Shown: piece by piece, positions 1 through 64,000 of the stretch | Numbering within the stretch: position 1 is the first letter of the stretch | How the letters are laid out: each line of letters starts with the position of its first letter | From: Escherichia phage ECP2303 | Length of the DNA stretch: 64,000 bases | Sequence record: PP261279.1 | Direction: 5' to 3' (one strand) | Notes under the pieces: generated by a model | What the model saw: only the letters and a program-made list of their open reading frames with translations | What the model was told of the DNA's origin: nothing | The model's database searches: none | Translations under genes and position numbers: made by a program

Positions 1-562
1 TGATACGAGGATCATAGCATTTTTTACCAACCTTGACGAGTGTAACGTTTGGCAACCCAAAAGGGAACTTGTTAGGGTCAAACCTGAAGCTGGCACGTAG
101 CCAACTGATCCCTCTACCTATCATGTCTGGTGACCACGACGGGCAGTGTGTACCCATGAAAGGATCAGATGTTTTTCTGTCGTTATGTAGCTCCCACGAT
201 ATCAAATCTCCATACGAGGAAATAGGATTACCGTCGATGAGTATATCTTCTATACCTTCCAGGGGATGATTGGCAAGAACAATAGCACAATGGAGGGTCC
301 TGTCCCTGTCCTGCTCCAAAAACGCAAGTAATCCAGATGTGCGTGTCTTCCCATACACTACAGAGCAAGGTGCAGCAGAAGATCTGAGAAGCTTTTGTCT
401 ATCTTGCTGACTTCTGTAAGATTTGTTGCCCTCAAAAATCTTATCCAGAGTTCTGGTGGTAACAGTGTTCAGGCTGTCAGCCAGAGCTGCCTTGGATGCG
501 TTCCAGTCATAACTTGAAGATCTTGCAGAAGCAACGATGTTATCAATCATTGCAATTGGCAT
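1..562 (-). CDS. tail/baseplate-associated protein, N-terminal part (gene runs off the window start)
   Basis: Open frame on the minus strand from ATG at 562 (RBS GGAGGT upstream, ATG overlaps the stop of the upstream gene as TAATG) to position 1 with no stop; not in the ORF track because it lacks a stop. Position in the tail module; family not recognised. Confidence 0.4.
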   Translation of the reverse strand, partial: MPIAMIDNIVASARSSSYDWNASKAALADSLNTVTTRTLDKIFEGNKSYRSQQDRQKLLRSSAAPCSVVYGKTRTSGLLAFLEQDRDRTLHCAIVLANHPLEGIEDILIDGNPISSYGDLISWELHNDRKTSDPFMGTHCPSWSPDMIGRGISWLRASFRFDPNKFPFGLPNVTLVKVGKKCYDPRI

Positions 563-999
563 TAATACCTCCAGACATCAACAACAATAGAATCTTTCAT
601 GTCGAACATAAAGACCCCTTTATCACCTTTCGCCCAAATCTGGTTGTTCCAGAACACACCCGCGGTGAGTCCGTTCAGTCCTTCGAAAATAACAATATCC
701 CCACGCTGAACCTGTTTAGGAGTGTCCAGTCGAGTCATAAAGAAATCAAAAATAGTAGGCAGGTGTGTGGTTTTGAAATGAAGCATGCACCATCTCTTGC
801 TTTCCAACTCTGTTTTATACGTTCCTTCGAAGTTAGAAAGAAAATCTGTTCCGTATTGGGCATCAACACACTTAGCCGCAAAGGTGCAACAATCGTGGAA
901 TCCCCATTCAAAAGGTATGGTGGCCTCTTCGTCAAACACTTTCCACAACCTTTCTTGCCAGTCCACTAGACGAGGATGTGTGCTCATTAAACCTCCCAA
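562..999 (-). CDS. hypothetical tail-module protein (Cys-containing, weak NlpC/P60-like pattern)
   Basis: 145-aa ORF; WGFHDCCTF then GDIVIF resembles the NlpC/P60 Cys and GDxxF segments, but no downstream His is present; translationally coupled to flanking genes. Confidence 0.35.
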   Translation of the reverse strand: MGGLMSTHPRLVDWQERLWKVFDEEATIPFEWGFHDCCTFAAKCVDAQYGTDFLSNFEGTYKTELESKRWCMLHFKTTHLPTIFDFFMTRLDTPKQVQRGDIVIFEGLNGLTAGVFWNNQIWAKGDKGVFMFDMKDSIVVDVWRY

Positions 1000-1553
1000 A
1001 TGATCGGGCGGCTCGCCACCTGATCCACATATTTAAAAAATCTGTCGTTATCGTTTCTTGAGCTGTGGCTTTCCTCCGTGTACCGATAAGGAAAACCTCT
1101 TAACCAGCTGTTGAAGATGGAAGAGATGGATATGGACAAAGCACTATTCTCTCCTGTCTGGATAGCCATATCTGTTATAAGGCCGTCAAACAAGCCATTA
1201 GTTGTGACAGGCAGACCATTCTCCATAGCGGTAATGTACAACGTGGCACGACAACCAGAATACTCCGTCTTCAGCAGATCACCCACATACTTAGGATCAA
1301 ACCCGTTCAATGTTGCTACCACAGATCCGAAGTTGGTGGCATCTTTCTCAGACACAGCGGTCAATGTTGCTGATCCGCCTATCCCTATAAAATGTTGACC
1401 CTCAATTACTACAACACCAGTGCCTGAGCACACCCTGACAGTGCCTGTCGGTAGCTCCAGCTTTGCAGCAATTAAGATCTCAACACCATCAAGCTCTAGC
1501 TTTTCAAGAAATAAATTATCTAATGGCGCTCTGATCATCTTAGAAATCCTCAA
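987..1553 (-). CDS. hypothetical tail/baseplate protein
   Basis: 188-aa ORF in the co-oriented tail gene string with overlapping start/stop. Confidence 0.35.
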   Translation of the reverse strand: MRISKMIRAPLDNLFLEKLELDGVEILIAAKLELPTGTVRVCSGTGVVVIEGQHFIGIGGSATLTAVSEKDATNFGSVVATLNGFDPKYVGDLLKTEYSGCRATLYITAMENGLPVTTNGLFDGLITDMAIQTGENSALSISISSIFNSWLRGFPYRYTEESHSSRNDNDRFFKYVDQVASRPIIWEV

Positions 1554-2130
1554 AGAAGTTGATAACTATATTATCACCTTTTTGCATAGCATCGACTTTT
1601 TGCTTAATTTTATAAATATCTCTGATATGGAACCTACCCTTCGGGGATTGAGTTATTATCTTCATAGTGTCCCCTGCGGCAATAGGTTTTCTAAGTCTTG
1701 GAGATATGCTTATAACAGCAGACCCAACACCATCACTACGCACTGGAGCTGTTACCACTTTCAATTCATCATTGACAGATATTTTATCCCCAGCTCTGGC
1801 TATGTCTCTGTTTGGCTCCCATCCGACCGTATTCAAAAAATCGTCGTTGCCAGTAGGCCCAAGGGCGATTGGCTCATTAGCTGTTACTGAGTGACCGTAA
1901 GTTTTAATGAGAAAGATGTTCCCATCTTTATACACCTGATCAACAAAGCTTTTAAGCTCTAGCAACTGTGACTCGCTGATATTGGAGACCGTCAAAGTGC
2001 CTTTCCAGTTAGGTGTGGCATAGGTTACTTTTTGCGTCTTACCTGTAAACGGACTTTTAAACGTAACAATATCTGCCAGCAGCTCCAATCTAATATCTGG
2101 AAGGTATCTAGGCCTTTCCCATAAAAACAT
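1540..2130 (-). CDS. hypothetical tail/baseplate protein
   Basis: 196-aa ORF directly downstream of the tail fiber gene terminator; no motif recognised. Confidence 0.35.
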   Translation of the reverse strand: MFLWERPRYLPDIRLELLADIVTFKSPFTGKTQKVTYATPNWKGTLTVSNISESQLLELKSFVDQVYKDGNIFLIKTYGHSVTANEPIALGPTGNDDFLNTVGWEPNRDIARAGDKISVNDELKVVTAPVRSDGVGSAVISISPRLRKPIAAGDTMKIITQSPKGRFHIRDIYKIKQKVDAMQKGDNIVINFFEDF

Positions 2131-2191
2131 TGTGCCTCCAGGTTAAACAATCATGATAGTTATTTTACCAGATTTTGAGTTAATACGCAAT

Positions 2192-2222
2192 ACAAACAAA
2201 AAGCCCCCGCCGAAGCGAGGGC
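2192..2222 (-). terminator. Rho-independent terminator after the tail fiber gene
   Basis: Minus-strand RNA GCCCTCGC-UUCG-GCGGGGGC hairpin followed by UUUUUGUUUGU, just 3' of the stop at 2230. Confidence 0.6.
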
Positions 2223-2229
2223 AAAACAG

Positions 2230-5200
2230 TTACTTCAATTTCTCTTGCAATCCAGTAACAACCTCTGTCAATTTTTTAACCTGCTCCTCAAGGGCGGTTA
2301 TTTTATCGTCCTGTTCCCTGCAAACCTGGACAAGCAAGCCTGTTACAGCTGCGTAGTCAACGTTATAGAACCTTTCCTCAGTCATTAAAGGAATGCCGTC
2401 TTGAGTAGGACCTTCTATTTCCTTCCTTTTCACGAAAGATCCTACTGCCTCTGGCAATGCTTCCATAACCTCTTGAGCAATCACGCCTGCATAAGGCATA
2501 CCATTCTCTTTCAAGGTGTAGGTATAGCCTTTCATCTTTCTAATTGCTTCCAGAGCGTTAGGTATGACCTCTATGTTATCCTTCAGGTCCCTATCGGAAC
2601 TTTGACTAACAGTAGTACATTCTACCGTGCCGTTGACAGCAAAATATCTTGATTTAGCCTCATCTGCCTTAGCACCACAGTGGAATACCCAGCTGGCGAC
2701 TGTTGAGTTATCACTTATCTGAAACTCCAGCACATTCTTCCTATCTGCGCCATTACCCCAATAGTACAACCTACCTGTATTAGAAGGCATGTTGGAAGTG
2801 TTGGTAACATCCGCACCACCACCTGTGTGTATTGTGAACTCCGGTTCAAGATTGGATCCTTGAGTTTTTAAAGTGATACCTTTACCACCAAGCTGCTGCC
2901 AATGGCCCCATGTGAAAACACCACCTATCGTTGTTCCATAACGCAGGAATTTTTCTCCAAGATATGTCGTATATTCCTGTACGCAACTCTCTGGAACGTT
3001 GGCATAGTTTCTGTAGACAACGAGAGTACCTGCCTGGGAGCATGGGTAGTTTTTATCAAGTGCGGCCTGAGCATTAGCCTCCTGATGATAAAAACCCTCT
3101 CTATCCCCTTTGTAGTCGTTAAGGTCATTAGTCCCCAGCCCTTGACCACGGTGCTGAATAACTTTGTTCCATGCCCTATGGTTACCACCCTCGATAGATC
3201 TGGTGTATAGCTGATCAAGGCGACCAGCCATTTGGAAGGCATAGTTTCCAGAAAACGCCACAGACAGCCCACCAACAACCATCGAACCTTCAGGTCCGTT
3301 GACATTGCCTGCCATTATTTTAGAAGGGTTGTTAGGACCAAACTGGTTGTTCCAGTCTGCACCAGTATGGCATACAAAACCACCTGGAGCTGAGAAAGTA
3401 CCATCCTTGTTGAAGTTGTAGAATCTATGAGCTGTGCCTACAACATCGCGAACAATAACTTGACCAGCTTCCGGAGTAGATCTGAACTCTGCCTGGCCTT
3501 TGAGACCAGCACCATTACCGCATTTAGAGGTAAACGTACCGTTAGTCAGATCCTCTGTCCCATCAGATGCACACTGGAATCCTGCATTAGAGAATAACGC
3601 CTTTCTAGGACTGCCGTAGCACAAATAGTCAAGACCGTCTGCCCATAGCTCGACTTTTGGCATATTCATTTTGCTCATCACAGCATAGCGTTCAGCAGTG
3701 CCTATATAGTGCCACTGTGTGCCGCCGCCAGTGTAGAACCCTGAAGTACCTTTAAAATCAACAATAGGTCTGGTATTGGTGTTGTTATCTCCAAGAATGG
3801 CAAGATTCAAATCTGCTGACTGAAGAGGTGCAACGAACTTAACCCCATCCTGATTGTCTGTTACAGAGCCAACCTGGTAATCTTGCTCTCTGGTAAACAC
3901 TTCGACAACATTTCTACTTGCGTATATGCTGACAGGGAAAGCACGAGCCTCTACATAGAAAGCAACATACTCTTGTTTACCCCTTGTTGGAGCAACCATC
4001 CCAAGAAGTGCTTTTTCATTCTGGTAGAAATTTACTACCCCGTAGAAAGCGTCCCCTCTGTCTGTCCAACCACCAGTTCTATAGTGACACTGTAAGGTAG
4101 CACAGTTCATAGGGTCACCGCCGGATGACGATCTGGTAACTATGGTAATATCAGTGCCAGTTGCTGGAGCATAGTACGGATCTGTTCTAACGATAATTGG
4201 GTAGTATTTCCCATCTTCCATCCCTGCGGTTCTTGGCAGTGTTAAGAAGTCTTTTACACCTGCTGCTATAGGAACTTTGAACAGATTCTGAGCATCTGCT
4301 AAAGTTGTGGCTCCAGTACCACCTGCGGCGTGAGGTAAAGGTTCCCACTTGGCCTTCCGGTTGTTATAAACACCCCATTCCAAACTGCCGTTACCGGATT
4401 CGTCCATCCCGCCATCCCAGATAACCATCTTGGCGGCTTTCTTGGACCCCCAAAAGCCTCTTTCTGCTCCTGAACTACGGATCCACTCCCCAAGTCCCCA
4501 GTTTGTCAGCTGACCAGTAAGATCCCCAACCTGCATATATTTAGGACAGTCTAATACACCGTCCTCGCGGAAACCTAAATATCTATGAGTTTCAGATCCT
4601 TTTGCACCTTTGTGGAGGTGGATTGTCAACCAAGCCTTATTGTCGTTTCTTACCTCAGAATAGATCCTATAACCATGCTCAAGAATACCATCAGTATTAT
4701 ATTTATCTCCATGGAGAATACCTGAGGCCGATTTAACATCTCCAGAGTATTGAGCTAAGTAAAGGTGCCCGAAGGCTGGCGAGTTGTTTTTACCAAGGCC
4801 GATATGAGATCTGAAAGTATCATCGTTACGAGGTCTGACCATCGGCTGCCATGCAGTCCACTGGTTTGTGTTGGCCTGATAGGTTCTCAAATACCAAACA
4901 TCTACGTTAGAAAATGGATAGTATTCCTGACGACAACCTGTACCGCCGTTAGCATTGTTCTGCCAAACAATCAAGTGACCAGCACCAGAACCTGCAGGGT
5001 AACCATTTGCCTCAGTTGCATAAGCAGTCATCGGCTGGTAGTATACGCCATCCTGATTACCAGTCAAGTTATTGATATTGAAATTTGGCTCAAGGGCTGC
5101 ACGTTGCTTATAGAAAGCACCGATATTGATACGGACTCCAGCGGCATCTCTAGCCCCTGTGCCGCCTTGCTCTATAGCAAGAGGTTGCCACGAAGCTGTT

Positions 5201-6030
5201 TGTTGGTTCCACATACCCCAACGGCCTGTTGCATCAAGCTGCAAGTACCCTGCCGTATTTAAATCATCTCCAGCACGGATAACTGTTCTTGTTGGGTTGT
5301 TTGCCTCTAGGCGTTTAAATTCATCACGAAGTGCTATTCTTTTCGTTGTTGCTACACCGTTGGTTACTGCAATGGTGTACATGGCTCCGGTGGTAGCGCC
5401 ACGGAAAATACCATCAACAGTTGTAGTATCACGACGAGATACCACACCGTTCAGAAATTTTTCACCAGCTGCTACAGAAGGGTAGTTGGTAGTTCTTCCC
5501 TCTTCAATAACTGCAGGGCCAACAAAGTTATCGAGGTGAATAACATCGCCTACAGTGTGCACTGTACCAAAATCTACACGCTGTGCAAGTGCTTTGGCAT
5601 CGTTAGCTGTCTGAACAGTAACATCCATTACATCCTGGACAGACTGCCCTTCGGCTGTCATGATCATAGATGCGCCAATGGTAGATTCCAGCTCCTCCCT
5701 TAATGACGGATCTGTATATACCATCCATGCAGCGTCAGTAATCCCACCATCGGAGTACGGTGAAGACAGTGCAGGAACAGTGTGTGGAAATTCGCCTTTC
5801 CAACGTAGGTAGAGGTCTTCCTCTTCGAAGTAGGCAAAATCCATTGGGCCGTTTAACTTACCACCTTCCTTAAAGGAGATTACATGAGAAACAGTCCCAT
5901 CAACATGGACAACATCGCCAATTTTTACACGACGGGTCAGGTCTGGTTGTTGAACAACCAGGTAATCATCCTCTGTCACTGCGGTAGTGGCAGGAAGAGA
6001 TTCAATTCTGACAACTTTAATATCAGCCAT
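2230..6030 (-). CDS. long tail fiber / tailspike with C-terminal intramolecular chaperone (peptidase S74-type) domain
   Basis: 1266 aa; C-terminus SDRDLKDNIEVI...GYTYT...coiled coil matches the autoproteolytic chaperone domain of endosialidase/L-shaped fibers; N-terminal ~110 aa homologous to the N-terminus of the 222-aa protein at 8665-9333. Confidence 0.8.
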   Translation of the reverse strand: MADIKVVRIESLPATTAVTEDDYLVVQQPDLTRRVKIGDVVHVDGTVSHVISFKEGGKLNGPMDFAYFEEEDLYLRWKGEFPHTVPALSSPYSDGGITDAAWMVYTDPSLREELESTIGASMIMTAEGQSVQDVMDVTVQTANDAKALAQRVDFGTVHTVGDVIHLDNFVGPAVIEEGRTTNYPSVAAGEKFLNGVVSRRDTTTVDGIFRGATTGAMYTIAVTNGVATTKRIALRDEFKRLEANNPTRTVIRAGDDLNTAGYLQLDATGRWGMWNQQTASWQPLAIEQGGTGARDAAGVRINIGAFYKQRAALEPNFNINNLTGNQDGVYYQPMTAYATEANGYPAGSGAGHLIVWQNNANGGTGCRQEYYPFSNVDVWYLRTYQANTNQWTAWQPMVRPRNDDTFRSHIGLGKNNSPAFGHLYLAQYSGDVKSASGILHGDKYNTDGILEHGYRIYSEVRNDNKAWLTIHLHKGAKGSETHRYLGFREDGVLDCPKYMQVGDLTGQLTNWGLGEWIRSSGAERGFWGSKKAAKMVIWDGGMDESGNGSLEWGVYNNRKAKWEPLPHAAGGTGATTLADAQNLFKVPIAAGVKDFLTLPRTAGMEDGKYYPIIVRTDPYYAPATGTDITIVTRSSSGGDPMNCATLQCHYRTGGWTDRGDAFYGVVNFYQNEKALLGMVAPTRGKQEYVAFYVEARAFPVSIYASRNVVEVFTREQDYQVGSVTDNQDGVKFVAPLQSADLNLAILGDNNTNTRPIVDFKGTSGFYTGGGTQWHYIGTAERYAVMSKMNMPKVELWADGLDYLCYGSPRKALFSNAGFQCASDGTEDLTNGTFTSKCGNGAGLKGQAEFRSTPEAGQVIVRDVVGTAHRFYNFNKDGTFSAPGGFVCHTGADWNNQFGPNNPSKIMAGNVNGPEGSMVVGGLSVAFSGNYAFQMAGRLDQLYTRSIEGGNHRAWNKVIQHRGQGLGTNDLNDYKGDREGFYHQEANAQAALDKNYPCSQAGTLVVYRNYANVPESCVQEYTTYLGEKFLRYGTTIGGVFTWGHWQQLGGKGITLKTQGSNLEPEFTIHTGGGADVTNTSNMPSNTGRLYYWGNGADRKNVLEFQISDNSTVASWVFHCGAKADEAKSRYFAVNGTVECTTVSQSSDRDLKDNIEVIPNALEAIRKMKGYTYTLKENGMPYAGVIAQEVMEALPEAVGSFVKRKEIEGPTQDGIPLMTEERFYNVDYAAVTGLLVQVCREQDDKITALEEQVKKLTEVVTGLQEKLK

Positions 6031-6065
6031 TCTTTCTCCTGAAAGGGGGCAAACAGCCCCCTATG

Positions 6066-8663
6066 TTAAAGGTACAATCCACGGTATTGAGCATAGAGGC
6101 CCAGACCGCGAAGGATTTCGCCAGAGTGATAGCCTACCGGATCAGAAACTGCCCAGCAGCCGTTTAAAACATTATCCCCATTAATGAAGTGGTGCTTTTG
6201 CAGTAGCTTCACACAGGCTTCTACAACAATGTCTATTTGAGGTATTGTCTCTGAATACCCACACAGACCTAGCCAGCAGCAACCTGCAAGCCATTCACCT
6301 ACCACCCACATCCTGTCTCCTCTGTCTTGATAAGAATATCCCCCAGAGGTGTTAAAGTCTGTAGGCAGATTTCCTGAATGAGATGACTGGAATCTGTTGA
6401 GGAACCATGCCCATTTCTGGCAGAACAGGAATAGTCTTTCATCAACAGGTTCTTTATGTTTCTTGAGCTCATATATTGTGCGGCACGCAGCAACAAAAGA
6501 TCTTGACTGGAGCTTAGAGTTATCTACCATCTCCCACCAACCAGTCAACCCTTCATTACCTCTTTGCCATACATAACGTGAGGCAACTGGACCCTCTGTC
6601 TTAAATGTATTATTATACCAGACTTGAGCGTCATACAGAAAGCCTATTGTATTTGACAATCTATGGCGATCTATGTTTTCTGCACCCATACAGTAGACTG
6701 CTGGGTATTGCATGCCAGGGTAGGGCCAATTTGGCCTTTCCTCTAAGAGATAGTTTTCCTTATCTATCACCTTTCCGGCAGGGAACACCCCTGGCGTGTG
6801 CCTGTATGCACCTTGCTTGTAGTTTCTGACATAGCAATCGCCAACCTTAGCGGTTGATTCTGTCTTGCTTGCCATCCATACGCTAAACCAGATTAGATAA
6901 GCATCCCTGTCTGCAATATAGAATTGCGGCAGCGTGTTGACGCAGTACAGATCAAACAAGCCATTACCTATCTGCCTGTCGCTTAGGCTGAAATCTACAG
7001 AGGTGAGCCCCTTAGGATTAGCAAAGAAAGGTTTAATCTCTTCTTCGGTGTGATGAGGTTGTGTCGGATCTAGTTTGAAATCTCCTAGAGTAAGAGTTTC
7101 TGTTATCCATTGTCCATTAGTGGCATATAGATCAGCATACCATAACCACCTGTCTTTGTCAAGAAATTTGACCCTTACCATCTCATCATCTGATCGATAA
7201 GTTACTGAGTTTAAAGAAATCTCTCTTCCAAAATTGAAAGTTACTTTACCTCTTGCTATATTACAACGGGTGAAGTTGTCAGAGTGGTTGTAAATGTCGG
7301 TATCATACTGCATACCAACACCAGCACCACCGCTTACGGCAATGTTTTCCTCTTTAGGTAAGAGATACGGATTACCGTCTTTACCAACCACCTCTACGAA
7401 ATCAGTAACCTTGGCAACTATTTCTGTTACCTCTGCACCTCCAAAAGGGACACCTATCCTGTACTGTTTTTTGTTATTGTTACCATCATTAAGGATGAAA
7501 TGCGGCTGGAACAGAACACCTTCTCCTCCGAAATTCATAACAATTTCAGCATCTCTACCTATTTTGTATGTAGTCCCTTTTTGAATTATTTCGCAAGGCT
7601 GGCGTGCGTTCATTCTAAAATTGATATACCCGTCACTGTCCCTGCTCATGACAGGAACTGTTCCTGCAACAAGACAAGCACCATCTGTGAACGGTGCCTT
7701 AATCAACGTGGTCTTTCTAAACAGCTTGTCGTAGGCGTTTATATCACTGAAATTAAGCAACTTGTTGTAAGACTGTTTAAACGCGGTGTAATACTTTTCC
7801 TCACCTGTCAAGGTGTAGAGTTGATAACAAGCGTCACACCACATTTCTTCCCCGTCCAACTCCGGGGCCTGATTATCTGCAACCACGTTTATAGGATTTA
7901 CAATTACAGGGGATCCTGCAGGTATCACCGATCCACCCTGCTCTTGAGGTAATCTTACACAATAGGTCACCTTGTGGCTGCCTGTAACACCCTTATCTTG
8001 TAATTGGATTGTGCCGAACTCTACAGATGTATGACCACTGTCGGCTATGCTACCGTTAGCCCAATAGCGGTTACCATCCCATGCTATATACCACTCAACC
8101 CACCAACTTAATCCGGATGTTGTCCAATCCGGGTTAGCATCTGTGCCGCCGTAAACATCAGAGTCTACAGTGTTTCTTCCTAACACACCGTTATACGCTT
8201 GGAATGCCTTGTCCAGGTATTCCCCCCATGTCGGAGATCCAGCTGGGATTTTTCCTCTACCATTGGTAAAAGACACCACCACATCTTTAAACCCACCATG
8301 TGATGGAACCCCGTCTGTGGATAGAGGGTAGTGGGACAATCTTTGCATTTTACTTTCTACAGCATATGCACCCAGAAGATGACTATTGTAAGCTTCCCAA
8401 GCATCTTTTGCCCTATCCAGATAGAAATCGCTTTTCGATGCCCTATATGCTTCAATGTATCCCAGAATCAACACAGCTTGGGACTCATGCATTGCCCAAT
8501 CATTATTTATCTTATTACCTGCCCACCCTGCAGCTATAAGACCATCAGGGTTTACTAGCTTATTTTGTGTAGGGGTGTTGGTAATACCTGTGTTGTTATC
8601 GAGGCACTTCCTGTGCCCCTCAATCATCTGAAATACGTTATCAATGTTGTGTTGAATACGCAT
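6066..8663 (-). CDS. putative tailspike enzymatic subunit (polysaccharide depolymerase/glycosidase-like)
   Basis: 865 aa; translationally coupled to the upstream 222-aa anchor-domain protein (GGAG then ATG 1 nt after its stop); Trp/Tyr/Gly-rich composition typical of carbohydrate-active beta-helix or alpha-toroid proteins; no motif confirmed. Confidence 0.45.
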   Translation of the reverse strand: MRIQHNIDNVFQMIEGHRKCLDNNTGITNTPTQNKLVNPDGLIAAGWAGNKINNDWAMHESQAVLILGYIEAYRASKSDFYLDRAKDAWEAYNSHLLGAYAVESKMQRLSHYPLSTDGVPSHGGFKDVVVSFTNGRGKIPAGSPTWGEYLDKAFQAYNGVLGRNTVDSDVYGGTDANPDWTTSGLSWWVEWYIAWDGNRYWANGSIADSGHTSVEFGTIQLQDKGVTGSHKVTYCVRLPQEQGGSVIPAGSPVIVNPINVVADNQAPELDGEEMWCDACYQLYTLTGEEKYYTAFKQSYNKLLNFSDINAYDKLFRKTTLIKAPFTDGACLVAGTVPVMSRDSDGYINFRMNARQPCEIIQKGTTYKIGRDAEIVMNFGGEGVLFQPHFILNDGNNNKKQYRIGVPFGGAEVTEIVAKVTDFVEVVGKDGNPYLLPKEENIAVSGGAGVGMQYDTDIYNHSDNFTRCNIARGKVTFNFGREISLNSVTYRSDDEMVRVKFLDKDRWLWYADLYATNGQWITETLTLGDFKLDPTQPHHTEEEIKPFFANPKGLTSVDFSLSDRQIGNGLFDLYCVNTLPQFYIADRDAYLIWFSVWMASKTESTAKVGDCYVRNYKQGAYRHTPGVFPAGKVIDKENYLLEERPNWPYPGMQYPAVYCMGAENIDRHRLSNTIGFLYDAQVWYNNTFKTEGPVASRYVWQRGNEGLTGWWEMVDNSKLQSRSFVAACRTIYELKKHKEPVDERLFLFCQKWAWFLNRFQSSHSGNLPTDFNTSGGYSYQDRGDRMWVVGEWLAGCCWLGLCGYSETIPQIDIVVEACVKLLQKHHFINGDNVLNGCWAVSDPVGYHSGEILRGLGLYAQYRGLYL

Positions 8664-8664
8664 C

Positions 8665-9333
8665 TTAGATAGCTCCTGCGATAATCAGTGCCCCGTACCA
8701 AGTTAACCCGTTGTCGTAGGTTTCCAACTTGAAAATATCTGTTGCACCAGCTGTAAATGTTAGGATAGGATCTCTTCCGTAGGACCATTTAACATTGTCA
8801 GGCCAATAGACTTTGTTGCCGCCAGAGGTCTGAGTAATGCATACGGTTATAGTTCTCGCCACCCCTTCAAGACCTTCTGTTTGATTTTCAAAAGAGATTG
8901 TGGTATTTGAAGTTAGTCGAACTTTAAAGGTATCCGCAACTTCAAGATCCATATCAAGCTGACCACCGATAGATCCGTAATCAACTATTCTGCCATAAGA
9001 AGTTGCAGCAAGCTCACCAAAAACAGACCATGCATTTGCAGACACACCCCCAGCACCCTCTACAGTGGAGTCTGGGAGGATTATTTTAGGATAATCCCCG
9101 TTCCACGTGTAGTAGCGCTTAGTCTCTGGGTCATAAGCAAAGTCCTTCTTGCTCTTAAGATAGCCACCCTCTGTGAAATAGACTATCTTAGTAATGCTAA
9201 GATCGTTGACAACATCGTCAATCTTAGCCTTTCTTGTCCCATCAGTCTGGTTGACAACCAAGAAGTCATCACTCAGGACTGTTTCTGCATCTTCAAGATC
9301 TGGAATTGGTATTGTAGGATAAGCTACAGCCAT
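8665..9333 (-). CDS. tail fiber/spike adaptor with conserved N-terminal particle-anchor domain
   Basis: 222 aa; N-terminus (DDFLVV..TDGTRKAKIDDVV...EGGYL...DFAY) aligns with the N-terminus of the 1266-aa fiber (DDYLVV..DLTRRVKIGDVV...EGGKL...DFAY). Confidence 0.5.
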   Translation of the reverse strand: MAVAYPTIPIPDLEDAETVLSDDFLVVNQTDGTRKAKIDDVVNDLSITKIVYFTEGGYLKSKKDFAYDPETKRYYTWNGDYPKIILPDSTVEGAGGVSANAWSVFGELAATSYGRIVDYGSIGGQLDMDLEVADTFKVRLTSNTTISFENQTEGLEGVARTITVCITQTSGGNKVYWPDNVKWSYGRDPILTFTAGATDIFKLETYDNGLTWYGALIIAGAI

Positions 9334-9342
9334 GATTTCTCC

Positions 9343-10059
9343 TTAGTTAACATCAATAGCACGACCAGACTGGTTGGCAATGGCCTCATCATTGGAGGTA
9401 GCAATAACACCAGAGTATTCGCGCTCATCTGGAGCAAGCGTCCAGGTATTGCGGTTAATGGTTTGTTCTGCCTCAGTCATCAGCAGATCTTTATCCTGAG
9501 TCAACAGAGAGCCTACAGGGATCGGGTTTTCCATCTCAGGACCAGCATACTGGTTCCACCATGTGGCATCTCCGGTTCTAGGCAATCTGAAGTTGATCAG
9601 ATAGTACAGTTTATTAGCCCACTTAATCCAACCCTCATCATCACAGAGAGAGGTTGTCCCAGAATCAGGCTGTGGGTAGGTGAACTGATCAAGACCTACG
9701 AAAGCCAGCCTTACAATCTCGTTCTCTTTGGTAACAACCTCAAAGAACGCTTGGTATGTTCTCGATCTTCGATCCATGGTAGACTGGAAGTTTATGATGT
9801 TTAGCACATCCGGCTCTTGTCTTGCCACTTCCATAATCTTGTTATCAAGAACAGTCTTCATGACCTTCTTACTGAGAAAGTCCATATAAGGGAAGCCAAA
9901 CAACTCGTCAAAGTACCAGCTCCCCTTCCACGTATTAAACCTCATCCACAAGCGCTGGCGCAGACTTACTTGGTTTGAATCTATCAACTCAAGACCTTTG
10001 TCTATCGCCAAATCGCCTGTCTGTGGGTCCATCAATATATCACTATAAAGCGTAGCCAT
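9343..10059 (-). CDS. baseplate wedge protein (putative)
   Basis: 238 aa between the spike and the fiber genes; N-terminal D..GDLAIDKG...W..F...W pattern reminiscent of small baseplate wedge proteins. Confidence 0.4.
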   Translation of the reverse strand: MATLYSDILMDPQTGDLAIDKGLELIDSNQVSLRQRLWMRFNTWKGSWYFDELFGFPYMDFLSKKVMKTVLDNKIMEVARQEPDVLNIINFQSTMDRRSRTYQAFFEVVTKENEIVRLAFVGLDQFTYPQPDSGTTSLCDDEGWIKWANKLYYLINFRLPRTGDATWWNQYAGPEMENPIPVGSLLTQDKDLLMTEAEQTINRNTWTLAPDEREYSGVIATSNDEAIANQSGRAIDVN

Positions 10060-10071
10060 GAAAGCCCTCTA

Positions 10072-10749
10072 TTAGTGCGGTCCACTTGTCTCGCCATCAG
10101 GGCAAGAGTGGGTATGACCTTTATATTCTGCATAGAATGAATCCAAATCCACACCAGCAGCAGTTATAATTCTACCAGATGGGTCTATTGTGGCACCATT
10201 CATTCTGATATTTCCATCCACAGCAGCTCGCAAATTGGCAGCCCCGTTAGTGAAAGAAAACTCCCCGCTACTGTCGCACCGTAATGTCCCACCAGGTGTT
10301 TGAAGCTCAAAATCGCCAGAAGGTGTCAGTTTAAAATAAACCATATCATTCCATAACTCTACGTTATCAGGATCGATCTGTAAAGCGTTTGAGTCTGAAT
10401 GAACAGAGGTGATTGCCCACCCTGGAAACAGGCCGTGAGTTTGTTGATCGTCGTTATTGTTTTCATTTCTCTCTGAAAACTGCAATCCTACAACATCCCC
10501 AGCCTTAATAGGAAGTGTTAACCTTGCCTTTCCGCTGTTTGCAGACATCACCTGAATTGGAACGTCATAGATAAGAGGGTATCTCTCCACATCCCCGTCA
10601 TCAAACGTGGTTTCAGCTATTGGCTGCACGGCTGCAGAAGGTATACTGTAGTCAACACTGACAACTCTGGCCCTGATACTGGTGTGATAGTCCCTCATTA
10701 TTTTTTCTATAAAGGATCTTACAGCAGCATCTTTCCTATTTATTGCCAT
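10072..10749 (-). CDS. baseplate central spike protein (gpV/gp45-like)
   Basis: 225 aa; C-terminal GHTHSCPDGETSGPH contains the HxH motif characteristic of metal-binding spike apex domains; sits between hub-like and wedge-like genes. Confidence 0.55.
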   Translation of the reverse strand: MAINRKDAAVRSFIEKIMRDYHTSIRARVVSVDYSIPSAAVQPIAETTFDDGDVERYPLIYDVPIQVMSANSGKARLTLPIKAGDVVGLQFSERNENNNDDQQTHGLFPGWAITSVHSDSNALQIDPDNVELWNDMVYFKLTPSGDFELQTPGGTLRCDSSGEFSFTNGAANLRAAVDGNIRMNGATIDPSGRIITAAGVDLDSFYAEYKGHTHSCPDGETSGPH

Positions 10750-11747
10750 TATACCTCCTCAGTTTTGTCAACAACTCCACCCACTGTTTCCCCAAGGCCA
10801 AGCTCTGTAGTGTAATCACCGCCTTCTATGGTGCCCTTATGATGCACCGTGATCACCTTATAGAAGCCTGTATATTGCCTGCTTTTAAGATAAATAGTGG
10901 ACTCTGGGAGGATAGCTCCGTTAAGGCATGTGGTTACAGTAAGGCCAACATCCTCTCTCGGGTTTTTCTTTTTCTTACGTGTGCCACCTTTCGCAGCAGC
11001 TTTAGCTTTTCGCTTTTTAGCAGGTTCTGGGTTTTTAGGGGTAGGTGATCCGTGCATCCCAGACTCTGCACTTATTTCAAACACAGAGTCTTTAAACCTT
11101 TTTCCAACCTTAGTCCAATACAAAGCCCCATCCTGAACGCTAAATGTGGAGTTGGTCAGCCTTGCAAACCTGCGGAGGTTCTCTGCAGTGTTTCCAGAGA
11201 AAGCCATAGAGTATTGCAAAGTCTGGTTTCCAAAACCAACAACCCTACCTTTTGGCAAGTTCATATCCTTCAGCAGGTCATTAAGCACAGAGTTCAGAGG
11301 TGTACCTTTCTGATAAGATCTTGTGCTTTGGCACTTAATGATGTTCTCAGTGCCATCCCCAAAGATGAACTTAGTTTTTCTGGTCGGGCCTTCCCATCTG
11401 TCCTCAACAAACTCTACAGTTCCAGAGAATATCAACTGGTTCTCATTGTCATAGCCAGCCTCAAACATAACTGCAAGAGCATCAGCTTGATGCATATCCA
11501 GATAGTTAACTGTATCGTCAGACAGGTTGTAAACTGTCACATAGCCTTTGTTTGGCTCTTTGGTATTGTCCTTTTGTATGTCAAACTCTATATTGGCAGC
11601 ACCAGTGTCCGAGCTAATCTCATAAACTCCGGAATCACTCTCTCCTTTCTTTTCAACAGATTTTGGGATATTGGTTTTTGATTTACCGCCATGCTCTACA
11701 GGACGACCAAATAATAATCGCCATGTTCTACGTCTGTACTCTGCCAT
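10749..11747 (-). CDS. baseplate hub-like protein (putative)
   Basis: 332 aa immediately upstream of the spike gene with ATG/stop overlap; the call is positional. Confidence 0.4.
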   Translation of the reverse strand: MAEYRRRTWRLLFGRPVEHGGKSKTNIPKSVEKKGESDSGVYEISSDTGAANIEFDIQKDNTKEPNKGYVTVYNLSDDTVNYLDMHQADALAVMFEAGYDNENQLIFSGTVEFVEDRWEGPTRKTKFIFGDGTENIIKCQSTRSYQKGTPLNSVLNDLLKDMNLPKGRVVGFGNQTLQYSMAFSGNTAENLRRFARLTNSTFSVQDGALYWTKVGKRFKDSVFEISAESGMHGSPTPKNPEPAKKRKAKAAAKGGTRKKKKNPREDVGLTVTTCLNGAILPESTIYLKSRQYTGFYKVITVHHKGTIEGGDYTTELGLGETVGGVVDKTEEV

Positions 11748-12127
11748 TATTCTAACCCTTGCTGTTCCTTGTAAAGATCAACTGGGGTGCCGTATACAAG
11801 CTGTAGCTCGGATCTTGCTCCAAGGTTGTATCTTCCAACCCTGCCCCAATATTGATCATCTTTAAACGACAGCGCCATCAATCTACCTTTCGGTAAATCG
11901 TCTCTGTAATGCAGTCCGTCTAAGATATCTTGACAAGCTGTTACTTTTCTGGTTACTAAAGGGCTGTCACCTACCGGACCAAGGGATAACCACCAAGACT
12001 CATCCCTCTCATTCCATTGCATACGCATTTCATATGTTTCATTGTCTAAAACAACACGCATGGTTTGATCAGGAAAGCCGTCAATGTCCCACACAAAGGT
12101 GATTATGCACCAATCTTTAAGCTCCAT
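11747..12127 (-). CDS. hypothetical tail/baseplate protein
   Basis: 126-aa ORF coupled between the 303-aa and 332-aa genes. Confidence 0.3.
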   Translation of the reverse strand: MELKDWCIITFVWDIDGFPDQTMRVVLDNETYEMRMQWNERDESWWLSLGPVGDSPLVTRKVTACQDILDGLHYRDDLPKGRLMALSFKDDQYWGRVGRYNLGARSELQLVYGTPVDLYKEQQGLE

Positions 12128-12139
12128 TACACGCTCCCC

Positions 12140-13051
12140 TTATTTTCCGTTAACTTTGTTGTAGTTTCCCTGCTCAGATGGGACTATGGTAGAAGGTCTT
12201 CCATATTCCTGGTAATACCAATCCGCAGCAGATTGGGTAACACCGTTTTCATCTGTCCACATCATAGATTTGTATGGCTGCCACTCTTCTGCAGCATTTG
12301 TGGATGCAGTGTCTGCAAATGCCCCTGTGTCCCTCTTGTTACCTACGTTACTGCCATTCTTACAATCGTTGACAGCACCTTTTTGCTGGGTCTTGCCTAC
12401 TTTCTTAGGGTTGCTGTATACAGTTGCATTAACAACCTTGTTCAAGTAGAATGTGCGGAACTCTGTAAGTTCTACATCAAACACCATCGCAGCACCTTCA
12501 CCAACAGACTTGTTGGCAGAAAGACTGGTTATGATGTAGTTCTCAAGGAGCCTCTCCTCGGTAACCAAAGAAACCAACTGGCGCTTATTAATGATCTCAG
12601 TCAAAGCCTCCAGTGCAGCGCCTGGTCGCATAGATGCTGCAGGGTTTTTAGAGTCAGTATTCCTGTCAATGTAGTTTTGCTCATAGATTATGTGTGGTGA
12701 TGTATTTACCCTACCAGTAAAAGAAAATACACCATCTTTAATTACAGCGTGGTCTGACAGGGTAGATTTATCTTCCACCGCAAAATCAGTCTTATCAACA
12801 GAATGTTTGAAAGAGTAATTCTCAATCTGATCGAAGATGATGGCAAGATCGTTAGTAAAGTTTTTGCCCTTCATCTCCGTATTGCGACCACCATAGTTAA
12901 GACCGCTGACAAACATAGTGTACTTTACATCGCTTTCAGTTTGTTGCTCTGCCTTTTCAGCCTTTGGAGATTTAACCTCTTGAGGCTTGTACAGGTCTTT
13001 TTCATCAACTATATTGCTTGGCATAACCTCTCCAGGACACTCCGATACCAT
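12140..13051 (-). CDS. hypothetical tail protein (distal tail/baseplate region)
   Basis: 303-aa ORF directly downstream of the tape measure gene. Confidence 0.3.
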   Translation of the reverse strand: MVSECPGEVMPSNIVDEKDLYKPQEVKSPKAEKAEQQTESDVKYTMFVSGLNYGGRNTEMKGKNFTNDLAIIFDQIENYSFKHSVDKTDFAVEDKSTLSDHAVIKDGVFSFTGRVNTSPHIIYEQNYIDRNTDSKNPAASMRPGAALEALTEIINKRQLVSLVTEERLLENYIITSLSANKSVGEGAAMVFDVELTEFRTFYLNKVVNATVYSNPKKVGKTQQKGAVNDCKNGSNVGNKRDTGAFADTASTNAAEEWQPYKSMMWTDENGVTQSAADWYYQEYGRPSTIVPSEQGNYNKVNGK

Positions 13052-13130
13052 CTAAATATTGTATCATAAAATAGCCGTTTTTACAACACCGATAAAATAA
13101 AGGGGGCCGGAGCCCCCTGTGTGCTGTTTA

Positions 13131-15470
13131 TTACCAAAGATCTGTTGACATAAAGTTAATATCCTTGTTGTTCTCCCACTCAAGTTTTGCATCAAGTATT
13201 TTGCTAAACTCCCCCTCATCTATTGAAATCGTGATTTTACCATCACTAATCTCTAAAGGGAGCATTTCCATAGTTCTTAATTGAGAAGCAAAACCAGGGC
13301 CACCGGGCAACGGAAGAGTCCCTCCCGGTAAGGTGTCCAAAGGATCAACAAACCCGTTACCTCCAGATATGATATCTTTGCGAATCATATCGCTGATAGT
13401 ATCCAGTTGCTGATTTCTCTCACTCAGTGGGTTGAAACGGTCATTAAATAACTCCCCGGCGCTTAATATTGTACCGATAATACCAAGCTTACCAAGCAGG
13501 CCAACTTTACCACCAGGTGTCTTGAGGCCACCTCCCCCTTTTCCTGCCGCACCACCACCAGATCCTTCTGTGGTAGCTGCACCTGCACCTGCTGCTCCAG
13601 CTGCACCTCTTATAGAACTAAGGAATTTGAAGGTTTTTACAAGCATAGATGCCATGACAAAACCTTTTGTCAGGGCGTTCACTACCAGCATAATGGCAGC
13701 AGCAAACCCTGCCCATTTAGCATAGCTAAAGGTGTCATTAAGCTCTTCAGAATATTCCTTCGTCTTAGCTGTTATGAGTCCCCATTTAATCCCCCATTCA
13801 AGGAAAAACATGCGGATCTTGACTATGGTATTGTTTAGTTCACCAACTACCCAGTTGAGACCTCTCACAAAACCACTAACAAAATCACCAGAGGCATCCC
13901 ACACAAATTGCAAAGTCTCACCAGTGCGAATCAGTGTATAATAGAACTCTGTTAGTTCATCAGCCCAACGGGTGAATAGTTTCTGACGAGACAGTTCAAT
14001 GAAGGTTTTCAGTCTGTTTTCTGCCAGTACGTTAGACTTCTGCATTCTTTCATAACCAGCTGCAGATGCCTCGTTCATGTACTTAGCCACATACTTCATG
14101 ATCTTGGCTGTCTTAACCTCACCTTTCTTCATCATGTCCATGAACTGATCCATGGATAGTTCAGAAAGACCAAAAGCCTCTTTGGTGGCTTTGATAAAAG
14201 GTTCGTATGCACCAGGCAATGCTTCAGCAAGTTGTTGCTTCAGTTCTTCGGACATTACCTGTCCTTTACCGAGCATTTGCTGGATTGCCATGATGCCACG
14301 CTGGTATTTTACCTCATCTGCACCGTAAGCAGCAGCATACTGTGAGTATGCAGAGAATAGCTCATGCACCTCTTGATTTGTCATCTGGTTTTTGGCGTTT
14401 ACCGCCATCTGGGCGTAACCTTGAAGACCAGATTTGAGATCAAAACCAAGACGCATAGCCTCTTGCTGGACAAACGCAACCTCACTGTTGGCTTTGTTTG
14501 GATCTCCAGTAACAGCAGTAAGAGCAGCACTTGCCCCCTCCATCATGTGACCAGATCTGTTCACAGCAGTAAATCCAGAGAAAGCCGTATACGCAGCTGT
14601 TGCATTAATAACAGACCTACGTAAGTCTCTCATGGCATCACCAAGTGTAAGCGTTTGGCTGGTGGCGCTTTTAAATCCAGACTGCAGAGCTGACAGGTGG
14701 GCGTTAAAGGTTGACTTTTTCATCTCTCCGCGAGCAAACCTGGACTCTAACTCTGAGTATCCTGGCAAGCTTCCACGGAATCCGGCCCCATACTTGGCAG
14801 AAAGTCTTATCGCAGAGTTGTAGAGGTGGGTTCTCCTTGCCTCACGATCCGACATAAGCTTATTATCCATACCAGCTTTACTGTCTCTTCTTAGCTGCCT
14901 ATGATAACGATTCATAGCGGCTGTCTGAGCTTTCACAAGGTTAGGGTCGGAAGCCACACCACCCATATTAGGGTTACCTGGGATATACTTGAAAGATTTG
15001 GCATTAGCCAAAACTCTTGCCTTAGGTGCCTTATAACCGCCGTAAGACACTGGTGCAGATTTGGTAGCCTTTTTGGCCTCTTTAGCTTGCTGCTGGTAGA
15101 ACTTACGCATCCTAGCCATTTCTGGATTTTTAGCGGTAAGATTACCCACAGCTTGTTTACGTCTCGCGTTCTCCCTACGTTCTATTGCAGCCCTTACTGC
15201 AGCCTCTTTCTTGGCCTGTGCTACGCTCTCCCTGTGCAGTTTAGCATTTGCCTGATATTGCTGTCTGGCAACCCGCTGCATTGTTTGCTGGGTTTTAACA
15301 GCCACTGCCTGCCATCTACTCATTGGGTTGGCTGAGTTAAAATCCTCGCCCAGTTTCCTGAACTCCCTCCCAATACTGCGAATTTTCTCTACAGCTTTTT
15401 TGTAGGAGGAGTTCTCTATCTCAAAGCCAATCTTGTTGACTGTTGTGGCAACTATTTTGTTTGTAGCCAT
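13131..15470 (-). CDS. tail tape measure protein
   Basis: 779 aa; long helical, coiled-coil-rich sequence with a Gly-rich segment (GAAGAGAATTEGSGGGAAGKGGGG); located after the chaperone pair. Confidence 0.75.
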   Translation of the reverse strand: MATNKIVATTVNKIGFEIENSSYKKAVEKIRSIGREFRKLGEDFNSANPMSRWQAVAVKTQQTMQRVARQQYQANAKLHRESVAQAKKEAAVRAAIERRENARRKQAVGNLTAKNPEMARMRKFYQQQAKEAKKATKSAPVSYGGYKAPKARVLANAKSFKYIPGNPNMGGVASDPNLVKAQTAAMNRYHRQLRRDSKAGMDNKLMSDREARRTHLYNSAIRLSAKYGAGFRGSLPGYSELESRFARGEMKKSTFNAHLSALQSGFKSATSQTLTLGDAMRDLRRSVINATAAYTAFSGFTAVNRSGHMMEGASAALTAVTGDPNKANSEVAFVQQEAMRLGFDLKSGLQGYAQMAVNAKNQMTNQEVHELFSAYSQYAAAYGADEVKYQRGIMAIQQMLGKGQVMSEELKQQLAEALPGAYEPFIKATKEAFGLSELSMDQFMDMMKKGEVKTAKIMKYVAKYMNEASAAGYERMQKSNVLAENRLKTFIELSRQKLFTRWADELTEFYYTLIRTGETLQFVWDASGDFVSGFVRGLNWVVGELNNTIVKIRMFFLEWGIKWGLITAKTKEYSEELNDTFSYAKWAGFAAAIMLVVNALTKGFVMASMLVKTFKFLSSIRGAAGAAGAGAATTEGSGGGAAGKGGGGLKTPGGKVGLLGKLGIIGTILSAGELFNDRFNPLSERNQQLDTISDMIRKDIISGGNGFVDPLDTLPGGTLPLPGGPGFASQLRTMEMLPLEISDGKITISIDEGEFSKILDAKLEWENNKDINFMSTDLW

Positions 15471-15524
15471 GCTTTCCTCATAATAAAAAGGGCCAGATCC
15501 CAGAAAAGGAATCCGGCCCTTAGA

Positions 15525-15773
15525 TTATCCTCTCCTGCGCTTAGCTTTCGCAGCAGCTGCGGCAGCCTTCTGCTCCCGCTCCATTTCCCTGTTTTGGACG
15601 GTATCTAGGAATTCTTCGATATCAAGATACTCACAGAGCTTCAGGAAATACGCCATATCTGCAAGATTTAGCGATTCAAAATTTTCCCCTTTGAAATTCT
15701 TGAGCACCCTGCACCAAAGAAAGTCGAACCAGTTAAGTGAACTGTTCTTAGCTGCCCACTCACTGGCCCTCAC
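15525..15773 (-). CDS. tail assembly chaperone C-terminal extension (reached by -1 frameshift)
   Basis: 82-aa frame lies in the -1 frame relative to the upstream chaperone ORF and stays open back across the slippery site; classic G/GT-type arrangement between tube and tape measure genes. Confidence 0.5.
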   Translation of the reverse strand: MRASEWAAKNSSLNWFDFLWCRVLKNFKGENFESLNLADMAYFLKLCEYLDIEEFLDTVQNREMEREQKAAAAAAKAKRRRG

Positions 15774-15784
15774 AACAACCTTGC

Positions 15785-16258
15785 TTATTCCTGCTCTTCC
15801 GGAGTCTGATCCAGATTGTTCACCTGCTGGATCATACCCATCTGCTGTAACATCTCCAGAAGGCTTCCTAAACCGTCTTGTGTGAAAAAACAGCCGTAGT
15901 TAACCTCCAGAACCTTACCTGCCAGCTTAATCATCTCCAGCAGATGCCCTGCAAACACAACATCAGGGTTAAGCTTATCCACACCATCCACGGTAATATC
16001 TTCGAACAAGATTTTAAATAACTCTTCAATAGAGTTATCATCAAGTTCTTGGAACAGGTAAGCTAGGGCTGTAGGAAGGACCTCTGCCATATTCTGACCG
16101 CCTGAGAGAATAGATCCACCGATAGCACCTAGCGGGACAGCCACAATCTTACCGATTTTAGGCATGTTTTTCATTGCTTTCATCGGTCCCCAGTGGGTGA
16201 TCACAAAGTTGTGCCCTGCTAAATCAATCTCTGTTGTAGGTCTAAAGTTTATAGCCAT
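15785..16258 (-). CDS. tail assembly chaperone
   Basis: 157-aa acidic protein between the tube and tape measure genes; carries in-frame heptamer T-TTT-TTC near its 3' end. Confidence 0.55.
   Translation of the reverse strand: MAINFRPTTEIDLAGHNFVITHWGPMKAMKNMPKIGKIVAVPLGAIGGSILSGGQNMAEVLPTALAYLFQELDDNSIEELFKILFEDITVDGVDKLNPDVVFAGHLLEMIKLAGKVLEVNYGCFFTQDGLGSLLEMLQQMGMIQQVNNLDQTPEEQE
15884..15890 (-). other. programmed -1 ribosomal frameshift slippery heptamer (U UUU UUC)
   Basis: Plus-strand gaaaaaa equals minus-strand TTTTTTC, in phase X-XXY-YYZ with the chaperone frame (TGT TTT TTC); the -1 frame is open from here into the 15525-15773 ORF. Confidence 0.5.
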
Positions 16259-16371
16259 TTTATAGCATCCTTATTAGTCATGTTGTGCACCATATTTGTG
16301 TATTTTACCATGATTACGGTGCATTGTCAATTTAACCTTTCAAGCAACTCAAGAACGTGTGTCAAAACCAT

Positions 16372-16402
16372 AAAAGCAAAAAGCCCCACCCGAAGGTGAG
16401 GC
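16372..16402 (-). terminator. Rho-independent terminator after the tube gene
   Basis: Minus-strand RNA GCCUCACC-UUCG-GGUGGGGC followed by UUUUUGCUUUU; the G-U pair exists only on the minus transcript. Confidence 0.6.
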
Positions 16403-16420
16403 CTATGCTAAAGTGTGCCC

Positions 16421-16894
16421 TTAGATAATACCTGCAAGACCTGCGAGGCCAGTGAGAGCACCAGTGATGTTGTCACGGTTGAGCCATGCATCCAGAATAC
16501 CGATATCCCAGTCCAGCTGACCTACTTCGGTTCCGTAAGTTAGGTCAGGCTGTTTCTGGATCCAACCGATTGTAGCAATGCCAGGGCCCTGGCTACCTTC
16601 CAGCAGAACCGGGAAGAATACCAGACCAGTAATAGATGCCTGTTTCTGCCAGTCAGAAAGGTAAGCGTTCCATACAGAAGTGTTCTGCAAGGATACAGTC
16701 ATAACACCAGATTGGTTACGAGACAGAGCTGCAGACATTTCACCATCCACACCAACGTGAGGGTAGATGTTGTCTTCGTTTCTTGAAACAACGATCTTGG
16801 TGTCAGCAGCGAAGCCAGTGACACGCTGCTGCATCAGATACAGTTTGACCTTTTTAGGGTCATACGCATAAGGAGTTAAAATTTGAGTTTCCAT
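16421..16894 (-). CDS. tail tube protein (putative)
   Basis: 157 aa immediately downstream of the sheath-like gene and upstream of a terminator and the chaperones. Confidence 0.5.
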   Translation of the reverse strand: METQILTPYAYDPKKVKLYLMQQRVTGFAADTKIVVSRNEDNIYPHVGVDGEMSAALSRNQSGVMTVSLQNTSVWNAYLSDWQKQASITGLVFFPVLLEGSQGPGIATIGWIQKQPDLTYGTEVGQLDWDIGILDAWLNRDNITGALTGLAGLAGII

Positions 16895-16904
16895 CTAGTC
16901 TTCC

Positions 16905-18281
16905 TTATTCAGTCATTGCAACAGCATTGGTGGATTTAGAACCAACTTTGTCCAGAAGGACGTTGATCCGGATACGAACGAAGTGCAGGGCGTTGTTATA
17001 CACCAGTTCTACTTTCACACCTTCCAGAACACGAGCAGCCAACTGATTGGTTGGGATTTCTGCACGTTTAGGAACTGTGATGATCGGGTCGTAGAATACA
17101 TTATTGTCTTCGTCAAAACCTGTCAGGATCGCACCATTTTTAATGCCAGTATTGATCGGGTTGTTCATCAGAACAGACTTGATAACCGGAAGATCATCAT
17201 CAGACATCTTCATGCTTAAGCCCATATTGGAGCGGCGATGCATGTACCCAAACATGGACTCTTCAGATCTGAACTTGATCCAGTGTGCAAAACGGATAGC
17301 GTCTGCATACTGACCTGAAGCACACTTACCTTCCCAGAAAGCGCCAACACCGTTAATCATTCTATAGAAGTTAACGTGGTTTTCCCAAATCGCCATACGC
17401 TGAGTTAAAGTCAGGGATGGTGCAATAACGCCCGGCATCTGTTTTAAATGCAAGCTGTCGCCGTAAGACGGATCGTTGGATGCCATAGCGCCTACGATAC
17501 CACCCTCTGGAAAATCTTTATCCGCACGAGGATCGTACATGCCGACACTATCATATTGTGCAGCCATCAGTTTGGTGGCGATGTTATTTTCTTTGCCAGT
17601 CACATCTTCTGCAGTAGAATAGACATGGAGCTTGTAGTTAGCCTGAGCCCACTTAGCACATGCTTCAATGTCGGTGTGGTCTTCATGGCACAGGAAGTAC
17701 CAATTATCACGCTCAGCATTGATCTTATCAACTACTGTAGAAGGTTTTTCAGAATTGGCGATATTTTTGATTGTATAGTTACCAGTATGATAACCAACAG
17801 TGCAGTCACCAGTGATGGTAATAACACCTTCAGAAGCCTCTACAGTGATATCGTTCAAGTTATCATCTGCTTCGATTTTAGTCTTCATTGATTCTGCAAT
17901 CTGAGTTGCACCTGTTCCACCAGAGATAGGTACTATCAGAGAAGTATTGTAGCCACCTTTTGCAATGGTCATTACGACATCGGTATCAGCTGCGGCAGCA
18001 ATACCTTTAAAATCTACAGTGGTTTTTTCTTTAGCCTGTCTGCCGATCATAACGTATTGTGGAGGGAATACACCGCCGAAAGCTTTTGCTGCAAACTCAT
18101 ACGCTGCAGAGCCTTGTGCGAAACCGTCTTCCACCATCTGGTCCAGCTCCGCATACACGCGAGCTCGCTCAGTAAAGTTGTTGTGGATAGCGATGAACAG
18201 CGGGGTTTCGAAACCTACAGTGTCAATAGGCTGGGTTCCGAGGTTAACTGTAACATCTACCACTTTATCTAAATATGGCAT
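16905..18281 (-). CDS. tail sheath protein (putative) or major tail protein
   Basis: 458 aa, first gene of the tail block; size and order relative to tube, chaperone and tape measure fit a contractile-tail sheath. Confidence 0.5.
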   Translation of the reverse strand: MPYLDKVVDVTVNLGTQPIDTVGFETPLFIAIHNNFTERARVYAELDQMVEDGFAQGSAAYEFAAKAFGGVFPPQYVMIGRQAKEKTTVDFKGIAAAADTDVVMTIAKGGYNTSLIVPISGGTGATQIAESMKTKIEADDNLNDITVEASEGVITITGDCTVGYHTGNYTIKNIANSEKPSTVVDKINAERDNWYFLCHEDHTDIEACAKWAQANYKLHVYSTAEDVTGKENNIATKLMAAQYDSVGMYDPRADKDFPEGGIVGAMASNDPSYGDSLHLKQMPGVIAPSLTLTQRMAIWENHVNFYRMINGVGAFWEGKCASGQYADAIRFAHWIKFRSEESMFGYMHRRSNMGLSMKMSDDDLPVIKSVLMNNPINTGIKNGAILTGFDEDNNVFYDPIITVPKRAEIPTNQLAARVLEGVKVELVYNNALHFVRIRINVLLDKVGSKSTNAVAMTE

Positions 18282-18353
18282 TTGTTTCCTCTTAATATCT
18301 GTGCACGGATATCAAACACGCAGTGTAATCATTACACTACACAATTATAACGA

Positions 18354-18905
18354 TTACTGACCACTGTCTGTAACCGATTTATCAGAATTGGGTGAAGGGA
18401 AGTGCGTGGTTATTTCAGCCTTAATTCCCTGAAGATCCTCAAAAGCCCCAATGTCTGTCTCAACAAACCTTACGTTAAATGTCAGCATTACCGTGGCTCT
18501 ATTTTCATACGTCTGCTTATTCAACGGCACCCTTTGAGGGGAGATTGTTGAATTGTTAGAGTAAGCAAAGCACGACCCCAGAGGGAAATACTTGTCATAA
18601 AACATTGGAAGATTTATTGCTTGCAATACTCTGCTAAGTGCAGCATGTGCCCTGCCACGATAAGCTGTTAACAGATAGGTAACAGTGTAACTGTGTGTTA
18701 CGTAAGCATTACCCTCCGCATCTTGAAACTCATTATCTTCCCAAGTGGTTGGATTGATCGCCAAGGTTTGTAAAAGTACAAACTCACCTTCCGGCTTCGG
18801 TATGGTAGAGCTTTCTGCCAGAACTACAGTTCTTCCTGTGGCAACCTTGACAAGCTTAGCAATGGTTGTTTCAAGATCAGAAAAAACTTTTTCGAAAGCT
18901 TCCAT
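18354..18905 (-). CDS. hypothetical head-tail joining protein
   Basis: 183-aa ORF between head and tail blocks. Confidence 0.3.
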   Translation of the reverse strand: MEAFEKVFSDLETTIAKLVKVATGRTVVLAESSTIPKPEGEFVLLQTLAINPTTWEDNEFQDAEGNAYVTHSYTVTYLLTAYRGRAHAALSRVLQAINLPMFYDKYFPLGSCFAYSNNSTISPQRVPLNKQTYENRATVMLTFNVRFVETDIGAFEDLQGIKAEITTHFPSPNSDKSVTDSGQ

Positions 18906-19330
18906 CAGTCTTCTCCTTCAGGCTCTTCTACCACAAAAAATCTATATCTTCCACCACCAGACGTGACATATGCATCGCATTTTAAAACGGTAAACCATTT
19001 CAAGTCACCACGGATGTCAGGCAGCTGAATTTGATCAGCCATTGCATATGTTCCTTCATCTGGACTATACAACTTGGTTGAGGAGTAAACTGTAAAAGCC
19101 TCGTACTGTCTGTCACCTTCGGGATTTATTTGAGAGGAGTAATCTTTAGCTGCCCTTCCTGTCAACGGCTGCACAACACACTCTAAGACATCAAACTCTT
19201 CATACTCAAGTTCTAACCCCTCGTTAGCAAAAGGACCACCAACTGTTTTGTTATACACTCTGTGGCGACCTTTGAATGTTTTGCGGGGTATTAGCCTGTT
19301 CTTTCCTATCAGCTTATAACCTGCTGCCAC
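18905..19330 (-). CDS. hypothetical head-tail joining protein
   Basis: 141-aa ORF, start/stop overlap with neighbours. Confidence 0.3.
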   Translation of the reverse strand: MAAGYKLIGKNRLIPRKTFKGRHRVYNKTVGGPFANEGLELEYEEFDVLECVVQPLTGRAAKDYSSQINPEGDRQYEAFTVYSSTKLYSPDEGTYAMADQIQLPDIRGDLKWFTVLKCDAYVTSGGGRYRFFVVEEPEGED

Positions 19331-19339
19331 TCAACCCCC

Positions 19340-19816
19340 TTATTTTTGCTGTCCAATTTTAAAGGTTGCAGATTCCAGCAGCACATCGTAATGCCGCATA
19401 GCCTCGTTGAAGCCCTTCTCTTGTGCCCACTGCTCACTAACAGTAGGGTTACTAAACTGCCCAGCCTCAATAACAAACTGGATAGCTTTGGCTCCTGTGT
19501 CCCCCATCTGCTTAAGAACAGCCTCTGCACTTGATCCTCTAGCCATAGCTCTCAACAATTTTTCTGTCAAGGTCTGCAGTTGCGTGCTGTGAAATGCAAA
19601 GGCCGTCTCCATGAAATTGCGAACAGGCAGCCCGTTCCAACCGAAGTTGTGAATAGCTGCCAATGTTGCCATATTTAAGCCTGACGGGTGAGGTTCATCA
19701 TAAAAGCCGTAGGTTATTGTTTTGCTTTCAAGTTTCACAAGGTCTTTATAAAAGCGATCTAAACGCTTTAAGTTGAACCTTGTTTGACATTTAACCTTTA
19801 GCATTATATTCCTCAC
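19340..19816 (-). CDS. hypothetical head completion/neck protein
   Basis: 158-aa ORF in the connector region. Confidence 0.3.
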   Translation of the reverse strand: MRNIMLKVKCQTRFNLKRLDRFYKDLVKLESKTITYGFYDEPHPSGLNMATLAAIHNFGWNGLPVRNFMETAFAFHSTQLQTLTEKLLRAMARGSSAEAVLKQMGDTGAKAIQFVIEAGQFSNPTVSEQWAQEKGFNEAMRHYDVLLESATFKIGQQK

Positions 19817-19857
19817 TAATGTATTTTACCACAAAGATACATCAAAAGCAACAATTT

Positions 19858-20535
19858 TTAAAAACTGCGTTTGCGTCTTGGGTGGCGAGGAGGTTGATTA
19901 TTTAGACCACTGATAGGTGTAATCCCTTGGACATCGAAAGGGCCGTTACTGTTTTCATTAAATTTAACCCGAATTCCTTCGTCTACACGAACACCCCCAA
20001 TGATAATCATTCTGCTATAAGCATCTAACTCAGAGTCTACATAGTCAGGGTGTGCCAGCAGCCAATCAAGGAAATCTTTCCACTGGGCGTAGGAAGATCC
20101 ACCACGGATCTCTATGGTCTCATCACCTATCTTTTCCAGACGAGAAGTTATACTTGCATTACCGCTGGACACTTCCTGCATCATCAGCCACCGCACAAGC
20201 TGCACAAGCACATTGTACTTAAGCAGTGGTAGCTTATCAGGGTCTGCCGGATAATTTAGTTTCAGCTTCTCCATGTCAAGGAATGTTTTAATTACTCCGT
20301 CAGGGAGTGTTTCCTCATCAATATTGCCAAGCAATAACCTCATAATATCAATAAGAGGTTGGTCTGGATCAGGTTCCGGAGGTACAGGATCTTCTTTTGG
20401 TGGTTCTTCTGGGGTATCGACTACACCATCATGGTTAGGCGGGGACGGGATAATCTCTTCATCTTCATACCATGCCATTTGAAAATACCTCGTAAAAATA
20501 AAGCCCCATTCCTGATTTGGAAGGGGCCTTAACAA
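19858..20535 (-). CDS. hypothetical head-tail connector protein
   Basis: 225-aa acidic ORF downstream of the capsid gene block. Confidence 0.3.
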   Translation of the reverse strand: MLRPLPNQEWGFIFTRYFQMAWYEDEEIIPSPPNHDGVVDTPEEPPKEDPVPPEPDPDQPLIDIMRLLLGNIDEETLPDGVIKTFLDMEKLKLNYPADPDKLPLLKYNVLVQLVRWLMMQEVSSGNASITSRLEKIGDETIEIRGGSSYAQWKDFLDWLLAHPDYVDSELDAYSRMIIIGGVRVDEGIRVKFNENSNGPFDVQGITPISGLNNQPPRHPRRKRSF

Positions 20536-20537
20536 AA

Positions 20538-21392
20538 TTATGCCAGTGCAGCCTCAAAATCTTTCATCATATTTTGGAAAGTTTTTGCCTTACTTAAGGT
20601 AACACCGTACTCTTTAGCAAAGGTTTGGAGTGCATCTTTTGAACCACTTTTGTCATCTTCGTTGTTAAGAGCTGCGGCTTGCTGCAGTATGGCATCAGTA
20701 TCACTGTGAGAAGATCTTGATTCTTGTGCCTGTTCAGGATCCTGCTCAGTACCTTCCGTACCTTCCGGTGCAGTCGGGCCTGGTGATTCCTCGCCGCCAC
20801 CACCAGGTTCAGTAGGGCCTACAGGTGGCTCCGGCTCAGGTTCAGGCTCTGGAGCCACTGTAGAAGTTAGCCCAAGATTTACAACCTGAGAACGTTTCTT
20901 AGGCCACTCAATAGTGAAAGTTTGGGTATCTTCTTCATAAACAATGCTGCATTGCTCATCGTTTATGGTCACTTTTTTAGGCATCCCTACAGGGTCCCAC
21001 AGATGTCCCTCTGCCACGGAAACTTTGAAAGCGGCATCTACCTCTTTAAACACTGACGGAGTGAGTGTGATATTGACATCTCCGCTTTGCAGTGTTAAAG
21101 TGCTTTCATCAAGGTTCTCTGTGAAGAACAGAAGAATAACACCCATACGGATAGTTGAAATACCGGTATCAATTGGCAGGCCTGTATGTTTTGCAATCTT
21201 CTCGAAGAAGTCTACAATAGTTCTGCATGGATAGTGAACACTGCCAATAACGAATTCTGTTGGTGGCAGCAAGGCTGATAAACCAACATTGATTTCTGGG
21301 TTATATTGTGCTAAAAATTGATAGAAACTTAACTGATTGTTGAAAACTCTTAATAGAGGATCATACTCAACTGGATATACGGCTCTCTTCAC
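20538..21392 (-). CDS. hypothetical structural protein with (PE)n linker
   Basis: 284 aa; two domains joined by PEPEPEPEPPVGPTEPGGGGEE linker; first gene after the capsid terminator. Confidence 0.3.
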   Translation of the reverse strand: MKRAVYPVEYDPLLRVFNNQLSFYQFLAQYNPEINVGLSALLPPTEFVIGSVHYPCRTIVDFFEKIAKHTGLPIDTGISTIRMGVILLFFTENLDESTLTLQSGDVNITLTPSVFKEVDAAFKVSVAEGHLWDPVGMPKKVTINDEQCSIVYEEDTQTFTIEWPKKRSQVVNLGLTSTVAPEPEPEPEPPVGPTEPGGGGEESPGPTAPEGTEGTEQDPEQAQESRSSHSDTDAILQQAAALNNEDDKSGSKDALQTFAKEYGVTLSKAKTFQNMMKDFEAALA

Positions 21393-21413
21393 GGGACACT
21401 CCTGTTAAACCCT

Positions 21414-21448
21414 AATAAATAAAAAGGGGAGGGGAGAACCCCCTCCCC
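21414..21448 (-). terminator. Rho-independent terminator after the major capsid gene
   Basis: Minus-strand RNA GGGGAGGGG-guucu-CCCCUCCCC (9-bp GC stem) followed by UUUUUAUUUAUU. Confidence 0.7.
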
Positions 21449-21472
21449 ATATGGGATGAATCACCTTAGTGA

Positions 21473-22483
21473 TTAGCCACCGTTTTTCAGAGTTACTTTA
21501 ACAACCAACTCTGGACGGGTGTTAACTGCCAGCATGGAAGTTTCAGATTCAATCTTCTCTTCACGCAGGTATGCAGAGTGTTTGTACCACATATACAGTT
21601 CCTGTGCTGGAGTGTTTGCTTCGTTAACATCATCTGCCGGAGCAAAGTGCAGCTGGAACATCTGATCAATACCCATCGGCAGAATGCGAGCTTCTTTCTT
21701 AGGAATATTGCCAGAGATATCTTCGATAAAGGTGATACCTTTATGTTCAAACACACGGTATACGCTGTCTTGACCGCCAGCACCAAGACGGCGACGCAGA
21801 GGTTCCTGAGCAGAGCCGTAATAGGTGTATGCCAGTTCTACCAGCGGGTGATGGGTAATAGCACTGAAGAACTCTGGTGAGCACAGAGCTACAATACGAT
21901 AGCCAGCTGCGTTATCACCAGCTTGCAGTGCGATGTGCAGACGAGCTTCTTCCAGAACCTCCATAGGATCCTGATCTGCTTTTGCAGGGTCAATCTCAAC
22001 AGATTTCTGTTCAACACCCCACAGAGTGTAGTAGTCATACTGACAGGTGGTGTCACCAGGTGCATAGGATTTACCCAGAATAGCCTGGAACAGCGCTTTC
22101 TCACGCAGTGCTTCATGAGAAACACGGATACGGCGAACAACGCGGGTTACTACGTCCTGAACAGTTTTCGGAGCATCAGGGGTGAAGTAACGACGGAAGT
22201 TCTGAACATCTGCGGCAGTGATGCCTTTGTCCAGAGGGAAGAACGGGATGTTCAGGTTTTTAACCTGGGCACGTTCACTACCAACGTAGTTACGCTCACC
22301 ACCACGACGGCGTGCCGGAATGTCGGTTACAACTTCATCAACACGCTCGATCTGAGCAATCGTTGAGGTGCCGAGACGGGTTTCGAACAGATCCATACCA
22401 GTAATCAGTCGGAATTGGCGCGGAACAAGTTCCAGAGTAGCACCTAAATCAACAATGCCAAATTCATCTTTACGAGTAATCAT
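21473..22483 (-). CDS. major capsid protein (lambda gpE-like family)
   Basis: 336 aa, size and sequence pattern similar to lambda gpE; preceded by decoration and scaffold genes and followed by a strong terminator. Confidence 0.75.
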   Translation of the reverse strand: MITRKDEFGIVDLGATLELVPRQFRLITGMDLFETRLGTSTIAQIERVDEVVTDIPARRRGGERNYVGSERAQVKNLNIPFFPLDKGITAADVQNFRRYFTPDAPKTVQDVVTRVVRRIRVSHEALREKALFQAILGKSYAPGDTTCQYDYYTLWGVEQKSVEIDPAKADQDPMEVLEEARLHIALQAGDNAAGYRIVALCSPEFFSAITHHPLVELAYTYYGSAQEPLRRRLGAGGQDSVYRVFEHKGITFIEDISGNIPKKEARILPMGIDQMFQLHFAPADDVNEANTPAQELYMWYKHSAYLREEKIESETSMLAVNTRPELVVKVTLKNGG

Positions 22484-22530
22484 TTATTTCTCCAAAGTAA
22501 AACTTAAATATTTCCCGAACAATTTAGGGC

Positions 22531-22920
22531 TTACTCATCACCAAGGGTCTGGACTTGAACCTTGTTACCAAGGGCCTCAAGCTTGTCTAACACAGCCTGT
22601 GCTGCTTTAGCGCCACCAGTTGCCAGCAATTTATCCTTGGCAAAAGTAACACCACGTACAGCAACAACCAGTTTATATTTCTTTGTGCCAAGAGGTTCAG
22701 CGATATGCACTTTACCAGCAGAGTCTGGAATTAAAGCACGATCCACCAGAACGCCGTAAGCGTCTGAACCGTCCTGATTGGCAATGCTACCATCTTTGGT
22801 CACAACCGTGCCAGCGTGGTGATGCTCTGTCAGTGTAATTTCCATCTCTTTAAAATTGTAGCCAGCATCGCTAGAATCAACTTTGCCGAGCACGATATCA
22901 GAATATTGAGCGGTAATCAT
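22531..22920 (-). CDS. head decoration protein (lambda gpD-like)
   Basis: 129 aa directly upstream of the capsid gene; size and Gly/Ala-rich pattern fit gpD-type decoration proteins. Confidence 0.65.
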   Translation of the reverse strand: MITAQYSDIVLGKVDSSDAGYNFKEMEITLTEHHHAGTVVTKDGSIANQDGSDAYGVLVDRALIPDSAGKVHIAEPLGTKKYKLVVAVRGVTFAKDKLLATGGAKAAQAVLDKLEALGNKVQVQTLGDE

Positions 22921-22940
22921 TTATTTCCCCCGTTAATGTC

Positions 22941-23918
22941 TTATTTGGTAGATTCTGCACGTGCACGAGCAAGTGCTTTTGCAACGTTTTCAGCAAGAAT
23001 TTCTTCTGCGGATTTTGCAATATCATCCACAACAGGTTCGCCATCATTACCATGTTCAGTGGTGGCAAACTCTTCTTTGGTTTTATGCACCTCTGCTTCC
23101 AGCTCTTTAATTTTGGCTTGAGCTTTCTCCAGCATAGCTACGATAGGTTCGTTAGCTTTTTCCAGCATGAAGTCAACCAGGGTTGCATGATCTTCTTCAC
23201 CAACAAAGCTTAAAGCTTGAGCTTTAGCCAGCATTTTAGCTTTTTCAACTTCAACCTGGGCCTTGATGATTTCTTCAGCTTTACTCTGGGTTGCTTTCAG
23301 CTCTTCTACTTGCTTCAGCAGATCCAGATACTCTTTAGTTTTGGTTACGTCCACCGGATTCTCCTCGGTATTTGCGGATTTTGCAACATCATCCACCTCG
23401 GTAGTTTTATCCACCTCAGTAGGTTCCTGTACCGCCTTGATCAGGTTCCCTTCTTTATCGAAGAGATCAGCGGTTACTTGTTCAAAAATCTGTTGTGTTT
23501 TTAACAGGCTGTACTGATCTACCACACTAAGCTGCTTGCCTTCTTTTGCAGCTTTATGAATGGTCACGTTATCACAACGCTCTTCCAGCCATGCAATGCA
23601 AGACTCTGCGTCAGCTTGCGCCCATTCCCAATCAGGATGCTCTTTAGCCCAAGCTTCCTCTTCAATCTCAAAACCAAGCATGTGTGCGAGTGCTTTGGCA
23701 TCGTCATACCACATATCGAAGAAACGACGCAGGTATTCTTCAAAACTCAGCTCCACAGTAACTTGGCGAAGTGCCTTAACAATATCGTCTGTTAACTGCT
23801 CAGGCTGAAGATCACTCTTCATCAAAAGAGATACAGGTCTGTTGTTAGCGCTATAGCCTTGAGCCTTATGGCACAGGGCAATCCCCTTCTCTTTAATAGT
23901 GATTGTTTTTTCAGACAT
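22941..23918 (-). CDS. scaffolding protein
   Basis: 325 aa, highly acidic and helical (long KAEE/EVEKAK coiled coil) between protease and decoration genes. Confidence 0.6.
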   Translation of the reverse strand: MSEKTITIKEKGIALCHKAQGYSANNRPVSLLMKSDLQPEQLTDDIVKALRQVTVELSFEEYLRRFFDMWYDDAKALAHMLGFEIEEEAWAKEHPDWEWAQADAESCIAWLEERCDNVTIHKAAKEGKQLSVVDQYSLLKTQQIFEQVTADLFDKEGNLIKAVQEPTEVDKTTEVDDVAKSANTEENPVDVTKTKEYLDLLKQVEELKATQSKAEEIIKAQVEVEKAKMLAKAQALSFVGEEDHATLVDFMLEKANEPIVAMLEKAQAKIKELEAEVHKTKEEFATTEHGNDGEPVVDDIAKSAEEILAENVAKALARARAESTK

Positions 23919-24337
23919 TATTCATTGCCCTCTTCTACAACACTGATCCCGAAATTTACGTTGGTAATTTCGCCCGTCTCTTCATCAACATTGCCTGTTG
24001 CCTGAATGCTTAGGCCACCAACAATGCCAGCCTTCTTAGCTTCCCATAATTCAGGATTATTGTATTTAACTTTAGCAACCCAAGAGCCAGCCTTGATGAC
24101 CTGCTCAGTACCAATTACTACAACATCAAACTCTTCTTGAATCCACGTCTTTTCAATAGTGAAAGCATCTGTAGAGGTCAAGTGGAAAAGGTTTTCAGAA
24201 ACTAGGCCTGCGGCGTATGCTGCGTCCCAATTATCTTTAGCCTTTTTGATGGTGTCTTTACTCATCCACTCACCGTGAGCGTCTTTAGTGTCCGGTTCGT
24301 AGATGATTTCGTAGGAAATCATTTCTTCCTGTGGCAT
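23918..24337 (-). CDS. prohead protease (XkdF-like, putative)
   Basis: YEIIYEPDTKDAHGEWMSKDTIKKAKDNW matches the XkdF-type phage protease core; longest ORF extends to 24493 but overlaps the portal gene by 89 nt, so start assigned to the in-frame ATG at 24337. Confidence 0.45.
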   Translation of the reverse strand: MPQEEMISYEIIYEPDTKDAHGEWMSKDTIKKAKDNWDAAYAAGLVSENLFHLTSTDAFTIEKTWIQEEFDVVVIGTEQVIKAGSWVAKVKYNNPELWEAKKAGIVGGLSIQATGNVDEETGEITNVNFGISVVEEGNE

Positions 24338-24404
24338 CTTATTCCCCATGTGGATTATTTTATCACGCCAAAGGAGGTTTTGCAACCCCCTGTGTTGATA
24401 ATTT

Positions 24405-25961
24405 TTAATTTTCCATGTTGGATATGGAATTATCTCTGGTTGATGACATCTTAGAAGTGCCGTTGCCAGTGGATCCTGCAGCCATACCATCACCAGCCCT
24501 GCTGATATCCTGGCCCAAAAGCTTCATCAGCTCTTCTTGATCCATGTCTTCGTCAAATCTTTCATCAAACCCGCCTACTTCAAGAATCTTATTAATTACT
24601 GTAGGAGTTTTTGGCAAGTAACCTACAGCACCGATCCTCTGGACAAACTTGGAGAAGCTCTCCATGTCCACTTCTTCAATCAGACCAGGTTTCAGTTTAG
24701 GCATATCATCATCTTCAAGGATGATACCATTCAATGCCAGAAGCTGTGGAATAAGATCTTTATTGAAGGCCTCAGTGATAATATCTATATCACGCTGAAC
24801 AAAATGCCCATGGATGGATTGTTTTGACTCAGACAGAGAGAAGGACCCAACGTTATCGTTACCAAGGTTAATAAAGCCAGCACCGAAACGGTCAAGAATC
24901 GCCTTCTTACGGGCATCAATCAAATCTTTAGTGGAATACTGCTTACCCATACCATCAACCCCCTTCAGGGTCATGGAGTAAAGCTCTTTACCAGACTTAT
25001 CTCTATCAGACGGAAGTATAAAGAAACTTTGCTCCCCACTATGGGCGTTTGCTGCGTCCAACATAAGATCTGCAACCATTCTCCCTTCCATCGAATTCGG
25101 GTCAATGCTGGCCTTGTTCAAAATATTGGAAGGAATTTTCAGCTCAAGCACACCACCAAGGTCTTTGGAGCAGCCAACAACCTCAAGGTTTTCAATCAAA
25201 ACTTTCTCACGGAAAGATCTGTAGCAACCTATCATCGGTGACACACCTGCAGGATTAGATTCTGTTCCTGACAGAGTCATGAGCATAAGCTTTTTAGCAG
25301 GGATGAAAATTTCAGGCTCATTAAAGCCTTTTGAAGGCATTGCAGCAAGAGGACCAGCCCAGCGTGCATTCTGCGTGTTTAGAAATGCATTAGGTGATTG
25401 ATAAATACCTGTCAGTGTTCTACTATTCTTGTCAAAGACAAACGGCTCTGATCTGGACAAACTGGCCTGTGGTCGGAACGCAATCTTATCAATAAGAAGC
25501 ATCCCGGCGTATTTACCTTCTTTCTCTCTGCGGTATACTTTCTCAAACAGTGAAAAACCATACTCGTTAAAGGTAGCTGCGCTTCTTGCAATATCTCGAA
25601 GAGTTTGTTGGTTTGCCAAATTACGCAAAGAATACTCTACAAGCTCGGCAGCTTTCTTAGAGTCTTCACTTTTAACATTATAAAGTATCTTAAAATCATT
25701 AAATGCTTTCGTGATGAAAACATATTTTGTATCTAAGGCAGTAGCAACTGTGGAATCACATTTCATAGTTTCCACTGTAGCAATCAGCTGAGGCCAACGC
25801 AATTCCTCAACCATCATAGATTGTGATTCTGCCATAATTTGGGAAAGTGCGCCAGAACCGATCTCACTCATACGAACATTATGAGTTGGTGCGCCTGCGT
25901 TCCCAGATTTATTCACAGTTTTGGCTGTGGCGTTGTGTTTCCTGCGGTTCTTTTTGGACAC
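24405..25961 (-). CDS. portal protein
   Basis: 518 aa directly downstream of the terminase large subunit, basic N-terminus and acidic C-terminus; the call is positional. Confidence 0.7.
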   Translation of the reverse strand: MSKKNRRKHNATAKTVNKSGNAGAPTHNVRMSEIGSGALSQIMAESQSMMVEELRWPQLIATVETMKCDSTVATALDTKYVFITKAFNDFKILYNVKSEDSKKAAELVEYSLRNLANQQTLRDIARSAATFNEYGFSLFEKVYRREKEGKYAGMLLIDKIAFRPQASLSRSEPFVFDKNSRTLTGIYQSPNAFLNTQNARWAGPLAAMPSKGFNEPEIFIPAKKLMLMTLSGTESNPAGVSPMIGCYRSFREKVLIENLEVVGCSKDLGGVLELKIPSNILNKASIDPNSMEGRMVADLMLDAANAHSGEQSFFILPSDRDKSGKELYSMTLKGVDGMGKQYSTKDLIDARKKAILDRFGAGFINLGNDNVGSFSLSESKQSIHGHFVQRDIDIITEAFNKDLIPQLLALNGIILEDDDMPKLKPGLIEEVDMESFSKFVQRIGAVGYLPKTPTVINKILEVGGFDERFDEDMDQEELMKLLGQDISRAGDGMAAGSTGNGTSKMSSTRDNSISNMEN

Positions 25962-26063
25962 AAGCTTTACCCCTCAAAACAGTATAACAAAATAGCCCTC
26001 GTGTCAGAGGGCTAGTATCTCCGATTACTCTATTCTACCACATCTAATTAAGATTGGCAACAC

Positions 26064-27611
26064 TTAGATAAAACGCTTGAACATAGAAGGTGATGAGATT
26101 GATGGAATCACACAAGGCAGCGCTACCTCCTCTTTCTCTAGGAAATTAATCGCAGAAGCTACACAGTCGGCCCAGTCGTCTTTTCTGTTAAATGTTGATC
26201 TTTCCCCGTTGAACTTTTCAAGTTCAGTCAGAAATGCTTCCAGAGTGTCAGGATGGAAACTGGATTTTACAATCCTCACCATTCCTTGTTGGGCAAGATT
26301 GGCAAAAGGTGAGAACCTTGTCAGTTTAGATTTGTTGGAAGGCATTGGATCTTCTTCAACCCTGAACCCTTCGGCGAGCAAGGATCTGGATGAGGTTAAG
26401 AACTCACTCTTACCTGCCTGGCCGGGGTCCACAGAAAATACGATTATGCAATCATCTCCATCAAACTGTGCCTGTTTCCTGATGATCACATCTCGTTCCC
26501 CAGCCTTTTTACAGAACTTGCCTTCCAGACCTGTGGAATACCTACCGTCATCCACGTTCTCAGGACAATAATCTCCGGACAGGTAATAAAAGCCGTCGCT
26601 ATCTTTACTTACCTTAACACTGGCGGTAAAGTCAGGAAATTTATTACCGGAAGTTCTCTCGGTCCCTGCCTTATCCCATGCCCTGCAAGATACTGATCCA
26701 AGAGGTACTCTATCGGCATCCCGAAGGAAAGATCTTTGGAAATAGTTTGCACCCTCAGGTTTGGCAAACCAGTTGCCATGAAGAAGCTGGGCTTTTTCAA
26801 GCTCTGGCAGACCTTCAAGGAAAGCAAGGTATTCTGGGTTGTCTCTCAAGCAGACAGGATTATCGAAAATTGTTGCGCCTATAAACGAGAATGACAACGG
26901 TCTTGGCTTGATCTCCACACCCAGTCCGTTAACCGTGGTGTATTTCTCTATTAACTCTTCTTTAGAGTCTCCCCAAATAAATTCACCGTCGCGTCGGATA
27001 AAATATCTTTTCTTACCACATTTCTCCGGATCTGGATACCCTTCATCGTCCAACCACCACCTAACCAGTTTGGCAAGCATGTGTTCTGAGTCGGGGTTAC
27101 AGCTGATAACCATTCTTGATGGATACTTTGACTGAGATCGCAGACGAGACATCAAATAGTCTATCTGCTCCCATTCGAATTGCGTGCCTTCATCGAAGCA
27201 AACCATGGTGTACTCAAGGCCTTGATGGTTAAGCTTATCTTGGACATACTCCATGTGGCAGTATTTTACAACGGCCCCCTTTTTGCTCCTATCCCACTTG
27301 CCAGTGCTCGGATCAAACCGTGGAAAAATAAACTTATGATCCTTCTCTCTGAACTTTGGTTTAATGTTTTCAGGCAGATCACTGTAAATAGCTACTGCTT
27401 TAGGCCATAGCCCACCCTCACCTTCCAACTGGGGAGTTGTTCTTCGGAACATAACCACAGAGCTGTGCGGGTCATCAATAATTTTAAGCGGCATTAGCTG
27501 CAAGAGGAACGACTTGCCAGACCCAGCTGCACCTCCGATCACCAAAATATCTGCATCGTTCTCTAGGATCATCTTCTGCTTTTCAGAACACGGTCCGTAA
27601 ATCTTAGACAT
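26064..27611 (-). CDS. terminase large subunit
   Basis: Walker A GGAAGSGKS, Walker B-like VCFDEG, C-terminal nuclease-domain acidic motifs (SVDPGQ); 515 aa. Confidence 0.85.
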   Translation of the reverse strand: MSKIYGPCSEKQKMILENDADILVIGGAAGSGKSFLLQLMPLKIIDDPHSSVVMFRRTTPQLEGEGGLWPKAVAIYSDLPENIKPKFREKDHKFIFPRFDPSTGKWDRSKKGAVVKYCHMEYVQDKLNHQGLEYTMVCFDEGTQFEWEQIDYLMSRLRSQSKYPSRMVISCNPDSEHMLAKLVRWWLDDEGYPDPEKCGKKRYFIRRDGEFIWGDSKEELIEKYTTVNGLGVEIKPRPLSFSFIGATIFDNPVCLRDNPEYLAFLEGLPELEKAQLLHGNWFAKPEGANYFQRSFLRDADRVPLGSVSCRAWDKAGTERTSGNKFPDFTASVKVSKDSDGFYYLSGDYCPENVDDGRYSTGLEGKFCKKAGERDVIIRKQAQFDGDDCIIVFSVDPGQAGKSEFLTSSRSLLAEGFRVEEDPMPSNKSKLTRFSPFANLAQQGMVRIVKSSFHPDTLEAFLTELEKFNGERSTFNRKDDWADCVASAINFLEKEEVALPCVIPSISSPSMFKRFI

Positions 27612-27898
27612 TAACCTCTCTCCTTTGGAAACAGTGTTCTTATATAGTCTTGCAAAATGATCAATTTAGCTCTATCATTACTACAAGACAGGTTATTATC
27701 CCTCATAATGCCAGAATTCACCGCATCTGGCGCACCTTTCTTCAAAGGGATAGCTTTAGCAGGTGGTTTCATAGCACCCTCGGGAGGTTTAACAATCAAC
27801 CTTCCTACATTCGGAGGGTCAATCTTGTATTCTCTCTCAACGCTGGTTGCACACCCACACAATAACAAGCACAAAACAACCAGTGCAGTAACTCTCAT
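27611..27898 (-). CDS. o-spanin (Rz1-like outer-membrane lipoprotein)
   Basis: 95 aa; signal peptide with Cys cluster (LLCGC), proline-rich mature part; start overlaps the i-spanin stop. Confidence 0.55.
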   Translation of the reverse strand: MRVTALVVLCLLLCGCATSVEREYKIDPPNVGRLIVKPPEGAMKPPAKAIPLKKGAPDAVNSGIMRDNNLSCSNDRAKLIILQDYIRTLFPKERG

Positions 27899-28293
27899 CG
27901 AACCTCCTGATTGATACTCTCATTATAAATATCTATTAGCTGATCAGGAAGTGTTGACTTCTTACCTTCAGGAGATTGGAGGTAGATAATCTGCTTTTCT
28001 TTACCTGCCTTCTCAGCCATATTTAATTTATCCTGTAGATCAGAAAGAGATTTTTCAAGGTTTTTAACCTCCTCTGCGTGGCCCATTTTAATTTTGTCGG
28101 CCTGCTTTTGTTGTTGGTCAAGGATCCGTTCCCACTTTAACTCTGTTGCTGACACACCTTCTTGATAAGCATCATTGAGCTTAGAGTTAAACCAATACAC
28201 GGCCCCAAGATAAGCCATGCCTATAGCCGCTGCAAAAACTAAACCTTTTATGATCCCTCTGTGTTTACTCATCAATGTTAAAACTGAAATCAT
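27895..28293 (-). CDS. i-spanin (Rz-like)
   Basis: 132 aa; N-terminal transmembrane helix then charged coiled coil; immediately followed by the lipoprotein gene. Confidence 0.55.
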   Translation of the reverse strand: MISVLTLMSKHRGIIKGLVFAAAIGMAYLGAVYWFNSKLNDAYQEGVSATELKWERILDQQQKQADKIKMGHAEEVKNLEKSLSDLQDKLNMAEKAGKEKQIIYLQSPEGKKSTLPDQLIDIYNESINQEVR

Positions 28294-28310
28294 TTTTAAG
28301 GCTCCAGAAA

Positions 28311-28345
28311 CGAAAAAACCCCGCAGCTATACAGCTAACGGGGCG
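28311..28345 (-). terminator. Rho-independent terminator at the early/late boundary
   Basis: Minus-strand GC-rich hairpin (CCCCG...AGCU-guau-AGCU...CGGGG) followed by UUUUUU. Confidence 0.55.
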
Positions 28346-28399
28346 GGTTAAAATTGAGTAACCTAAATAGATCGAAACTAACTAAAAGGAGACTAATAC

Positions 28400-28669
28400 T
28401 TATCGAGGCACTCGGTGGATGATTCTGACAGTAACCGCATTCTCATTCATCAAGTAAGCATCCACATCTCTGTAAATATAAAACTTCTGCTCGCTATCAA
28501 CAACACAAGCTACTGCCCCTTCAGAGTTGTCTTCAAAGAAGACCACAACTGCATCGCAGCTTAGTTCATGATACGACTCTCGAAGATTTACAGCAAGAGG
28601 GTTGAAATCGTCACGAAGATCTAAAGTATGGGTTGGATTTACACGTTCTACAATTTTAAGTGTATACAT
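28400..28669 (-). CDS. hypothetical protein
   Basis: 89-aa ORF downstream of the tRNA cluster with AAGGAA RBS. Confidence 0.4.
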   Translation of the reverse strand: MYTLKIVERVNPTHTLDLRDDFNPLAVNLRESYHELSCDAVVVFFEDNSEGAVACVVDSEQKFYIYRDVDAYLMNENAVTVRIIHRVPR

Positions 28670-28715
28670 TTTAAAGGTTCCTTTTGTGTGTATATATTTA
28701 AAGTATAACTAAAGG

Positions 28716-28792
28716 TGGTCTCCACGGAGTGATTCGAACACTCGACCTCCTGATCCCAAATCAGGCGCTCTACCAAGCTGAGCTACGCGGAG
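28716..28792 (-). tRNA. tRNA-Pro (anticodon UGG)
   Basis: Hand-folded cloverleaf: acceptor with C1-G72, D-arm GCTCAGCTTGGTAGAGC, anticodon loop UUUGGGA, T-arm GAGTG-TTCGAAT-CACTC, CCA encoded. Confidence 0.7.
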
Positions 28793-28803
28793 TATTTATT
28801 ATT

Positions 28804-28878
28804 TGGTGGCCCTGGGTGGAATTGAACCACCGTCTGGCGATTATGAGTCGCTTGCTTGAACCTTCCAGCTACAGGGCC
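28804..28878 (-). tRNA. tRNA-Met (anticodon CAU; initiator-like loop CUCAUAA)
   Basis: Acceptor GGCCCTG/CAGGGCC, anticodon loop CUCAUAA, T-arm GGTGG-TTCAATT-CCACC, CCA encoded; could alternatively be a lysidine-modified Ile tRNA. Confidence 0.6.
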
Positions 28879-28879
28879 A

Positions 28880-28955
28880 TGGTGCTGATGGCAGGACTTG
28901 AACCTGCAACCTATTGATTACAAATCAATTGCACTGACAATTGTGCTACATCAGC
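28880..28955 (-). tRNA. tRNA-Thr (anticodon UGU)
   Basis: Acceptor GCTGATG/CATCAGC, D-stem GCAC/GTGC, anticodon stem ATTGA/TCAAT with loop UUUGUAA, T-arm GCAGG-TTCAAGT-CCTGC, CCA encoded; 1-nt spacer from tRNA-Met. Confidence 0.7.
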
Positions 28956-28959
28956 AAAA

Positions 28960-29058
28960 GGTGCTAGGTGATGGAATCGAACCACCTATGTATTCAACGA
29001 CTACCTCGTCTATTTTCAGGATTAAAAATCCTCGCCCTTGCCAAAGGGCTTACCTAGC
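28960..29058 (-). tRNA. atypical tRNA-like gene (99 nt; Lys-type UUUUUAA anticodon loop; ~30-nt insertion before the T-arm)
   Basis: Perfect 7-bp acceptor (GCTAGGT/ACCTAGC), D-arm GCCC-TTTGGCAA-GGGC, 4-bp anticodon stem AGGA/TCCT with loop UUUUUAA, extra hairpin ACGA-GGTAG-TCGT, T-arm GGTGG-TTCGATT-CCATC; too long for a canonical type I tRNA and not folding as a standard type II. Confidence 0.35.
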
Positions 29059-29156
29059 GCAATATGTTGACCATGTGGCTAGTCGGCGATGACGACTGTA
29101 ACATTTGATAATCCGGTTCTGCTTCCGGCTTTCGCTTAATTACAAGGTCAACAATG

Positions 29157-29247
29157 TGGCGGAGAGTAATGGAATCGAACCATCATCGAGTTATCCTCAA
29201 CGGGACGGTTTTCAAGACCGCTTGAGCACCATTGCTCCCTACCCTCC
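29157..29247 (-). tRNA. tRNA-Ser (anticodon UGA), type II
   Basis: Anticodon arm GCGGT-CUUGAAA-ACCGT nearly identical to E. coli tRNA-Ser(UGA); long variable arm; T-arm GATGG-TTCGATT-CCATT; CCA encoded; 91 nt. Confidence 0.7.
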
Positions 29248-29361
29248 TTTATAAATTACACTGATAATGACACTGATTTTCGAGCAGTTAGTGACTAGTA
29301 TAAACGACGATAAATATCAATGTCATTATCTGTATGATTTATGCATTTAAAAATATAAATT

Positions 29362-29448
29362 TGGTGGGGAGTGGTGGAGTCGAACCACCCGAGTCGCAAT
29401 GACAATAGATTTACAGTCTACACCGCTACCTCTACGGGATAACTCCCC
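29362..29448 (-). tRNA. tRNA-Tyr (anticodon GUA), type II
   Basis: Anticodon arm GTAGA-CUGUAAA-TCTAT and variable region TGTCATTGCGACTCG resemble E. coli tRNA-Tyr; T-arm GGTGG-TTCGACT-CCACC; CCA encoded; 87 nt. Confidence 0.65.
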
Positions 29449-29452
29449 AATT

Positions 29453-29527
29453 TGGCACCCCGTACTGGACTCGAACCAGTGTCAACGGCTTAGAAGGCCG
29501 CTGCTTTATCCACTAAGCTAACAGGGC
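29453..29527 (-). tRNA. tRNA-Arg (anticodon UCU)
   Basis: Acceptor GCCCTGT/ACGGGGT (two G-U pairs), D-stem GCTT/AAGC, anticodon stem GCGGC/GCCGT with loop CUUCUAA, T-arm ACTGG-TTCGAGT-CCAGT, CCA encoded. Confidence 0.65.
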
Positions 29528-29585
29528 ACTGGGTGGCTTTCTTTTACACCTGAGCCGCCAGAAAAGGTGGGAGACCATGTTTATA

Positions 29586-29614
29586 ATATTACACTGTTAG
29601 GCAAAGTTTGTCAA
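29586..29614 (-). promoter_or_regulatory. sigma70-type promoter for the tRNA cluster
   Basis: Minus-strand TTGACA (29609-29614), 17-nt spacer, TAATAT (29586-29591) preceded by TG; about 55 nt upstream of tRNA-Arg. Confidence 0.5.
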
Positions 29615-29623
29615 GAAAATATT

Positions 29624-29962
29624 TTAACTATTGCCAACAGGCTGTATTTCTGTGGTAAATGGCATAAAAGGTGCTGGTTTTTCAGCCTCTTCTACTACCA
29701 CCTCTTCCTCTTCACCAAACATCTCATCATATTCTTCCTGCATTCGGTCTGCCTTATCAAGAACATACTCTGCAATGCTTTGACGAATATTTTGTTTGGT
29801 TTTCGGGTCCAACATCAGCTCTCTTAAAACTTTGTGAGCTTCTGGAACCATCGCTATAAAAGATTCCTTCATATCAAGGATGTTCTTCTCTAGCTGAATG
29901 GCGTTGGACTCCTCTTTCAGAGGTCTGCCTCTACGGCGACGCTTTTTAGTTGTATCCGCCAT
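29624..29962 (-). CDS. small basic/acidic protein with AT-hook-like KKRRRRGRP motif
   Basis: Start assigned to ATG at 29962 (GGAGGAAAC RBS), 112 aa; N-terminal Arg/Lys cluster with GRP core, C-terminal acidic tail; the longer track ORF (to 30082) would overlap the promoter. Confidence 0.45.
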   Translation of the reverse strand: MADTTKKRRRRGRPLKEESNAIQLEKNILDMKESFIAMVPEAHKVLRELMLDPKTKQNIRQSIAEYVLDKADRMQEEYDEMFGEEEEVVVEEAEKPAPFMPFTTEIQPVGNS

Positions 29963-29990
29963 GTTTCCTCCATTATCACGTGATAGGTGG

Positions 29991-30019
29991 ATTTTATCAC
30001 GGCAAATACTGATTGTCAA
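29991..30019 (-). promoter_or_regulatory. sigma70-type promoter
   Basis: Minus-strand TTGACA (30014-30019), 17-nt spacer, TAAAAT (29991-29996); a 7-bp-stem hairpin (30026-30046) abuts the -35. Confidence 0.45.
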
Positions 30020-30307
30020 GTTCGCCGCAGGGTGGTATTCCCTGCGACTTGCCCAGCGTCCTGGACCAGCAAGACCCAACAAGTGGGTTACCAGATACCC
30101 ATTACCGCGCTCTGGCTCGACCTTATTACAGGTTGGCTGGGGTCACATCGTCATGTGCTGGCTGCCCCTACCATTTTAAGTGTGGTGCACTATCAAGCCC
30201 TCTAAGGGGAACTCAGACTTCTCCGAACCCTGTTTCAAAGCATCCGGAGATAAAGCCATCAAACTCATCTTTAAATTGGATATTCATCATGATACACGAA
30301 AACAACC

Positions 30308-30550
30308 TCATTGTAAAGCACAAATAAATAAAACATACTTAATTTGTTTGTTATCGGGCTCAGGGTAGAAGTAGAAGATCTTGCTATCACCAATCTGCAC
30401 ACCACCATCCCAACAACATAAACCATAACCCGTATTCATACAAGCTAAGTCGTTTGCAAAATCTATTGCATCATCTAGTGCACGAAATTCACCTTCATCT
30501 TCTAAATAATCCTCATTCATGGAACGGAAAACGAGCTTAACCTTAAACAT
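30308..30550 (-). CDS. hypothetical early protein
   Basis: 80-aa acidic ORF. Confidence 0.4.
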   Translation of the reverse strand: MFKVKLVFRSMNEDYLEDEGEFRALDDAIDFANDLACMNTGYGLCCWDGGVQIGDSKIFYFYPEPDNKQIKYVLFICALQ

Positions 30551-30626
30551 AGCATTACCTGTAGACCTCGTAAGTTAAAATTGTATCACATCATATTGCA
30601 GATCTTATCAGGTAACATTATTTTTG

Positions 30627-30815
30627 TCAACAGATTCCGGCCTTATCCCTCCTGTCTGCGTATTCTTTAATCGCAACCTCACCTGCATTGGTAACCAGAT
30701 CTTCAAAGTAATTCTCAAGCTCCTCGTCAATGTCCGGTGACCAGCTCTTTTTCCTGTCAGTGTGAATTGCAGACTTGTTGAACTTATTACAATTCTTTGC
30801 TACCGGATTGTTCAT
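30627..30815 (-). CDS. hypothetical early protein
   Basis: 62-aa ORF. Confidence 0.35.
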   Translation of the reverse strand: MNNPVAKNCNKFNKSAIHTDRKKSWSPDIDEELENYFEDLVTNAGEVAIKEYADRRDKAGIC

Positions 30816-30825
30816 TAAGCTCTCC

Positions 30826-31404
30826 TCAACGTTCGTAGTAAATCTTATTCAACATTACCTCATCGTTTGCAGAAAGGATATCAAGATATGCATCACCAAA
30901 TCTGCCTGCAACAACCTCTGCATGATACATCACTTCGTTAACATCGTCAAGAGTGATAACCGGATGACCATATCTTTCTGAATATTGTCTCAGTGTGCGA
31001 TGTAACGAGTCGTCATCATATGCAGACTTTTTAATATCACAAACACGACGAATGGCCTTGATGTCGAAAAAACCTGTGCGATACCACCCAAGAAAAAAGT
31101 TCCGTGTAGTGTCAACATCTACATCAATACCATTAAGAACCTTATCTACAAGATAGCTGTCATCCTTTGGACTAGCGTCCTTAGTGCGAATGTAGTTGCC
31201 ATCTTTTCCAGGTGATAGCTCCTTCTCATCACCAACTTGCATGCCATCATTTGGCGGTGTTAGCCACTTATCAGGATGCTTACGATCACGAGCGTTAGAA
31301 TGATTACGCTGGAAACCTGGCTTCCACTTGAAAGTTTTCTCCATCTGTTCTTCATTCTGATAACGTTTTGCAATCTTTTCACTGGCATCTTTGCGTGAAC
31401 TCAT
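30826..31404 (-). CDS. hypothetical early protein
   Basis: 192-aa ORF with GAGGAG RBS; first gene downstream of the 660-bp non-coding hub. Confidence 0.45.
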   Translation of the reverse strand: MSSRKDASEKIAKRYQNEEQMEKTFKWKPGFQRNHSNARDRKHPDKWLTPPNDGMQVGDEKELSPGKDGNYIRTKDASPKDDSYLVDKVLNGIDVDVDTTRNFFLGWYRTGFFDIKAIRRVCDIKKSAYDDDSLHRTLRQYSERYGHPVITLDDVNEVMYHAEVVAGRFGDAYLDILSANDEVMLNKIYYER

Positions 31405-31908
31405 AGCAGACTCCTCTTCAAGTTATAGAAAAACTCACTGTATCGCTTTGTAACGAGCTTTTCTATCAAACTGGTGCGATTGCCTTACTTGGTATAGTTT
31501 ATATAGCTGTGGAGCGATTTAGGGGCCTTCTTGTCAGTTTCCACACATAAACTTTATCCGAACTCGCGCGGGAGGCTCTCAACCGACTCCTTCCGGCGCT
31601 GGCAAGCTTTCGTCGGTGGTACACATTAGTGCTCGGCCTTTGGCCTGCGCTATCGCTTCGCTCCCACACATGTTAACAGTCCTGCATGTATGCACTTCTG
31701 TTATTGTGTGCACTATGGAGGCCCGGCATCTCGCCCCTCGTAGGCGAGTGCCAATGAAGGGCCGACACTACCCATAATAAGTAATAAATTTAAAACATGG
31801 TACTTAGGATCTAGTATATTCTACATAAGTTAAGTATATGTACTTTAGTACCATAAGTACTAGATCTTTTATTTTTATTATTTAGTTATTTTAGTTATAT
31901 TCTTTATG

Positions 31909-31989
31909 TGTCCGTATCACGGACAGTTAGTGTCCGTATTACGGGCAGATGTGTCCGCGTGACGGACAGTAGTGTCCGTATCACGGACA
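31909..31989. repeat. array of four 17-bp palindromic iterons (TGTCCGT-ATC-ACGGACA) phased at 21-22 bp
   Basis: Copies at 31909-31925, 31931-31947 (variant), 31952-31968 (variant centre), 31973-31989; each has 7-bp inverted arms; read directly from sequence. Confidence 0.85.
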
Positions 31990-32064
31990 GTTACTAACCT
32001 CTGTTCCAGAGTGAACATAAAACATACAAATCCTTATAGTACAGATGTTTAAGTTTTTACTGGT

Positions 32065-32415
32065 CTAACCAGTTGTTGACATTCGAATAACTTCTTCTGG
32101 TGGCAAAACTTTGTAAAATGTGCATCTTTTACCTCTCCCTTGTGTGGATATTTCAACCACTCCTGCACATTCTAAAGTTTTAACGCACGCTGCTGCTTTT
32201 GTTTTCTTTATCCCAACATCTGCTGCAATTTTCCTTGTGCTGGGTGTGAAGCGTGAATTTTCTCCAAGCTTATACCAGTTGTGCAGATAGCAGTATACGA
32301 TCTTGTCATATAAGTCAAGAACAACAACCTCCCCAGTTGTGTCATTCAAAACTTTTGACATAGACAGTATTTCAAGGGGGACTTTAAGATATAGCAGCTT
32401 ATCCCCATCTTTCAT
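32065..32415 (-). CDS. winged-helix DNA-binding protein (putative transcriptional regulator or initiator)
   Basis: 116 aa; TRKIAADVGIKKTKAAACVKTLECAGVVEI has the helix-turn-helix pattern of wHTH regulators; gene ends ~75 bp from the iteron array. Confidence 0.5.
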   Translation of the reverse strand: MKDGDKLLYLKVPLEILSMSKVLNDTTGEVVVLDLYDKIVYCYLHNWYKLGENSRFTPSTRKIAADVGIKKTKAAACVKTLECAGVVEISTQGRGKRCTFYKVLPPEEVIRMSTTG

Positions 32416-32462
32416 ATCTCCTGATTCTCCTTGTGTGGCAATTTTCTTTAAAATAGCAGGGA

Positions 32463-33017
32463 TTACTCCCCGCTGTCAATAGCAAGACTCATTGCAATAC
32501 GGTATGCCTCTTCTAATGGTAAGAGTCTCCCCCACACATCCCAACCGACATCAAACTGCCTGCCAAACAACTGCTGTGTGGTTCCGTGAGCATGACCGAA
32601 CAGTTGGACTGATCCGTGAGGCTTTCTGTTCCACTTTGCAAACTGGTAATGGCTCATACAGATCAAATTCTTGTTGTGGCGAAGCTCGTAATAATCTACA
32701 ACCTCATGACCGAACTCTTTCATAATTCTGACAGTCGTTCTTGTGTCATGGTTACCACGAACAAGAATAATATGTCCGTTCAACATATTTAGAACATCTG
32801 GAAGCAGTTTGTTGATATTCTTATCATTAGTGCACGCAATATCCCCCAAGTGAAACACAGTGTCTGCAGGTGACACAACAGAGTTCCACTTGGTGATGAT
32901 TCCCGCATTCATACTGTCAAGATTGTGATCATACTGAGATCTGTGTTTTTGACATGAGTCGAACTCCATTACCCGCTGGTGGAGAAAGTGTGTGTCGCTT
33001 GTTACAAAGTATTTCAT
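32463..33017 (-). CDS. calcineurin-like metallophosphoesterase (putative RNA/DNA 3'-phosphatase)
   Basis: Start at ATG 33017 (GAGGAA RBS); motifs SDTHF, GDIACT, GNHD, GHAHG correspond to metallophosphatase motifs; coupled to the kinase gene. Confidence 0.65.
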   Translation of the reverse strand: MKYFVTSDTHFLHQRVMEFDSCQKHRSQYDHNLDSMNAGIITKWNSVVSPADTVFHLGDIACTNDKNINKLLPDVLNMLNGHIILVRGNHDTRTTVRIMKEFGHEVVDYYELRHNKNLICMSHYQFAKWNRKPHGSVQLFGHAHGTTQQLFGRQFDVGWDVWGRLLPLEEAYRIAMSLAIDSGE

Positions 33018-33024
33018 ACATTCC

Positions 33025-33435
33025 TCATTTAAGTTTAATGCAGTTTTTAAGCTGGCGTTCCATACGATCCACAACCCTGTCTGGAACATCATGAATGCTT
33101 TTATTACCATGGCGGTTTTCAACCACGATCACGGTATAACTATATCCATGACTGATCGCCATGTCAATATATTCTTGCACATATTTTTCTTTTGTAAACG
33201 TATTACTTACCACGATACGGTCGTAGCCCATACGCATCATATCTTCTACGTTATCTTTGCACCATTTTGCTGCAAGTGTTACTTTACTTGCATCCCAATT
33301 GTAATTGCCGTCATCGTCGTACCAGAACATATCGTTCTCAAAATGTGGATACAGACCTTCTAAAGATAGCGCATTTGCCAGTGTTGATTTGCCAGACCCT
33401 GGTAGACCACGCACGATATATAGCATTTTAGACAT
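33025..33435 (-). CDS. P-loop polynucleotide kinase-like protein
   Basis: Start at ATG 33435 (GGAGAG RBS); Walker A GLPGSGKST near N-terminus as in T4 Pnk kinase domain; 136 aa. Confidence 0.6.
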   Translation of the reverse strand: MSKMLYIVRGLPGSGKSTLANALSLEGLYPHFENDMFWYDDDGNYNWDASKVTLAAKWCKDNVEDMMRMGYDRIVVSNTFTKEKYVQEYIDMAISHGYSYTVIVVENRHGNKSIHDVPDRVVDRMERQLKNCIKLK

Positions 33436-33463
33436 AGTAACTCTCCGTTTTAATTTTAATGAT

Positions 33464-33492
33464 AGTATACCTAACTGTTTTGTTAATTTCAA
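33464..33492 (-). promoter_or_regulatory. sigma70-type promoter for the kinase/phosphatase operon
   Basis: Minus-strand TTGAAA, 17-nt spacer, TATACT; about 30 nt upstream of the kinase start. Confidence 0.4.
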
Positions 33493-33495
33493 GTG

Positions 33496-33524
33496 TTGAC
33501 ACCAGGTTATTTGTGTGGCAGAAT
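33496..33524 (+). promoter_or_regulatory. sigma70-type promoter opening the plus-strand block
   Basis: TTGACA, 17-nt spacer ending TGTGG, then CAGAAT; divergent from the minus-strand promoter. Confidence 0.4.
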
Positions 33525-33556
33525 AAAGGGACAAAATGACAAATGAGGAATGTATG

Positions 33557-34471
33557 ATGAAGTATTTTAATGCAGACGACCTGGTTGACAAAGGTCTTGT
33601 AACCAGCAGATATTACCCAGATCTTGGATTAAAGATCTACAAATATGCCAGAAAAGTATTCTACAACAATTTATGGCATTTGTCTCCGCGTTTACTAGAG
33701 TGCCGAGGCATTGTTGTCGGTAATGAAGGAAATGTTGTGGCATGGCCCTTCACAAAAGTGTTTAATTTGGGAGAAAACTCCACCAACCTGCCTGACAATA
33801 AACTTGTGACGGCGGTAGAGAAAAAGAACGGATTCCTTGGTGTGGTATCATCTCATAAAGGTGAACTATTGTTTTCAACAACCGGGTCTCTTGATTCTCC
33901 ATATTGTAACCTTGCAAAGGAAACCATCCAGGAGCAATGTGGTAATTTAGATCTCATCAAAAAGGTTATGGGCCATGAAAACATGACATTCATGTTTGAA
34001 ATTTGTCACCCTTCAGATCCGCATATTGTTCAGGAAGACCATGGCGCATATTTGATAGGTTGCAGATATAACGATTCTGGAATAATGCTACCAGAAGCAG
34101 CTTTAGATGGGATTGCCAAATACCTTGGTGCAAAACGTCCTCACACTGTGCGTGAAATTCCGTTCAGCTATGCAAAAGAATTAGCTGCAGAAACAAGAGG
34201 TGAAGGGTATATGATTCGTAAGCCTTACTACCCTTATGATCTGCAGCTGAAGATCAAGTCTCCATACTATTTGGCACGGAAGGCCGTAATGAGGGGTAAA
34301 GCTTGGAAGATTTGGGATGATGATATCTTTAAACGTATTGACGAAGAGTTTTACGGCATGGTAAACTTCATTCGTAACAATTACACAGAAGATGTGTGGA
34401 ACTGCCTCCTAGAGCAGGAACGCCGTGAGATACTTGACTGCTATTTCCACAACGAGGACTATATGCAATGA
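33557..34471 (+). CDS. RNA ligase 1 (T4 RnlA-like)
   Basis: LECRGIVVGNEG and FNLGEN match T4 Rnl1 (LECRGIMFEMDG, FNLNEN); nucleotidyltransferase motif I KKNGFL matches KEDGSL; start assigned to ATG with GAGGAA RBS (track start 33536). Confidence 0.75.
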   Translation: MKYFNADDLVDKGLVTSRYYPDLGLKIYKYARKVFYNNLWHLSPRLLECRGIVVGNEGNVVAWPFTKVFNLGENSTNLPDNKLVTAVEKKNGFLGVVSSHKGELLFSTTGSLDSPYCNLAKETIQEQCGNLDLIKKVMGHENMTFMFEICHPSDPHIVQEDHGAYLIGCRYNDSGIMLPEAALDGIAKYLGAKRPHTVREIPFSYAKELAAETRGEGYMIRKPYYPYDLQLKIKSPYYLARKAVMRGKAWKIWDDDIFKRIDEEFYGMVNFIRNNYTEDVWNCLLEQERREILDCYFHNEDYMQ

Positions 34472-34818
34472 AGAAGTTGATTGTGTGGCTGGATGACTTG
34501 AGAGATCCGTCAAATTATGGGCTCCCAGATGCTCTTTGGCTAAAGAATTCCTCTGAGTTTATGGATTTTATTAACGATAAGGGAAAGCTCTACAGGCGCG
34601 TTTCTGAGTGGCACATGGACAACGACCTTGGAGAGGTATTTGAAGGGTACGATTGCCTATCTATGCTGGAGGAAAAATTTGTATTTGGTAAGCCTCCTGT
34701 AGTTGACAACGTGAAGATTTTCGTGCATACTTCTAACCCATCAGCTGCTCGTAAATTCATGCTTGCTGCTGACTCGTTTAAAAAGTTTGGAATAGAGATT
34801 AAACAAAACATCTACTGA
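34468..34818 (+). CDS. hypothetical protein
   Basis: 116-aa ORF coupled between RNA ligase and Sir2-like genes; no motif recognised. Confidence 0.4.
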   Translation: MKKLIVWLDDLRDPSNYGLPDALWLKNSSEFMDFINDKGKLYRRVSEWHMDNDLGEVFEGYDCLSMLEEKFVFGKPPVVDNVKIFVHTSNPSAARKFMLAADSFKKFGIEIKQNIY

Positions 34819-34826
34819 GGACACTT

Positions 34827-35588
34827 ATGCGACGACTGATCATTATCTCCGGTGCTGGTTTGAGCGCTGAATCTGGTATCCCAACTTTCCGATCTGGTGG
34901 CACTGCAATGTGGGAGAATTTCAGCATCGATGAGGTGTGTAACATCCACACCTTTGCCAAGAACTACTATAAGGTTCATGACTTTTACAATGCACGGCGT
35001 GTAGCTCTTGGCAGTGTTGATCCTAACCTTGCACATCTCCGGATCGCTGAGTGGTATTCCCGCTGGTCTGGTCGTGTGATCAACCTGACCACCAATGTAG
35101 ATGATTTGCTGGAGCGTGCTGGTGTAAAACATGAAGATATTTTACATGTCCACGGATATTTGCCAGAAATAGTCTACAAGGATGATGAAGGGAGTAACGT
35201 CATTAAAGACATTGGATACTCTGAGGTAGATGCAAGCAAGTATACTTGGGTTAAGCCTAATGTAGTGTTCTTCGGAGAAGTAGCTCCAAAGTATACAGAC
35301 ATGTATGACCTGTTGACTTCTCTGACGAGCAATGATATGGTTATCCTTGTAGGGTGCTCCAACACAGTTATCAATTTTAACTGGGAGCTATTCCCTGCCT
35401 GTAATAAGGGGACCAAACTGCTGATCGTTAACAAATACGACTCACAGCATTTAGGGGAGAATGGCATTTCACGTAGTGACATTTACCAGTATGAGGATCG
35501 CGGCATCCCAGTTTGGTTTAACGGGGCTGTTGACGCTTTCTCTGATAAAACATTCATTGACATCGTAGAAAACTTTATGGAACTGTAA
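34827..35588 (+). CDS. Sir2-family (sirtuin-like) NAD-dependent protein, lacking the zinc ribbon
   Basis: GAGLSAESGIPTFR, TTNVDDLLERAG, catalytic-type HG (LHVHGYL), VVFFGE, LVGCS; no CxxC...CxxC zinc motif. Confidence 0.8.
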   Translation: MRRLIIISGAGLSAESGIPTFRSGGTAMWENFSIDEVCNIHTFAKNYYKVHDFYNARRVALGSVDPNLAHLRIAEWYSRWSGRVINLTTNVDDLLERAGVKHEDILHVHGYLPEIVYKDDEGSNVIKDIGYSEVDASKYTWVKPNVVFFGEVAPKYTDMYDLLTSLTSNDMVILVGCSNTVINFNWELFPACNKGTKLLIVNKYDSQHLGENGISRSDIYQYEDRGIPVWFNGAVDAFSDKTFIDIVENFMEL

Positions 35589-35602
35589 GCGGAGGCCTTT
35601 TA

Positions 35603-36316
35603 ATGCTGAATACTAAACTGATTGACAACTTGGAAAAACTGTCTCAGCCTGAAAACTACCTTTGGTCTGCCAACTGGGTGGAAAATTGGAACCGTGTAGC
35701 AGCTAAAGTGAAAAAATCATACACACCATTCGAACTTCAGCTGAGTTTCATTGAGGAAGAGTTCAATGAAGTTTTGGAAGAGTTGGAGAAAGGTGATGGT
35801 GGGGATCATCTCCTAAAAGAGGCCTGCGATCTTCACGTTGTCACAAGTTATGCCGCTTATCTTGTTAACGATAACCATGAAAAGTGGTCAAACCTGTTTG
35901 ATAATCCGCGAGGTCTTAAGTTTAAGATCGGTGAATTTTATGATACATTGATCGCTGCGAAAAATACCTCTAAGCAAAGAGCGTCTGCTTACCGCTTAGC
36001 AGAGTTGTCAACAGCTTTGCTGTTCCAGCTTCGCGGTGATGTGTGCGGGATGATGCGGAAGGTTCTAAAATCTAATGACAGCAAGTTTGCACGCGTCAAC
36101 CATCTGCGGTATTCACACGGTGCCAGTGCAGATATGCCTGCTGAACAACTTATCGAGTTGGAGATTAAAGATCTTGAGCGACGCTTTGATGGTCGCTATG
36201 AAGGTTTTGTTGCTAAAGAAGAATTCTACAACGGAAATAAAGTTATCATATTCCTCGACAGTAAAGGTAAGATTATGAAGCCTTCAAGCTTCAAGGATGT
36301 AACAGAATATATTTAA
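35603..36316 (+). CDS. MazG-like nucleotide pyrophosphohydrolase domain protein (putative)
   Basis: N-terminal FIEEEFNEVLEELEKGD resembles the EExxE/ExxE MazG motif; C-terminal 120 aa unassigned. Confidence 0.45.
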   Translation: MLNTKLIDNLEKLSQPENYLWSANWVENWNRVAAKVKKSYTPFELQLSFIEEEFNEVLEELEKGDGGDHLLKEACDLHVVTSYAAYLVNDNHEKWSNLFDNPRGLKFKIGEFYDTLIAAKNTSKQRASAYRLAELSTALLFQLRGDVCGMMRKVLKSNDSKFARVNHLRYSHGASADMPAEQLIELEIKDLERRFDGRYEGFVAKEEFYNGNKVIIFLDSKGKIMKPSSFKDVTEYI

Positions 36317-36322
36317 TAACAT

Positions 36323-36345
36323 AGCCGGGGCGATCCCGGCTTTAC
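36323..36345 (+). terminator. Rho-independent terminator
   Basis: GCCGGG-gcgau-CCCGGC followed by TTTACTTGTTT. Confidence 0.6.
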
Positions 36346-36380
36346 TTGTTTAGGAAAGTATGCAAGTGAGGTAGAAAGTT

Positions 36381-36689
36381 ATGTACAAGCACTCCAGAGA
36401 TCTTGAAAACGATGCTGTGTTTGGGGATCAGATGAAAGAATTGGTTAAACTTATAGGTAGGATAGAGGATAAGTTTGACACTAAGATCTACATCGACAGC
36501 AAAGTATTCAACCACAAAATATGGACAAATCTGTGTGTTGGACTGCATGGAGATAAAGATGTGGTAAATTTAGTTGTAATTAAGTTCATAGTGTGGCAGA
36601 ATAAAACTATAAATTATTACGATCCGCACCTGCTTGTTTACCCGATAAAAGACCTATTAGAGAAGGAGGACTGCAATGCCGTTATTTAA
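36381..36689 (+). CDS. hypothetical protein
   Basis: 102-aa ORF. Confidence 0.4.
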   Translation: MYKHSRDLENDAVFGDQMKELVKLIGRIEDKFDTKIYIDSKVFNHKIWTNLCVGLHGDKDVVNLVVIKFIVWQNKTINYYDPHLLVYPIKDLLEKEDCNAVI

Positions 36690-36945
36690 TCTTGCTAAAC
36701 CTGTAGAAGCACACCAGTTTGACGGAAGCTCTTCATCAGTATCTGATCTGCAACGGTGGATTGATACAGGTGTGTTTACACCGTCACCTGTTCGGACCAG
36801 AGATATTCTTCGCATGTGTGAGCTTGTGGAGCCGTTTGGTAACCTGGTCTTGTACCAAGGGGATTGGTTAGTTGACTTTATGGGAGACTGGTTGGTAATG
36901 AGCAAAGAAGAGATGTTTAAAATTTTTAAGGAAGAGGCTGAGTAA
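36676..36945 (+). CDS. hypothetical protein
   Basis: 89-aa ORF coupled to the ligase gene. Confidence 0.4.
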   Translation: MPLFNLAKPVEAHQFDGSSSSVSDLQRWIDTGVFTPSPVRTRDILRMCELVEPFGNLVLYQGDWLVDFMGDWLVMSKEEMFKIFKEEAE

Positions 36946-38228
36946 TGCATCAGATCAAAACAACACTGTACGCACTGAACAAAGATGGCAGCTACCAACA
37001 GTGGAAAGTATTCACGGATGGTGATAAGGTTATTGTAGAGTTTGGCAAGCTTGATGGTAAACTGCAATACAAAGAGACGATCTGCACACCTAAGAACGTG
37101 GGTCGTGCCAATGAAACTACAGCTGAGCAACAGGCTGAGCTGGAAGCGATCAGTAAGTGGGAAAAACAAGTCCGTCTGGGGTATGTTGAAAATATGGAAG
37201 ATTGCGAGCAGGGTGTTGACCTTTTACCCATGCTGGTGCATGACTACCTGAAGCGTGGAAAGGCACTTAAATTACCTTGCTGGATCTTGCGTAAGTTAGA
37301 TGGCCTTCGTCTACTGGTTGTTTTCCAAAACGGTGAGCCTAAATTTATTTCCCGTGGTAATAAGTCCTACCCTATTCAAGGAAAGCTTCTGGAGCAACTT
37401 CGTTCTTTCCACTTCACCACCGGGATTAAACAGCTCGACGGAGAGATCTATATTCATGGTCTGCCTCTGCAGAAAATAGTGTCTCTTGCTAAACGTTGGC
37501 GCACACAGGAAGAGATTCAGGCCGAGATCGATAAAGACTACGAGGCAGATAAAAAACGCCGTCATGCCGCAATTAAGGCAGGCTTATCAACATACAAAAA
37601 CTTCAATAAGGTAGATATTCCTGTTGATGTTGAGCCTGTTCGTGATGATTTGCGTTACGGAGGGTACTGTAGCTATGACTTAGAGTATCATATTTTCGAC
37701 ATTCCTAGTGACAAGGTATGGTGGGATCCTGAAACAGAATCTGGACGATGCAAGGATCTTATGGATGCAGAAGATACCATTACCACCCTGATGCTTGACC
37801 ATATCAAGGTTGTTGACGCAGAGCTTGCGTACACAGTTGATCATTGCGAAGAATCTGTTGGTGTATTCATGTCCGAAGGATATGAAGGTACTATCATGCG
37901 TAACTTCTGTGGTAAATATGAATATGGTCAGCGAACATCTGAAGCATTGAAATGGAAAAAGTTCAACGATGCTGAGGTGAAAGTTATTGACGTTGAGAAA
38001 GATAAGAATGATGAAGGTGTTCTTATCTGCGTTGACAAGGAAGGTATAGTTGTTAAAATGAAGATGAAAGGCACGCACGAGGAGCGTAGCTATGACAGGA
38101 TGCAGGAAATGATCGGCAAGTTTGTCACCTTCAAATATCAAGCAAGGACAGAAGACAACAACTACCAATTCCCTGTCGGCATCTGCGTCCGAAATGTTAA
38201 CCCGGACACTTGGGAGGTTCTGGAATGA
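36945..38228 (+). CDS. ATP-dependent DNA ligase
   Basis: Adenylation motif I KLDGLR (KxDGxR) and downstream nucleotidyltransferase/OB-fold pattern; 427 aa. Confidence 0.8.
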   Translation: MHQIKTTLYALNKDGSYQQWKVFTDGDKVIVEFGKLDGKLQYKETICTPKNVGRANETTAEQQAELEAISKWEKQVRLGYVENMEDCEQGVDLLPMLVHDYLKRGKALKLPCWILRKLDGLRLLVVFQNGEPKFISRGNKSYPIQGKLLEQLRSFHFTTGIKQLDGEIYIHGLPLQKIVSLAKRWRTQEEIQAEIDKDYEADKKRRHAAIKAGLSTYKNFNKVDIPVDVEPVRDDLRYGGYCSYDLEYHIFDIPSDKVWWDPETESGRCKDLMDAEDTITTLMLDHIKVVDAELAYTVDHCEESVGVFMSEGYEGTIMRNFCGKYEYGQRTSEALKWKKFNDAEVKVIDVEKDKNDEGVLICVDKEGIVVKMKMKGTHEERSYDRMQEMIGKFVTFKYQARTEDNNYQFPVGICVRNVNPDTWEVLE

Positions 38229-38352
38229 TGTAGGAAGGTTTAGTAGGTAACGGTAGCCAATTGAATGATGGTTTTTCAATTGGCACCTGCATAACCACAT
38301 TATGCAGTGTTGTTGATCGGGTTAGTTATGAGTAAATTGGAGAGTATGAAAA

Positions 38353-38823
38353 ATGAAACTTGATAAAAATGTTCAACGAAAAGCTTTCTTGGATATGATC
38401 GCATATTCAGAAGGTACAGATAACGGTAGACAACCTACCAAGGATCGGGGCTATGATGTCATAGTCGGTGGCAAGCTGTTTAGCGATTACAGCAAGCATC
38501 CGGGTGTGTACGTTAAGCTAAATGCTAAACTTACCTCCTCTGCTGCGGGGCGCTACCAAGTTTTGGAGAAGTTTGCTAAACACTATATGAAACAGTTAGG
38601 ATTACCAGATTTTGGCCCTGCCAGTCAGGATAAGATCGCACTACAATTGATCCGTGAGTGCAAGGCGCTCGATGATATTGATGAAGGTCGTATTCATCAG
38701 GCCATCCATCTTTGCAGATCCCGATGGGCAAGCCTTCCTGGTGCAGGGTATGGTCAGCACGAACAGAAGATCGAAAAGTTGATCGAGGTGTTTAAAAAGT
38801 CAGGCGGTGTTGTCCTAGATTAA
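38353..38823 (+). CDS. R: endolysin, lambda R-type lytic transglycosylase
   Basis: NVQRKAFLDMIAYSEGTDNGRQPTKDRGYDVIVGG...AGRYQ...WASLPGAGYGQHEQK is near-identical in pattern to lambda R. Confidence 0.9.
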   Translation: MKLDKNVQRKAFLDMIAYSEGTDNGRQPTKDRGYDVIVGGKLFSDYSKHPGVYVKLNAKLTSSAAGRYQVLEKFAKHYMKQLGLPDFGPASQDKIALQLIRECKALDDIDEGRIHQAIHLCRSRWASLPGAGYGQHEQKIEKLIEVFKKSGGVVLD

Positions 38824-38826
38824 TCA

Positions 38827-38855
38827 TTGACATGACCACATGGATGTGGTATTGT
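38827..38855 (+). promoter_or_regulatory. sigma70-type promoter with palindrome in the spacer
   Basis: TTGACA, 17-nt spacer containing CCACATGGATGTGG, then TATTGT. Confidence 0.4.
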
Positions 38856-38886
38856 TACCCAGTAAAATGTTAAGGAGAGTTTAACC

Positions 38887-39093
38887 ATGAAAGATTTTCT
38901 GTTGGCAATTTTATTCATGGCAGCATGCTTTGCCTGTGGTGTCGTGTTTGCAGGTGAAACAGCGTATCTTGTAGATGTATATCGGGACAATGGTAAACGT
39001 ATTTGCCTTTATGAAACAAGCCAAGGTGAGCTCTACGAGCTTGTGAAACAAGGCGAGGCTGGATCTTGTCCTCGGACTCACTTCTTCGAATAA
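38887..39093 (+). CDS. small secreted/lipoprotein-like protein
   Basis: 68 aa; hydrophobic N-terminus with Cys cluster (MAACFACG); AAGGAG RBS; adjacent to endolysin. Confidence 0.4.
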   Translation: MKDFLLAILFMAACFACGVVFAGETAYLVDVYRDNGKRICLYETSQGELYELVKQGEAGSCPRTHFFE

Positions 39094-39103
39094 GGGTGGT
39101 AAT

Positions 39104-39322
39104 ATGGCTTTAGAAGGCACTGATTATATTCACGATTATCGTGGGAGTGCAGTGTATGTGGGAGATACTGTTGCAGTATACTACGGTTATGGTTCCCTAG
39201 AAACAGCGAAGGTCATACAGATCAAGAATGACCGTGCTAAGCTTGAAGTTTATTACTCTAATGGCGAAAGATCGATTTCTAAGTGGAAAGATGGTCATTG
39301 TATGGTCAAATTGGAGGGCTGA
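39104..39322 (+). CDS. hypothetical protein
   Basis: 72-aa ORF. Confidence 0.35.
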   Translation: MALEGTDYIHDYRGSAVYVGDTVAVYYGYGSLETAKVIQIKNDRAKLEVYYSNGERSISKWKDGHCMVKLEG

Positions 39323-39786
39323 TGGAAGACGGACGTTTAATGAAGTCTGAACGCAGGCTTATTGTGCAACTGATCCCGGAAACAGCTTGGTATAATAACC
39401 TCAGAAACGCTGTGAAGAAGAGTGAGTGGGATAAGATCCGTAAGAAGTGCTACAGAGAAGCCAACTACACTTGTGAGGTGTGCGGTGGTAAAGGCAGCAA
39501 ACATCCGGTGGAGTGTCATGAACTTTACACTTTCGAAGATGGAGTGATCCGGCTTGTCGGACTGATAGCGTTGTGCCCAGATTGTCACACATCGGTGCAT
39601 CCTGGGTTAGCAAATATCCGTGGAAAGTATGCTCAGGCAGTTAATCAGTTGGCTAAGGTGAATAAGATCACCAAGGGTATGGCAGAGGCGTATTACCGAG
39701 ACTGCTTTGCAGAGTGGCGTGAGCTTAGTAAAGTTCCAGAATGGAAGACTGACTTTTCGTGGATAGAGGGTTACCTTGATGGCTAA
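39322..39786 (+). CDS. zinc-binding protein, HNH-like (putative nuclease)
   Basis: Start at ATG overlapping upstream stop (TGATG) with GGAGGG RBS; CEVCGG...HPVECHE...CPDCH...H pattern. Confidence 0.4.
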   Translation: MEDGRLMKSERRLIVQLIPETAWYNNLRNAVKKSEWDKIRKKCYREANYTCEVCGGKGSKHPVECHELYTFEDGVIRLVGLIALCPDCHTSVHPGLANIRGKYAQAVNQLAKVNKITKGMAEAYYRDCFAEWRELSKVPEWKTDFSWIEGYLDG

Positions 39787-40069
39787 GAAACCTGTAAAAG
39801 AGAAATTCGATAAGACAGCTTTTGTATTTGATACGCCTCTGGACGACATTATCAGAGGTATGCAAGCACTGTATCGAAAGGCTGAATCTGAGCAGTTGTC
39901 TGAATCAGAACTTTACTGGCTTGGTTGGTGGGAGTTAAACCTGCCTAAAGCTGAAAGTTCTTGTCTGAGAACTGTTAAAACGTGCGCCCAAGAAAACGCT
40001 GCACTTGGAATCTACCACAAAAGGAAAAGATCAACAAAAGGCTCTCCAAGAAAGACTAAAAAGTCTTGA
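39776..40069 (+). CDS. hypothetical basic protein
   Basis: 97 aa, Lys/Arg-rich C-terminus. Confidence 0.35.
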   Translation: MMAKKPVKEKFDKTAFVFDTPLDDIIRGMQALYRKAESEQLSESELYWLGWWELNLPKAESSCLRTVKTCAQENAALGIYHKRKRSTKGSPRKTKKS

Positions 40070-40095
40070 CAAAAGTGCTATTAATCTGATATTAT
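40066..40095 (+). promoter_or_regulatory. sigma70-type promoter
   Basis: TTGACA, 18-nt spacer, TATTAT; about 35 nt upstream of the 40129 start. Confidence 0.45.
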
Positions 40096-40128
40096 CAGTC
40101 AGATATTTATAAACTAGGAGAACTAGAC

Positions 40129-40437
40129 ATGCTTAAAATTTTTATTGTTGAAGATAAAGATATTGTCCAGTTGTATGCAAACGAGAATCATAAAGGTATG
40201 ATCCTGAAGAAGGCAAGCAACCTTCATGAAAACACCATTCAACCTGGCGATGTAATTAAGATCTGTGGCTATCTGATACCAGACTCCTTGATGAAAATAA
40301 CCCACCACTGGGGGTCTAATCCGTTCCTTTTTGAAAAATATTGGGATGTTGAGTCGCTTATTGCAGAGAGTGATGATGCATTCCATTACAGCATCCAACC
40401 ATCTTGCAGAATAACTAACAGGAGGGTCTTTGAGTAG
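40129..40437 (+). CDS. hypothetical protein
   Basis: 102-aa ORF with AGGAG RBS. Confidence 0.4.
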   Translation: MLKIFIVEDKDIVQLYANENHKGMILKKASNLHENTIQPGDVIKICGYLIPDSLMKITHHWGSNPFLFEKYWDVESLIAESDDAFHYSIQPSCRITNRRVFE

Positions 40438-41569
40438 AGAATATCCGCTTATTGAGTCCATAGATTGTCTAGCTGATCTTCTTGAACCTGACGCTATAGT
40501 TTATTATGACTTCGATCAGGTTGCATATCAAGCTGCAGCAAGTTGTGAAAAAAGGACAATTGAGGTAACACATAAAGCCTCAGGACGTAAGAAGGTGTTT
40601 AAAACACGAACAGAGTTTTGGGGGAGGCAGAAGAACGCAGTTGGCGGCTGGTTAAAGGCTGAGAACACCAACCGTGAAGCTGCATGTAAAAAAGCTGGCA
40701 AGGAGTTTATTCCGTGGACACGCGAAGATTTCGATGTCTTGGATATCCAAACCCCCGATCCTGTAGAGAACTGCTTGCACACAATTAAGTGTAAAGCTAA
40801 TGCAGTCCTTAACTATCTAGGTATTCCTGAAGATCGGTGCGTAGGAGTGCTTGGGGGTACTGGTAATTTCAGACTAGATCTTCCCATGCCGGAACGATAT
40901 AAAGCCAACCGTAACAATACTCTTCGACCACTGTTGCTTGAAGATGCAAGACAGTATCTCCAAAAGCAATATAACGCTCAAGTGATCAACGGTATTGAAG
41001 CTGACGACTGGTTAGCTATCCAGCAATTTGAAGGTTGGAACCACTACCAGAAAACAGGAAAGTTCAACAAGTTTATTATCTCTATAGATAAGGACCAGCG
41101 AACACTTCCTGGGCTTGTATTCGATCCGATGAGGAACGATAAAGGTGATTTTGTAAGAGAAACCCCTATGCTCATTGATAACGGTATGGGTAACATATTC
41201 ATGAAGCCAAACGGTGATGTTGGTGGGTATGGAATGTTGTTCTTCGGTTATCAAATGCTGTGTGGTGATTCGGCTGACAATATTAAGCCTTACCAAGGGC
41301 TTATTGGTAAAGGAAAGTTCGGGGATGCATCTGCATTCTCCTTACTGTCTCAGTGCAGCACACCGAAAGAGATGTGGTTAGCAATCATTGATCAGTATAA
41401 AAAATGGTTTCCGAAAGGTGCCGTTAAGTATACTGATTTCAATGGCATAGACCGTAGGATTTCCGTAGGTCAGTGGATGAGTATAATTTTCGACTGTTTG
41501 TATATGAAGCGATCATTCAATGACCAAACAAAACTTGTTAACGTTCTTAGAAATGTTGGAGCAATTTGA
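40430..41569 (+). CDS. 5'-3' exonuclease / flap endonuclease (T5 D15 / T4 RNase H family)
   Basis: NGIEADDWLAI, SIDKDQ and GDSADNI correspond to the conserved acidic clusters of FEN-type nucleases. Confidence 0.8.
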   Translation: MSREYPLIESIDCLADLLEPDAIVYYDFDQVAYQAAASCEKRTIEVTHKASGRKKVFKTRTEFWGRQKNAVGGWLKAENTNREAACKKAGKEFIPWTREDFDVLDIQTPDPVENCLHTIKCKANAVLNYLGIPEDRCVGVLGGTGNFRLDLPMPERYKANRNNTLRPLLLEDARQYLQKQYNAQVINGIEADDWLAIQQFEGWNHYQKTGKFNKFIISIDKDQRTLPGLVFDPMRNDKGDFVRETPMLIDNGMGNIFMKPNGDVGGYGMLFFGYQMLCGDSADNIKPYQGLIGKGKFGDASAFSLLSQCSTPKEMWLAIIDQYKKWFPKGAVKYTDFNGIDRRISVGQWMSIIFDCLYMKRSFNDQTKLVNVLRNVGAI

Positions 41570-41892
41570 TGACTAAAAATTCTGTAGATAATGCAATTAT
41601 GGAAGCTGTTTTTGAGGATGACCATACAACAGGTACCATTAAAACAAAAAATACATTTATTGTTGCCACAGGTATGTGGCGGTTGTATGAAGATGACACT
41701 ATTGCATACATCCTGTATACTGATGATTACGCAGATGATCGTGTATGGTCTGCTGTTTTAAAAGAGGATTGCGAGCTGATTGAGGGCGAGCGGTTATGCA
41801 TGTTTACCAGCGTGGAAACAGACGTTAAGCTTTGCTCTCTTGTGCTATTCAAAGACAAAGCTTATTCTCCAGATGAAGAGGAAACAGCATGA
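41566..41892 (+). CDS. hypothetical protein
   Basis: 108-aa acidic ORF. Confidence 0.35.
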   Translation: MMTKNSVDNAIMEAVFEDDHTTGTIKTKNTFIVATGMWRLYEDDTIAYILYTDDYADDRVWSAVLKEDCELIEGERLCMFTSVETDVKLCSLVLFKDKAYSPDEEETA

Positions 41893-42518
41893 GAGAAAGA
41901 CTGCTGTCTATAGACCAGTCTCTTACCCACACAGCCTGTGTTGTATGGGACGATGGTAGGCCTGTTCATAAGGTTGTGTTACGCACACAAAGCTCATCTG
42001 CAAAAGAGAAGAAACCAGGGACGGTTTCTTTTGCAACAGCTGCTGAGCGTATTGACTGGATCTGCAAACAGGTTAGATATTATATCCACACGCACGGCGT
42101 TGACACCGTGGTTATGGAAGGGCTCTCCTTCGGATCGCGAGGAGATGCCACACGTGAACTGGCTGGGTTGTTTTACGGTCTTGAAGTTATGCTTTGGGAT
42201 GCTTTAGCAGATTGTGAAAATGACGGCCTGTTTAAGGTTCACACAGTGACACCAACAACTGCCAAAAAGTTTGCTCGTAGTCATCTTCCTGAAGAACTTG
42301 CTTTTGAGGAGAAGAAAAAGCTTGACAAAAGGACAGGTAAAGAGCATACTGTGAAGAAACCTGTTACGATGGATAAAAAGTTGATGGTTAAGGCCTGTGA
42401 AGTATCTGAACCTGGGTTCCTGGATGGGATCAACTTGGTACAAGGTAAGGCCGATCTCGCAGATGCTTATTGGATAGGTAGGGCGCATCTGGAGGGATTA
42501 TCGCAAAGCGTAAAATAA
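41889..42518 (+). CDS. RuvC-like Holliday junction resolvase
   Basis: N-terminal LSIDQSLTHTACVVWD and central MEGLSFGSRGDATRELAGL fit the RNase H-fold RuvC/resolvase pattern. Confidence 0.65.
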   Translation: MRERLLSIDQSLTHTACVVWDDGRPVHKVVLRTQSSSAKEKKPGTVSFATAAERIDWICKQVRYYIHTHGVDTVVMEGLSFGSRGDATRELAGLFYGLEVMLWDALADCENDGLFKVHTVTPTTAKKFARSHLPEELAFEEKKKLDKRTGKEHTVKKPVTMDKKLMVKACEVSEPGFLDGINLVQGKADLADAYWIGRAHLEGLSQSVK

Positions 42519-42595
42519 GAAAGAAAGCTGTCAAAGCCCCCGTCCATAGCGGGTGGCTAAAAGATTCTAAGGACATAGCCGACTTTCGGAAAGAA

Positions 42596-43075
42596 TTGTC
42601 AGAAGAGCAGGATGGTCTTGATCCAATCTTGTGCGAACCACTTCGTAAGCCTTGTTTAGACCATGATCATCTGACTGGTCGTTGCAGGGGTGTTTTGTCC
42701 CAATGCACTAATACCTTTGAGGGGTATGTGCTTAAATACTGGATGAAATACTGTAACGAGTATACAGATTGCAGTTTATCAGAGGCGTTACGCCGGATGG
42801 CTGACTATCTGGAGAAAGACTACAGCGACTTCCCGCTCCACAAAAACTACAGAGATGATATGACAAAGTTCTTGAGGAGATGCTCTAAAGCTACGATTAT
42901 TGCACGTGCAGAATCAGATCTCGGTCTTGTCATTAATTCAGAGTATACCAAGCATGAGGCTATTGAGGCCTACATGCAGGAGTTTATAAAGAAAACTGAG
43001 GAGAGAGATTTCTATGGGGACGAAAAAGGTATTCAATCCTTGCGATTCAGTTCTGATCAGGATGAAATACCGTAA
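42596..43075 (+). CDS. recombination endonuclease VII (T4 gp49-like)
   Basis: CEPLRKPCLDHDHLTGRCRGVLSQCTN matches the CxxC-DHDH-TG-RG-LC-CN signature. Confidence 0.8.
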   Translation: MSEEQDGLDPILCEPLRKPCLDHDHLTGRCRGVLSQCTNTFEGYVLKYWMKYCNEYTDCSLSEALRRMADYLEKDYSDFPLHKNYRDDMTKFLRRCSKATIIARAESDLGLVINSEYTKHEAIEAYMQEFIKKTEERDFYGDEKGIQSLRFSSDQDEIP

Positions 43076-43235
43076 CTGGAAAGGTGTTGTTGCAGATCGC
43101 TGCGTTACTGAGCCTAATTTATGGTTTGGCTCTACAGAGTATCATAAAGAAGAGCAGTGGTTGATGCATGCATTTGACGTAGATAAGGGCGAATACCGTG
43201 ACTTCGCTTTAAAAGACATTCTTCAGTTTTACTAA
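43014..43235 (+). CDS. hypothetical protein (start uncertain)
   Basis: 73-aa ORF overlapping the endonuclease VII 3' end by ~60 nt; the true start may be internal. Confidence 0.25.
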   Translation: MGTKKVFNPCDSVLIRMKYRNWKGVVADRCVTEPNLWFGSTEYHKEEQWLMHAFDVDKGEYRDFALKDILQFY

Positions 43236-43247
43236 GGAATCTTAACG

Positions 43248-44231
43248 ATGATGACAAAGTTAACTCTTGAGCAAATTTTAACACTAAAGCAACAGGGATA
43301 CACTAATAGACAAATTGCTCGTGAATTTTTAGGGCGTGAGTCGCGTGAGAGCTGGATCCGACTACAGCTTAAACGTGCACAAGAGAATATGTCAGAGATT
43401 GTAGGAGAGGCAACGGAGCGCTTCCTTGAAGAACATAAAGGTGCTAAAGTTTGGGTGTATGACACAGAGACATCTCCAACAAACGGCTGGTTCTTTGGGC
43501 ATTATAAGACCAACATTCAAACCTGCGGTATTGAAATTATGCCCTATATGCTGACTTTCGCAGGTAAGTGGTTAGATAGCCCTAGCGTGGTTGACTGTGG
43601 TCTTCCTGATTACAAAATGTGGGACGAGGATATTCACAACGATCTTGAACTGATTCAAGATTTGTGGTATTATCTGGATAAATGTGATGTCGCAGTAGCG
43701 CACAACTCCGGTTTTGACTGTGGATGGGCCAACCAACGATTTGCATTTCACGGTTTGCCTCCAACAAGTCCATACAAAGAGGTTGACACCCTCAAGATGA
43801 TTAAAAAGGCATTCCGTTTGAATGCAAACACGTTAGAGTATGCATGTAAATACTTCCAACTGGCCCGACAGAAGCTGATTGACCACACATTTGAAATGTG
43901 GATCAAGTGTGTTCATGGTGATCTTGAGGCGTTTAAACAGATGCGGGAGTATAATGTTGGGGACATCTTGTCTCTGGAAGGCCTGTATTTGCTGGCGCGT
44001 CCGTTTGCTAAGCAGCACCCTAACATGTCATTGTACTACCAAGATGAGGAGTCAAAAGTTCGTTGCCCACGTTGTGGTGGAGAACACCTTCACGAGGAAG
44101 AAGCTTTGGCGTATACTCAGCTGAGTGCATTTAAAACATACCGCTGCGAAAGTTGTGGATCTGTTGTTCGTGATCGTAACAACATCCGTACTAGGGAAGA
44201 GATGAAAAACACCCTTATTCAGATAATCTAA
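43248..44231 (+). CDS. DnaQ-like 3'-5' exonuclease with N-terminal HTH and C-terminal zinc ribbon
   Basis: Exo motifs VYDTETS, AHNSGFD, YNVGD (DEDDy); N-terminal QQGYTNRQIAREF HTH; C-terminal CPRCGG...CESCG. Confidence 0.7.
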   Translation: MMTKLTLEQILTLKQQGYTNRQIAREFLGRESRESWIRLQLKRAQENMSEIVGEATERFLEEHKGAKVWVYDTETSPTNGWFFGHYKTNIQTCGIEIMPYMLTFAGKWLDSPSVVDCGLPDYKMWDEDIHNDLELIQDLWYYLDKCDVAVAHNSGFDCGWANQRFAFHGLPPTSPYKEVDTLKMIKKAFRLNANTLEYACKYFQLARQKLIDHTFEMWIKCVHGDLEAFKQMREYNVGDILSLEGLYLLARPFAKQHPNMSLYYQDEESKVRCPRCGGEHLHEEEALAYTQLSAFKTYRCESCGSVVRDRNNIRTREEMKNTLIQII

Positions 44232-44239
44232 CAAGTAGA

Positions 44240-44266
44240 GGGAGGCTTGCGCCTCCCTTTTCCTTT
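44240..44266 (+). terminator. Rho-independent terminator
   Basis: GGGAGGC-uugc-GCCUCCC followed by TTTTCCTTTT. Confidence 0.7.
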
Positions 44267-44276
44267 TGGAGGCACT

Positions 44277-45083
44277 TTGAGCAAGAAAGAGTCCAACGAC
44301 AAATATTACACAGACCCCGAGTATGCAGAATATCTTGTTGGTAAAGTAAAAGGTAAGTATGGGAATTGTGCATACGTTGAGCCTTCTGCTGGAAAGGGTT
44401 CTTTTTCAAAACTATTTTCAGAGATACTGTCGTATGATTTGGTACCAGATCCTGAATTTGAAGGCCCAACCCCGTGTATTAAGGCAAACTTCTTAGAGGT
44501 GTATCCCAAGGCTGATGTATTCATAGGTAATCCTCCATTCGGCAAAAATTCGTCTTTAGCTTGCAAGTTCTTTAACCACTGTGCATCATTGCTAGAGCCT
44601 GGTGGAGCTATAGCCTTCATCTTGCCACGGACTTTTGAAAAAATATTTTTTGCAAACAAACTGGACATGTCGATGCACCTTATTTATAGCGAAAGGTGCC
44701 CCAAGAACTCGTTTTTACTTAACGGCAAACCTTATGACGTGCCATGTGTTTTCCAAATTTGGGAGAAAAAGGTGTGCAGTAGGGATCCTGTAGAGATCGG
44801 GGAGAATAAGTTATTTTCTTTTAGCACTCCGGATGATTACGACTTCTGTATAAGACGTGTTGGGTATAATGCTGGGAAAGTATTGGGAGAGGATGACCCA
44901 AAATCTGAAGAATCAACATATTTCATAAAATCTTTAGTTGATGGTGTTGACAGAGTGTTTGCTGAGTGCTATTCTTCTTTTCAAGAAGAAGCAGGTAAGA
45001 CTGCTGGAATGAAGAGTATAGGCAAGAAAGAACTACAATACATTTTGGAGACCAGGTATGATCAAAAGCATAGACTTGACTAA
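44277..45083 (+). CDS. DNA N6-adenine methyltransferase
   Basis: Motif I VEPSAGKGSF and motif IV NPPFG; start moved to TTG 44277 (GGAGG RBS) because the track start 44247 lies inside the terminator hairpin. Confidence 0.75.
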   Translation: MSKKESNDKYYTDPEYAEYLVGKVKGKYGNCAYVEPSAGKGSFSKLFSEILSYDLVPDPEFEGPTPCIKANFLEVYPKADVFIGNPPFGKNSSLACKFFNHCASLLEPGGAIAFILPRTFEKIFFANKLDMSMHLIYSERCPKNSFLLNGKPYDVPCVFQIWEKKVCSRDPVEIGENKLFSFSTPDDYDFCIRRVGYNAGKVLGEDDPKSEESTYFIKSLVDGVDRVFAECYSSFQEEAGKTAGMKSIGKKELQYILETRYDQKHRLD

Positions 45084-45516
45084 AGAGCTTTCCGATGCAA
45101 AAGCTTTTGGTGAGACAGCCGTGCAAAGGGGACAGGCTATGGGGCTGGCACTACCTTTTGTCTTAAAAGAGCATTTTACAGATTTTCAGCTTATCCGGGG
45201 TGAAAAGGGTATGCTTATTCTGGAACATAAGCTGAGTAAGAAACGTTATAAAGTTGTTTTTAATTCTAAAGCTCCAACAAAACTTGGATTCAGAACTTAC
45301 AATCTCAACCCTTCTTATACTAAGGGTGTTGGAAGAGTGGAGCAGCAGCATTTCAGTGCTAGAGCTTCTTTAGCCCCTTTGATGATAAATTTCTCAGGTG
45401 TGGCTTTAGGATACCTAGATAAGAAAAGAGTTCTTCATGTTCGTTTTACAGACTTTGTAACGCTTTTAGCTAACAACGAAGTAGATGAAAAGGGACGTGT
45501 AAAAACAAACTTCTAA
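45058..45516 (+). CDS. hypothetical protein
   Basis: 152-aa ORF. Confidence 0.35.
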   Translation: MIKSIDLTKELSDAKAFGETAVQRGQAMGLALPFVLKEHFTDFQLIRGEKGMLILEHKLSKKRYKVVFNSKAPTKLGFRTYNLNPSYTKGVGRVEQQHFSARASLAPLMINFSGVALGYLDKKRVLHVRFTDFVTLLANNEVDEKGRVKTNF

Positions 45517-45531
45517 TAACGCACAATATGA

Positions 45532-45735
45532 TTGGAGACCGCAATGACACCAGAGTTAACAATTCCAGACAGCTTTTCAGAAGACTTTGTTCCAGAGATG
45601 ATGGGGAAGATGCGAACACTACTTGATCAGATTGAGGAGGCTGTTTGGGAAGATGATGCTGTAGTGGCTAACGAGCTGGTAGATAAGTGTAAAAGTATTA
45701 TTGATGCAGTCGAAGAATATCACGGAGGTTTTTAA
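45532..45735 (+). CDS. hypothetical acidic protein
   Basis: 67-aa ORF with GGAGAC RBS. Confidence 0.35.
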   Translation: METAMTPELTIPDSFSEDFVPEMMGKMRTLLDQIEEAVWEDDAVVANELVDKCKSIIDAVEEYHGGF

Positions 45736-46349
45736 TGGATATTATTGTTCTTAATGCCCCACCAAGTTCTGGAAAAGACCATATCGCAGATCTTTTGTTG
45801 GAAGCTATTCCAAACTCGCATCACCGCGAGGTAAAGGAAATGCTATTCAGCGTGGCAATTAAGGCAGCAGGTATTTCACCACAGTTGTGGAATGCATTCT
45901 ATGATCGCCGCTATAAAGAAGAGCCGTGCCCGTTCTTGATGATCGATGGCAAGCACGTTTCTCCTCGTGAGTGGATGATCCATTGTAGCGAGGCCCTGAT
46001 TAAACCTGTATTCGGCAGTGATGCCTTCGGAAAGGCCAGTGTTGCTTCTCTGGAGAAAGATTTCCCAGAAGGTAAAGGGGTTGTTGTTTACTCCGATGGT
46101 GGCTTCAAAGAGGAGCTGGCATGCCTTAGCGAGTACGCATACAGCACAGGTGGAGATCTGTTGTTGTTCCGTATTCACCGGGCCGGATATGACTGGGGAA
46201 ATGATTCCAGAACCTATCTAAGTCTGGAAAAGAACGGAATAAAAGGAATTGAGTTCGATGTTGTAAACCCTGAAGGTGCACCTTGGGAATGTGCATCGGA
46301 GATTGTGTGCAAGTATATTGATGCTAAAGAGGCCCAAGAAGAATGTTAA
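45735..46349 (+). CDS. P-loop kinase, dNMP kinase-like (T4 gp1-like)
   Basis: N-terminal Walker A LNAPPSSGKD comparable to T4 gp1 LSGVKRSGKD; 204 aa. Confidence 0.5.
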   Translation: MDIIVLNAPPSSGKDHIADLLLEAIPNSHHREVKEMLFSVAIKAAGISPQLWNAFYDRRYKEEPCPFLMIDGKHVSPREWMIHCSEALIKPVFGSDAFGKASVASLEKDFPEGKGVVVYSDGGFKEELACLSEYAYSTGGDLLLFRIHRAGYDWGNDSRTYLSLEKNGIKGIEFDVVNPEGAPWECASEIVCKYIDAKEAQEEC

Positions 46350-46936
46350 TCGGAATTGATGTAGATTTGACACTGGTAGATTCAGGAACAGCATGGTGGG
46401 AGTGGTTGGAGCGTTTGTATGGTCCAGCCAGTAAGACAGTTGCTAAACCTTCTAACGGACTGATGTATTACGATCTGTCAAAGTATTGGCCTGATCGCCC
46501 CAAAGAAAACATCATAGGGCCTTTTGATTTCTGGAGTGATCCGTTCCTCTACGACTTTCTTAAGCCTGAAGAGGGGGCTATTGAGGTTATGAAAGATTTG
46601 GTGGCTCGTGGTCACAAGCTTGCATTTATCTCGGTATGCAAGAAAGGTCACCTTGCATCTAAATCAAGGTTCTTAAAGCGTTGGACCAGTGATTTTATGG
46701 ATCTGGACGATCACACCCAGGGCCACGGCTTCTACGCCACACATTTCAAAGGTAATGTGGCTGTAGATGTTATAATTGACGACAGGCATGAATACCTGAA
46801 CCAATTCGCTTCACGCCCTGAAGTTATTAAAATCTTAAAAGACACTCCTTATGAGCAATTCGAGGAGTTGAAGGTCAGTGTTGACTATACCACCAATAGT
46901 TGGTATAAAATAGGAAAGTTTTTAGAAGGTATTTGA
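46343..46936 (+). CDS. HAD-superfamily phosphatase (putative 5'-deoxynucleotidase)
   Basis: Motif I GIDVDLTLVDS (DxDxT) and C-terminal IIDDR. Confidence 0.6.
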   Translation: MLIGIDVDLTLVDSGTAWWEWLERLYGPASKTVAKPSNGLMYYDLSKYWPDRPKENIIGPFDFWSDPFLYDFLKPEEGAIEVMKDLVARGHKLAFISVCKKGHLASKSRFLKRWTSDFMDLDDHTQGHGFYATHFKGNVAVDVIIDDRHEYLNQFASRPEVIKILKDTPYEQFEELKVSVDYTTNSWYKIGKFLEGI

Positions 46937-46937
46937 A

Positions 46938-47138
46938 ATGGGCAGATGTTCTAAAGGTGGCGATCCTGTAGTCAGATACGGTGACTGGCTAGAGGTATAT
47001 GATCTTGGAGGTAAGCTAGTGTATGCCTCCAGGATCACCCAAGACATGTGCTCTGATATGTTTAACAGATACCTTGCATTTAAGGCCAACATAAACCCAG
47101 ACGAAATTTCCAAAATTAAAACAAGGAGAGCTAAATAA
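46938..47138 (+). CDS. hypothetical protein
   Basis: 66-aa ORF. Confidence 0.3.
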   Translation: MGRCSKGGDPVVRYGDWLEVYDLGGKLVYASRITQDMCSDMFNRYLAFKANINPDEISKIKTRRAK

Positions 47139-48121
47139 TGCTAAAACTGTGCACTGCAAAGATTATTGCCGACAGTATTTCCGAGAAAGGTAAGCGTATC
47201 ACCACTTTTGAGCTAGAGTATCCTCGAATTATTCACTCAGAGCTTATGACACATCGAGTGTTCAGCCGAAACGCCATGTCTTCTCGTGCAGTTCCTGTCG
47301 GTAAGATGCTGCAGCAGATCGTGGAGAATCCGGCAATGCCAGTTCGCTTCGGTGTAAATAAGCGAGGGATGGAAGATGGTGGGGAACACGATCAAAAGAT
47401 CCGTGTAGAGTATACCGACATGGAGTTAACTCCTGAAGAGTTTTGGAAAGAAGCTGCAAAAAACGCCGCGTGGCATGCAGAGAAGTTCGCCCTTGCTGGT
47501 TACCATAAGCAGGTATGTAATCGCTTAGTGGAGCCGTTTCAGCGCATGAAAACAGTTGTAACAAGCACCGAGTGGAATAATTTTTTCCACCTGCGTTGCT
47601 GGCACGATGCTGATCCTACGATTCAGATGCTGGCTAATTGTATGTGGGATGCTCTTATGAATAGCACTCCTGAAACCCTTAAACCGGGTCAATGGCACAC
47701 CCCATATGTAGAGCACGTTTATTTGGACGGTGAGTTTAACTACGCTGTACGTGACACAGAAGGGAAGCTATGCATTCTCGATACTAAAGAAGCCCTATCT
47801 ATTAGTGCTAGTTGCTGTGCACAAGTATCTTATCGAAATATTGACAGCACGTTTGAAAAGGCAGACAGTGTGGCTAAAAAATTGATTGGCGGGGATCGTA
47901 TTCATGCAAGCCCTTACGAGCACCAGGCAACACCTATGGATCACGATAACGCAATGGAACGTTTAAACTACTACCTGTCTTCATGTGAAATCACACAGGA
48001 CAGCTGTGTTTGGCAGGAAGGTGTAACCCATCAAGACCGTGATGGTAAATTCTGGTCTGCCAACTTTTGTGGGTGGGTTCAGCACAGACAGCTGCTTAAT
48101 AACCACTTCATGAAAGGTTAA
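47138..48121 (+). CDS. thyX: flavin-dependent thymidylate synthase (ThyX-like)
   Basis: ELMTHRVFSRNAMSSRA resembles the ThyX RHR-x7-S signature; 327 aa. Confidence 0.65.
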   Translation: MLKLCTAKIIADSISEKGKRITTFELEYPRIIHSELMTHRVFSRNAMSSRAVPVGKMLQQIVENPAMPVRFGVNKRGMEDGGEHDQKIRVEYTDMELTPEEFWKEAAKNAAWHAEKFALAGYHKQVCNRLVEPFQRMKTVVTSTEWNNFFHLRCWHDADPTIQMLANCMWDALMNSTPETLKPGQWHTPYVEHVYLDGEFNYAVRDTEGKLCILDTKEALSISASCCAQVSYRNIDSTFEKADSVAKKLIGGDRIHASPYEHQATPMDHDNAMERLNYYLSSCEITQDSCVWQEGVTHQDRDGKFWSANFCGWVQHRQLLNNHFMKG

Positions 48122-48150
48122 TCCTATCACAGCGATAGGTAACTTTTGTG

Positions 48151-48179
48151 TTGACTAATAGTATTAGATAATCTATAAT
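48151..48179 (+). promoter_or_regulatory. sigma70-type promoter
   Basis: TTGACT, 17-nt spacer, TATAAT; preceded by hairpin CCTATC-acagc-GATAGG at the thyX stop. Confidence 0.5.
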
Positions 48180-48219
48180 AATGGCTCACTTTGTTGGTGA
48201 GCCAGAAATGGAGACAGAT

Positions 48220-48681
48220 ATGAGTAATGTTATGATTCCTAAAAAGACATTTATTTCAGTTACTTTAGATTTCCTATCTACTGTTCCCGGATTTAACGTT
48301 CGCACACGAAACGGTCTCCGAGCTGCACTCTTTGCTGTAGGGTTTGATTTAAAAAATATTGATGTTCTTCGTGGAAAAAACGTTCGATGCAAAAATAAGC
48401 CAACACATTATAGAAAGGCAGATGTATTTGCTGGTGTCATGCGTGCAGACTTTAGATACCCGCAAATGTATAACGGTGTAGATATTTTAGATGTAGATAA
48501 AGCACCCGATGAGGCAATGCTTGTTCAAGATCTTCCCTATGATATCCCTGTAGAAGATCGTGTTAATGTAAGAAAGTATACAAAACAATCTGAAAAGGCT
48601 GAAGATATTCATATTGTTGATGAACCTTTCAATTTTGAAGATCTGCATCGCCTGGAAAAATTATTCGGTATTGAAAGCTAA
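48220..48681 (+). CDS. hypothetical protein
   Basis: Start assigned to ATG 48220 (GGAG RBS 6 nt upstream); the track start 48181 lies within 2 nt of the -10 hexamer. Confidence 0.4.
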   Translation: MSNVMIPKKTFISVTLDFLSTVPGFNVRTRNGLRAALFAVGFDLKNIDVLRGKNVRCKNKPTHYRKADVFAGVMRADFRYPQMYNGVDILDVDKAPDEAMLVQDLPYDIPVEDRVNVRKYTKQSEKAEDIHIVDEPFNFEDLHRLEKLFGIES

Positions 48682-48691
48682 GGTGGTGAAG

Positions 48692-48922
48692 ATGAGTCAT
48701 AACTCCAAGTGGAAGGATCTTGGTTTTGCAAGTCGGGCAGAATATGTTGGTTGGCTTTGGTTCAACGGTCTGACAAACGATATTAAAATGTATGATGATG
48801 TTTACTATGACGAGTATACAGGTAAAATTATAAATATCTCTGTAGAAGAGGATACCTTTGTCCAGCAAGATACTGATACCTGCCTTGATAAATACGTTGA
48901 TGAAGTGGAGGAAGCAAATTGA
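48692..48922 (+). CDS. hypothetical protein
   Basis: Start at ATG 48692 with AAGGTGGTG RBS; 76 aa. Confidence 0.4.
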   Translation: MSHNSKWKDLGFASRAEYVGWLWFNGLTNDIKMYDDVYYDEYTGKIINISVEEDTFVQQDTDTCLDKYVDEVEEAN

Positions 48923-51234
48923 TCACCAAGGTAATTAAAAGCAACGGATGTGAAGTGGCATTCGATCCAGAACGTTTAAATAAGGCGGCTATTTTCGGTG
49001 ACGACGGTAACGGCAATTGGTCACATATTGCACTGGATGCATACAAGCGGCTGTATGATGGATGTACAACCAAAGAAGTTAACCAAGCTATTATAGACTC
49101 TTGTGTTAGCCGTAAAGACGAAGCACATTCCCGTATGGCTGGTCGTGTTCTTATTGGTCAGATTTATAAAGAGGCTTTTGGAGGGTTTACAAAGATCCCT
49201 TCCTTACCATCATTTTACAATACCATGGTTGAGAAAGGGTATTGGGAGGATATGGGTTATAGCTTTACCGAGCTAAACACTTTAGACGCTGTTATTGACC
49301 ACAGTAAAGATCTCGGTTATGGCTATGCAGTCCTTAAACAGTTTCGAGACAAATACGGGATCAAGGATACTCTTAAAGACACCCTGTTCGAATCTCCACA
49401 GATGATGTTTATGGGGATAGCGATGGCTGTCATGAAAAATATGCCGAAAGAACGCCGTATTGACGATGTTGTAAAATTATACACTTATCTGTCAGACTTA
49501 AAGATCAATGCCCCGACACCGTACTTAAACGGTCTACGCACAGGTAAGACAGGGTATGCATCTTGTTGTGTAATAAAAGCTGACGATACAGCAAAATCTA
49601 TTGGTGTGGCACGTGAAGTTGCGTACACAATGACGGTTAACCAAGCAGGTATCGGCTACTATTTATCATCAAGATCTGCAGGCGATGGTGTTCGTGGTAA
49701 CACTATTAAACATATGGGTAAGATTCCATATTATCGAGGTATTGATGCTGGGGTTAAGGAGAACAGACAACAATCACGTGGCGGTTCTGCAACAGTATCA
49801 TTCCTTGCACTGGACCCGCAGATTGATGAGCTAATCCGTTTGAGAAACCCTATGACTGTTGCTTCAAAAAGAATCAACACCATGGACTACTCCATCGGTA
49901 TTAATAGGTCGTTTATCAACCGTGTGGCTAAGAATTTAGATTGGATGCTTGTTTCTTATAAGCACGCTCCTCAACTGCATGAGGGTATCTTCACCATGTC
50001 TATGGAGGAGTTTGATGCAGAGGTTGAGCGTATTGCTAAAGATGACAGTATTCCTAAAACATGGATCCGAGCCAGAGATCTTGCTGTTGAACTGATCACG
50101 CAGCGTACTGAGGTGGGAAGGCTGTATGTATACTGGACAGATGAGATGAATAGACATACACCTTTTAAAGATGTGATCTATTCAAGTAACCTGTGTGCAG
50201 AAATAGCCCTCCCGACAAAAGGCTATTCAGATATGCGTAATATCTTCAAGTACGATGCTGATGATGGAGAGGTTGCATTGTGCTTCCTGTCATCTCTTGT
50301 AGCTGGAAGGGTTACTCCAGAGGAGTATGAGGATGTTGCATACTACACGGTGCTTATGATTGACAATGTTATGGAAATCATGACATATCCGTATGAAAAT
50401 ATGGAAAGCACAGTTAAAAAACGCAGATCCATCGGGGTTGGCCTTACCAATGTTGCACATTTTATTGCCAGCCACAAGGTTACTTACGGATCTCCTGAAA
50501 GTAAACAGCTCGTTCACGATCTTGCAGAACTTCACAGCTACAGCTTGCATAAGGCAAGTTTACGGTTGGCAAAAGAGCGTGGTGTCTGCGAGTGGATGCA
50601 TAAAACAAAATATCCAGAAGGTTGGTTACCAATCGACACCTATAACAAAGAGGTCGATAGCGTGGTGAAAGATCCTTCTCTTAAACAGGATTGGGAAGGG
50701 TTACGTAAAGAAATCATTGAAAATGGTGGGCTACGTAATAGCGTTCTTGAAGCATATATGCCTAATGAAAGCTCTTCGCTGGCAACAAACACCACTAACG
50801 GGGTTTATCCTGTCCGTGAGCACATTATCTTTAAAAAGTCGCCACAAGGGCAGGTGCTGTTTATCGTTCCTGACTATGATGAGTTGAAAGAGTATTACAC
50901 TTCGGCTTGGGACGTTGATACTAACGACATGATCGATATGTATGCTGTGATTCAAAAATTCACAGGTCAGGCAATCAGCGCGGATTTATACATAGACTAC
51001 ACCAAGTTGAAAGATGGTAAAATTTCAATGAAGGAGCAGCTAGGGTACCTTATCCGTGCCACTAAATTCGGGATGAAGACATGGTATTATTTAAACTCTA
51101 GGGTTGGTGCTGGTGACTCCTTGGCAGAGGAACTTCATGCCAAGAAACAGGCTGAAGATGAAACCAGAAAGAATTATCCTTTGATTGCAGATAGTTCAGT
51201 TGAAGATCCGTATTGCGAAAGTTGTGCACTATAA
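48919..51234 (+). CDS. nrdA: ribonucleotide reductase class I alpha subunit
   Basis: N-terminal ATP-cone, SNLCAEIALPT active-site region; TTG start with GGAGGA RBS; 771 aa. Confidence 0.9.
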   Translation: MITKVIKSNGCEVAFDPERLNKAAIFGDDGNGNWSHIALDAYKRLYDGCTTKEVNQAIIDSCVSRKDEAHSRMAGRVLIGQIYKEAFGGFTKIPSLPSFYNTMVEKGYWEDMGYSFTELNTLDAVIDHSKDLGYGYAVLKQFRDKYGIKDTLKDTLFESPQMMFMGIAMAVMKNMPKERRIDDVVKLYTYLSDLKINAPTPYLNGLRTGKTGYASCCVIKADDTAKSIGVAREVAYTMTVNQAGIGYYLSSRSAGDGVRGNTIKHMGKIPYYRGIDAGVKENRQQSRGGSATVSFLALDPQIDELIRLRNPMTVASKRINTMDYSIGINRSFINRVAKNLDWMLVSYKHAPQLHEGIFTMSMEEFDAEVERIAKDDSIPKTWIRARDLAVELITQRTEVGRLYVYWTDEMNRHTPFKDVIYSSNLCAEIALPTKGYSDMRNIFKYDADDGEVALCFLSSLVAGRVTPEEYEDVAYYTVLMIDNVMEIMTYPYENMESTVKKRRSIGVGLTNVAHFIASHKVTYGSPESKQLVHDLAELHSYSLHKASLRLAKERGVCEWMHKTKYPEGWLPIDTYNKEVDSVVKDPSLKQDWEGLRKEIIENGGLRNSVLEAYMPNESSSLATNTTNGVYPVREHIIFKKSPQGQVLFIVPDYDELKEYYTSAWDVDTNDMIDMYAVIQKFTGQAISADLYIDYTKLKDGKISMKEQLGYLIRATKFGMKTWYYLNSRVGAGDSLAEELHAKKQAEDETRKNYPLIADSSVEDPYCESCAL

Positions 51235-51241
51235 TTTTAAA

Positions 51242-51260
51242 GGGGCTTCGGCCCCATTTT
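51242..51260 (+). terminator. Rho-independent terminator
   Basis: GGGGC-uucg-GCCCC followed by ATTTT. Confidence 0.65.
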
Positions 51261-51273
51261 AGAGGTTAGAATA

Positions 51274-52362
51274 ATGGCTGTATTTAATGCTGAGAACACC
51301 GCTCATAAAACTGGTGATTATCCGCTGTTTCTAGGACAGCAGATGGGGATGTACGACTCTATTAACAAAAAGTACCCACAACTGTTTGAACTATATAAAA
51401 AACAAAAAGAACAGGATTGGGCAGAGGACGAAGTAGATTTGTCACAGTCTATTTCGGATTTCGTAACATGCTCAAAGTCAACTTACGATGTGATGGTGCA
51501 GACACTGATGTGGCAATGGGAGGCAGACAGTGTTGCAGCAAGATCTATCATTTGCCTGTTTTCACCATTTATCACCAATAGTGAGCTTTTCACCTTGTTG
51601 ATGAAGCAGTCTGAGATTGAGGTTCTTCATGCACTAACTTACTCAGAGATTGTTAGACAATGCCTTCCTAATGCTCGTGAGATTATAGAAGAGATCCAGG
51701 AAAACCAGAACGTGCTGAGCAGATCTGGAGTTATTGTCAAATATATGCAAGAGCTTGAGGTTATTGGTGCAAAATACCGACTGGATACTTCCAGTGTTGA
51801 AGAAGATGTTGTACGGAAATGTATCCTTAGAGCACTTTTTGCACTTTTAGCTTTAGAAAGTATTGAGTTTATTGCAAGTTTTGCATGTACGTTCGCAGTA
51901 GCTGAGCAAGGTATTTTTGTTCAAGTGGCACAACTTGTTCAAAAAATTATGCTTGATGAAATGCTGCATTCGAAAGGTGATTTTGCTATCATCGATATCC
52001 TGCTTGATGATCCTGCATGGGAGCAAAGCTTCCTTGAGATTAAGGGTGAGTTAAAAGAAATTCTTGACGAAGTGCGGACCAAGGAGTACGGTTGGAGTGA
52101 CTATATTTTCAGCGAAGGAAGAGCGATTATAGGTCTTAATTCACCGTTGCTTAAAGAATGGGTTGACTATAACTGCTCACCGATTTATGATTATTACGAC
52201 ATCGACAAAGACTTTGTGCCGCCAACAAAAGACCCGCTACCGTTTATGCAGGTGTGGATGAAACCTTCACTGCAACAGACGGCTAACCAGGAAATGTCTA
52301 ACACCGACTACCGCGTCAACACAACCGTTAACGACGCTGAAGAAGAAATTTGGGAGTTTTAA
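51274..52362 (+). CDS. nrdB: ribonucleotide reductase class I beta subunit
   Basis: Di-iron ligand pattern (EVLHALTYSE, ESIEFIASFACTF, DEMLHS); 362 aa. Confidence 0.85.
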   Translation: MAVFNAENTAHKTGDYPLFLGQQMGMYDSINKKYPQLFELYKKQKEQDWAEDEVDLSQSISDFVTCSKSTYDVMVQTLMWQWEADSVAARSIICLFSPFITNSELFTLLMKQSEIEVLHALTYSEIVRQCLPNAREIIEEIQENQNVLSRSGVIVKYMQELEVIGAKYRLDTSSVEEDVVRKCILRALFALLALESIEFIASFACTFAVAEQGIFVQVAQLVQKIMLDEMLHSKGDFAIIDILLDDPAWEQSFLEIKGELKEILDEVRTKEYGWSDYIFSEGRAIIGLNSPLLKEWVDYNCSPIYDYYDIDKDFVPPTKDPLPFMQVWMKPSLQQTANQEMSNTDYRVNTTVNDAEEEIWEF

Positions 52363-52365
52363 TAT

Positions 52366-52644
52366 ATGAGCTGCGAAAAATCTTTTTTCATCATCATTTA
52401 CGGCAAGGATAACTGCCCACATTGTGTAAGAGCAAAAGAATTTGCAGTCAGCAAAGGCATACCTTTCGTATACAAGACGCTAGGTGAGGGATACACAAAA
52501 GAAGAGCTTATCGAGAAGTGTAGCCCATTTGTTCCCAGAACGTTGCCTCAGATCTTCTTGGAAAGCAACCTTGACAGTATCCACATAGGTGGTGCTGACG
52601 ATTTCATCTCTTTTGTTAAGAATGGTTTTGGAGAGAAAAAGTGA
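52366..52644 (+). CDS. glutaredoxin-like protein
   Basis: CPHC active site (KDNCPHCVRAKEF); 92 aa between nrdB and nrdD. Confidence 0.7.
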   Translation: MSCEKSFFIIIYGKDNCPHCVRAKEFAVSKGIPFVYKTLGEGYTKEELIEKCSPFVPRTLPQIFLESNLDSIHIGGADDFISFVKNGFGEKK

Positions 52645-54761
52645 AAGTTGTAAAACGGGACGGTAGAGAAGAGTTTTATAACGGAATTAAGGTGATCAAG
52701 GCGGCAGAGTCCGCCTTACTTGAGTCTGGACATACTGAAGAAGAAGCTTACCGGATTGCCTGTGCGGTTAATGAAGTTGTTGCCAACAATCTGCCAACCG
52801 ACCAGTGCACGATCTCTGTAAAAAATATCCATATCCTTGTTGAAGATGCTCTTATGGATATGGGTTTAAAATGTGCAGCCAGAGAATACATCCAGTATAG
52901 ACAGACAAGAGATAATAACAGAGAGGCAGGTGGAAAACTGCTTGCAGATATTAGTGGCTTCTTGGATCGTACTTGTGATGAATTTACAAAAGAAAACGCA
53001 AATAAGCCTACTAATCATGTACACACTCATCGTGACCTGCTTGCAGGTATCCTTAGCAAACACCTTGCATCAACACAGATCCTGCCAGATCGTGTCTCAG
53101 AAGAGCACAACAAGGGCTTCATCCATGTGCATGATCTTGACTACTTGATCAGCCCGTTAACAAACTGTTGTTTGGTGAATTATCCGGATATGCTGGAAAA
53201 CGGATTCAACATTGGCAACGCCCATGTCAGTAAGCCGAAGTCAATAGGGGTTGCAACAACAATCCTTAGCCAAATCTCTAGTGCAGTAGCTAGTGCTCAA
53301 TATGGCGGTCAGACCATGAGCCATATTGATCATTATCTGGCACAGTATGCTGAAGCAACCTATGAGAAGAACCTTAAATTTTGTCAGGAACATTGGTTGC
53401 CAGATGCTGAGACTGTTGCAATGCAAATGACAGATAAAGACGTGTTTGATAGTATGCAAACTTTGCTCTACCAAATCAATACGTTAACTTCTGTCAACGG
53501 GCAAACTCCATTCATCACACTAAGTTTAGGGCTGGATACCTCGGTCTTTGGTAGAATGATTACCAAAAACTACTTGAAAGTTCACAAAATGGGTCTCGGT
53601 GAAGAACGGATCACACCTGTGTTCCCTAAAGTGCTGTTCTTCTTAGAGGAGGGTGTCAACATGAACCCTGGGGATCCTAACTATGATTTGAAACGATTGG
53701 CATTAGAATGCTCTGCAGAGCGGATTTATCCTGACTTTGTTTCTGTTCCGCTAAATCGTAAAGTGACAGGTTCAACAGACGGCAAAGTAACAAGCATGGG
53801 ATGTAGGTCGTTCCTTGGAAAATACGTTACACCGGAGGGTGATGAAAAATACCTTGGCAGATTCAACTTGGGTGTTGTTAGCCTTAACCTACCAATGATT
53901 GCGGCAAAAGCTAAGACGGAAGGTATTGATTTCTTTGCAGTTCTTGACGAATACTTGGATCTTGCATACGAGGCTCACCTTGTAAGGGTTAACCGTCTAA
54001 AAGGAACAAAGGCAGGGCAGAACCCTATCATGTGGTGTGAAGGAGCTCTTGCTCGCCTGGATCCTGAAGAGAGTATCGATAAACTCTTCTATGACGGGTA
54101 CGCTTCCATCAGTATTGGGTATATTGGTGTGTATGAAACCTGTCAGATTTTGGGTAGAGAGGGTGACAAGGCTTTAGCTCTTGAAATCCTTCAGCACATG
54201 AGAGATGCTTGTGAGCGATACAAGAAGGAAAGTAGACTAGCATTTAGCTTGTACGGCACTCCTTCTGAGAGTCTATGCTATAAAGCTGCAACCTGTCTGG
54301 ATCGTGAATATCCGGAAGTGTTGAAGCACGAGCATGAATATCTCACCAACAGTTTCCATCAGCCAGTATGGATAAATAGCTCCCCTTTTGATAAGTGGGA
54401 GTATGAGGAAGGTTTTGCTATGATCTCCTCCGGTGGCAACATCGGATACGTAGAGACACCTAACCTGAAAAACAACCTGGATGCTTTAGAGGCTCTTGTT
54501 GACTTCGGGTATAAACATATTATGTATTTTGGTATTAACCAACCTGTGGATAAATGTCTCAAGTGTGGTTTCTCTGGTGAGTTCAGTGCAACAGCTAAAG
54601 GCTTTGTATGCCCAGAGTGTGGAAACCATGAAGAGGGAACGATCAGTGTAATTCGACGTGTGTCTGGATACCTTTCCAGTCCTAACTCCCGTCCTTACAA
54701 TAAAGGTAAGCAAGCGGAAGTTATCGAGCGAGTTAAGCACTATGGAAGTTGTAGTTGCTGA
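52641..54761 (+). CDS. nrdD: anaerobic ribonucleotide reductase (class III)
   Basis: C-terminal CLKCGFSGE...CPECG zinc site and glycyl-radical motif RVSGYL; 706 aa. Confidence 0.9.
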   Translation: MKVVKRDGREEFYNGIKVIKAAESALLESGHTEEEAYRIACAVNEVVANNLPTDQCTISVKNIHILVEDALMDMGLKCAAREYIQYRQTRDNNREAGGKLLADISGFLDRTCDEFTKENANKPTNHVHTHRDLLAGILSKHLASTQILPDRVSEEHNKGFIHVHDLDYLISPLTNCCLVNYPDMLENGFNIGNAHVSKPKSIGVATTILSQISSAVASAQYGGQTMSHIDHYLAQYAEATYEKNLKFCQEHWLPDAETVAMQMTDKDVFDSMQTLLYQINTLTSVNGQTPFITLSLGLDTSVFGRMITKNYLKVHKMGLGEERITPVFPKVLFFLEEGVNMNPGDPNYDLKRLALECSAERIYPDFVSVPLNRKVTGSTDGKVTSMGCRSFLGKYVTPEGDEKYLGRFNLGVVSLNLPMIAAKAKTEGIDFFAVLDEYLDLAYEAHLVRVNRLKGTKAGQNPIMWCEGALARLDPEESIDKLFYDGYASISIGYIGVYETCQILGREGDKALALEILQHMRDACERYKKESRLAFSLYGTPSESLCYKAATCLDREYPEVLKHEHEYLTNSFHQPVWINSSPFDKWEYEEGFAMISSGGNIGYVETPNLKNNLDALEALVDFGYKHIMYFGINQPVDKCLKCGFSGEFSATAKGFVCPECGNHEEGTISVIRRVSGYLSSPNSRPYNKGKQAEVIERVKHYGSCSC

Positions 54762-54764
54762 TAC

Positions 54765-54794
54765 TTGACAAAAGCCACAAGGATGTGGCATATT
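54765..54794 (+). promoter_or_regulatory. sigma70-type promoter with palindrome in the spacer
   Basis: TTGACA, 18-nt spacer containing CCACAAGGATGTGG, then CATATT. Confidence 0.35.
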
Positions 54795-54824
54795 ATTGGC
54801 ACACAGTGAGCTAGGAGGTACAGT

Positions 54825-54941
54825 ATGTCTAAAGGTATTTATAAAATTTGCAAGTGTGGTTGTCGTTGTAATCTTCGGTGGTGCAAGGCATTAGACGATT
54901 TTATTTGGCATTGCCCTAAATGCGATGCGGAGTACTTATAA
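54825..54941 (+). CDS. small Cys-rich zinc-ribbon protein (38 aa)
   Basis: ATG with strong RBS TAGGAGGT; CKCGCRC...CPKCD pattern; below the ORF-track size cutoff. Confidence 0.4.
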   Translation: MSKGIYKICKCGCRCNLRWCKALDDFIWHCPKCDAEYL

Positions 54942-55092
54942 GCATAAGGGGTCGAAATGCGGAAATCTATCAAGAAAATCAAGATAAAATTGTTAGCACT
55001 GAAGCGTAAGTATAAAAAGTTATACGGCTTCATCAAATGGACTTTTATAGGTTTATCTTGAATAGAAGCACACCACAGAAGAGAGGTTCCTT

Positions 55093-55329
55093 ATGATAGG
55101 TGTCTGTGTAAAAGCTAACAGATGGTTTACATTCGGTAAGGATTACGAAATTATCTTTCATTCGGACAGAGCCACAACAGTAGAAAGCGATGATGGGTGC
55201 CACTGGTTCGTTAGTTACCATGGTGATGGGTATTATAGATCTACTGATTCCAGAGGGGAAGAAGCTGTTTTCTTGGATAGAGCTTATTGTGGGCCTGAAT
55301 ATCCTTACCTAAAAGAGGATAAGGAATGA
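55093..55329 (+). CDS. hypothetical protein
   Basis: 78-aa ORF with AGAGAGG RBS, coupled to nrdG. Confidence 0.4.
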   Translation: MIGVCVKANRWFTFGKDYEIIFHSDRATTVESDDGCHWFVSYHGDGYYRSTDSRGEEAVFLDRAYCGPEYPYLKEDKE

Positions 55330-55799
55330 ATGTTGTTAATATTATAGAGTGTAGCATGGTTGACGGCCCAGGCATTAGGACAACGGTGTTCTGTTCTGGT
55401 TGCCCACATCACTGCGTCGGTTGCCAAAACAAAAGTGTTTGGTCGCCAGCTAAAGGGGAACCGTTAACAAATGACACTATTGAGAGTATACTTCACTCTA
55501 TAGAGCCGAAACACATTACTGGCGTTACATTATGCGGTGGCGAACCTTTAGCGCCTTACAATATTGAGGGTATGTACTCGATCATTCGCGCTATCCGTGA
55601 ACACTTCGGCAACACAAAAACTATCTGGGTGTACACAGGGTATTTGTTTGAAGAGGTTCCCGATTACATTAAAGATAGTGTCGATTACATTATGGATGGT
55701 AAGTACGAAAAAGATAACCCAACCAAAAAACCCTTCAGAGGTAGTGATAACCAAAGAATGTTTAAAAAGGTAGCAGGTGGTTGGGTTCAGGTTGACTAA
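55326..55799 (+). CDS. nrdG: anaerobic ribonucleotide reductase activating protein (radical SAM)
   Basis: CSGCPHHCVGC cluster and GGEPL motif; 157 aa. Confidence 0.85.
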   Translation: MNVVNIIECSMVDGPGIRTTVFCSGCPHHCVGCQNKSVWSPAKGEPLTNDTIESILHSIEPKHITGVTLCGGEPLAPYNIEGMYSIIRAIREHFGNTKTIWVYTGYLFEEVPDYIKDSVDYIMDGKYEKDNPTKKPFRGSDNQRMFKKVAGGWVQVD

Positions 55800-55802
55800 T
55801 TG

Positions 55803-55832
55803 TTGACAAAGTTTTGTTAAGTTGGTTATAAT
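55803..55832 (+). promoter_or_regulatory. consensus sigma70 promoter
   Basis: TTGACA, 18-nt spacer, TATAAT. Confidence 0.55.
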
Positions 55833-55861
55833 TAGCGTAATGAAAGCAGAGGAGGTGCCAA

Positions 55862-55975
55862 ATGGCTAAAAAAGCCTTGAAGAAGGCGTACAAGAAAGAG
55901 ATTGCGCTTGAGCTTAAGAAAAAACACAAGCGTGAAAAGAAACATCATGAAGATGAAGAGGGGGTGCAACAGTGA
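55862..55975 (+). CDS. small lysine-rich basic protein (37 aa)
   Basis: ATG with AGGAGGTG RBS 30 nt downstream of the consensus promoter; MAKKALKKAYKKEIALELKKKHKREKK...; stop overlaps the next GTG start. Confidence 0.35.
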   Translation: MAKKALKKAYKKEIALELKKKHKREKKHHEDEEGVQQ

Positions 55976-56322
55976 CACAAGAACGTATCGATTTGGCTAA
56001 TAAGTTTGTAGACCTCATTTTGCCACGGTTAGTTACTCAACATGCAGATGCTATTTCTACTAATCTTGATGGCTTACGCCTAATGCTGAATCGCACAGAT
56101 GACCCTCGTATTCGGGCTGATTTAGAAGCCTCTGCCAACAAACTGGAAAAGTTCTTGCAAGTAGACACGCAAGAAGCCTTGCACAAGATTATGGTGGAAG
56201 GTTTCTCTAAAGAATTTACCATTAAAGAGCTTAAGGAGCTGATCCACCAAGAAGAGATGAATATCCGAGTTCAGGCTGTTGCAAGCAGCATGGAAGCGGC
56301 TATTGAAAAACTGTTGCAGTAA
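55972..56322 (+). CDS. hypothetical protein
   Basis: 116-aa helical acidic ORF. Confidence 0.4.
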   Translation: MTQERIDLANKFVDLILPRLVTQHADAISTNLDGLRLMLNRTDDPRIRADLEASANKLEKFLQVDTQEALHKIMVEGFSKEFTIKELKELIHQEEMNIRVQAVASSMEAAIEKLLQ

Positions 56323-56360
56323 AAGTACTTGGCACATCTCAATCTGAAAGGAGTCCCAAC

Positions 56361-57149
56361 ATGGGTCGAGCTAAAGAAACAAAACGCATGCGTGATGAAG
56401 CTAGAGAGGCTCGCAAATCTGATCGCCTGCGTAAGGCTGCTGAGAAATTTGCTGACGAAAGAGAGCACACCGCTCCAGCTCTCCGACCAATGAATAAGAA
56501 GCAGCAAAAGTATCTTGATTATCTAGGGTCACGTAAGATTATTATTGTAAACGGTGTGTTTGGATCCGGTAAGACATTTATGGCATCTGCATATGCAGGT
56601 GATCTTCTGCGTAAGAACGAGATTGATAAGATCATTGTTGCACGTCCTTACGTCCAGACAGGAAAGACTTCAGGATTTAAACCTGGAAATGCAATGCAGA
56701 AACTGTGGCCCTATCTTAGAAGCATGATGGACACGATTTGTCGTCGTGTTGGCAAAGGTGCTTTTGCAGCAATGCTTGGGGACGGTCAGAACAGCCGTAT
56801 CGAGATTTGTGAGGTTGAAAGCATTCGTGGTCGTAGTTTTGATGAACGATGCTTTGTCCTTATTGATGAAGCACAGCAAACTAACCCTGAAGAAATGTTG
56901 TCAATTATCACAAGGATCTCTGATCAGGCCACCCTTGTAATTATGGGTGATAATAGCCAACGTGACATCCCTGGTAAATCTGGCCTTGCATGGGTGACAG
57001 ATTTCTTTACTCGCCATCCAGATCCTGATGTTGGAATGATTAGCTTTGATAGTCCAGACGATGTCGTTCGTTCCGGGTTAGGCCGTCAGATTGCACTCAA
57101 TCTTATTGAGGATCGTGCAAATCATATTTGGACTCCTGTTTCCGAGTAA
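56361..57149 (+). CDS. phoH: PhoH-like ATPase
   Basis: Walker A GVFGSGKTF and PhoH-type core; 262 aa. Confidence 0.85.
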   Translation: MGRAKETKRMRDEAREARKSDRLRKAAEKFADEREHTAPALRPMNKKQQKYLDYLGSRKIIIVNGVFGSGKTFMASAYAGDLLRKNEIDKIIVARPYVQTGKTSGFKPGNAMQKLWPYLRSMMDTICRRVGKGAFAAMLGDGQNSRIEICEVESIRGRSFDERCFVLIDEAQQTNPEEMLSIITRISDQATLVIMGDNSQRDIPGKSGLAWVTDFFTRHPDPDVGMISFDSPDDVVRSGLGRQIALNLIEDRANHIWTPVSE

Positions 57150-57155
57150 TACAGA

Positions 57156-57178
57156 AGGGTGGTTATTCCACCCTTAAA
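57156..57178 (+). terminator. Rho-independent terminator (weak U-tract)
   Basis: AGGGTGG-uuauu-CCACCCT followed by TAAATATCT. Confidence 0.45.
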
Positions 57179-57193
57179 TATCTAAAACAGTTG

Positions 57194-57222
57194 TTGACAA
57201 ACAGGTGAGCTTTAGATATTAT
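57194..57222 (+). promoter_or_regulatory. sigma70-type promoter
   Basis: TTGACA, 17-nt spacer, TATTAT. Confidence 0.5.
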
Positions 57223-57252
57223 TATTGGACAAAACAAGGAGAAGGGCACAGT

Positions 57253-57564
57253 ATGGCTACAATACAAGAGAGACTGAATAAAATATACTGCCTGTTTGTG
57301 CATAACGGCGAGACAATTTTGGCAAATAAGGGATTCAAGAATGTGTGGACCAAGGACAGTGGTGGTAATATAATCAACCTAGCGTTGCTACGTGAGCGCC
57401 GACACAGATTCTTTATCGAGTCTCGGATTATTGAAAGCAGCACCTGCTACAGAACAGGCGATAAAGTAATTGTTGACAATGATACGTGGTATGTGGTAGA
57501 CTGGCAATCATTGAGCTGTGATGCTTCTGACAATCGTAAGTATTCTATAGTGATTGCTAAATAA
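57253..57564 (+). CDS. hypothetical protein
   Basis: Start at ATG 57253 (AAGGAG RBS); the track start 57205 lies inside the promoter spacer. Confidence 0.4.
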   Translation: MATIQERLNKIYCLFVHNGETILANKGFKNVWTKDSGGNIINLALLRERRHRFFIESRIIESSTCYRTGDKVIVDNDTWYVVDWQSLSCDASDNRKYSIVIAK

Positions 57565-57624
57565 AGGTAAATGTGAATCAGGTTTAAATAAATAGCTTTC
57601 AACTTCCAATATTAAGGATTTCTC

Positions 57625-58674
57625 ATGAATTTAACACCTCGCAGCACCATGGTACACGGCATGAAAGAAAAACAGAACGGTTTCGAACCTATGAGTAATA
57701 AAATGTTCGGTATGCCGGGTGGTATTATGGAGACATACAGCTACCCAACACCTGTTGTTGACCACGTTCTTTATATCGACGATTTGGAAGACCTGCAGGA
57801 TCATATGTCTCGCCTGCAGACGATCCGTATGGCTCAGCCTGAAGAAAGCATTCGAGTGATCATTAACAGCCCTGGTGGTTGCGTGCACATTGCGATGGCT
57901 TATCTGCAGGCATTCCGCGAGTCTCAGGCAAGCGTTGTTGCACATGCGGAAGGGATGTGCTGCTCTGCGGGAACAATCTTATGGCTGGGTTGCAAAGAAC
58001 GTACTGTGGCTCCGGACACAGAATTTATGTTCCACTACTATCAAGGTGGCACTTATGGTAACGGTGTGAACATGAATACTCAGGTCAGCTACTGGAAAAA
58101 GCGTTTCGAACGCCTGATCGAAAAATACTACGGTTGGGTGCTGACAGAAGATGAGATCGCATCCATCACAGCTGGTGGTGAAGTGTGGTTGGACGGAGAG
58201 GAGCTGGCAGCTCGAACTGGAGCTATCATTCTGGATGAAGGTAACATACAACGCATCCAGAACGGACAAAAACCGAAAAAGCTTCTGGCAAAAGGTGATG
58301 AAGAAGGTGTGTTAGGTGAAGCAGGTCTCCCGGAGATTCACCAGTGTACCTCTTTAGATGAGTTAGTTCATGCTGTTGAATCTGCAAAAGCTGGTGGTTC
58401 GAAAGGTGATGTTCACACTGTGTTCCTGAACCTGCAGATGGAAAGTGGTGAGACCGTTAAGATTGCCTTAGGTGAGATTACCTCAGAAGATCTGCAGCGA
58501 TTCTCTGTCGTTGAACTTCAAGACATTTTGTCCCAATTGAAGACAACCCTAAACGGCGGTGAAGAGGTTAAGGTAAAAGATAAGACTCGCAAGCGTCTGG
58601 TGGACAATATTATTAAAACAGCAAAAGAGCTCAATGAAAAAATCCTGGGTGCAGGAATTGTCGAAGAAGCTTAA
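57625..58674 (+). CDS. ClpP-like serine protease with C-terminal extension
   Basis: INSPGG and MCCSAG active-site regions as in ClpP; ~150-aa charged helical C-terminal tail; 349 aa. Confidence 0.7.
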   Translation: MNLTPRSTMVHGMKEKQNGFEPMSNKMFGMPGGIMETYSYPTPVVDHVLYIDDLEDLQDHMSRLQTIRMAQPEESIRVIINSPGGCVHIAMAYLQAFRESQASVVAHAEGMCCSAGTILWLGCKERTVAPDTEFMFHYYQGGTYGNGVNMNTQVSYWKKRFERLIEKYYGWVLTEDEIASITAGGEVWLDGEELAARTGAIILDEGNIQRIQNGQKPKKLLAKGDEEGVLGEAGLPEIHQCTSLDELVHAVESAKAGGSKGDVHTVFLNLQMESGETVKIALGEITSEDLQRFSVVELQDILSQLKTTLNGGEEVKVKDKTRKRLVDNIIKTAKELNEKILGAGIVEEA

Positions 58675-58686
58675 ACATTAATTCTA

Positions 58687-58708
58687 AAGCCCTCTTCGGA
58701 GGGCTTTT
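58687..58708 (+). terminator. Rho-independent terminator
   Basis: AAGCCCUC-uucg-GAGGGCUU followed by TTAT. Confidence 0.65.
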
Positions 58709-58725
58709 ATGATCTGGAGATTTGC

Positions 58726-59259
58726 ATGACTTGTGCTCGAAAACCTGATGAACAACGTAACGCCTACGATGAGTATGTGACACCGGAGTGGTGTGCAGAA
58801 GGGCTGTATGACCTTATTCCGTTCCCAGAAGACTGGACCTACTTAGAGCCTTGCAGGAATAGTGCCTCAGGTGTGTTCTACTCCCGTATGCCGTTAGGAT
58901 CTGCATGGGGAGAAATCCAAGAAGGTGTTGACTATCTGAATACAGAATACAACCATGTTGACTGTATTATCACCAACCCACCATACAGTTTGGCTCGTGA
59001 GTTTGTAGACAAGGCGTTGAAAGATGCTGACGTAGTTATTATGCTTTTGCGTCTTAATTTTCTGGAAAGCAAAGCCAGATTTGAATGGTGGCTTGATAAT
59101 GCACCTACCACTGTGATCACAATATCTAAGCGTCCATCTTTTCAATCAAATGGCAGAACTGACGGGCAAGCATATGCATATTTTGTGTGGGATAAGAAAA
59201 ACCGTTTAGGCTTGCCGCCGTTTATGTGGTTGGCACCCCCAGAGGTAGACCTGAAATGA
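58726..59259 (+). CDS. phage Dam-type DNA N6-adenine methyltransferase (small)
   Basis: CIITNPPYSLA (NPPY catalytic motif) in a 177-aa protein. Confidence 0.7.
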   Translation: MTCARKPDEQRNAYDEYVTPEWCAEGLYDLIPFPEDWTYLEPCRNSASGVFYSRMPLGSAWGEIQEGVDYLNTEYNHVDCIITNPPYSLAREFVDKALKDADVVIMLLRLNFLESKARFEWWLDNAPTTVITISKRPSFQSNGRTDGQAYAYFVWDKKNRLGLPPFMWLAPPEVDLK

Positions 59260-59540
59260 AAATGAGTGCTAAGGACAAATTACACCAGCTAGCGCTAAAA
59301 CGCCCTGTAACGCTCCCTGACGAGCTTAACTCCATTTATGATGCGATTGTAGGGGAGATACAAAATAAAGCGTTAGCAGGCTTTCTGGGGTGCGGATTTT
59401 CGATAAATCTACCCTCGCATCTCTCAGATTACTTCCCGCACATTGTTGGAGATTTAAGGGCAGGAGGTCTGCAGGTAGATGTTGTTGGCATCTCCCCAGA
59501 GAAAAATAATACGGTTGCCTACTTGACAGTAACCTGGTAG
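59256..59540 (+). CDS. hypothetical protein
   Basis: Start at ATG overlapping the upstream stop (ATGA); 94 aa. Confidence 0.35.
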   Translation: MKMSAKDKLHQLALKRPVTLPDELNSIYDAIVGEIQNKALAGFLGCGFSINLPSHLSDYFPHIVGDLRAGGLQVDVVGISPEKNNTVAYLTVTW

Positions 59541-59542
59541 TT

Positions 59543-59815
59543 GTGTATTGTTGTTTTCAACAAGAGGGGTCATTTATGTACAAGTCATTTTCAATCTACT
59601 CAAGACAGGCGAAACACTACACAGAGATCCTGATCACTCAGAAAAAATCTGTGGAAGGTGAGTGGGAATATCACCATAAAATGTTGCGTCCAGACTGGGT
59701 TTTTGATAGACTTATTGCTATGATCCCTCTCGGAGAAGTATACCCTCTGACAGCCCATCGCGATGCTTGGGATTTAATTGATTACATAGATTCATTTAAG
59801 GAGCCTAGATTATGA
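59543..59815 (+). CDS. hypothetical protein
   Basis: 90-aa ORF. Confidence 0.35.
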   Translation: MYCCFQQEGSFMYKSFSIYSRQAKHYTEILITQKKSVEGEWEYHHKMLRPDWVFDRLIAMIPLGEVYPLTAHRDAWDLIDYIDSFKEPRL

Positions 59816-60210
59816 AGATTGAGATTACTAAAGAAGGTAAGAAAGTGTCCGGCAACTATGCAACAGTAATTCGGGATTTAATGTTTGAAGCCACCAAGAT
59901 CGGTACATCTAAAGTTGGTCAAACTGTTAGTGTGAAAAGTAATATCTCCACAGGAGAGAAGGTATTCATTGTGGTCAAAGGGCAGGATCCCGTGGAAGGA
60001 ACAGTGGGCCGAGGTGGCTACCTGTGCATTTCTGAAGAGCCGCGTATGTTAGTGGCTGACGCTACTATGGGTGGGAAACGTGTGTGCGAGGCGGATGAGG
60101 TAATGATTATCCAACCTGTTGATCCAGATGACCCAGCAACTTGGGTGGTAGGAAATGAAATCTTCTCTTTAGAAGAGTTATCCTTCCCAGCACCGCGCTC
60201 TGTTCAGTAA
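59812..60210 (+). CDS. hypothetical protein
   Basis: 132-aa ORF with GGAG RBS. Confidence 0.4.
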   Translation: MKIEITKEGKKVSGNYATVIRDLMFEATKIGTSKVGQTVSVKSNISTGEKVFIVVKGQDPVEGTVGRGGYLCISEEPRMLVADATMGGKRVCEADEVMIIQPVDPDDPATWVVGNEIFSLEELSFPAPRSVQ

Positions 60211-60247
60211 TAATTTATCTTACCAGGGACGGTAGGTAGGAGGTAGC

Positions 60248-60481
60248 ATGAAAGTTAAATTTCTTACAGATTTAGGGTACCCTTCCTTGGTTGACTGTGT
60301 TGGTAAAATTGTGGAAGCAAAACGGCTATCTGCAAACGAGAATGTTGTCCTGGTTAAAGGGAAGGATTTACTAGCTGCAGGTGCAGAGTCTGGCAGGATC
60401 TCTCCTGATTATATGTATTACCTATCTTTAAGTAATCTGCCAGAGCGAGGCGGTAAAGGCCTTGAAGTTGTGGAGGAGTGA
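60248..60481 (+). CDS. hypothetical protein
   Basis: 77-aa ORF with AGGAGG RBS. Confidence 0.4.
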   Translation: MKVKFLTDLGYPSLVDCVGKIVEAKRLSANENVVLVKGKDLLAAGAESGRISPDYMYYLSLSNLPERGGKGLEVVEE

Positions 60482-61011
60482 CAGGTATGCTTCTGATTAA
60501 CTGGGAAGACCTCTATGGGGACAAAGACCCTGTTGCGTTTGTTGATCGTAGGTGGAGATACACTGAAGAACAACTGGCGGCAAAAAATTTAACTGCAAAA
60601 CGCAGAAAGATCATCCAGTGCAAGTACAAATACGCACAGTTTGCTGCAAAAGTGTCTCCACAAATCGAGAGCTTTGTGCTTAAATTGTATGACGAGTACC
60701 TCAAATTCAAATTGGATTTTGTGCAGGTGTACCGTGCACAGGTACGACCAGATACCAACATATGTAGATGGAAGGTTGTTTGTGAAGGTAAAGATTTGCC
60801 GCTCAGCTTGACAATTGAGTGGCGTTATGGGTATCATGAGTGTGGTCTGTATGATATTTGGGATGTCATTGTAGATCCTGCTAAGCATCTGAACACAGAG
60901 GAGCTGGAATATATCAATAAGGTTATTCTCGATATGTTTTTCAGCTACACACATGAAAACTCTGAGAAAGAACGGGATAATTTTCTTGACACCCTCAGCG
61001 ACCATTTGTAG
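60478..61011 (+). CDS. hypothetical protein
   Basis: 177-aa ORF. Confidence 0.4.
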   Translation: MTGMLLINWEDLYGDKDPVAFVDRRWRYTEEQLAAKNLTAKRRKIIQCKYKYAQFAAKVSPQIESFVLKLYDEYLKFKLDFVQVYRAQVRPDTNICRWKVVCEGKDLPLSLTIEWRYGYHECGLYDIWDVIVDPAKHLNTEELEYINKVILDMFFSYTHENSEKERDNFLDTLSDHL

Positions 61012-61041
61012 TATACAATTTAACCTACAAAGGGAGGACCA

Positions 61042-61269
61042 ATGAGTATAAATGTTGTGCTAATAGGTTACCTGGTAATGTCCGTTATAACAGCGGTATT
61101 CTTGACAGGTGTATGCATCGTGTCCAGACGAAGGGTGAAGTTTGATGATTTTATCACCATCATCACTGCTGCACCTTTTTGGCCTGTTGTTATCTTCATC
61201 GTAATAATGTGCCTAGTTGATTACTACAAGAATATCAGGAAGGAGAGTAGGGATGGAGACCGCACCTAA
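61042..61269 (+). CDS. small membrane protein (two predicted transmembrane helices)
   Basis: 75 aa, two hydrophobic stretches and a charged C-terminus; GGGAGG RBS. Confidence 0.45.
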   Translation: MSINVVLIGYLVMSVITAVFLTGVCIVSRRRVKFDDFITIITAAPFWPVVIFIVIMCLVDYYKNIRKESRDGDRT

Positions 61270-61382
61270 AACTATCTATACTGTTCTTAAAGAGATTGCG
61301 TTCTACGCAGATCTTAGCCAGGCACCTTTATGGGAAAAGAGCATGTATTTAAAATGGTGCGTTAATTTAGGGAGACCTTCCA

Positions 61383-61502
61383 GTGTTTCAAGCCATGTTT
61401 ATTGAGATGCTATCTGGGATATTGTTACTGGTAGCCATCTTAGGTGGTGCAGTTCTGATGTATAACTATCTTGAAAAAGGAGACAGCAATGGTAAAAAAT
61501 AA
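61383..61502 (+). CDS. small membrane peptide (39 aa)
   Basis: GTG start 6 nt after GGGAGA; single hydrophobic helix (LSGILLLVAILGGAVLM). Confidence 0.3.
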   Translation: MFQAMFIEMLSGILLLVAILGGAVLMYNYLEKGDSNGKK

Positions 61503-61674
61503 ATCTTTAGAGCAGGCTGAAAACCTTCTCCACGAGCTGGTAAAGGAGTGGAAAGTTGAATACTCAGATTTTAATGCACGAGAGGGTGAAGATTATTGGC
61601 CTACGGAGCGCTCAGAGGGCGAATGGTATCAAGATTTTATAGAGTGGTTATATCAGACGTGCGATGAGGGGTGA
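61489..61674 (+). CDS. hypothetical acidic protein
   Basis: Start at ATG 61489 with AAGGAG RBS (track start 61471). Confidence 0.4.
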   Translation: MVKNKSLEQAENLLHELVKEWKVEYSDFNAREGEDYWPTERSEGEWYQDFIEWLYQTCDEG

Positions 61675-62141
61675 CGATGTTTGTTAAATATGTAAAAACG
61701 TGCCTCAACAGTCTTGGCAGAGAGCATTGGTACACCTTGCTTGAAAAAGGGGAAATTTTAACAAAATCTGGAAAGATAACTTTGATACCTCTTGATAGTA
61801 AAGGTAAAGACCCGTCACGACTTGTTATAGATGATTACGTTACAGGTGTGACGTTCGAGGTCTCTGTGGAGAGGTTAATACGCAGAGCTGGCGGCCCTTA
61901 TGACCGAAGAGAGTATGTTTTCGATTCCGTTACAGAGATGGGGGAGCATCCGTCTTTAATGTTCAGGATGGTAATCAGAGATATGAGGTCATCTATAGAT
62001 AGGATCGTAAAGGACATTAAGGAACCTTTTAGAGTAAAAGTTAAGAAGTTTTTCGATTCTAAGATTAACATACTCGCCGTTGCACTAGGTGTAGTTCAAC
62101 TTCTGTTAATTTTGCACTATTTTGAACTACTATTTAAGTAG
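61671..62141 (+). CDS. hypothetical protein with C-terminal transmembrane anchor
   Basis: 156 aa, hydrophobic C-terminus (ILAVALGVVQLLLILHYF). Confidence 0.4.
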   Translation: MTMFVKYVKTCLNSLGREHWYTLLEKGEILTKSGKITLIPLDSKGKDPSRLVIDDYVTGVTFEVSVERLIRRAGGPYDRREYVFDSVTEMGEHPSLMFRMVIRDMRSSIDRIVKDIKEPFRVKVKKFFDSKINILAVALGVVQLLLILHYFELLFK

Positions 62142-62203
62142 TAGTTGAGATATGGCACAAAGGATGTGCCATAGTGAAATAAACTAAGAAAGAGGTAGAG
62201 AGA

Positions 62204-62551
62204 ATGCCAAAGATTAAAACGTTATTACTGTGGGTAGCTGTTTTAGCTTTTATAGGGTACTGGACTTGGGAAACTGAATTAAAAGATATCGGATATACCA
62301 GTCTTGAGAGCAAGGCGTGCATTGGCATAACCGATGCGTTCAGGCAAAATGCTATGGATCACGAATGTGTTGATGCAGATATAGATGAGAAACTGTCTAA
62401 GGACAAAGATTTTTACCATGGGTATGCTTTACTTGATAGTGGTGACACTGTAGAGTTCTGGTCGTGGTTTCGTGAAGATGGAACAATAAAAACAGCAGTA
62501 AAGATCTCTAACAAAGAGTTAATGCTGTTGCAGCAAAAGGAGGCTCAATGA
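62204..62551 (+). CDS. hypothetical secreted/membrane-anchored protein
   Basis: 115 aa, N-terminal signal-anchor-like helix; AGAGG RBS. Confidence 0.4.
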   Translation: MPKIKTLLLWVAVLAFIGYWTWETELKDIGYTSLESKACIGITDAFRQNAMDHECVDADIDEKLSKDKDFYHGYALLDSGDTVEFWSWFREDGTIKTAVKISNKELMLLQQKEAQ

Positions 62552-62835
62552 TCTGGATATCCTATGCTGATGGCACCATGCTGTATACTGCAGGTACCAG
62601 ATATGAAGTTCAGGAGAACGATAAAAAATTTATCGTAAAAACATTTGACAAGGACGACAACCTTTTGCTAGAATTGACTTACAAAGTTGGAGAGGTATCC
62701 AATATCCAGTTGGATTGTGGTCATAAAGATAATCCACTCAAAAAACCTGGAGTAGGTAAGGCTTCAGAAGAACGTCTGTCTCGTATTGCAGAAAGCGTTT
62801 CTCCCCAAAAATCTAAGAAGAGGACTAGAAAATGA
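62548..62835 (+). CDS. hypothetical protein
   Basis: 95-aa ORF. Confidence 0.35.
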   Translation: MIWISYADGTMLYTAGTRYEVQENDKKFIVKTFDKDDNLLLELTYKVGEVSNIQLDCGHKDNPLKKPGVGKASEERLSRIAESVSPQKSKKRTRK

Positions 62836-63026
62836 AAAACTTACGTTTTAACACTTATTACTACAACACATTGAATGATTTGTATTATATTGTTCGAAGT
62901 AAAAGTCCTGAAACAGTCCTATTCTGCCGCGAACCTTTCAAAGGGGAGGAAGTAGAGTCTGAGATGAATGTTAGCCAGATCACCTCTTTGTTGCTCTCAG
63001 GCGCAATGGAAGAAGCAATATTCTAA
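62832..63026 (+). CDS. hypothetical protein
   Basis: 64-aa ORF. Confidence 0.3.
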   Translation: MKNLRFNTYYYNTLNDLYYIVRSKSPETVLFCREPFKGEEVESEMNVSQITSLLLSGAMEEAIF

Positions 63027-63044
63027 ACCAGGCAGGAGGGTTTT

Positions 63045-63230
63045 ATGAAGCACTATTGCCTGTCTGGTAGAATGGGTGCAGATTGTGATTGGGTTTTCTT
63101 AAAACTTGTCAGCATTCGAGAGTTCATCCCAGAGGAAGAGCAAGAAAGCGAGCTGATGTCATGGATCAACCATTACGGTAACACTTTTCGGCATGTTAAG
63201 GTAGAAGAGTTGCCAAGCGAGGCTGATTGA
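63045..63230 (+). CDS. hypothetical protein
   Basis: 61-aa ORF with AGGAGGG RBS. Confidence 0.35.
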   Translation: MKHYCLSGRMGADCDWVFLKLVSIREFIPEEEQESELMSWINHYGNTFRHVKVEELPSEAD

Positions 63231-63232
63231 CT

Positions 63233-63322
63233 ATGATTGCATCAATATTAACGTTTATAGGTGGCGTGGCATTCGGATTCATTGTTTGCCTGTTTATAGT
63301 GATTATGTCTATGCGAGGCTGA
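63233..63322 (+). CDS. small hydrophobic peptide (29 aa)
   Basis: ATG 2 nt after the upstream stop; single predicted transmembrane helix. Confidence 0.25.
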   Translation: MIASILTFIGGVAFGFIVCLFIVIMSMRG

Positions 63323-63325
63323 ATT

Positions 63326-63622
63326 ATGAAACTTTTTGAGTGGTTTAAAAAGTTTAAATATAAAGCTGTAGCCATCGTGCCGTGGTCCATTCAGTGGGTT
63401 GATGAAGGTGGTCTACCGATACCTGGTGACAAAGATACTGGGTACTGGATTATGATGGAGAACGGGTTTGGAAAGCGAAAGTATACGTGCACAAACTCTA
63501 CTCGATCTGCACTTAATAGAGTTCCTGGTTACAAACTTATGGTTGTGTGGAAAATGTCAGGCGTGCCTCCAGCCAATGCTCAATTTCTTACTGACAATCC
63601 GACCACGGTAGAGGGAGATTGA
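63326..63622 (+). CDS. hypothetical protein
   Basis: 98-aa ORF. Confidence 0.35.
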   Translation: MKLFEWFKKFKYKAVAIVPWSIQWVDEGGLPIPGDKDTGYWIMMENGFGKRKYTCTNSTRSALNRVPGYKLMVVWKMSGVPPANAQFLTDNPTTVEGD

Positions 63623-63906
63623 TAATGAAAAAGATTAACAGTAGTGAAGTAGAGTTTAAACTTGTCGGAAAAGGCACTTACTGGGAAGTTCGTCAAAAGG
63701 TATATTTGTTCGGTATTATTCCCTACTGGTCTAAATTCTACTGGGGAGCTAACGAGTGGGGAAGATACGCCACCAAATCAATGGCACTTATTGGTATAGC
63801 AGAGTACATTGCAGCCCGAGATAGGGTTGGAACCACTTATTACTACACTGCTGACGATATTCGTAACAGTGTTTACGTCCCACAACCGCCTGAGGGAGAC
63901 CGTTGA
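63619..63906 (+). CDS. hypothetical protein
   Basis: 95-aa ORF. Confidence 0.35.
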   Translation: MIMKKINSSEVEFKLVGKGTYWEVRQKVYLFGIIPYWSKFYWGANEWGRYATKSMALIGIAEYIAARDRVGTTYYYTADDIRNSVYVPQPPEGDR

Positions 63907-64000
63907 TGAAAGTTAAAGTTTTAGATTCAAGCTTCTATATTGGTCAGGAGCCTTTAGTGGGGAAAGTGTTTACCGCTATCCCTAACGAAGATTATCCTGA
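63906..64000 (+). CDS. hypothetical protein, N-terminal fragment (runs off the window end)
   Basis: ATG overlapping the upstream stop (TGATG); open to the window end. Confidence 0.3.
   Translation, partial: MKVKVLDSSFYIGQEPLVGKVFTAIPNEDYP

Follow-up and report, generated by a model that had tools for sequence, protein, structure and literature searches.

Promoter-spacer palindromes of a Vequintavirus as possible DNA images of a CsrA-type RNA stem-loop family

The stretch of DNA analysed here (the window, 64,000 nucleotides) corresponds, with two mismatches, to positions 64461-128460 on the plus strand of Escherichia phage ECP2309 (PP464953.1, Vequintavirus, 136,863 bp), which served for all whole-genome counts and genome coordinates; positions are those of the window unless marked as genome positions. 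Within a rightward early/middle gene cluster made up of DNA metabolism genes and small ORFs, one imperfect palindrome recurs at 38836-38849 (CCACATGGATGTGG, site 1), 54775-54788 (CCACAAGGATGTGG, site 2) and 62154-62168 (GCACAAAGGATGTGC, site 3), three sequences which had been pointed out in an earlier reading of the letters alone (the sequence-only reading) and which were verified. Downstream of site 1 lies a 68-aa lipobox-like ORF (38887-39093) that adjoins the endolysin gene, downstream of site 2 a 38-aa Cys-rich ORF (54825-54941) and downstream of site 3 a 115-aa ORF (62204-62551). The Cys-rich ORF (MSKGIYKICKCGCRCNLRWCK...) is located between nrdD and nrdG, is without annotation in the ECP2309 record and matches PHROG 20137, labelled 'ribonucleotide reductase' (E = 4e-31). 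Directly 5' of site 3 an AT-rich hairpin (AACTACTA-tttaag-TAGTAGTT, 62125-62146) covers both the upstream stop codon and the hexamer TTGAGA. The features of the three sites and of the related hairpins discussed below are compiled in Table 1.

Table 1. Promoter elements, Shine-Dalgarno sequences and hairpins at sites 1-3, related hairpins elsewhere in the genome, and the hairpin that follows nrdD in other Vequintavirinae (window positions unless marked as genome)
Feature	Position	Strand	Remarks
Site 1 promoter TTGACA-N17-TATTGT	38827..38855	+	sigma-70 type, 10/12, extended -10
Site 1 hairpin ACCACA-TGGA-TGTGGT	38835..38850	+	RNA stem ACCAC/GUGGU, loop A-N-GGA-N
Shine-Dalgarno AAGGAG of the 68-aa ORF	38872..38877	+	GGA 32 nt past loop GGA
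Degenerate in-CDS relative GCCACA-GGTA-TGTGGC	41665..41680	+	homologous hairpin of another genus has loop AGGGAT
In-CDS member AAGAAACC-AGGGAC-GGTTTCTT	42009..42030	+	kept in three Vequintavirus genomes
Site 2 promoter-like TTGACA-N18-CATATT	54765..54794	+	10/12, TG before -10
Site 2 hairpin GCCACA-AGGA-TGTGGC	54774..54789	+	hexaloop AAGGAU
Shine-Dalgarno AGGAGG of the 38-aa ORF	54814..54819	+	GGA 34 nt past loop GGA
Intergenic member TACC-AGGGAC-GGTA	60221..60234 (genome 124685)	+	promoter-less; 3 nt 5' of AGGAGG
TTGAGA, putative -35 of the sequence-only reading	62145..62150	+	aligns with TATAAT of L342
Site 3 hairpin TATGGCACA-AAGGA-TGTGCCATA	62151..62173	+	heptaloop AAAGGAU, fold z = -4.9
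Intergenic member	genome 21195	sense	promoter-less; Shine-Dalgarno GGA 23 nt downstream
Intergenic member	genome 54821	sense	promoter-less; terminator-like
Intergenic member	genome 130417	sense	promoter-less; downstream Shine-Dalgarno without GGA
Post-nrdD hairpin GCCAC-AAGGAT-GTGGC, ECP2309 and L342			inside promoter spacer
Post-nrdD hairpin ATGCAC-AAGGAT-GTGCAT, L343 and L347			promoter-less; 6 nt 5' of nrdG Shine-Dalgarno
Post-nrdD hairpin ATGTGC-AGGGAC-GCACAT, L346			promoter-less
Post-nrdD hairpin GAGAGC-AAGGAT-GCTCTC, A135 and A141			followed by T-run, canonical terminator
Post-nrdD hairpin GCC-TAAGGAT-GGC, L345			weaker
Post-nrdD hairpin, L344			loop unrelated

As to the extent of the palindrome, its coordinates were found to hold, with the full hairpins being slightly longer on both sides (Table 1). 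In the DNA, arms of 6, 6 and 9 bp enclose the centres TGGA (site 1), AGGA (site 2) and AAGGA (site 3). Written as RNA, the minimum-energy folds contain a hexaloop AUGGAU at site 1, a hexaloop AAGGAU at site 2 and a heptaloop AAAGGAU at site 3, the folding energies amounting to -12.5, -9.3 and -12.5 kcal/mol, respectively. Within the window, the pattern CACA-N1-3-GGATGTG occurs three times, always on the plus strand, as compared to 0.12 expected copies, and at least three copies were obtained in none of 100 shuffles; for the relaxed pattern CACA-N1-2-GGA-N-GTG three copies stand against 0.21 expected. The genome-wide motif search that the sequence-only reading had asked for recovered, with the strict pattern, sites 1-3 as the sole copies in the 137-kb genome, while the relaxed pattern yielded a fourth match at genome 21198, likewise in sense orientation. 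These four copies compare to a simulated mean of 0.61, and four were reached in 0 of 100 simulations, so that the frequency exceeds chance in the full genome as well. Counts above expectation and predicted RNA folds at all three sites hence bear out the description of the motif as a non-random, hairpin-forming palindrome.

The sequence-only reading had further placed the palindrome into a promoter spacer at each site. This placement stands for sites 1 and 2, which possess TTGACA promoters; at site 3 TTGAGA does precede the palindrome, but is not a credible -35 element. Here, TTGAGA-N19-CATAGT was flagged by none of the promoter scans, and in a close relative (L342) a TTGAAT-N16-TATAAT promoter is located 5' of the hairpin, with its -10 hexamer TATAAT aligned to TTGAGA, which is hence probably not a -35. 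L342 keeps the site 3 hairpin as GGCAC-AAAGGAT-GTGCC, 2 nt past that promoter. At sites 1 and 2 the TG of the extended -10 is part of the TGTG in the 3' arm of the hairpin. Extended -10 regions were assigned to 11 of the 33 promoters predicted in the rV5 genome paper, and GGATGTG is absent from the promoter table given there. A more distant genus retains, at the locus of site 1, a TTGACA-N17-TATACT promoter with an unrelated spacer and without the hairpin. Concerning termination, the site 2 hairpin together with ATATTATT was flagged as terminator-like and is the sole one of the three to pass a simple terminator scan, and a U-tract is absent at sites 1 and 3. In the promoter and terminator scans, the interval from the upstream stop codon to the hairpin was free of terminators.

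Hairpins of the same type are not confined to promoters. A census of the whole genome for A-N-GGA-N hexaloops on stems of at least 4 bp gave nine hairpins as compared to about 4.7 expected, eight of them on the sense strand; of the intergenic hexaloop hairpins, 6 of 85 in sense orientation and 0 of 85 in antisense have an ANGGAN loop, as do 3 of 1114 in coding sequences with both strands taken together, whereby all of these statistics are post hoc, the class having been defined after the motif was seen. When the site 3 heptaloop is included, there are seven intergenic members, all of which are recovered when the respective intergenic RNA is folded to minimum energy, and promoter hexamers are touched by sites 1-3 only. 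Several of the promoter-less members are without a U-tract. The member at 60221 is followed by the Shine-Dalgarno sequence AGGAGG (60238-60243) of an ORF starting at 60248, with the two GGA triplets being 12 nt apart.

Comparison across the Vequintavirinae revealed the same strand preference. Three other Vequintavirus genomes retain the sites; sense and antisense ANGGAN hairpins number 6 versus 0 in L162, 6 versus 0 in L163 and 5 versus 0 in L164, and in the loci from other genera (L343-L347), 12 sense hairpins with stems of at least 5 bp stand against one in antisense; a Justusliebigvirus (phi92-like) of the same host range contained no ANGGAN hairpin. In most relatives site 1 is present as ACCAC-ACGGAC-GTGGT (Gotham, EmilHeitz, A135 and metagenome contigs), with substitutions confined to the loop's two N positions, and all three orthologues recovered in a metagenome scan represent this ACGGAC variant; in A141, AGA replaces the GGA of the loop. 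The site 2 hairpin is identical in L016/L342 and EmilHeitz. The 60221 site is conserved in L162-L164, and its homologue in L342 (TGCC-AAGGAT-GGCA) combines a compensatory stem change with a loop that is altered at N positions only. Another site is found as GGTAC-AAGGAT-GTACC in one lineage and as TTACAC-AAGGAT-GTGTAA in another. In other Vequintavirinae, including a genus with NrdD 80-84% identical, the hairpin located immediately behind the nrdD stop codon keeps the loop on four different stems and mostly lacks a promoter (Table 1), the stem diversity being displayed in an alignment (A1) whose sequences were selected by construction. Constancy of the loop, combined with changing stems and with promoters that are present in some lineages and absent in others, points to an element read in single-stranded form, through its loop, from the transcribed strand, and not to a duplex operator; a loop-specific RNA element that is independent of promoters is considered the likely nature of the motif.

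The nrdD region itself differs between these genomes. In A135 (L163 17440-18565), and at the same place in L164, nrdD and the Cys-rich ORF are separated by an inserted 321-aa ORF, which contains repeated 'GDKYDY..V.Y.N...V.IICPEHG' modules and by eye resembles a free-standing homing endonuclease. The insert replaces site 2 and brings along a terminator with an AAGGAT loop and a promoter of its own. The 'Campylobacter phage' records (A135 etc.) are unverified Vequintavirus genomes. In EmilHeitz (L162 14755-17462) nrdD is annotated as two joined pieces with a putative homing endonuclease gene within, which suggests interruption by an intron, while nrdD of ECP2309 is uninterrupted.

A loop of this kind is known from the RNA ligands of CsrA. 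The SELEX consensus of E. coli CsrA is RUACARGGAUGU, in which ACA and GGA are invariant, GU is nearly so and GGA resides in a hairpin loop, and structures of RsmE contain an ANGGAN hexaloop. Site 2 (ACAAGGAUGU) agrees with this consensus at 10 of 12 positions and site 1 (ACAUGGAUGU) at 9 of 12, and consensus-like loops are likewise present at site 3 (ACAAAGGAUGU) and at genome 21198 (ACACGGAAGU). The flanks ACA and GU are found at all four, with the first two consensus positions (RU) being unmatched, and at sites 1-3 the loop is closed by a C-G pair and flanked by AC...GU. The repeat units of CsrB are of the same form (e.g., ACTTCAGGATGAAGT), a resemblance which is qualitative, given that an ANGGAN hexaloop search of CsrB found one unit, most units being CAGGAUG pentaloops. 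In glgC, a high-affinity hairpin just 5' of the Shine-Dalgarno sequence tethers the CsrA dimer, which then bridges to the Shine-Dalgarno sequence. Like the CsrA/RsmA hairpins of glgC, CsrB and RsmE-hcnA, for which bridging spans 10-63 nt, several of the phage hairpins stand just 5' of a Shine-Dalgarno sequence with a second GGA, which follows 12-34 nt downstream at sites 1, 2, 60221, 21195 and in several homologues and fits bridging between two sites; this GGA is absent at site 3 and genome 130417, and many Shine-Dalgarno sequences contain GGA anyway. Occurrence on the sense strand only is a further common trait. Differences from these hairpins are that the phage copies belong to a lytic phage genome, that three of them lie 5' of the start site of an overlapping promoter and would act on read-through RNA only, and that their stems are longer: 5-9 bp, as compared to at most 4 bp for most SELEX ligands, with very stable stems possibly disfavouring CsrA.

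A further parallel is provided by ColE7, where the loop of the intercistronic terminator T1 and the cel Shine-Dalgarno sequence both bind CsrA and a small lysis lipoprotein is repressed 4-5-fold (PMC2896534). T1/cel shares with the phage sites an intercistronic, attenuator-type hairpin, the location on a mobile element and the combination of loop GGA with a Shine-Dalgarno site; the T1 loop agrees with the consensus at 9 of 12 positions, and the small lipoprotein downstream is reminiscent of the lipobox-like ORF next to the endolysin gene. The post-nrdD hairpin of A135/A141 is, like T1, a true terminator and carries the loop of the phage family. Unlike sites 1 and 2, T1 has no promoter superimposed on its hairpin.

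A tblastn search of the genome with E. coli CsrA gave a best hit of E = 1.2, and a phage-encoded CsrA was rejected. With the phage being without a CsrA homologue, CsrA of the host is the candidate. The sequence-only reading had identified no candidate regulator; host CsrA can now be named, since loop and flanks match its consensus RNA site, and from this match we put its being the ligand of the hairpins at about even chances. Of comparable strength is the overall proposal, for which the odds appear balanced, that the palindrome is the DNA image of a CsrA-type RNA stem-loop family that has become partly interleaved with promoters. Wiring of lytic coliphage genes to CsrA was not described in the literature searched, which yielded no Vequintavirus transcriptome either.

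According to this proposal, the Vequintavirinae keep such hairpins on the transcribed strand of short intergenic regions, from a few to about 35 nt 5' of the Shine-Dalgarno sequence. With no terminator ahead of them, the hairpins are expected to be included at the 3' end of transcripts of the upstream gene. A CsrA dimer anchored to the hairpin of such a read-through transcript would bridge to the GGA of the downstream Shine-Dalgarno sequence, which may reduce translation of the gene that follows or affect the stability or termination of the RNA, in the manner of glgC and ColE7 T1/cel. Three of the hairpins would in addition be interleaved with sigma-70 promoters in a PeSL-like composite (see below), whereby the TGTG arm doubles as extended -10. 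At sites 1 and 2 the hairpin lies 5' of the predicted start site; internally initiated RNA is therefore devoid of it, and it cannot act on transcripts of its own promoter. It would thus be present solely on read-through RNA from the endolysin and nrdD genes, respectively. This leads to the tentative and rather doubtful idea of a promoter-gated CsrA switch with two mRNA isoforms, in which read-through RNA is held down and internal-promoter RNA escapes. If such a switch were true, the small lipoprotein by the endolysin and the nrdD-nrdG junction would be tied to both the transcription programme and the Csr/carbon/growth state. If CsrA binds, rV5-like E. coli phages, which are widespread and therapeutic candidates, would wire a few genes into the host Csr network and their expression would depend on the physiological state of the host, with isoform-specific post-transcriptional control that can be tested.

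A stem-loop interleaved with a promoter is an arrangement already known from T4-type phages. The PeSL cassettes of RB49 and phi1 consist of strong sigma-70 promoters with a stem-loop most often between -35 and -10 (PMC2839356, PMC4122927); this stem-loop terminates or attenuates in vivo, and the cassettes, repeated many times and clustered in hyperplastic regions, mark indels between close relatives and module shuffling, including at nrdD (PMC2839356, PMC4122927). They provide the exact published precedent for the 'terminator-promoter coupler' that the sequence-only reading had offered as an option. The likeness extends to near-consensus sigma-70 promoters, present at sites 1 and 2 and not at site 3, and to the stem-loop being located inside the promoter spacer or on the -10, within the gap that separates a stop codon from the Shine-Dalgarno sequence following it, as well as to the vicinity of nrdD. 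Homology breakpoints versus A135/A141 and L160 coincide with sites 1 and 2, as PeSLs do with module breakpoints, but the indel at site 2 consists of the inserted 321-aa ORF that by eye resembles a homing endonuclease. One may hence regard the sites as plain PeSL-type composites, i.e., as an attenuator, a terminator or a 3'-end stabiliser of the upstream gene that is superimposed on an early promoter and whose loop sequence is functionless. In addition to the precedent of RB49 and phi1, the terminator-like character of site 2 and the canonical terminator that A135/A141 possess after nrdD speak for this reading, as does the finding that further promoters of ECP2309 carry stem-loops over -35 or -10.

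It is also consistent with spacer palindromes in other viruses, for which fractions and a more specific pattern were compared among the IMG/VR matches listed. Among these, TTGACA-N3-5-CCACA-N4-5-TGTGGTA was found in 55 distinct contexts, 41 of which have a proper -10, as compared to 6 of 17 contexts when the 5' arm was permuted to ACACC as a control; among the matches listed, inverted-repeat spacers abutting TGTGG-TAnnnT thus exceed the permuted-arm control about 7-fold (41 vs 6). The loops of the spacer palindromes listed are of every kind, those containing GGA accounting for only 6-7 of the 55, which counts against the CsrA reading. In favour of that reading, the GGA orientation of the loop prevails over its reverse complement in promoter spacers: among the matches listed, 39 of 79 with the former and 11 of 63 with the latter are promoter-like. 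A hairpin in a promoter spacer is not unusual; palindromes at this position are common in phages (PeSL-like) and should not automatically be taken for operators. Against a loop without function it has to be held that such a loop should drift, yet A and GGA are fixed while the stems are replaced across genera, and that the ANGGAN enrichment is confined to the intergenic sense strand. Moreover, a U-tract is absent at sites 1 and 3 and in several promoter-less members, and the stems are weak for terminators. PeSL stems are G-run/C-run stems, are numerous and were shown to terminate, whereas the phage studied here has CACA/TGTG arms, only three promoter-overlapping copies, a conserved loop and U-tracts that are poor or absent. 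On balance, a plain PeSL-type composite is possible but has a limited probability.

Several side observations concern similar arrangements. In three unrelated viral contigs of 31-64 kb, promoter-like sites of the form TTGACA-...CACA-NGGA-TGTG... with a -10 hexamer occur repeatedly, namely twice each in 3300030019_000047 and 3300030002_000081 (L007/L091) and four times in 3300020045_009460 (L032, L042, L058). In L007/L091 and at two of the L058 sites the promoter is followed by similar, structured-looking sequence (...atcgggaagcggggaccccgaatcgaaacccc) without an obvious ORF start, which may represent small RNAs. ECP2309 itself holds three near-identical cassettes (ttagatGGCCTTGACTCCAGGGCCatcaataaagTAAAyT) at genome 6461, 10179 and 10800 (minus strand, outside the window), in each of which a 4-bp stem brackets the -35, and stem-loops over the -35 or the -10 are also present at genome 2049, 9090, 15073 and 104526. 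PeSL-like composites hence seem to be common in this genome.

The pattern of sense-strand, intergenic, loop-conserved hairpins also fits a reader other than CsrA, for example a nuclease or RNA-binding protein encoded by the phage, or a 30S subunit to which the exposed GGA offers a standby, Shine-Dalgarno-like site. The AAGGA loops are Shine-Dalgarno-like, and many of the phage ORFs in the region are without known function. What is conserved, however, is A-N-GGA-N with AC/GU flanks instead of AGGAGG; pairing with the anti-Shine-Dalgarno sequence is poor for the loops AUGGAU, ACGGAC and AGGGAC, the RegB target GGAG does not occur among the loops, and no candidate protein can be named. A non-CsrA reader is therefore judged unlikely.

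Operators in promoter spacers are classic, with lambda OL1/OR1 as an example, and the palindromes resemble them in overlapping the spacer and the -10. In one of its two options, the sequence-only reading had invoked co-regulation of the three promoters by a factor bound within the spacer, which would make the palindrome the operator of a dimeric repressor or activator. The spacer position of the palindrome at sites 1 and 2 agrees with this model, which is nevertheless not sustained by the remaining data and is considered very improbable. In contrast to lambda-type operators, the spacing of the half-sites is not fixed, the centre being either 4 or 5 bp; the outer arm bases covary within the genome (CCACA/TGTGG vs GCACA/TGTGC); and the asymmetric centre is conserved and occurs in a single, strand-specific orientation. 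Furthermore, four same-type hairpins of this genome and the homologues from other genera are without a promoter, and the presumed promoter of site 3 is not credible. Chance, or paralogy of duplicated promoter cassettes without selected function, can practically be dismissed, since 0.12-0.6 copies are expected, the flanks of the three sites are dissimilar and the hairpins persist from genus to genus although their stems change. In favour of this reading are the low number of strict copies (three), the extended -10, which accounts for the TGTG arm, and the visible duplication of other promoter cassettes in the genome.

Further candidates were considered and rejected. As for a sigma-54 promoter, site 3 contains TGGCAC, but there the distance from GG to GC deviates by two, and the GG is missing from sites 1 and 2. 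The long spacers (18-19 nt) would suit a MerR-type activator, yet the palindromes occur without promoters. N4-type hairpin promoters differ in loop type, and we know of no virion RNA polymerase for this phage, which likewise counts against them. Lambda boxB/N-type antitermination and T4 RegB sites do not apply either, the loops being neither GNRA-like nor GGAG.

Elsewhere in the window, an Rfam scan found six tRNAs only, which form a cluster on the minus strand (28719-29527). A non-coding, AT-rich gap of about 660 bp (~31405-32064) harbours four tandem units of 21-22 bp (GTGTCCGTATCACGGACAGTTA) at 31908-31993, each with the palindrome TGTCCGT-N3-ACGGACA. This iteron- or operator-like array could be an origin or a regulatory site.

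Follow-up and report, generated by a model that had tools for sequence, protein, structure and literature searches.

Two remotely related N6-adenine methyltransferases of a Vequintavirus coliphage: a GATC enzyme and a candidate GTAC enzyme from a restriction-modification family

The closest described counterpart of the locus studied here is found in phage Bas51 (WalterGehring, MZ501111), which encodes four methyltransferase-like proteins. Bas51 mutants that escape retron defence carry the changes D69G, D79G and T83P in 'the N6 adenine methyltransferase', and native nanopore sequencing assigned the m6A calls of the wild type to GATC (1405), GTAC (509) and other sequences (576), and those of the T83P mutant to GATC (35), GTAC (511) and other sequences (349; PMC12548924, S4 Table). 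In the same work, GATC methylation of the retron RT-DNA was found to trigger abortive infection, a cost to the phage, the enzyme proved toxic when expressed, and the three loss-of-function mutants plaqued like wild type where no retron was present; the GTAC methylation was attributed to no enzyme (PMC12548924). An enzyme with this second specificity has been described in Helicobacter pylori, where M.HpyAXII places m6A at GTAC and thereby blocks RsaI (PMC2588503).

Here, we compare with these systems a 64,000-nucleotide stretch of Escherichia phage ECP2303 (PP261279.1), referred to below as the window. The window differs from Escherichia phage ECP2309 (PP464953.1, 64461-128460) by 2 mismatches (99.997% identity), and a megablast search with both gene regions placed the phage in the genus Vequintavirus, the rV5/FV3-like coliphages. 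The original prediction held that two unrelated adenine methyltransferases are encoded in this DNA, each behind its own terminator. Both open reading frames are indeed present with the motifs that had been claimed for them, and their family matches rule out chance reading frames; we call them gene 1 (268 residues) and gene 2 (177 residues; Table 1). The two genes are kept in about 120 phage records at 90% DNA identity or more, most of the annotated ones labelling both as 'DNA N6-adenine methyltransferase' or 'DNA methyltransferase'. A count of two is nevertheless too low for the phage as a whole, which has three amino-methyltransferases plus one C5-like gene: a Type III Mod-like adenine methyltransferase and the C5-like gene lie outside the window. 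The existence and annotation of both genes, together with the GATC activity of the small enzyme, are already known; what is new here is modest, namely the homology of the two enzymes, the restriction-modification (R-M) origin of the 268-residue family and a candidate for GTAC. As a whole the finding is real, yet ordinary and mostly known.

Table 1. Features of the two methyltransferase loci (window coordinates) and counts of the two palindromes.
Feature	Position	Strand	Basis or remarks
Terminator-like hairpin, DnaQ-like exonuclease gene / gene 1	44237..44260	+	Terminator scan; 10-bp stem rich in G+C, loop of 4 nt, T-rich tail; folding energy -20.6 kcal/mol (z -2.75)
GGAGG ribosome-binding site of gene 1, 4 nt before TTG	44268..44272	+	Direct sequence reading
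Gene 1, N6-adenine DNA methyltransferase (predicted), TaqI-like order	44277..45083	+	268 aa, TTG start
Motif I EPSAGKG, aa 35-41, SAM-binding loop of gene 1	44379..44399	+	E35, P36 and G39 invariant, G41 nearly so; 48 homologues
Motif IV NPPF, aa 85-88, catalytic motif of gene 1	44529..44540	+	G84-N85-P86-P87-F88-G89 invariant; 48 homologues
Terminator-like hairpin, ClpP-like protease gene / gene 2	58686..58707	+	9-bp stem, UUCG loop; missed by scan; folds at -14.9 kcal/mol, z -2.1
GATC site by the gene 2 hairpin	58711-58714
GGAG ribosome-binding site of gene 2, 6 nt before ATG	58716..58719	+	Direct reading; RBS annotated at same place in phage Murica
Gene 2, minimal N6-adenine DNA methyltransferase, catalytic core only	58726..59259	+	177 aa, ATG start
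Motif IV NPPY, aa 84-87, gene 2	58975..58986	+	T83-N84-P85-P86 invariant; 47 homologues
GATC, window			Observed 343, expected 340; O/E 1.01
GTAC, window			Observed 110, expected 202; O/E 0.54, z -6.5
GTAC, ECP2309 whole genome			Observed 261, expected 435.7; O/E 0.60
GTAC, Bas51 whole genome			Observed 258, expected 440.7; O/E 0.59
GTAC, 50 kb of E. coli K-12			Observed 139, expected 154.7; O/E 0.90

Gene 1 belongs to phrog_5172 (E 1.9e-125), a family listed as being of 'unknown function' that has more than 800 homologues and no Pfam model. In an alignment of 48 homologues, motifs X (YYTDP, residues 10-14), I and IV were found to be intact and invariant, as was D54, while residue N71 in motif III is replaced by Asp in most of the aligned proteins. 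These motifs are followed by a conserved C-terminal domain of about 100 residues (approximately 170-268), so that gene 1 displays the gamma-class order of motif X, motif I, motif IV and then a C-terminal recognition domain. The predicted structure is confident (pLDDT 93), and its likeness to gamma-class DNA enzymes takes in the recognition domain as well as the Rossmann core. Among profiles, gene 1 matches the PADLOC model MTase_II PDLC03255 at E 6e-33 over its full length (residues 8-253 on profile positions 2-249 of 269), the PADLOC/REBASE-derived family itself carrying no stated specificity. Searches of Pfam and NCBIfam returned no family above threshold, Eco57I (PF07669) reaching 17.6 bits against a cut-off of 25.3 and N6_Mtase (PF02384) likewise falling below; a precomputed PF26055 label on some homologues was not reproduced when Pfam was searched again. 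Single-sequence searches of the PDB gave matches near noise, and a fold search of BFVD gave none with a named specificity.

Gene 2 matches phrog_799 (E 5.5e-67) and has no separate recognition domain. Across 47 homologues D69 is nearly invariant and T83 invariant. The protein falls below every curated cut-off (EcoRI_methylase, 20.0 versus 26.4 bits; the T1-type Dam models PF05869, 19.2 versus 28.1, and TIGR01712, 16.1 versus 97), and its family splits weakly among such below-cut-off models, PF05869 being touched by 14 of the 47 members, in each case weakly.

The two enzymes had been described as unrelated, a view that did not hold. When the two families were aligned with hhalign, they were matched with 97.8% probability (E 9e-13) over 146 columns, and both proteins match phrog_799. 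In addition, the aligned homologues of both (48 and 47, respectively) have a common motif order, (D)xYxTP, EPxxGxG and NPP(F/Y). Judged by these profile comparisons, gene 1 and gene 2 are remote homologues within one TaqI-like lineage of gamma order.

The function of gene 2 can be read from its Bas51 orthologue. Among the four Bas51 methyltransferase-like proteins, only bas51_0176 has D69, D79 and T83 together, which identifies it as the enzyme mutated in the retron escapees. GATC occurs 703 times and GTAC 258 times in the Bas51 genome, giving 1406 and 516 adenines, respectively; because the m6A calls come close to these adenine counts, both motifs are essentially fully methylated in Bas51 virions. 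GATC m6A depends on this enzyme, as the published data establish for the Bas51 orthologue rather than for the window allele, and the 35 of 1406 GATC adenines still called in T83P put the share contributed by a dam+ host at about 2.5%. Gene 2 is thus the GATC enzyme of the phage and the trigger of the retron, as shown in the 98.9%-identical Bas51 orthologue. Non-specific adenine methylation by gene 2 was considered and rejected, the effect of T83P being focused on GATC with at most about 227 further non-GATC calls lost. The description of the 177-residue enzyme as 'Dam-type' therefore stands for its product, GATC m6A in the Bas51 orthologue, and fails as a family label: E. coli and T4 Dam give no match, and the T1-type models stay below their cut-offs.

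For gene 1, we turned to cellular relatives. A scan of one genome per species recovered 284 of these, many in Sphingomonadales and Rhodobacterales. At 19 of the 80 loci fetched, the gene 1 relative is adjoined downstream by a same-strand open reading frame of about 210-230 residues, whose family matches the PADLOC model REase_II PDLC03460 with E-values down to 5e-15. Other recurrent neighbours were a serine recombinase, a MobA/MobL relaxase, Xre and AlpA regulators and an integrase. The invariant motifs, the full-length match to PDLC03255 and this REase_II-like partner of the cellular relatives together indicate that gene 1 encodes a DNA methyltransferase derived from an R-M system. In the phage it is flanked by a DnaQ-like exonuclease gene and a hypothetical gene, with no cognate restriction endonuclease beside it; gene 1 is thus predicted to be a DNA methyltransferase that goes back to a Type II R-M system but stands here without a restriction enzyme of its own. 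A partner of the PabI/HpyAXII type was also sought beside the cellular relatives and not found, the PADLOC label reading only 'Type II REase'. The partner family matched nothing in Pfam or the PDB, PabI included, and since it lacks such matches a GTAC specificity is not readable from the nuclease. GTAC O/E in the cellular loci was 0.72 with the nuclease partner versus 0.83 without it, a weak difference (z about -1.7).

Which enzyme, then, writes GTm6AC? In Bas51 the modification was called at 509 of 516 GTAC adenines in the wild type and at 511 of 516 in T83P and, being unchanged in the mutant, is independent of gene 2. An origin in the host is implausible for methylation that approaches 99%, since host Dam reached only 35 of 1406 GATC adenines on the same DNA. 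Furthermore, we know of no GTAC methylase in K-12 and B strains. Two candidates remain in the phage: bas51_0200, the orthologue of gene 1 (95.2% identical), and bas51_0070, the Type III Mod-like protein. We consider gene 1 the best candidate and probably the GTAC enzyme: its rival is a Type III Mod, the characterised GTAC enzyme M.HpyAXII shares the TaqI-like gamma class with gene 1, and GTAC is under-represented in the phage, which points to selection on this motif. A search of the literature on Vequintavirus with RsaI and on Sphingomonas with GTAC methylation found nothing, and metagenome methylome papers yielded no link to the gene 1 family.

The alternative that survives best is that bas51_0070 writes GTAC, gene 1 having another specificity, perhaps among the 349 'other' calls, or being poorly active in the conditions used. 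The Mod-like enzyme (441-447 residues) is encoded in both Bas51 and ECP2309 (28187-29530, outside the window), and with its DPPF and FGGSGTT motifs intact it might in theory modify both strands of a palindrome; moreover, the 349 m6A calls in T83P that lie at neither GATC nor GTAC mean that a third activity may exist and that the assignments could be swapped. Against this, bas51_0070 has every mark of a Type III Mod, with a full-length match to PDLC03636 (E 1.5e-205), a match to PF01555 at 4e-42, the beta-class order of DPPF, recognition domain and FGGSGTT, and Mod 6k0w (1.4e-28) and EcoP15I Mod (2.1e-24) as its closest solved relatives. Type III Mods recognise asymmetric sites of 5-6 bp and methylate one strand, to which methylation of GTAC on both strands at about 99% is a poor fit. 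The number of residual calls, 349, also seems to sit better with a 5-bp motif methylated on one strand, for which about 275 calls would be expected in 140 kb, than with another palindrome of 4 bp. Assignment of GTAC to bas51_0070 therefore seems unlikely, if not negligibly so, and gene 1 is retained as the favoured writer.

The distribution of the two palindromes bears on what their methylation might be for. GATC is neither depleted nor clustered in the window (P 0.92). In contrast, the phage has few GTAC sites (O/E 0.54-0.60) compared with the K-12 sample (0.90) and also methylates them, which suggests a real selective pressure on this site, most simply GTAC-directed restriction. The idea that two methylases serve more than one specificity is borne out to the extent that Bas51 virions carry m6A at both GATC and GTAC, the protection it was meant to provide being an inference. 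Virion DNA devoid of m6A, which had been named as the observation that would speak against the idea, is not what was found: Bas51 virions are methylated at close to 100% of both motifs (PMC12548924). In the BASEL study, Vequintavirinae stood out for their susceptibility to the RM systems that it tested. This fits a narrow methylation of particular motifs and not a broad anti-restriction function. Among the enzymes named in that panel, EcoRI, EcoRV, EcoKI and EcoP1I are not known to target GATC or GTAC.

A replication or regulatory role had been offered as well, with reference to GATC sites in a hub at 31.4-32.1 kb. Two such sites are present; their presence is trivial, as two in 700 bp fall short of the average of 5.4 per kb across the window, and nowhere do these sites form a cluster. 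An essential role of this kind is unlikely for the GATC enzyme, given normal plaquing by its mutants and the unclustered GATC of the hub. One could still suppose that the chief purpose of one or both methylations is to provide an epigenetic mark that controls replication, transcription or packaging, acting for instance at 31.8-32.0 kb, rather than to counter restriction. The hub holds the densest GTAC cluster of the window (4 sites in 58 bp, at 31800, 31840, 31848 and 31857), which with the 2 GATC sites lies in an AT-rich inverted repeat, beside four tandem repeats of 21-22 bp that contain palindromes; all six sites are kept in Bas51, although GTAC is depleted genome-wide. However, the cluster is only modestly significant (P about 0.02, before correction for two motifs and several window sizes), the hub is poorer in GATC than average, no methylation-reading protein was identified, and loss of the GATC enzyme left plaquing unchanged in all three mutants. 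We accordingly regard a mainly epigenetic purpose as improbable, and hold as similarly doubtful the narrower proposal that GTAC methylation, putatively by gene 1, also marks 31.80-31.99 kb as a conserved origin- or regulatory-type element that switches replication, transcription or packaging. The four hub repeats are iteron-like and palindromic. An Rfam match to rli43 in the hub reached 22.5 bits where the gathering score is 100, and was dismissed as chance.

Finally, it is very improbable that gene 1 is instead an RNA (rRNA or tRNA) N6-adenine methyltransferase of the METTL5/Erm/KsgA kind, acting on host or phage RNA: NPPF is also found in RNA m6A enzymes, gene 1 has weak profile matches to Ta1320 and METTL5, 5 of its 48 homologues touch Pfam RrnaAD and some homologues are labelled 'RNA methylase' (by JGI and in one GenBank record), but gene 1 itself neither reaches RrnaAD or a similar family nor shows an RNA-binding C-terminal domain, RNA enzymes align to its core only (about 150 residues) where DNA enzymes align over 227-249 residues including the C-terminal domain, and both the full-length Type II R-M methyltransferase match and the Type II restriction-enzyme homologue that follows 19 of 80 cellular relatives, within mobile elements, point to DNA. 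The 'RNA methylase' labels are likely wrong.

We therefore return to a DNA-modifying pair. The claim that each gene stands behind its own terminator was upheld, both hairpins being present (Table 1) and the site equivalent to the second being annotated as a terminator in phage Murica. No convincing sigma-70 promoter was seen between either hairpin and its gene. Low expression by read-through past the terminators is plausible for both genes, and would suit an enzyme reported to be toxic to cells. Once made, both enzymes would methylate the replicating phage DNA, each at a 4-bp palindrome of its own. Gene 2 would modify essentially every GATC in the DNA to be packaged, which host Dam seemingly cannot do on a fast-replicating genome; as a side-effect, it would methylate GATC in the retron RT-DNA and so set off the retron defence. 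Gene 1, stemming from a Type II R-M methyltransferase family, would write the GTm6AC that persists when gene 2 is inactive. The presumed benefits are protection from GATC cutters of the MboI/DpnII type, possibly from MutH too, and protection from GTAC cutters of the RsaI/PabI/HpyAXII type. At GTAC, the phage appears to join site avoidance with methylation. Taken as a whole, this model of two related gamma-order enzymes without a restriction partner, methylating the phage's own DNA at two palindromes, is in our judgement likely to be correct.

GTAC is the second, fully penetrant published m6A motif of this phage group, and its writer has now been narrowed to two genes, of which that for the 268-residue enzyme is favoured. 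Were the assignment to be confirmed, it would explain why GTAC is methylated in a GTAC-avoiding phage, would give a specificity to the phrog_5172 family and to the partner nuclease family, and would bear on escape from retrons and restriction in therapeutic rV5-like phages.

With respect to known systems, gene 2 shares its GATC m6A product with the alpha-class Dam enzymes of E. coli and T4 and its small size with the T1-type Dam of phages (Pfam profile of 169 positions). It differs from alpha-class Dam in giving no Pfam or NCBIfam match (MethyltransfD12) at E up to 1, and in having NPPY rather than DPPY, placed directly after motif I with no domain in between, which is the TaqI-like order. Its true counterpart is bas51_0176, to which it is 98.9% identical over 177 residues, with D69, D79 and T83 shared and the same genomic position after a ClpP-like protease gene; the two differ by two substitutions towards the C-terminus (G162D and V174A in Bas51). 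The gamma-class enzymes of solved structure, M.TaqI, M.BseCI, CamA and the MmeI module, are more distant, at only 15-20% sequence identity, and neither gene reaches the Pfam thresholds for Eco57I or N6_Mtase. M.TaqI is larger (421 residues) and has a much larger recognition domain than the C-terminal domain of about 100 residues in gene 1, and gene 2, unlike this group, has no separate recognition domain at all. For gene 1, M.HpyAXII offers the nearest functional parallel, in a comparison made at the level of class. M.HpyAXII is longer (331 versus 268 residues) and is partnered by a PabI-type 'half-pipe' endonuclease, whereas in the cellular relatives of gene 1 the partner falls under another Type II REase model. 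Nonetheless, it is likewise a TaqI-like gamma adenine methyltransferase, with its catalytic Asn at position 87 where gene 1 has N85 (PMC2588503), and its activity, m6A at GTAC, is the one that we infer for gene 1.

In bacterial mobile elements, relatives of the 268-aa methyltransferase (gene 1) were found to lie directly upstream of members of a family of divergent proteins, each about 210-230 aa long, in which residues H7, G8, E12, K16, D35 and K42 are invariant and which also has a QRRxQCS motif. Searches of Pfam and PDB returned no match to this family, and its members matched the PADLOC defence-system model REase_II (PDLC03460) with E-values down to 5e-15. We consider these partners to be probably the cognate restriction enzymes of the gene-1 relatives. 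Within the phage, both gene 1 and the gene for the 177-aa GATC methyltransferase (gene 2) overlap the start of the next open reading frame, an arrangement which suggests that each is translationally coupled to the gene that follows it.

Coordinates of the features discussed (L003 and L005, fetched sequences covering Bas51 and ECP2309; other L-numbers, bacterial loci with gene-1 relatives)
Feature	Position	Location
Partner proteins, about 210-230 aa	about 4750-5450 in each locus	L016, L030, L033, L034, L039, L042, L044, L048, L051
Partner proteins, further loci	about 4750-5450 in each	L052, L054, L058, L060, L061, L068, L076, L084
Gene 1 / next ORF (45058-45516), 26-nt overlap	45058-45083	window
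Gene 2 / next annotated CDS (59256-59540), 4-nt overlap	59256-59259	window
Third adenine methyltransferase, Type III Mod-like, 441-447 aa	ECP2309 record 28187-29530 (L005); Bas51 L003:14456-15781	outside window
C5-like protein, 254 aa	ECP2309 record 26116-26880 (L005); Bas51 L003:17042-17806	outside window
GTAC sites, four	31800, 31840, 31848, 31857	window, within AT-rich 70-bp stretch of hub
GATC sites, two	31808, 31863	window, AT-rich 70-bp stretch of hub
Tandem repeats GTGTCCGTATCACGGACAGTTA, four, 21-22 bp each	31908-31993	window, next after AT-rich stretch in hub
'Campylobacter phage' records	MG065646-MG065684	public records

Published m6A data for the related phage Bas51 bear on the specificity of gene 2 (window 58726-59259). 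Calls classed as 'other' number 576 in the wild type and 349 in the T83P loss-of-function mutant of the gene-2 orthologue (PMC12548924 S4 Table), so that about 227 calls at neither GATC nor GTAC depend on the 177-aa enzyme. These could reflect a relaxed specificity, which if true would fit the toxicity reported for this enzyme, or base-calling spill-over near GATC. The 349 calls that persist in the mutant may be the work of the Type III Mod-like enzyme, which matches PDLC03636 (E 1.5e-205) and PF01555 (4e-42), and for which no Res partner was seen among the nearby annotated genes. The 254-aa protein is labelled a 'Dcm-like C5 cytosine methyltransferase' in Bas51, whereas it is 'hypothetical' in ECP2309. 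FDGSGG, PPC and ENP motifs can be recognised in it by eye, Pfam, NCBIfam and PADLOC gave no match, and it seems too short to accommodate a normal recognition domain.

At 94-98% identity, these E. coli Vequintavirus genes also match about 20 public records that bear the name 'Campylobacter phage' and give Campylobacter jejuni as the host, a label that looks doubtful.

An intergenic 'hub' occupies window positions 31800-31993. Its GTAC and GATC sites, 6/6 of which are kept in Bas51, lie partly inside the inverted repeat GATCTAGTA / TACTAGATC, and each of the four tandem repeats contains its own palindrome. The GTAC cluster has a P of about 0.02 against uniform placement. The hub may be an origin, or else an array of operators.

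Across the whole window and the ECP2309 and Bas51 genomes, GTAC is strongly depleted (observed/expected 0.54-0.60), whereas no such depletion is seen in 50 kb sampled from E. coli K-12 (0.90). CTAG is rarer than expected in both (0.54-0.57 in phage, 0.19 in the 50-kb K-12 sample), and the GATC count in phage equals expectation.

Follow-up and report, generated by a model that had tools for sequence, protein, structure and literature searches.

The window, by which the whole analysed stretch of 64,000 nucleotides is meant, contains at 45735-48121 a cluster of four tightly packed genes on the + strand. The nrdA-nrdB-grx-nrdD-nrdG block follows some 0.8 kb downstream. The cluster and the adjacent features were as follows.

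44237..44260, + strand: terminator-like hairpin with a 10 bp stem, 6 GC pairs and a T-rich tail after it (consensus scan only)
44277..45083, + strand: N6-adenine DNA methyltransferase (phrog_5172/phrog_799; weak Pfam Eco57I/MTS matches)
45058..45516, + strand: 152-aa conserved protein (phrog_9938)
45544..45735, + strand: 63-aa conserved protein, its stop overlapping the kinase start (phrog_7393)
45735..46349, + strand: T4 gp1-type deoxynucleoside monophosphate kinase, 204 aa, P-loop NAPPSSGKD (phrog_139, structure, profile)
46343..46936, + strand: HAD-superfamily phosphatase of the NT5C (5'(3')-deoxyribonucleotidase) family, 197 aa (Pfam NT5C, HAD motifs, PDB profile matches)
46938..47138, + strand: 66-aa conserved ORF, its stop overlapping the ThyX start (phrog_4903)
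47138..48121, + strand: divergent long-form ThyX-like flavin-dependent thymidylate synthase, 327 aa (Pfam Thy1, phrog_85, Foldseek)
48123..48139, + strand: weak terminator-like hairpin directly 3' of ThyX (consensus match only)
48151..48179, + strand: sigma-70-type promoter-like site, near-consensus TTGACT-17-TATAAT, 11/12 (consensus match only)
48181..48681, + strand: 166-aa conserved protein, orf166 (phrog_5557)
48692..48922, + strand: 76-aa conserved ORF overlapping the nrdA start (phrog_5488)
48919..51234, + strand: nrdA, class I RNR large subunit (Pfam Ribonuc_red_lgC 1.4e-100, lgN 3.8e-14)
51274..52362, + strand: nrdB, class I RNR small subunit (Pfam Ribonuc_red_sm 1.7e-29)
52366..52644, + strand: glutaredoxin (Pfam Glutaredoxin 2.4e-8)
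52641..54761, + strand: nrdD, anaerobic class III RNR with an ATP-cone at the N-terminus (Pfam NRDD 3.5e-161, Gly_radical, ATP-cone)
55326..55799, + strand: nrdG, radical-SAM activase of NrdD (Pfam Fer4_12 1.4e-38, Radical_SAM)

The methyltransferase gene, which carries the N6-adenine methyltransferase label also in the annotations of ECP2309 and Bas59, is the first in the tightly packed run containing the kinase, HAD and ThyX genes. The hairpin preceding it probably closes the upstream unit with the DnaQ-like exonuclease. The junctions in the order 63-aa ORF, kinase, HAD, 66-aa ORF and ThyX were determined to be -1, -7, +1 and -1 nt, the HAD start overlapping the kinase stop by 7 nt. The 66-aa ORF was absent from the initial annotation. 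The idea that this ORF is a detached N-terminus of ThyX, or that a frameshift occurs here, was rejected: a beta-strand at the N-terminus is already part of the ThyX ORF, and the full-length homologs share its start position.

The RNR block of nrdA, nrdB, glutaredoxin, nrdD and nrdG was found as initially described, with Pfam matches for all five genes. Its adjacency to the cluster was also confirmed, while the wording "immediately upstream" was slightly loose: two small ORFs, a hairpin and the promoter-like site lie between ThyX and nrdA. Transcription of the RNR unit probably starts at the promoter-like site, although in the consensus scan the total number of such sites was not above the number in shuffled sequence. 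The true start of orf166 is probably near 48220. The label 'thymidylate synthase' given to orf166 in some GenBank records, a possible sign of a second such enzyme, had no Pfam or PHROG support and was rejected.

With 2 mismatches over its 64 kb, the whole window matched positions 64461-128460 of Escherichia phage ECP2309, a Vequintavirus, and corresponds to the rV5-like type of E. coli phages. The deposited record of this all but identical genome thus already contains the genes of the cluster with annotations, and the labels in the GenBank relatives are dNMP kinase, 5' nucleotidase and FAD-dependent thymidylate synthase. In the rV5 genome paper, the thymidylate synthase and RNR genes were placed under nucleotide metabolism (PMC3606486). 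The cluster is therefore ordinary and already known, consisting of the nucleotide-supply genes expected of an rV5-like phage.

The description of the first protein as a gp1-like P-loop kinase was confirmed by profile and structure. T4 gp1 and the window kinase matched phrog_139 ('dNMP kinase') over the same profile span, with E-values of 1.8e-65 and 9e-43, respectively. In a Foldseek search with the AF2 model of the kinase (pLDDT 91), ranks 1 and 2 were occupied by the T4 gp1 chains 1dek_A and 1dek_B (E 9e-6, TMq 0.61). A family profile of 134 kinase sequences was aligned with T4 gp1 by hhalign over the full length (172 columns, E 4e-10, 96.7% probability). The P-loop of the window kinase, NAPPSSGKD, resembles GVKRSGKD of T4 gp1, and an Asp follows the Lys in both. 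Among the 134 relatives, G13 and K14 were invariant and D15 was present in at least 90%. The subfamily is large, with 3455 representatives at 50% clustering.

The relationship with gp1 was clear only with the 134-sequence profile and the predicted structure. The window kinase itself gave no Pfam match at E<=0.1, DNMK (PF21448) included, and DNMK matches were detected in 8 of the 134 relatives, all sub-threshold (best 1.4e-5), compared to none for HMUDK. Single-sequence phmmer searches of PDB with the kinase, HAD and ThyX proteins returned nothing useful. With the narrow kinase profile A1, T4 gp1 was aligned over the P-loop only, and an Argonaute match of a 21-sequence kinase profile in PDB was considered spurious. 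The likeness to T4 gp1 (PDB 1DEK; PF21448; phrog_139) comprises the shared PHROG, the SGKD P-loop, the full-length profile alignment and the best structural match. In contrast, the two proteins are only about 14–19% identical, the window kinase has 204 aa against the 241 aa of gp1 and lacks the insertions of the latter, and in its subfamily an NT5C-like gene that overlaps the kinase gene typically comes next, whereas none is shown beside T4 gene 1. The assignment of the kinase to the T4 gp1-type dNMP kinase family is supported by these data, and ATP-dependent phosphorylation of dNMPs is the predicted activity.

[quoted passage not shown] According to this reading, the kinase is of the 5-hmdU DNA kinase type and the cluster serves the post-replicative hypermodification of thymidine as in phages ViI, M6, PhiW-14 and SP10. 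The resemblance is generic, as small phage P-loop kinases occur in both cases. In the HMM comparison proposed by the initial annotation, the window kinase fell with T4 gp1 and not with the 5-HMUDKs. The experimentally proven 5-HMUDK, M6 gp54, matched PF18748 (7.7e-18) and phrog_800, whereas the window kinase matched neither. The alignment of the 134-sequence profile with M6 gp54 by hhalign covered only 23 columns of the P-loop with 13% probability, and the P-loop itself is SGKD in the window kinase versus GSGKT in M6 gp54. The 5-hmdU DNA kinases (M6 gp54, ViI gp67/gp243; PF18748) are small phage P-loop kinases like that of the window, with no similarity past the Walker A loop.

The partner enzymes of the hypermodification pathway were sought with M6 gp51 (aGPT-Pplase2), gp52 (PLP), gp53 (rSAM), gp54, gp55 and gp58 (ThyA-type dUMP hydroxymethyltransferase) as phmmer queries. 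None of the 1504 ECP2309 ORF pieces was matched at E<0.03, a negative result of limited sensitivity because the same run with T4 gp1 missed the window kinase; the best matches were short ORF pieces without a corresponding annotated gene. By single-sequence search and annotation together, no dUMP hydroxymethylase, aGPT-Pplase, PLP or radical-SAM hypermodification partner was found in the genome. In addition, 5-HMUDK co-occurs with a dU hydroxymethyltransferase of the ThyA superfamily (PMC5889632), whereas the synthase here is of the ThyX type. Distant homologs of the HAD protein (24% identity, Pfam NT5C 5.8e-8) do occur in the ViI-like Kuttervirus phages, which are thymidine hypermodifiers, but the gene there adjoins the DNA polymerase amid genes annotated only as hypothetical.

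The published phenotypes were in correlation with these results. The Vequintavirinae, including a phage 98% identical to the window, were exceptionally susceptible to RM systems in the in vivo phenotyping of the BASEL collection (PMC8594841). This is the opposite of hypermodified DNA of the ViI/M6/PhiW-14 type, which resists 48–71% of type II enzymes (PMC6449724). When the literature was searched for data on the nucleosides or the restriction cleavage of Vequintavirus DNA, the in vivo RM phenotypes of BASEL were all that was found. Compared to the hypermodification pathway, the window belongs to a restriction-sensitive phage group, and the single-sequence searches and annotation of its phage revealed no hydroxymethyltransferase, aGPT-Pplase, PLP or radical-SAM partners. 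Given the profile, structure, gene-content and published phenotype evidence, a role in thymidine hypermodification can be discounted, its probability being close to negligible.

The second protein had been described as a HAD phosphatase with a DxDxT motif, and this was borne out by its N-terminus MLIGIDVDLTLVD (DVDLT) and the Pfam match to NT5C. The match extended over residues 1-173 and scored 26.5 bits, above the gathering score of 24.8 although low in absolute terms. The HAD motifs D6xD8xT10, S97, K136 and D146-D147 were invariant in the alignment and line up with the motifs of human mdN. With a three-sequence HAD profile, the best matches in PDB were 5'(3')-deoxyribonucleotidases, aligned over the full length and weak in absolute terms (3bwv, E 0.002; human mdN 1mh9, E 0.03). 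The likeness to the NT5C family (human cdN/mdN, PDB 1MH9; 3BWV; PF06941) includes HAD motifs I-IV, the length, the end-to-end alignment and the score above the Pfam gathering threshold. On the other hand, the similarity to these enzymes is very low (E 0.002–0.03, PDB), and the window protein belongs to the phage-specific phrog_420, labelled 'unknown function' in PHROG. The identification as an NT5C-like nucleotidase is supported, and a specificity for deoxyribonucleoside 5'-monophosphates is predicted.

Distant phages share the kinase-nucleotidase pair together with its translational coupling. The order kinase-NT5C-Thy1-x-x-nrdA-nrdB was found again in phage contig L010 with a kinase only 47% identical, which indicates that the clustering is not due to chance. 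The overlap of the two genes was kept where the identity to the window was low (kinase 34% and 47%, HAD 33%), and the neighbours of such distant pairs were a dUTPase, a MazG-type pyrophosphohydrolase, or Thy1 and RNR. The syntenic HAD genes of contigs L007 and L010 had precomputed NT5C matches, unmarked in the former and weak in the latter.

Since PNKP architecture combines a kinase with a HAD phosphatase, the pair could in principle represent a split polynucleotide kinase/phosphatase with a role in the healing of nucleic-acid ends instead of in nucleotide pools. A metagenomic protein, P0304, has a DxDxT HAD-like domain fused to this kinase family, and the domain weakly matched Pfam HAD_PNKP (E 0.0012, below threshold). 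The hhalign comparison of this N-terminal domain with the NT5C-like profile, the PDB search and the genomic context were uninformative. The window HAD itself matched NT5C and not HAD_PNKP in Pfam, the best structural match of the kinase was gp1 with no PNK structure among the top 50 Foldseek matches, and the neighbours across phages were ThyX, dUTPase, a MazG-like enzyme and RNR. Moreover, an RNA-repair-type trio of AAA_33 kinase, metallophosphoesterase and Rnl1 ligase is already present elsewhere in the window (32463-34471). The end-healing function is accordingly regarded as extremely improbable.

The ThyX-type assignment of the third protein was upheld by the Pfam Thy1 match (3.5e-9, 37.2 bits vs 24.8), the phrog_85 match (1e-112) and the structural search, in which the best 50 of 132 PDB matches at E<=0.001 were all ThyX structures. 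The Thy1 match covered only profile positions 60-190, and the score with NCBIfam thyX (TIGR02170), 39.7 bits, was far below the equivalog cut-off of 87.9. In the region of the RHRxxxxxxxS motif, T38-H39-R40...S48-x-R50 was found: the first Arg is replaced by an invariant Thr, and the His, the second Arg, the Ser and the next Arg are kept. Residues H79, R80, S88, R90, N169 and R174 of the T. maritima enzyme have invariant counterparts in the family, N148 and R153 being aligned with the dUMP-contact residues N169 and R174. As a whole, most of the residues that contact FAD and dUMP are still present.

The core fold and these six residues constitute the likeness to known ThyX enzymes (T. maritima TM0449, PBCV-1 A674R, M. 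tuberculosis ThyX; PF02511). The window protein differs from them by the R78 to Thr replacement, by Ala at the positions of both E86 and Y91, by the absence of the usual helical segment at the N-terminus (positions 1-59 of the Pfam profile, with H53) and by an additional C-terminal domain. The latter is a conserved, Cys-rich extension of about 150 aa in which a Cys-Cys pair and the motifs WHTPYV, SCCxQVSYR, HxSPxEH and QxRQ are invariant. More than 1000 phage records contain the same long form, among them ICP1 and PAK_P-like, N4-like and phiCbK-like phages. We take the listed phages to have canonical DNA. The protein would convert dUMP to dTMP with FAD, NADPH and CH2H4folate, the exact chemistry being only putative in view of the sub-cut-off score, the Thr for Arg, the absent counterparts of E86, Y91 and H53, and the Cys-rich domain.

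The atypical features of ThyX, i.e. THR for RHR, the missing E86/Y91/H53 counterparts, the extra domain with the invariant Cys-Cys and the sub-equivalog score, would speak for the cluster being a pre-replicative route to a small non-canonical pyrimidine on the T4 gp42/gp1/gp56 logic. The ThyX-like protein would then yield a dUMP derivative modified at C5 and distinct from dTMP, the kinase would phosphorylate this product and the nucleotidase would clear the canonical competitor. T4 gp1 phosphorylates hm-dCMP and is hence needed by T4, according to an annotation note. A small substituent could still be compatible with the RM sensitivity of the Vequintavirinae, because only about 13% of type II enzymes are completely unable to cut plain 5-hmdU DNA (PMC6449724). 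[quoted passage not shown] Furthermore, the long form is present in over 1000 phage genomes of many well-studied groups, none of those listed being among the hypermodifying groups of PMC5889632, the cofactor and substrate contacts are mostly kept, and no report of a base anomaly in Vequintaviruses was found in the literature. This route is consequently considered very unlikely overall. The same low likelihood applies to its specific form, in which the long-form ThyX makes another C5-substituted dUMP, the kinase channels it into DNA and the NT5C-like phosphatase removes the canonical competitor. If true, the Vequintaviruses and other carriers of the long form would have an overlooked small pyrimidine modification which does not block the tested restriction systems.

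Profile, structure and synteny back the initial reading of a nucleotide-pool cluster, in which the RNR genes are adjoined by ThyX, the HAD nucleotidase and a kinase of the gp1 kind. The genes very probably form a co-transcribed, translationally coupled early/middle Vequintavirus cassette which raises the canonical dNTP supply for phage DNA replication. The families and folds, the overlaps between genes and the conservation of synteny are observed, and the substrates, the direction of flux and the promoter/terminator layout are inferred. In this cassette, the ThyX-like enzyme would convert dUMP to dTMP by the flavin/NADPH/methylene-tetrahydrofolate route, for which no dihydrofolate reductase is needed; no gene is annotated as such in the ECP2309 record. 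The gp1-type kinase would convert dNMPs, originating from ThyX and the breakdown of host DNA, to dNDPs. At the same dNMP branch point, the NT5C-like HAD may dephosphorylate surplus or unwanted deoxynucleotides and thereby balance the pool. The adjacent, putatively separately promoted RNR block would provide deoxyribonucleotides de novo, by NrdAB with glutaredoxin and by NrdDG, under aerobic and anaerobic conditions.

The discovery value of the cluster is small and the useful outcome is the negative one on thymidine hypermodification. Two points are of mild interest. Among phages, the most frequent 'ThyX' of this type is a long form with an altered signature motif. The overlap of the dNMP kinase and NT5C-like nucleotidase genes is kept across very distant phages, and one fusion of the kinase with a HAD-like domain, of unclassified subfamily, was detected.

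The three enzyme genes that the initial annotation placed upstream of the ribonucleotide reductase (RNR) genes, coding for a P-loop kinase, a HAD phosphatase and ThyX, were present as described, and the RNR genes were confirmed by Pfam. The description was correct as far as it went; it left out a 66-aa ORF within the cluster and about 0.8 kb with two small ORFs between ThyX and nrdA. The features of the region are the following.

44237-44260, strong terminator-like hairpin (consensus scan)
45735-46349, plus strand, kinase ORF, 204 aa
46343-46936, plus strand, HAD ORF, 197 aa
46938-47138, plus strand, orf66, 66 aa
47138-48121, plus strand, ThyX-like ORF, 327 aa
48123-48139, weak hairpin 3' of ThyX (consensus scan)
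48151-48179, sigma-70-like promoter site after ThyX, 11/12 consensus match
48181-48681, orf166, between ThyX and nrdA, 166 aa, conserved, phrog_5557

The kinase/HAD, HAD/orf66 and orf66/ThyX junctions were -7, +1 and -1 nt, respectively, a pattern typical of translationally coupled genes. The kinase start overlaps an upstream 63-aa ORF by 1 nt. Based on the hairpins and the promoter-like site, MTase-orf152-orf63-kinase-HAD-orf66-ThyX likely form one transcription unit, and orf166-orf76-nrdA-nrdB-grx-nrdD-...-nrdG likely a second one with its own putative promoter; the boundaries of both are consensus matches rather than functional evidence.

In the GenBank comparison, the region 45000-49000 shared 100% identity with Escherichia phage ECP2309 (PP464953, Vequintavirus), 98% with the BASEL phage Bas59 EduardKellenberger and 90-99% with the remaining 119 matching rV5-like records. 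The whole window corresponds to positions 64461-128460 of ECP2309 with 2 mismatches, and thus represents a phage that has already been sequenced and annotated. About 20-24 records with 99-100% identity to 45000-49000 bear 'Campylobacter phage' names (C5 and C15 among them; MG065659, MG065654 and ~20 more). In these records the host was probably mis-assigned, or a coliphage contaminated the Campylobacter phage preparations.

Sequence searches of Pfam, NCBIfam and PDB with the 204-aa kinase gave no match. The protein matched phrog_139, 'deoxynucleoside monophosphate kinase', with an E value of 9e-43; the T4 gene 1 product (gp1, a dNMP kinase) matches this PHROG along the same stretch of the profile and is also a member of Pfam DNMK. 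The best PDB match of the AlphaFold2 model (pLDDT 91.3) was T4 gp1 (1DEK; E 9e-6, TMq 0.61), followed by generic NMP-kinase folds. The Walker A motif, NAPPSSGKD, has an Asp after the Lys, as has RSGKD of T4 gp1. The kinase family is large, with 3455 representatives at E<=0.001 in an exhaustive profile search. Weak Pfam DNMK matches were detected in 8 of 134 family members, and matches to the 5-hmdU DNA kinase family in none. The profile of these 134 sequences aligned with T4 gp1 over 172 columns (96.7% probability, E 4e-10).

A 5-hmdU DNA kinase had been considered as the alternative. The experimentally proven enzyme of this type, M6 gp54 (PMC8989533), is assigned to Pfam PF18748 and phrog_800. 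The window kinase matched neither of them, and its family profile resembled gp54 only across the P-loop (23 columns, 13% probability). On these HMM comparisons the kinase belongs on the dNMP-kinase side. M6 gp54 (L002:21686-22249, Pseudomonas phage M6) is named 'terminase small subunit' in RefSeq and in phrog_800, a mislabel through which PHROG-based annotation could overlook hypermodification kinases. A kinase homolog of Cronobacter phage EspYZU08 (P0062, 59% identity) is named 'methyltransferase' in GenBank, probably by an annotation slip from the adjoining gene.

The HAD protein begins with MLIGIDVDLTLVD, containing the DxDxT motif, and matched Pfam NT5C with 26.5 bits (gathering score 24.8) over residues 1-173. 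In the alignment with the syntenic counterparts of two distant contigs, the four HAD motifs (D6/D8/T10, S97, K136 and D146-D147) were invariant. The best PDB matches of the small profile made from this alignment were 5'(3')-deoxyribonucleotidases, with alignments spanning the full length (3bwv, E 0.002; human mdN 1mh9, E 0.03). The evidence for a putative NT5C-type nucleotidase is consistent, although weak in absolute terms, and the name '5' nucleotidase' is already used in one GenBank relative. A distant NT5C-family homolog of the HAD protein (24% identity, Pfam NT5C 5.8e-8) occurs in Kuttervirus Sa157lw (L011:5938-6720) and other ViI-like phages, which hypermodify thymidine; there it is located a short way downstream of the DNA polymerase gene. 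Its role there may be, for example, the removal of dTMP.

The pairing of kinase and HAD genes recurs in distant phages. In a 150-kb phage contig (L010, kinase 47% identical) the order is the same, kinase-NT5C-Thy1-x-x-nrdA-nrdB, with overlapping kinase and NT5C genes. In another contig (L007, kinase 34% identical) an overlapping NT5C-family gene follows the kinase and a dUTPase lies nearby, and in Vibrio phage F96 (HAD 33% identical) the gene after the kinase is again an overlapping one of the NT5C family, with a nucleotide pyrophosphohydrolase next. A metagenomic protein of 392 aa (P0304; loci L014, L015) combines an N-terminal DxDxT HAD-like domain with a domain of the window kinase's dNMP-kinase family at residues 198-375; its gene adjoins a DUF5906 primase/helicase-like gene. 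Like the family assignments and the gene overlaps, the synteny of the cluster is shown by these data. Since the partners of the pair are all nucleotide-pool enzymes, a role in nucleotide-pool management is supported by the gene order. These kept neighbours also speak against the reading of kinase and HAD as a split PNKP, an end-healing enzyme. Such a reading is further disfavoured by the match of HAD to NT5C rather than HAD_PNKP, by gp1 as the nearest fold to the kinase, and by a separate trio of genes at 32463-34471. The trio consists of a calcineurin-like metallophosphoesterase (minus strand), a small AAA_33/Zeta-toxin-type P-loop kinase (minus strand) and a T4 Rnl1-type RNA ligase (plus strand), which suggests a tRNA/RNA end-healing and sealing system.

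The ThyX-like protein matched Pfam Thy1 with 37.2 bits (cut-off 24.8) at profile positions 60-190 only, and scored 39.7 against the NCBIfam equivalog, far under the cut-off of 87.9. Its AlphaFold2 model (pLDDT 81.5) had 132 PDB matches at E<=0.001; the best 50 of them were all ThyX (PBCV-1, T. maritima, M. tuberculosis), with E from 1e-5 and TMt 0.38-0.59. The residues were mapped by HMMER alignment to T. maritima ThyX combined with family conservation. The counterparts of H79, R80, S88, R90, N169 and R174 (H39, R40, S48, R50, N148 and R153, respectively) are invariant. R78, the leading Arg of the RHR motif, is replaced by T38, an invariant Thr throughout the long-form homologs, and E86 and Y91 are changed to A46 and A51. 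The N-terminal helical segment, which carries H53 in T. maritima ThyX, is absent. The C-terminus is longer by ~150 residues with invariant WHTPYV, SCCxQVSYR, HxSPxEH and QxRQ; this conserved domain contains an invariant Cys-Cys pair. The long form is common, with >7500 matches in the protein collection and occurrence in 1035 phage records of many genera, ICP1, PAK_P-like, N4-like (G7C) and phiCbK-like phages among them. The simplest reading is that these phages use it as their thymidylate synthase; no experimental study of any member was found.

The possibility that the cluster serves thymidine modification was not supported. The hallmarks of the pathway are a ThyA-superfamily dUMP hydroxymethyltransferase, 5-HMUDK and aGPT-Pplase, often with PLP/radical-SAM enzymes (PMC5889632, PMC8989533). 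These enzymes were found neither among the annotated genes nor by phmmer, a search of limited sensitivity, against all ECP2309 ORFs, and the thymidylate synthase is of ThyX type, not ThyA type. Vequintavirinae are exceptionally susceptible to restriction-modification systems, the tested set including Bas59 (PMC8594841), whereas the hypermodified DNAs of M6, ViI and PhiW-14 are resistant to 48-71% of type II enzymes (PMC6449724). Taken together, a bulky hypermodification is effectively excluded. Plain 5-hmdU DNA is fully resistant to only ~13% of type II enzymes, and 5-hmdU is excised by E. coli AlkA and Mug (PMC6449724); a small pyrimidine substitution is very unlikely.

Judged by what is known of the enzymology of T4 gp1, mammalian cdN/mdN and ThyX, the substrates and flux of the cluster would be as follows. 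ThyX would convert dUMP to dTMP with no need for DHFR, and no dihydrofolate reductase is among the annotated genes of the ECP2309 record. The gp1-type kinase would phosphorylate dNMPs to dNDPs, and the NT5C-like phosphatase would compete at the same dNMP node by removing dNMPs that are in excess or not wanted. De novo deoxyribonucleotides would come from NrdAB with glutaredoxin and from NrdDG. The cluster is a set of ordinary nucleotide-metabolism genes: all three enzymes are already named in GenBank relatives, and in the rV5 paper the genes for thymidylate synthase and RNR are already grouped under nucleotide metabolism (PMC3606486). The residual interest lies in the long-form ThyX and the conserved kinase-nucleotidase pairing.

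For orf166, no Pfam match was obtained; its equivalent is kept in the distant contig L010. The HMD-6 record labels it 'thymidylate synthase', and the ECP26 record has two such features in this region, both without support. As the near-consensus promoter abuts its ATG (its -10 box ends at 48179) and the PHROG match starts at residue 14, the true start is probably near 48220. The nrdD ORF begins with a GTG at 52641 and so overlaps the stop of the glutaredoxin gene; its residues 1-91 match an ATP-cone domain (region concerned, 52641-52850). In the BASEL annotation of Bas59, nrdD starts ~70 codons further downstream, and the regulatory ATP-cone domain is thereby left out.
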